Source: Naegleria gruberi (lineage: Eukaryota). Taken from it: a stretch of DNA of 1,637 nucleotides. The stretch lies in the NCBI GenBank assembly GCA_000004985.1, contig GG739361.1. One strand, written 5' to 3'. The notes below the pieces were generated by a model, which was not told the origin of the DNA, made no database searches, and saw only the letters and a program-made list of their open reading frames with translations. A program made the position numbers and the translations under genes. How positions within the stretch are numbered: position 1 is the first letter of the stretch; every line of letters starts with the position of its first letter. Below are positions 1 through 1,637 of this stretch, piece by piece.

Positions 1-945
1 TTTAGTTTTCACTGATTCTTGATCAAAATATTTAACTCCAAAACTGTGACAATAAGACAAACTCACTGTCTTATTTGTAATTTTTGTGATAGCTCCATGG
101 ATTGTCTTATCTGAAATTTGCTTTTTAGCATCTCTTTGGGATCTAATATCAGTAATTACAGAAACAATTTCATCACTTGTTAATTTTAGAGATTTTCTAC
201 CTCTTGCTAATGTTTCTTTTCCAGTCAAACTACCATTATCAAATTGTTTCAATAATCTTCCTAACTGATCAAGGGTAATCTTATTTTGCTTGCAATATAC
301 TGATTTAGATCCATACTCTCTTTTTGGATACTTTGTGGTGTATTGTATGGCATGTGTATACATTTCTTCTCGTGTTAGTTGTTTGTAAGAGGTAACCTGT
401 TTATTGTTGAAAGATAAAACAGGCATCACTTTAGTATTTGATGATGAAGTGCCAGTATCTGACGAATTGTTGGTAATTTCCTTTTGTTTGATGGTCCATT
501 CATAAATCAAAATATCAGCTTTTTGCATAATATTGTCCTTCGGAGATGGTGATGAAGAAAATAATTTAGAAATAATTTCTTGTACCATTGTTTCTTTAGA
601 TGATGATAATCCAAGTGTAACTTTAAATTCTTCTTTCAATAAATCTCTCAAGATTCTATTTGATAATAACCGTAACTTTGTTGATAATTTCTTGCATGCT
701 GCATCATAGGCTTCGAATGATGAAGTAACTGTTTGTGTGACATCTTGGGTGCCATTTTTTTGAGTTGTTTGAGTTAAGGAGCTTCTTTCATCCGGAGATT
801 TTTCTTGTCTTGCATATTGAGTTGTTGATGTTGCCCAATCATTGAATTCTAAAGAGTCCAGCTTTTCAATATCAGTTGAAGAAACTGTTTTTGGTGCTGT
901 GTTGTGTGTGGTTGAGAGTTTAATGGCCTTTCTAATTCTTCTCAT
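1..945 (-). CDS. 3'-truncated protein-coding gene (315 codons in window). Hypothetical protein with a Ser/Thr-rich low-complexity N-terminal half and a basic, helix-rich C-terminal segment. First ATG is at 945..943 and the frame stays open to position 1. Translation begins MRRIRKAIKLSTTHNTAPKTVSSTDIEKLDSLEFNDWATSTTQYARQEKSPDERSSLTQTTQKNGTQDV... and ends ...YCKQNKITLDQLGRLLKQFDNGSLTGKETLARGRKSLKLTSDEIVSVITDIRSQRDAKKQISDKTIHGAITKITNKTVSLSYCHSFGVKYFDQESVKTK (continues beyond window)
   Basis: I translated the minus strand by hand in the frame whose + strand codons start at 1,4,7... No + strand TTA/CTA/TCA triplet (a minus-strand stop) occurs in that frame from 1 to 1068, which is 356 consecutive sense codons. 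The first minus-strand stop (+ TTA) is at 1069-1071. For ~32% GC DNA this is very unlikely by chance. Codon usage is typical yeast: AGA Arg, TTA/TTG Leu, CAA Gln, GAA Glu, TCA/TCT Ser. The ATG at 945 is preceded on the minus strand by AAAAAAAAACAAT, giving A at -3 in an A-rich leader, which is the yeast start context. It is absent from the ORF track presumably because it has no in-window stop. Confidence 0.72.
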   Translation of the reverse strand, partial: MRRIRKAIKLSTTHNTAPKTVSSTDIEKLDSLEFNDWATSTTQYARQEKSPDERSSLTQTTQKNGTQDVTQTVTSSFEAYDAACKKLSTKLRLLSNRILRDLLKEEFKVTLGLSSSKETMVQEIISKLFSSSPSPKDNIMQKADILIYEWTIKQKEITNNSSDTGTSSSNTKVMPVLSFNNKQVTSYKQLTREEMYTHAIQYTTKYPKREYGSKSVYCKQNKITLDQLGRLLKQFDNGSLTGKETLARGRKSLKLTSDEIVSVITDIRSQRDAKKQISDKTIHGAITKITNKTVSLSYCHSFGVKYFDQESVKTK

Positions 946-1108
946 ATTGTTTTTTTTTGAATTGATTATGTTGATTTCGATCTTGTGCTTTTTATCGGAA
1001 AGGTTCAATTTCGTTTTCAAATTCGAACTGGAAAATCCATAAAAATCAAGAATTGTAAAGTCCTTTAATTACGTTTTTATTAAAAAATAAAATTTATTCT
1101 AACCGCGA

Positions 1109-1120
1109 AACTCGCGAGTT
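1109..1120. promoter_or_regulatory. 12-bp perfect palindrome AACTCGCGAGTT overlapping a CGCGAAA motif (1104-1110). Candidate dimeric transcription-factor site, MCB/SCB-like (MBF/SBF G1/S type) CGCG element
   Basis: Seen directly: aaccgcgaaaCTCGCGAGtt. AACTCGCGAGTT equals its own reverse complement. It is the only CpG-dense patch in an otherwise very AT-rich intergenic region. CGCGAAA matches the Swi4/Mbp1-type core CGCGAAA (SCB CRCGAAA / MCB ACGCGT family) known from S. cerevisiae. The functional assignment is inference. Confidence 0.3.
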
Positions 1121-1184
1121 GTTGTGTGATAATTCGTACTTTGTTGTGTAGCAATTCGTGGTTTGTTGTGTGATAATTCGTACT
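1119..1184. repeat. Tandem direct repeat, 3 copies of a 22-bp unit. Copy 1 is 1119-1140 TTGTTGTGTGATAATTCGTACT, copy 2 is 1141-1162 TTGTTGTGTAGCAATTCGTGGT, copy 3 is 1163-1184 TTGTTGTGTGATAATTCGTACT. Copies 1 and 3 are identical (the identity extends 2 bp further to 1186). Copy 2 differs at 5/22 positions
   Basis: Direct alignment of the sequence. The conserved cores are TTGTTGTGT and AATTCGT. Copies 1 and 3 each carry a GATAA core (TGATAATT). The array lies 174-241 bp upstream of the minus-strand ATG. Confidence 0.9.
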
Positions 1185-1591
1185 TTATTAAAAATTAACA
1201 GTAATTAAATTTTTCTTCTTTGATTCAGCTCCGATGTATTTTTATTGATTAAATCTACCTAAAACATTCAGGCAGCAGCCAAACAATAATAAAAAATGTA
1301 CAACATTTTCCTACACTGTGTTGGCATTATTTCCTTGATGAATTATTACACACTCTAAGGCTGATATTTACATGGTATCGGAGGAAAGATATTTTGTTCT
1401 TTATTCCTCATAACATTTAGCCAAAACAATATAGAATCATAAGCTATTGTTGTTACTAACAAAAAACAATTCATACCAACTCTCTCGATTGTTGAATATT
1501 CCAAGATGATTCACTGAAGTTTACCATCTTCTCAATGTCATCATCCATATTCACTGCCAACTATTATCAGCTGTAGAACTTTCAGAAAAAA

Positions 1592-1637
1592 ATGGTCATT
1601 CGTACAGAATCTTCAACGTCTCTGTCGAGTGTATTAC
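1592..1637 (+). CDS. Possible 5' end of a divergently transcribed gene (MVIRTESSTSLSSVL..., 15 codons, runs off the window)
   Basis: The ATG at 1592 is the first ATG after an in-frame TAG (1574-1576). It is preceded by CAGAAAAAAATGG (A at -3, A-rich leader), a good yeast initiation context. The frame is open to the window end. It is too short to assess coding statistics. Confidence 0.2.
   Translation, partial: MVIRTESSTSLSSVL

What the first reader, a model, noticed from the sequence alone, without database searches (positions are those of the whole stretch)
1..1068. The dominant gene of the window is absent from the supplied ORF track
A 1068-nt stop-free frame on the minus strand (356 codons) has a well-contextualised ATG at 945 and yeast-like codon usage. 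It is not listed because it lacks an in-window stop. The only ORFs that are listed (86-268+, 842-1042+) are antisense shadows inside it. Any interpretation of this window that starts from the track alone would be wrong.
Basis: seen in the sequence. Interest (0 to 1): 0.55.

Follow-up and report, generated by a model that had tools for sequence, protein, structure and literature searches.

The report
Edge-cut transposase-family gene of Naegleria
The window is a whole 1.6-kb scaffold of the amoeba Naegleria gruberi, and its long minus-strand reading frame is a real, already annotated gene that encodes the DNA-binding front end of a pogo-type transposase family, so the finding is correct but ordinary.

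Summary
The minus-strand frame 1068..1 has no stop (356 codons; the longest open frame in 1000 shuffles was 152). The first ATG is at 945. The two listed + strand ORFs lie inside this frame, start with GTG or TTG, and have no homologues.

The organism is not yeast. The 315-aa product is 100% identical to a "predicted protein, partial" of Naegleria gruberi on a 1637-bp contig.

An exhaustive HMMER search finds only five relatives, from Naegleria or metagenomes. Two of them continue into a DDE transposase domain. One passes the Pfam DDE_1 (pogo/Tigger type) cut-off once a 2-nt frameshift is repaired. The 920-aa N. gruberi protein has a DD34D-spaced triad and exists as two 99.6%-identical copies plus a truncated third.

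The window therefore holds the promoter-proximal DNA-binding part of a pogo-like transposase-family gene. Whether this copy is autonomous, decayed or a DNA-binding-only derivative cannot be decided from 1637 bases. Interest is low.

The parts
1..945 (-). Protein-coding sequence of 315 codons, complete at the 5' end (ATG 945-943) and cut at the 3' end by the contig edge.
   Evidence: The frame has no stop. It is 100% identical to the N. gruberi partial protein P0001 over 293 aa and colinear with paralogue P0002 at 53% identity. NG86 dN/dS against the L001 paralogue is 0.44 overall and 0.23 in the helix-turn-helix (HTH) part.
946..1068 (-). In-frame open extension upstream of the ATG, probably 5' leader or promoter rather than coding. 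The frame-closing TAA lies at 1071-1069.
   Evidence: There is no Met in these 41 codons. The paralogue L001 has TAA directly before its ATG. The public model starts at the same ATG.
562..669 (-). Residues 93-128 (LLSNRILRDLLKEEFKVTLGLSSSKETMVQEIISKL), a conserved helix-linker-helix motif that looks SAP-like by eye.
   Evidence: The motif is conserved in P0002, P0003 and P0006. Pfam SAP was not hit, and AF2 confidence here is low. The SAP reading is therefore inference only.
238..372 (-). Residues 192-236, the first three-helix HTH-type bundle of the DNA-binding region.
   Evidence: The AF2 domain model has pLDDT about 87 here, with helices at model positions 12-25, 31-41 and 45-56. This is the most conserved stretch in the family, EYGSKSxYCKQNKI..QLGR.
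25..177 (-). Residues 257-307, the second three-helix HTH-type bundle, preceded by a basic RGRKSLKL linker.
61..66 (-). GTGAGT (codons 294-295, Val-Ser), the point where the public partial model P0001 stops. It looks like a splice donor but is coding.
   Evidence: P0001 ends at residue 293. Residues 294-315 (VSLSYCHSFGVKYF...) are conserved in P0002, P0005 and P0006.
1030..1060 (-). Conserved block of about 30 nt, 86-116 nt upstream of the ATG (CTTTACAATTCTTGATTTTTATGGATTTTCC). It may be a promoter, a leader element or a transposase-binding element.
   Evidence: The block is nearly identical in paralogue locus L001 (39-68), while the surrounding leader is about 50% identical and the proteins about 50% identical.
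1119..1186 (.). Tandem repeat of 22 bp in 3.1 copies (TTGTTGTGTGATAATTCGTACT), 174-241 nt upstream of the ATG and preceded by the palindrome CTCGCGAG (1111-1118). Its function is unknown.
   Evidence: TRF score 101. There are two exact copies, against 0 expected in 200 shuffles.
86..268 (+). Antisense ORF of 60 aa with a GTG start, not a gene.
   Evidence: It lies wholly inside the minus-strand CDS, has no in-frame ATG start, and has no Pfam hit.
842..1042 (+). Antisense ORF of 66 aa with a TTG start, not a gene.
   Evidence: It overlaps the 5' end of the CDS and the leader. Its only Pfam hit is noise at E = 1.

Best explanation
The window is an unplaced mini-scaffold of Naegleria gruberi. It carries the upstream region and the first 315 codons of a gene from a small, Naegleria-restricted family of pogo-type (IS630/Tc1/mariner group) DDE transposases. 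The part in the window is the non-catalytic front end. It comprises a basic N-terminus, Ser/Thr-rich linkers that are probably disordered, a conserved helix-linker-helix motif, and a bipartite DNA-binding region made of two three-helix HTH bundles joined by a basic linker. In transposases of this group that region recognises the element's terminal repeats. The catalytic DDE domain and, in the full-length relatives, a C-terminal Ulp1-like cysteine-protease domain would lie beyond position 1 if this copy is intact. Shown: the gene is real, its source is N. gruberi, it is homologous to the N-terminal third of DDE-bearing proteins, and it has a two-bundle helical fold. Inferred: DNA binding, the pogo classification of this particular copy, and whether it still continues into a DDE domain.
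Confidence: 0.75

Rival explanations
1. This copy is a DNA-binding-only derivative of the transposase family, like P0002. It would be a truncated or domesticated gene that keeps the N-terminal motif and the bipartite HTH region but has no catalytic domain, and it would act as a DNA-binding regulator or as a repressor of the parent element.
For: P0002 is the nearest full-length paralogue (53% identity, same MRRIRK N-terminus). It ends in an acidic tail soon after the HTH region, and its homology to P0005 and P0006 stops at 'ESPYE'. dN/dS below 1 between the window and the P0002-like L001 copy, lowest in the HTH part, shows that the DNA-binding region has been under constraint. The upstream block is conserved between the two paralogues.
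Against: P0004 is 94% identical to the window in the HTH region and does run on into DDE-like and Ulp1-like pieces. P0002 is only a gene model, and its DNA could not be retrieved. The window stops before the point where the two readings would differ.
Confidence: 0.3
2. It is a lineage-specific host gene unrelated to mobile elements, and the similarity to P0005 and P0006 reflects only a shared DNA-binding module.
For: No Pfam family matches the window protein. Relatives are confined to Naegleria-like sources.
Against: The colinear similarity to P0006 covers about 240 residues, including the region N-terminal to the HTH bundles, and not just one module. P0004 links the window's HTH region, at 94% identity, to DDE-like sequence.
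Confidence: 0.06
3. The frame is open by chance, or the sequence is a non-coding or viral or bacterial contaminant.
For: None beyond the small size of the contig.
Against: The frame is 356 codons long, against a maximum of 152 in 1000 shuffles. Protein-level conservation with dN/dS below 1 was found. No relatives were found in viral, prokaryotic or JGI metagenome collections. No Rfam or tRNA match was found.
Confidence: 0.01

Closest known systems
pogo superfamily transposases (pogo, Tigger, Fot; Pfam DDE_1) of the IS630-Tc1-mariner group
   Same: The full-length relatives have a DDE_1/DDE_3-type catalytic region with D..D-34-D spacing and DETG / LxDN..H / PLDN motifs. The N-terminal region is a pair of three-helix HTH bundles, as in the CENP-B_N + HTH_Tnp_Tc5 arrangement that PMC7386202 describes for pogo. 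The family is multi-copy within one genome.
   Different: The DNA-binding region is not recognised by any Pfam HTH model. PMC7386202 reports an hmmscan-undetectable DNA-binding domain for one pogo family, Mover. There is an extra conserved helix-linker-helix motif N-terminal to the HTH region. The full-length members carry a C-terminal Ulp1-like region, which that survey does not mention for pogo. TIRs and TA duplications have not been seen.
CENP-B and other domesticated pogo-derived DNA-binding proteins (TIGD, JRK, POGK)
   Different: No significant sequence similarity was found. There is no evidence for a host function, a fixed single-copy locus or orthologues in other species.
Transposases fused to Ulp1 (C48) protease domains (Ginger1, some Mutator-like elements)
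   Same: The relatives P0006 and L002 carry a C-terminal region with HW.LLI.D ... Q.DG.HCGD motifs. In L002 this region gives a sub-threshold Peptidase_C48 match (E 1.8e-3). Ulp1 domains on Ginger1 and Mutator transposases are documented in PMC2836005.
   Different: Here the catalytic core is pogo/Tc1-mariner-like, not integrase-like or MULE-like. The Ulp1 assignment is below the Pfam cut-off and was not detected in P0006 itself. None of this region lies in the window.

Membership tests
pogo superfamily transposase (IS630-Tc1-mariner group) | DDE_1-type catalytic domain with a DDxD triad | not testable with these tools
   The contig ends about 44 residues before the first catalytic Asp. The feature is met in relatives: the repaired L002 protein scores 26.2 bits on DDE_1 against a cut-off of 22, P0006 matches DDE_3 at E 5.8e-5, and the DD34D-spaced aspartates are conserved.
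pogo superfamily transposase (IS630-Tc1-mariner group) | N-terminal DNA-binding domain with one or two HTH motifs (CENP-B_N / HTH_psq / BrkDBD plus HTH_Tnp_Tc5; PMC7386202) | tested here: inconclusive
pogo superfamily transposase (IS630-Tc1-mariner group) | Terminal inverted repeats and a TA(A) target-site duplication | not testable with these tools
   Only one side of the gene is in the window. No Naegleria genome DNA could be fetched. Collection scans found no further copies. No TIR was seen in the distant L002 locus.
pogo superfamily transposase (IS630-Tc1-mariner group) | Several related copies in one genome | tested here: met
   The N. gruberi proteins P0001 (the window), P0002, P0004, P0006, P0007 and P0009 lie on six different scaffolds. 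P0004 is 94% identical to the window over the HTH part. P0006 and P0007 match at 916 of 920 positions. P0009 residues 1-147 are 96% identical to P0006.
SAP domain (PF02037) | Match to the SAP helix-extended-helix profile | tested here: not met
   Pfam gave no SAP hit at E values up to 10 for residues 81-129 or for the equivalent segments of P0002 and P0006. The resemblance is by eye only.
Ulp1 / Peptidase_C48 (relatives only, not in the window) | Match to PF02902 and a His-Asp-(Gln)-Cys catalytic set | tested here: inconclusive
   The second ORF of L002 scores 18.6 bits against a cut-off of 20.7 (E 1.8e-3). The C-terminus of P0006 gave no hit. The motifs HWYLLIYD..FDSF..QVDGNHCGD were seen by eye, and L002 has Ser in place of the Asp.

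The most novel reading that the evidence does not exclude
The window may belong to an undescribed clade of pogo-like DNA transposons restricted to Heterolobosea. Its transposase would combine a SAP-like motif, a highly divergent bipartite HTH region, a DD34D core and a C-terminal Ulp1-type (SUMO-protease-like) domain. The clade would have been active recently in N. gruberi, given the two 99.6%-identical 920-aa copies, and would have spawned DNA-binding-only derivatives (the window/P0002 subfamily) kept under purifying selection as regulators or as repressors of the element. The 22-bp tandem repeats upstream of the gene could be its binding sites.
Probability: 0.3. Interest if true: 0.4.

Novelty: new member of a known kind. 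Interest (0 to 1): 0.2.

Why it matters
The main lesson is about method. A bacterial-style ORF track that drops edge-truncated ORFs and accepts GTG/TTG starts misrepresents a small eukaryotic scaffold, so reading the track alone would have reported two spurious antisense ORFs and missed the only gene. Biologically, the result gives a functional label to a handful of N. gruberi "predicted proteins": they form a pogo-type transposase family, and this gene encodes the DNA-binding front end. It also points to a divergent DNA-transposon family in a genome where one recent survey detected only 0.28% transposable elements (bioRxiv 10.64898/2026.06.24.734286). In addition, it suggests extending the public partial model by 22 codons. 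None of this would surprise a specialist.

Tried and rejected
- **Pfam, window protein:** scans of the whole protein, its C-terminal 110 aa and its SAP-like segment gave only noise (DUF3924, DUF3349, below cut-off).
- **PDB by sequence:** the window protein, P0006, the HTH profile A4 and the DDE profile A5 all gave nothing useful.
- **Full-length AF2 model:** mean pLDDT was 43.6, so it was used only to locate the one confident region.
- **Foldseek against the PDB:** no match reached E of 0.1 or better. The afdb50 library was unavailable.
- **hhalign against CENP-B:** A4 against a CENP-B N-terminal sequence written from memory was not significant.
- **Genomic context:** nothing was on record for P0002, P0004 or P0006, so copy boundaries, TIRs and TSDs could not be examined.
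- **Collection scans:** the protein was scanned in metagenome, viral and prokaryotic collections, and the conserved upstream block and the 22-bp repeat in the collections noted; no hits. The A4 alignment was too divergent for the search for related loci.
- **Word-indexed homologue searches:** P0006 and alignment A6 returned only P0006 itself plus the chimeric P0009.
- **RNA genes:** Rfam and tRNA scans of the window found nothing above noise.
- **Readings considered and rejected:** a yeast origin, a giant-virus origin and a chance ORF.

Full report
**Observation.** The window is 1637 bp and 31% GC. Translating the minus strand of 1-1068 gives 356 codons without a stop. The frame is closed upstream by TAA (+ strand tta at 1069-1071) and runs off the left end of the sequence. 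No other frame has an open stretch longer than 73 codons. In 1000 shuffles the longest open stretch averaged 75 codons and never exceeded 152. The first in-frame ATG is at 945-943, preceded by AAAAAAAAACAAT. The ORF tool does not list ORFs that run off an end. At 60 aa or more it shows only 86-268 (+, GTG start) and 842-1042 (+, TTG start), and both lie inside the long frame. Neither has a family match, and neither begins with an ATG, which makes them unlikely genes in a eukaryote.

**Source.** The 315-aa product is 100% identical over 293 aa to a "predicted protein, partial [Naegleria gruberi]" (P0001). That protein's only contig is 1637 bp, the same length as the window. The window is thus a complete unplaced mini-scaffold of this AT-rich heterolobosean amoeba. 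The "yeast-like" codon usage is simply A/T-rich usage: 77% A+T at third positions, with an A-rich sense strand. That A-richness also explains why the T-rich antisense strand carries moderately long stop-free ORFs.

**Gene model.** Three things support ATG 945 as the start. The public model uses it. The N-terminus MRRIRK(A/V)IKLS is conserved in paralogues P0002 and P0003. In the paralogue locus L001 an in-frame TAA lies immediately before the ATG. The 123 open bases upstream (946-1068) contain no Met and are best read as leader.

The public model stops at residue 293 (window position 67), directly before GTGAGT on the minus strand (66-61), probably because that was taken for a splice donor. 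Residues 294-315 (VSLSYCHSFGVKYFDQESVKTK) are conserved in P0002, P0005 and P0006. The coding sequence therefore runs through to position 1.

A rough Nei-Gojobori comparison of the window CDS with the L001 paralogue gives dS 0.77. dN/dS is 0.44 overall, 0.53 in the N-terminal part and 0.23 in the first HTH module. This indicates purifying selection on the protein, strongest on the putative DNA-binding part.

**What the protein is.**
- Direct searches say little. There are no Pfam families above noise and no PDB sequence matches.
- An exhaustive HMMER scan of 1.84 billion representative proteins finds only five relatives.
- These are P0001 itself, P0003 (a metagenome copy of the P0002 type), P0004 (N. 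gruberi), P0005 (metagenome, E 2.3e-9) and P0006 (N. gruberi, 920 aa, E 2.2e-8).
- Window residues 77-314 align colinearly with P0006 residues 74-321 (E 6e-18 pairwise).

P0006 then continues into a region that matches Pfam DDE_3 (E 5.8e-5, residues 442-514, below the curated cut-off). It has aspartates in FDET, LLWDN and SPLDN contexts at 366, 466 and 501, which is a DD34D spacing.

P0005 lies on three near-identical metagenome contigs (L002-L004). It is followed by a 461-aa ORF in another frame. Removing a 2-nt slip at about L002:1085-1095 joins the two ORFs into a 733-aa protein. That protein is 48% identical to P0006 across the catalytic region, with all three aspartates conserved. It scores 26.2 bits on Pfam DDE_1, the pogo/Tigger-type endonuclease, against a cut-off of 22.

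The family is therefore a DDE transposase family of the pogo/IS630-Tc1-mariner kind. According to PMC7386202, the features of that superfamily are a DDE_1 core with DDxD spacing, one or two N-terminal HTH motifs, and TIRs with TA-type duplications.

**The part in the window.**
- A domain model of residues 181-315, built from a five-sequence family alignment, has mean pLDDT 77.8. It shows two three-helix bundles separated by a basic linker of about 20 residues (RGRKSLKL).
- Further down the list are Myb- or homeodomain-type single bundles, Brinker, CENP-B RP1, Tc3 transposase, TnsB and IstA.
- Foldseek gives no significant match (best E 0.15). Its top list is nevertheless again dominated by two-module DNA-binding domains: TnsB, CENP-B, Pax5, Mos1 and DUX4.
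- Sequence-profile tests failed: the profile against the PDB, and hhalign against a CENP-B sequence that I wrote from memory.

The bipartite HTH fold is therefore reasonably supported. Its specific kinship with the CENP-B_N/HTH_Tnp_Tc5 pair rests on position in the protein and on weak structural ranking, and is an inference. The conserved motif at residues 93-128 looks SAP-like by eye, but the Pfam test was negative. Alignment A6 shows that the contig ends about 44 residues before the first catalytic Asp of the full-length relatives.

**Mobile element or host gene?** Several facts point to mobility of the wider family:
- P0006 and P0007 match at 916 of 920 positions and sit on different scaffolds.
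- P0009 is a gene model whose first 147 residues are 96% identical to P0006 and are then fused to RCC1 repeats.
- P0004 is 94% identical to the window across the HTH region. It then contains colinear pieces matching the DDE core and the Ulp1-like His box of P0006, like an internally deleted copy stitched together by a gene predictor.
- The L002 copy is frameshifted.

On the other side, the window's closest full-length paralogue, P0002 (53% identity), ends in an acidic tail soon after the HTH region. The window/P0002 pair also shows dN/dS below 1 and a nearly identical block of about 30 nt upstream of the ATG.

The window stops exactly where these readings would diverge. I put about 0.3 on this copy being a DNA-binding-only derivative, and most of the remainder on it being the 5' part of an intact or decaying transposase gene. 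No Naegleria genomic DNA could be retrieved. Scans of metagenome, viral and prokaryotic collections found no further copies. TIRs, target duplications and copy boundaries therefore remain untested.

**Upstream region.** Between the ATG and the right edge there are three features:
- the conserved block at 1030-1060;
- a perfect palindrome CTCGCGAG at 1111-1118;
- a 22-bp tandem repeat in 3.1 copies at 1119-1186, with two exact copies against none expected by chance.

In an element of this class these could be promoter elements or subterminal transposase-binding repeats. Nothing here tests that. No RNA gene was detected.

**Verdict.** The finding is correct but ordinary. The gene is real, already in public databases as a partial hypothetical protein, and invisible only because of how the ORF track was built. 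The added value is a functional label (the DNA-binding front end of a pogo-type transposase family restricted to Naegleria-like organisms), a 22-codon extension of the public model, and the side observation that full-length members appear to carry a Ulp1-like domain. An Ulp1 fusion is documented for Ginger1 and Mutator transposases (PMC2836005). It is not mentioned for pogo in the survey I read.

Noticed in passing
window 1111-1186: A perfect 8-bp palindrome CTCGCGAG (1111-1118) forms a GC-rich island in AT-rich DNA. It is immediately followed by a 22-bp tandem repeat in 3.1 copies (TTGTTGTGTGATAATTCGTACT), 174-241 nt upstream of the ATG. The repeat has two exact copies against 0 expected in shuffles. 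These could be promoter elements or transposase-binding repeats.
   Followed up: partly
window 1030-1060; L001 39-68: A block of about 30 nt upstream of the start codon is nearly identical between the window and a paralogue whose protein is only about 50% identical, while the rest of the leader has diverged. In the window, but not in L001, it contains an out-of-frame ATG that opens a 7-codon uORF.
   Followed up: partly
window 61-67: The public partial model (P0001) ends at residue 293, directly before GTGAGT on the minus strand, apparently a mis-called splice donor. Homologues show that the next 22 codons are coding.
   Followed up: yes
L002 1085-1125 (also L003, L004): The metagenome relative of the family has a 2-nt slip (ggtgttcatATattgaa) that splits the transposase into 273-aa and 461-aa ORFs. 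The same lesion is present in contigs from three datasets. The Asp expected in the Ulp1-like FDSF motif is Ser in this copy. This suggests a decaying copy. It is flanked by an unrelated ORF 32 bp upstream and a BTB_2 gene downstream, and no TIRs were found.
   Followed up: partly
P0006 / P0007 / P0009 (N. gruberi proteins, not in the window): There are two 920-aa copies that match at 916 of 920 positions on different scaffolds. A third gene model has its first 147 residues 96% identical to them and fused to RCC1 repeats. This suggests recent transposition and a chimeric or mis-predicted gene.
   Followed up: partly
P0006 residues 760-830; L002 ORF2 residues 306-420: The full-length relatives carry a C-terminal region with Ulp1-like motifs (HW.LLI.D, Q.DG.HCGD). 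In L002 this region gives a sub-threshold Peptidase_C48 hit. A pogo-type core fused to a Ulp1-like domain was not mentioned in the pogo survey read here.
   Followed up: partly
L001 925-1010: The metagenome paralogue P0003 follows P0002 closely up to 'GKEKLS', then diverges abruptly and stops (ILYHQL*). This could be a truncated copy, a rearrangement or an assembly chimera.
   Followed up: no
window 1592-1637: On the + strand an ATG with an A-rich context (AGAAAAAAATGG) opens a frame that runs off the right edge after 15 codons (MVIRTESSTSLSSVL). It could be the start of a divergently transcribed neighbour, but it is too short to test.
   Followed up: no

What the first reader, a model, noticed from the sequence alone, without database searches (positions are those of the whole stretch)
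1119..1186. Three tandem 22-bp repeats in the promoter region with identical outer copies and a diverged middle copy
Perfect 24-bp identity between 1119-1142 and 1163-1186 flanks a 5-mismatch middle copy. The conserved cores TTGTTGTGT and AATTCGT(AC) are what a reiterated transcription-factor site (UAS array) would show. Each outer copy carries a GATAA core, the GATA-factor recognition motif, 44 bp apart in the same orientation. Identical outer copies with a diverged centre suggest either selection on two sites or recent unequal exchange or conversion. The array sits 174-241 bp upstream of the minus-strand ATG.
Basis: partly seen in the sequence, partly recalled or inferred. Interest (0 to 1): 0.6.

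Follow-up and report, generated by a model that had tools for sequence, protein, structure and literature searches.

The report
Short tandem repeat upstream of transposase-like gene
The three 22-base repeats are real, but they lie upstream of a transposase-related gene on a small contig of the amoeba Naegleria gruberi (not a yeast), nothing supports a GATA-factor site array, and the repeat is most likely an ordinary local duplication whose function could not be tested.

Summary
Tandem Repeats Finder reports one array, 1119-1186, period 22, 3.1 copies. The outer copies are identical over 24 nt and the middle copy matches 17/22. The array lies 174-241 nt upstream of the minus-strand ATG at 945.

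The context is different from the one assumed. The window is a 1637-bp contig of Naegleria gruberi, not a yeast. The downstream ORF belongs to a small Naegleria family. Its longer members carry an IS630/Tc1/mariner-like DDE domain and a C-terminal Ulp1-like protease. Other members look decayed, as transposon copies do.

The GATA reading is weak. The middle copy lacks GATAA, which sits in the variable part of the unit, and GATAA is not over-represented in this AT-rich window.

No further copy of the unit was found in the window, in JGI metagenomes or in viral contigs. The N. gruberi genome could not be reached, so the regulon and orthologue tests stay undone.

Best reading: a locally born, two-step tandem duplication in the 5' flank of a transposase-family gene. 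Binding by a host factor or by the element's own DNA-binding domain stays possible, because the five differences between copies cluster (p about 0.02). Interest is low.

The parts
1119..1140 (+). Repeat copy 1 (type A): TTGTTGTGTGATAATTCGTACT
   Evidence: TRF consensus unit. Exact 22-mer match.
1141..1162 (+). Repeat copy 2 (type B): TTGTTGTGTAGCAATTCGTGGT. It matches 17/22 and lacks GATAA.
   Evidence: Register table. Repeat family D1.
1163..1186 (+). Repeat copy 3 (type A, identical to copy 1) plus TT. It is identical to 1119-1142 over 24 nt.
1109..1120 (.). Perfect 12-nt palindrome AACTCGCGAGTT. Its first 10 nt also read as a degenerate half-unit (AAYTCG...), and its last 2 nt are the first 2 nt of the array. 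With CCGCGAAA (1103-1110) it is the only CG-rich island in the flank.
   Evidence: Reverse-complement identity and period-44 alignment. CpG positions. Family D1 extends to 1109.
1033..1061 (-). Upstream block at -88 to -116 from the ATG. It is shared 28/29 nt with the paralogous upstream region in metagenome contig L001 (39-67). It may be a core-promoter or 5'-UTR element, or a conserved part of a repeated element.
   Evidence: Sequences. Alignment A2.
1..945 (-). 5' part (315 codons, cut by the window edge) of an ORF of a Naegleria transposase-related family. It corresponds to the N-terminal, presumably DNA-binding, region of those proteins.
   Evidence: Translation. 100% match to N. gruberi P0001, with paralogues P0002 and P0004. 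P0005 and P0006 found by full HMMER scan. Residues 77-314 align to P0006 74-321. P0006 220-492 matches the IS630 family transposase model at E 1.4e-14, below its curated cut-off.

Best explanation
The array is a locally generated tandem duplication, made by replication slippage or unequal exchange in two steps. It lies in the AT-rich 5' flank of a transposase-family gene on a small, probably repeat-derived, contig of Naegleria gruberi.

Step 1 (inferred): an old 22-nt duplication diverged into unit types A and B, which now match 17/22. Step 2 (inferred): a recent period-44 event or a conversion produced the third copy, which is still identical to copy 1 over 24 nt.

The array is not a yeast-type GATA upstream activating sequence (UAS). 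Any cis effect would come only from multiplying whatever site the ancestral 22-mer carried, with a 22-nt spacing of about two helical turns. No function is demonstrated.

My estimates: origin by local duplication about 0.95; any sequence-specific binding role about 0.35-0.4; binding by a GATA factor below 0.05.
For: - Head-to-tail copies without spacers or indels, and the only tandem array in the window.
- The 24-nt perfect identity at period 44 ends abruptly on both sides, beside a copy that differs at 5 of 22 positions.
- No significant further copy of the unit on either strand of the window. The best partial match, inverted at 1335-1356, is equalled or beaten in 19 of 200 shuffles.
- The 22-mer is absent from JGI metagenome contigs. 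The degenerate core pattern gives only 58 single, non-tandem hits in viral contigs.
- Distant relatives of the gene on L060-L062 have no tandem repeat upstream.
- Host and gene context: N. gruberi, a 1637-bp contig. The family has decayed or truncated members, and its longer members carry an IS630/Tc1/mariner-like DDE domain plus a Ulp1 domain.
- GATAA is not enriched and is missing from copy 2.
Against: - The five A/B differences fall in two runs, leaving TTGTTGTGT and AATTCGT intact. Under independent point substitutions, two or fewer runs has probability 0.024, which fits constrained binding cores. This rests on a single pairwise comparison, and multi-nucleotide mutation events would also explain it.
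- A simple unequal crossover between A and B gives AAB, ABB or a hybrid, never ABA. The ABA order therefore needs a less simple history.
- The position is promoter-like: about 200 nt upstream of the ATG, next to a CG-rich palindrome, an AT-rich stretch and an upstream block conserved with a paralogue.
- The decisive data, meaning other copies and loci in the N. gruberi genome, could not be examined.
Confidence: 0.5

Rival explanations
1. The array is a set of reiterated binding sites for a host transcription factor (not GATA) in the promoter of the minus-strand gene. The bipartite cores TTGTTGTGT and AATTCGT, repeated every 22 nt, would place the sites on one face of the helix.
For: - The cores are unchanged in all three copies, and all five differences fall in two short spacers (p about 0.024 for that clustering).
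- The array lies 174-241 nt upstream of a start codon that is conserved among paralogues (MRRIRK).
- It sits just distal to a CG-rich palindrome, an AT-rich stretch and a block conserved with a paralogue.
Against: - There are only two independent unit sequences, because copies 1 and 3 are identical, so the 'conservation' is one pairwise comparison.
- No second occurrence of the unit is known anywhere.
- No transcription start or expression data are available.
- No motif library was available to name a factor.
- Nothing is known here about Naegleria promoters.
Confidence: 0.2
2. The array consists of subterminal, iteron-like binding sites for the element's own transposase N-terminal DNA-binding module. 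It would mark the left-end region of an IS630/Tc1/mariner-like DNA transposon and serve in transpososome assembly or autoregulation.
For: - The adjacent ORF is homologous to the N-terminal region of P0006, which matches the IS630 family transposase model (E 1.4e-14) and DDE_3 (E 5.8e-5).
- Residues 253-309 fold as a confident three-helix unit.
- Family members look like decaying transposon copies.
- The window is an orphan 1.6-kb contig, as repeats often are in draft assemblies.
- From general knowledge, a distance of 170-240 nt between end-proximal sites and the transposase ATG is typical of Tc1/mariner elements, some of which carry extra internal direct repeats (IR/DR elements).
Against: - The element ends are unknown.
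- No inverted copy of the unit in the window is significant.
- Related contigs L060-L062 show neither an upstream array nor clear terminal inverted repeats.
- IR/DR direct repeats are widely spaced, not tandem.
- The window ORF is cut before any DDE domain, so it may be a truncated or domesticated derivative.
- The fold search of the model was not significant.
Confidence: 0.17
3. The array is an assembly or sequencing artefact: a mis-joined or collapsed repeat on a low-coverage orphan contig.
For: The contig is only 1637 bp and unplaced. The outer copies are perfectly identical.
Against: The diverged middle copy and the clean 22-nt register without indels are not what a mis-join produces. An artefact would not create a 17/22 copy between two identical ones.
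Confidence: 0.03

Closest known systems
Short intergenic tandem duplications (minisatellite-like arrays made by replication slippage or unequal exchange)
   Same: Head-to-tail units of 22 nt with a low copy number. Old diverged copies and recent identical ones occur together. The array lies in AT-rich non-coding DNA and has no other copy in the accessible sequence.
   Different: Polymorphism among strains, the usual hallmark, could not be checked. The differences between units are clustered rather than scattered.
Internal or subterminal transposase-binding direct repeats of DNA transposons, such as the IR/DR ends of Sleeping Beauty and Tc3-type Tc1/mariner elements or the subterminal repeats of hAT, CACTA and P elements (from general knowledge)
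   Same: Repeated short motifs lie within a few hundred nt upstream of a transposase-family ORF whose N-terminus is the DNA-binding part.
   Different: IR/DR sites are about 165-200 nt apart, not tandem. No terminal inverted repeat, target-site duplication or opposite-end copy has been seen here. The catalytic domain is not within the window.
Fungal GATA-factor UAS arrays
   Same: Two TGATAA motifs lie in the same orientation upstream of a gene.
   Different: The host is Naegleria, not a fungus. The middle unit lacks the motif. The motif lies in the variable part of the unit. GATAA frequency is within chance for this composition.
Transposases fused to a Ulp1 (Peptidase_C48) domain: Ginger1 and Mutator-like elements (PMC2836005)
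   Same: Family members P0006 and the L060 ORFs carry a DDE transposase domain followed by a C-terminal Ulp1-like domain.
   Different: The DDE domain here is IS630/Tc1/mariner-like, not integrase- or MuDR-like. This concerns the gene family, not the repeat array itself.

Membership tests
GATA-factor UAS array (yeast type) | The host is a fungus or yeast with GATA-factor nitrogen or iron regulons | tested here: not met
   The ORF is 100% identical to an NCBI 'predicted protein, partial [Naegleria gruberi]' on a 1637-bp contig. All named relatives are from N. gruberi.
GATA-factor UAS array (yeast type) | The GATAA core is present in each reiterated unit and is part of the conserved portion | tested here: not met
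   Copies 1 and 3 have TGATAA, but copy 2 has TAGCAA. The motif spans unit positions 10-12, which are the variable ones.
GATA-factor UAS array (yeast type) | GATAA is more frequent than composition predicts | tested here: not met
   GATAA occurs 10 times against 5.6 +/- 2.4 expected, and 35 of 500 shuffles reach 10. TGATAA occurs 7 times against 2.4, and 6 of 500 shuffles reach 7. However, three of those seven lie in the coding region and two are copies of each other.
GATA-factor UAS array (yeast type) | A GATA zinc-finger factor of the host binds the sites | not testable with these tools
   No Naegleria proteome or binding data were reachable. The literature search gave nothing on Naegleria GATA factors.
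Slippage-born tandem repeat (minisatellite-like) | Head-to-tail copies in constant register without spacers | tested here: met
   TRF reports period 22, 3.1 copies and 0% indels. The spacing is 22 and 22.
Slippage-born tandem repeat (minisatellite-like) | The unit is confined to this locus | tested here: inconclusive
   There is no other significant copy in the window, none in JGI metagenomes, and only single chance hits in viral contigs. The host genome itself was not searchable.
Slippage-born tandem repeat (minisatellite-like) | Copy number is polymorphic among strains or alleles | not testable with these tools
   No second N. gruberi assembly or read set was reachable.
Subterminal transposase-binding repeats of a DNA transposon | The adjacent gene encodes a transposase of the element | tested here: inconclusive
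   The window ORF aligns to the N-terminal region of P0006 (E 2.2e-8 library-wide, 27% identity). P0006 matches the IS630 model (E 1.4e-14, below cut-off) and DDE_3 (E 5.8e-5). The window ORF is cut before the catalytic region, and it has no Pfam or NCBIfam hit of its own.
Subterminal transposase-binding repeats of a DNA transposon | The repeats lie inside the element, between a terminal inverted repeat and the transposase ATG, with the motif also at the other end | not testable with these tools
   The element ends are not defined, and no other genomic copies were reachable. The in-window inverted partial copy at 1335-1356 is not significant.
Subterminal transposase-binding repeats of a DNA transposon | Related elements carry comparable arrays upstream of the transposase gene | tested here: not met
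   L060-L062 have no tandem repeat in the 300 nt upstream and no convincing terminal inverted repeats. L001 stops about 28 nt before the array position. The relatives are distant (39% identity over 130 aa), so this test is weak.

The most novel reading that the evidence does not exclude
The 22-nt units are iteron-like binding sites for the N-terminal DNA-binding module of the adjacent protein. They would mark the subterminal region of an undescribed Naegleria DNA transposon family whose full-length transposases combine an IS630/Tc1/mariner-type DDE domain with a C-terminal Ulp1 protease. In that case the array would be a tandem form of the spaced IR/DR sites known from Tc1/mariner elements.
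Probability: 0.15. Interest if true: 0.45.

Novelty: new member of a known kind. Interest (0 to 1): 0.2.

Why it matters
On present evidence it matters little. It is one small tandem duplication in the flank of a transposon-related gene of a protist whose promoters are essentially uncharacterised.

It would matter modestly in two cases:
- If the cores proved to be a recurrent Naegleria cis-element, since hardly any are known.
- If they proved to be binding sites that define the ends of an undescribed IS630/Tc1/mariner-Ulp1 transposon family.

The practical gain from this check is the corrected context: Naegleria rather than yeast, a transposase-family gene, and no case for GATA.

Tried and rejected
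1. Fetching N. gruberi genomic DNA around the paralogues P0001, P0002, P0004 and P0006, and around two small window ORFs: none is on record.
2. Exact 22-mer in JGI metagenome contigs: 0 hits.
3. Protein-guided loci in metagenomes and in viral contigs: none confirmed.
4. Degenerate core pattern in viral contigs: 58 single hits, none tandem, consistent with chance for 16 specified bases.
5. The conserved upstream block in viral contigs: 0 hits.
6. Extra copies of the unit inside the window: the best is an inverted 13/15 match at 1335-1356, not significant (19 of 200 shuffles).
7. A structured RNA: there are no Rfam matches better than E 0.7, and none near the array.
8. A coding reading of 946-1637: no long ORF in any frame.
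9. Pfam and NCBIfam on the window protein itself: nothing significant.
10. The AlphaFold model was poor (pLDDT 43.6). Foldseek against the PDB gave no hit at E <= 0.001; the top hit is a DUF3349 helical bundle.
11. A profile of the family against PDB sequences: nothing.
12. Literature on Naegleria promoter motifs, GATA factors and transposons: nothing usable.
13. A SAP-motif reading of residues about 95-130, made by eye: not supported by Pfam, so dropped.
14. Simple unequal crossover as the origin of the ABA order: rejected on logic, because it yields AAB, ABB or a hybrid.

Full report
**Observation**

The window contains one tandem array by Tandem Repeats Finder: 1119-1186, period 22, 3.1 copies, 78% matches, no indels, score 101, consensus TTGTTGTGTGATAATTCGTACT.
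- Copies 1 (1119-1140) and 3 (1163-1184) are identical. The identity extends to 24 nt (1119-1142 = 1163-1186) and stops at both ends.
- Copy 2 (1141-1162) matches 17/22. All five differences sit at unit positions 10-12 (GAT>AGC) and 20-21 (AC>GG).
- The exact 22-mer occurs twice in the window, against none in 200 dinucleotide-preserving shuffles.
- A gap-free repeat search extends the register 10 nt to the left: AACTCGCGAG (1109-1118) against AATTCGTGGT, 6/10. The structure can therefore also be read as two 44-nt higher-order units with a perfect 24-nt centre.

**Where the window comes from**

The minus-strand ORF (315 codons, cut by the window edge) is 100% identical to an NCBI 'predicted protein, partial [Naegleria gruberi]'. 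The longest contig of that protein is 1637 bp, which is the window itself. The host is therefore a heterolobosean amoeboflagellate, not a yeast. This removes the basis for the yeast GATA/UAS framing and for the YeTFaSCo comparison.

**What the gene is**

The ORF has no Pfam or NCBIfam hit of its own, but it has relatives.
- N. gruberi paralogues: P0002 (53% identity) and P0004 (94% identity over about 88 residues).
- A near-copy of P0002 on an ENA metagenome contig (P0003, locus L001).
- Two more found by a full HMMER scan of 1.84 billion representatives: P0005 (E 2.3e-9) and P0006 (920 aa, N. gruberi, E 2.2e-8).

Window residues 77-314 align to P0006 74-321. Three results link P0006 to transposases:
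- Residues 220-492 match the NCBIfam IS630 family transposase model at E 1.4e-14 (54 bits, below the equivalog cut-off).
- Residues 442-514 match Pfam DDE_3 at E 5.8e-5.
- By eye, the catalytic spacing is DD34D.

P0005, and the ORF that follows it on L060, show the same order of parts: an N-terminal helical region, then DDE, then a C-terminal domain. That C-terminal domain reaches the Pfam Peptidase_C48 (Ulp1) threshold (21.6 bits against 20.7). As a two-sequence profile it also hits XopD and SENP8 in the PDB at E about 2e-3.

Other members look decayed. P0004 lacks the segment with the first catalytic aspartate. The L001 copy breaks off inside the helical region.

The AlphaFold model of the window protein is poor overall (pLDDT 43.6). 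The exception is a three-helix unit at 253-309 (pLDDT 66-83). The fold search gave nothing significant.

Conclusion, partly by transitive homology: the window ORF is the N-terminal, presumably DNA-binding, part of a member or derivative of a Naegleria IS630/Tc1/mariner-like transposase family. An orphan 1.6-kb contig fits repeat-derived sequence.

**The flank**

No long ORF exists in 946-1637 in any frame, and only a 15-codon open stretch from ATG 1592 runs to the window end. In gene orientation the flank reads, from distal to proximal:
- the array, at -241 to -174;
- a CG-rich island (CCGCGAAA at 1103-1110, and the perfect palindrome AACTCGCGAGTT at 1109-1120);
- an AT-rich stretch;
- a block at 1033-1061 that matches the paralogous upstream region of L001 at 28/29 nt;
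- about 88 nt to the ATG.

This is a plausible promoter layout, but it is inference only, because no start-site data exist. L001 ends about 28 nt short of the position where the array would align. Whether the paralogue has an array is therefore unknown.

**The GATA claim**

GATAA occurs 10 times on both strands, against 5.6 +/- 2.4 in shuffles, and 35 of 500 shuffles reach 10. TGATAA occurs 7 times against 2.4, and 6 of 500 shuffles reach 7. Three of those seven lie in the coding region and two are the duplicated copies.

The motif lies in the part of the unit that varies and is absent from copy 2. I rate a GATA-factor role below 0.05.

**Is the unit found elsewhere?**
- Inside the window, the best additional match is an inverted 13/15 stretch at 1335-1356. 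It is equalled or beaten in 19 of 200 shuffles.
- The 22-mer is absent from JGI metagenome contigs.
- A degenerate core pattern gives 58 single, non-tandem hits in viral contigs, as expected by chance.
- Distant relatives on L060-L062 have no upstream tandem repeat and no clear terminal inverted repeats.
- N. gruberi genomic DNA could not be obtained by any route.

**How the array arose and what it does**

The array must have arisen by local duplication. The 17/22 divergence between types A and B, next to a perfect 24-nt identity at period 44, implies at least two events of different age. Simple unequal crossover between A and B cannot give the order A-B-A, so the second event was a period-44 duplication with later loss, or a conversion.

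The five A/B differences form two runs. Under independent point substitutions the probability of two or fewer runs is 630/26334 = 0.024. This is the only positive hint of constraint on the cores TTGTTGTGT and AATTCGT. It rests on one pairwise comparison, and multi-nucleotide mutation events would also explain it. The 22-nt period is about two helical turns, so any bound proteins would sit on one face of the helix.

My weights:
- 0.5: a functionally unproven, probably neutral or incidentally cis-acting local duplication.
- 0.2: a host-factor site array, not GATA.
- 0.17: binding sites for the element's own N-terminal domain (subterminal repeats).
- 0.03: an artefact.

**Comparison with known systems and novelty**

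The array behaves like an ordinary short intergenic tandem duplication. It resembles transposon subterminal repeats only in its position next to a transposase-family ORF. The defining features of that class could not be tested: location inside the element, presence of the motif at the termini, and binding. It fails the tested defining features of a GATA UAS.

It is a new instance of a known kind. The more unusual item seen on the way is the gene family itself, an IS630/Tc1/mariner-like DDE domain fused to a Ulp1 protease. Ulp1 fusions are described for Ginger1 and Mutator transposases (PMC2836005). I found no description of one for this superfamily, but my literature check was limited.

**Verdict**

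Interest is low (0.2).

Noticed in passing
window 1103-1120: This is the only CG-rich island in a flank of about 29% GC. It holds CCGCGAAA (minus strand TTTCGCGG, E2F-like by eye) and the perfect 12-nt palindrome AACTCGCGAGTT, which overlaps the first 2 nt of the array. Twelve of the window's 24 CpG dinucleotides lie in 978-1179.
   Followed up: partly
window 1033-1061 and L001 39-67: A 29-nt upstream block, at -88 to -116 from the ATG, is shared at 28/29 nt between paralogues whose proteins are only 53% identical. It may be a core-promoter or 5'-UTR element, or a conserved part of a repeated element. It is absent from viral contigs.
   Followed up: partly
P0006 (N. gruberi, 920 aa); L060 301-1122 and 1119-2504: The full-length family members combine an N-terminal helical (helix-turn-helix-like) region, an IS630/Tc1/mariner-like DDE domain (DD34D by eye) and a C-terminal Ulp1/Peptidase_C48 domain. 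Ulp1 fusions are described for Ginger1 and Mutator transposases. I found no description of one for this superfamily.
   Followed up: partly
window 1592-1637 (+): A possible divergent ORF starts at ATG 1592 and stays open for 15 codons to the window end. It contains ATTCGTAC (1598-1605), the only copy of that array 8-mer outside the array.
   Followed up: no
P0004 (N. gruberi, 371-kb scaffold) and L001 900-1010: Both are decayed or truncated copies of the family. P0004 is 94% identical to window residues of about 210-297, but it has an unrelated N-terminus and lacks the segment with the first catalytic Asp. The L001 copy diverges abruptly from P0002 after ...GKEKLS.
   Followed up: partly
L060 2-268 (-): On the metagenome contig, an unrelated divergent ORF starts only about 32 nt from the start of the transposase-like ORF. 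That copy lacks both the about 185-residue N-terminal extension and any long 5' flank.
   Followed up: no
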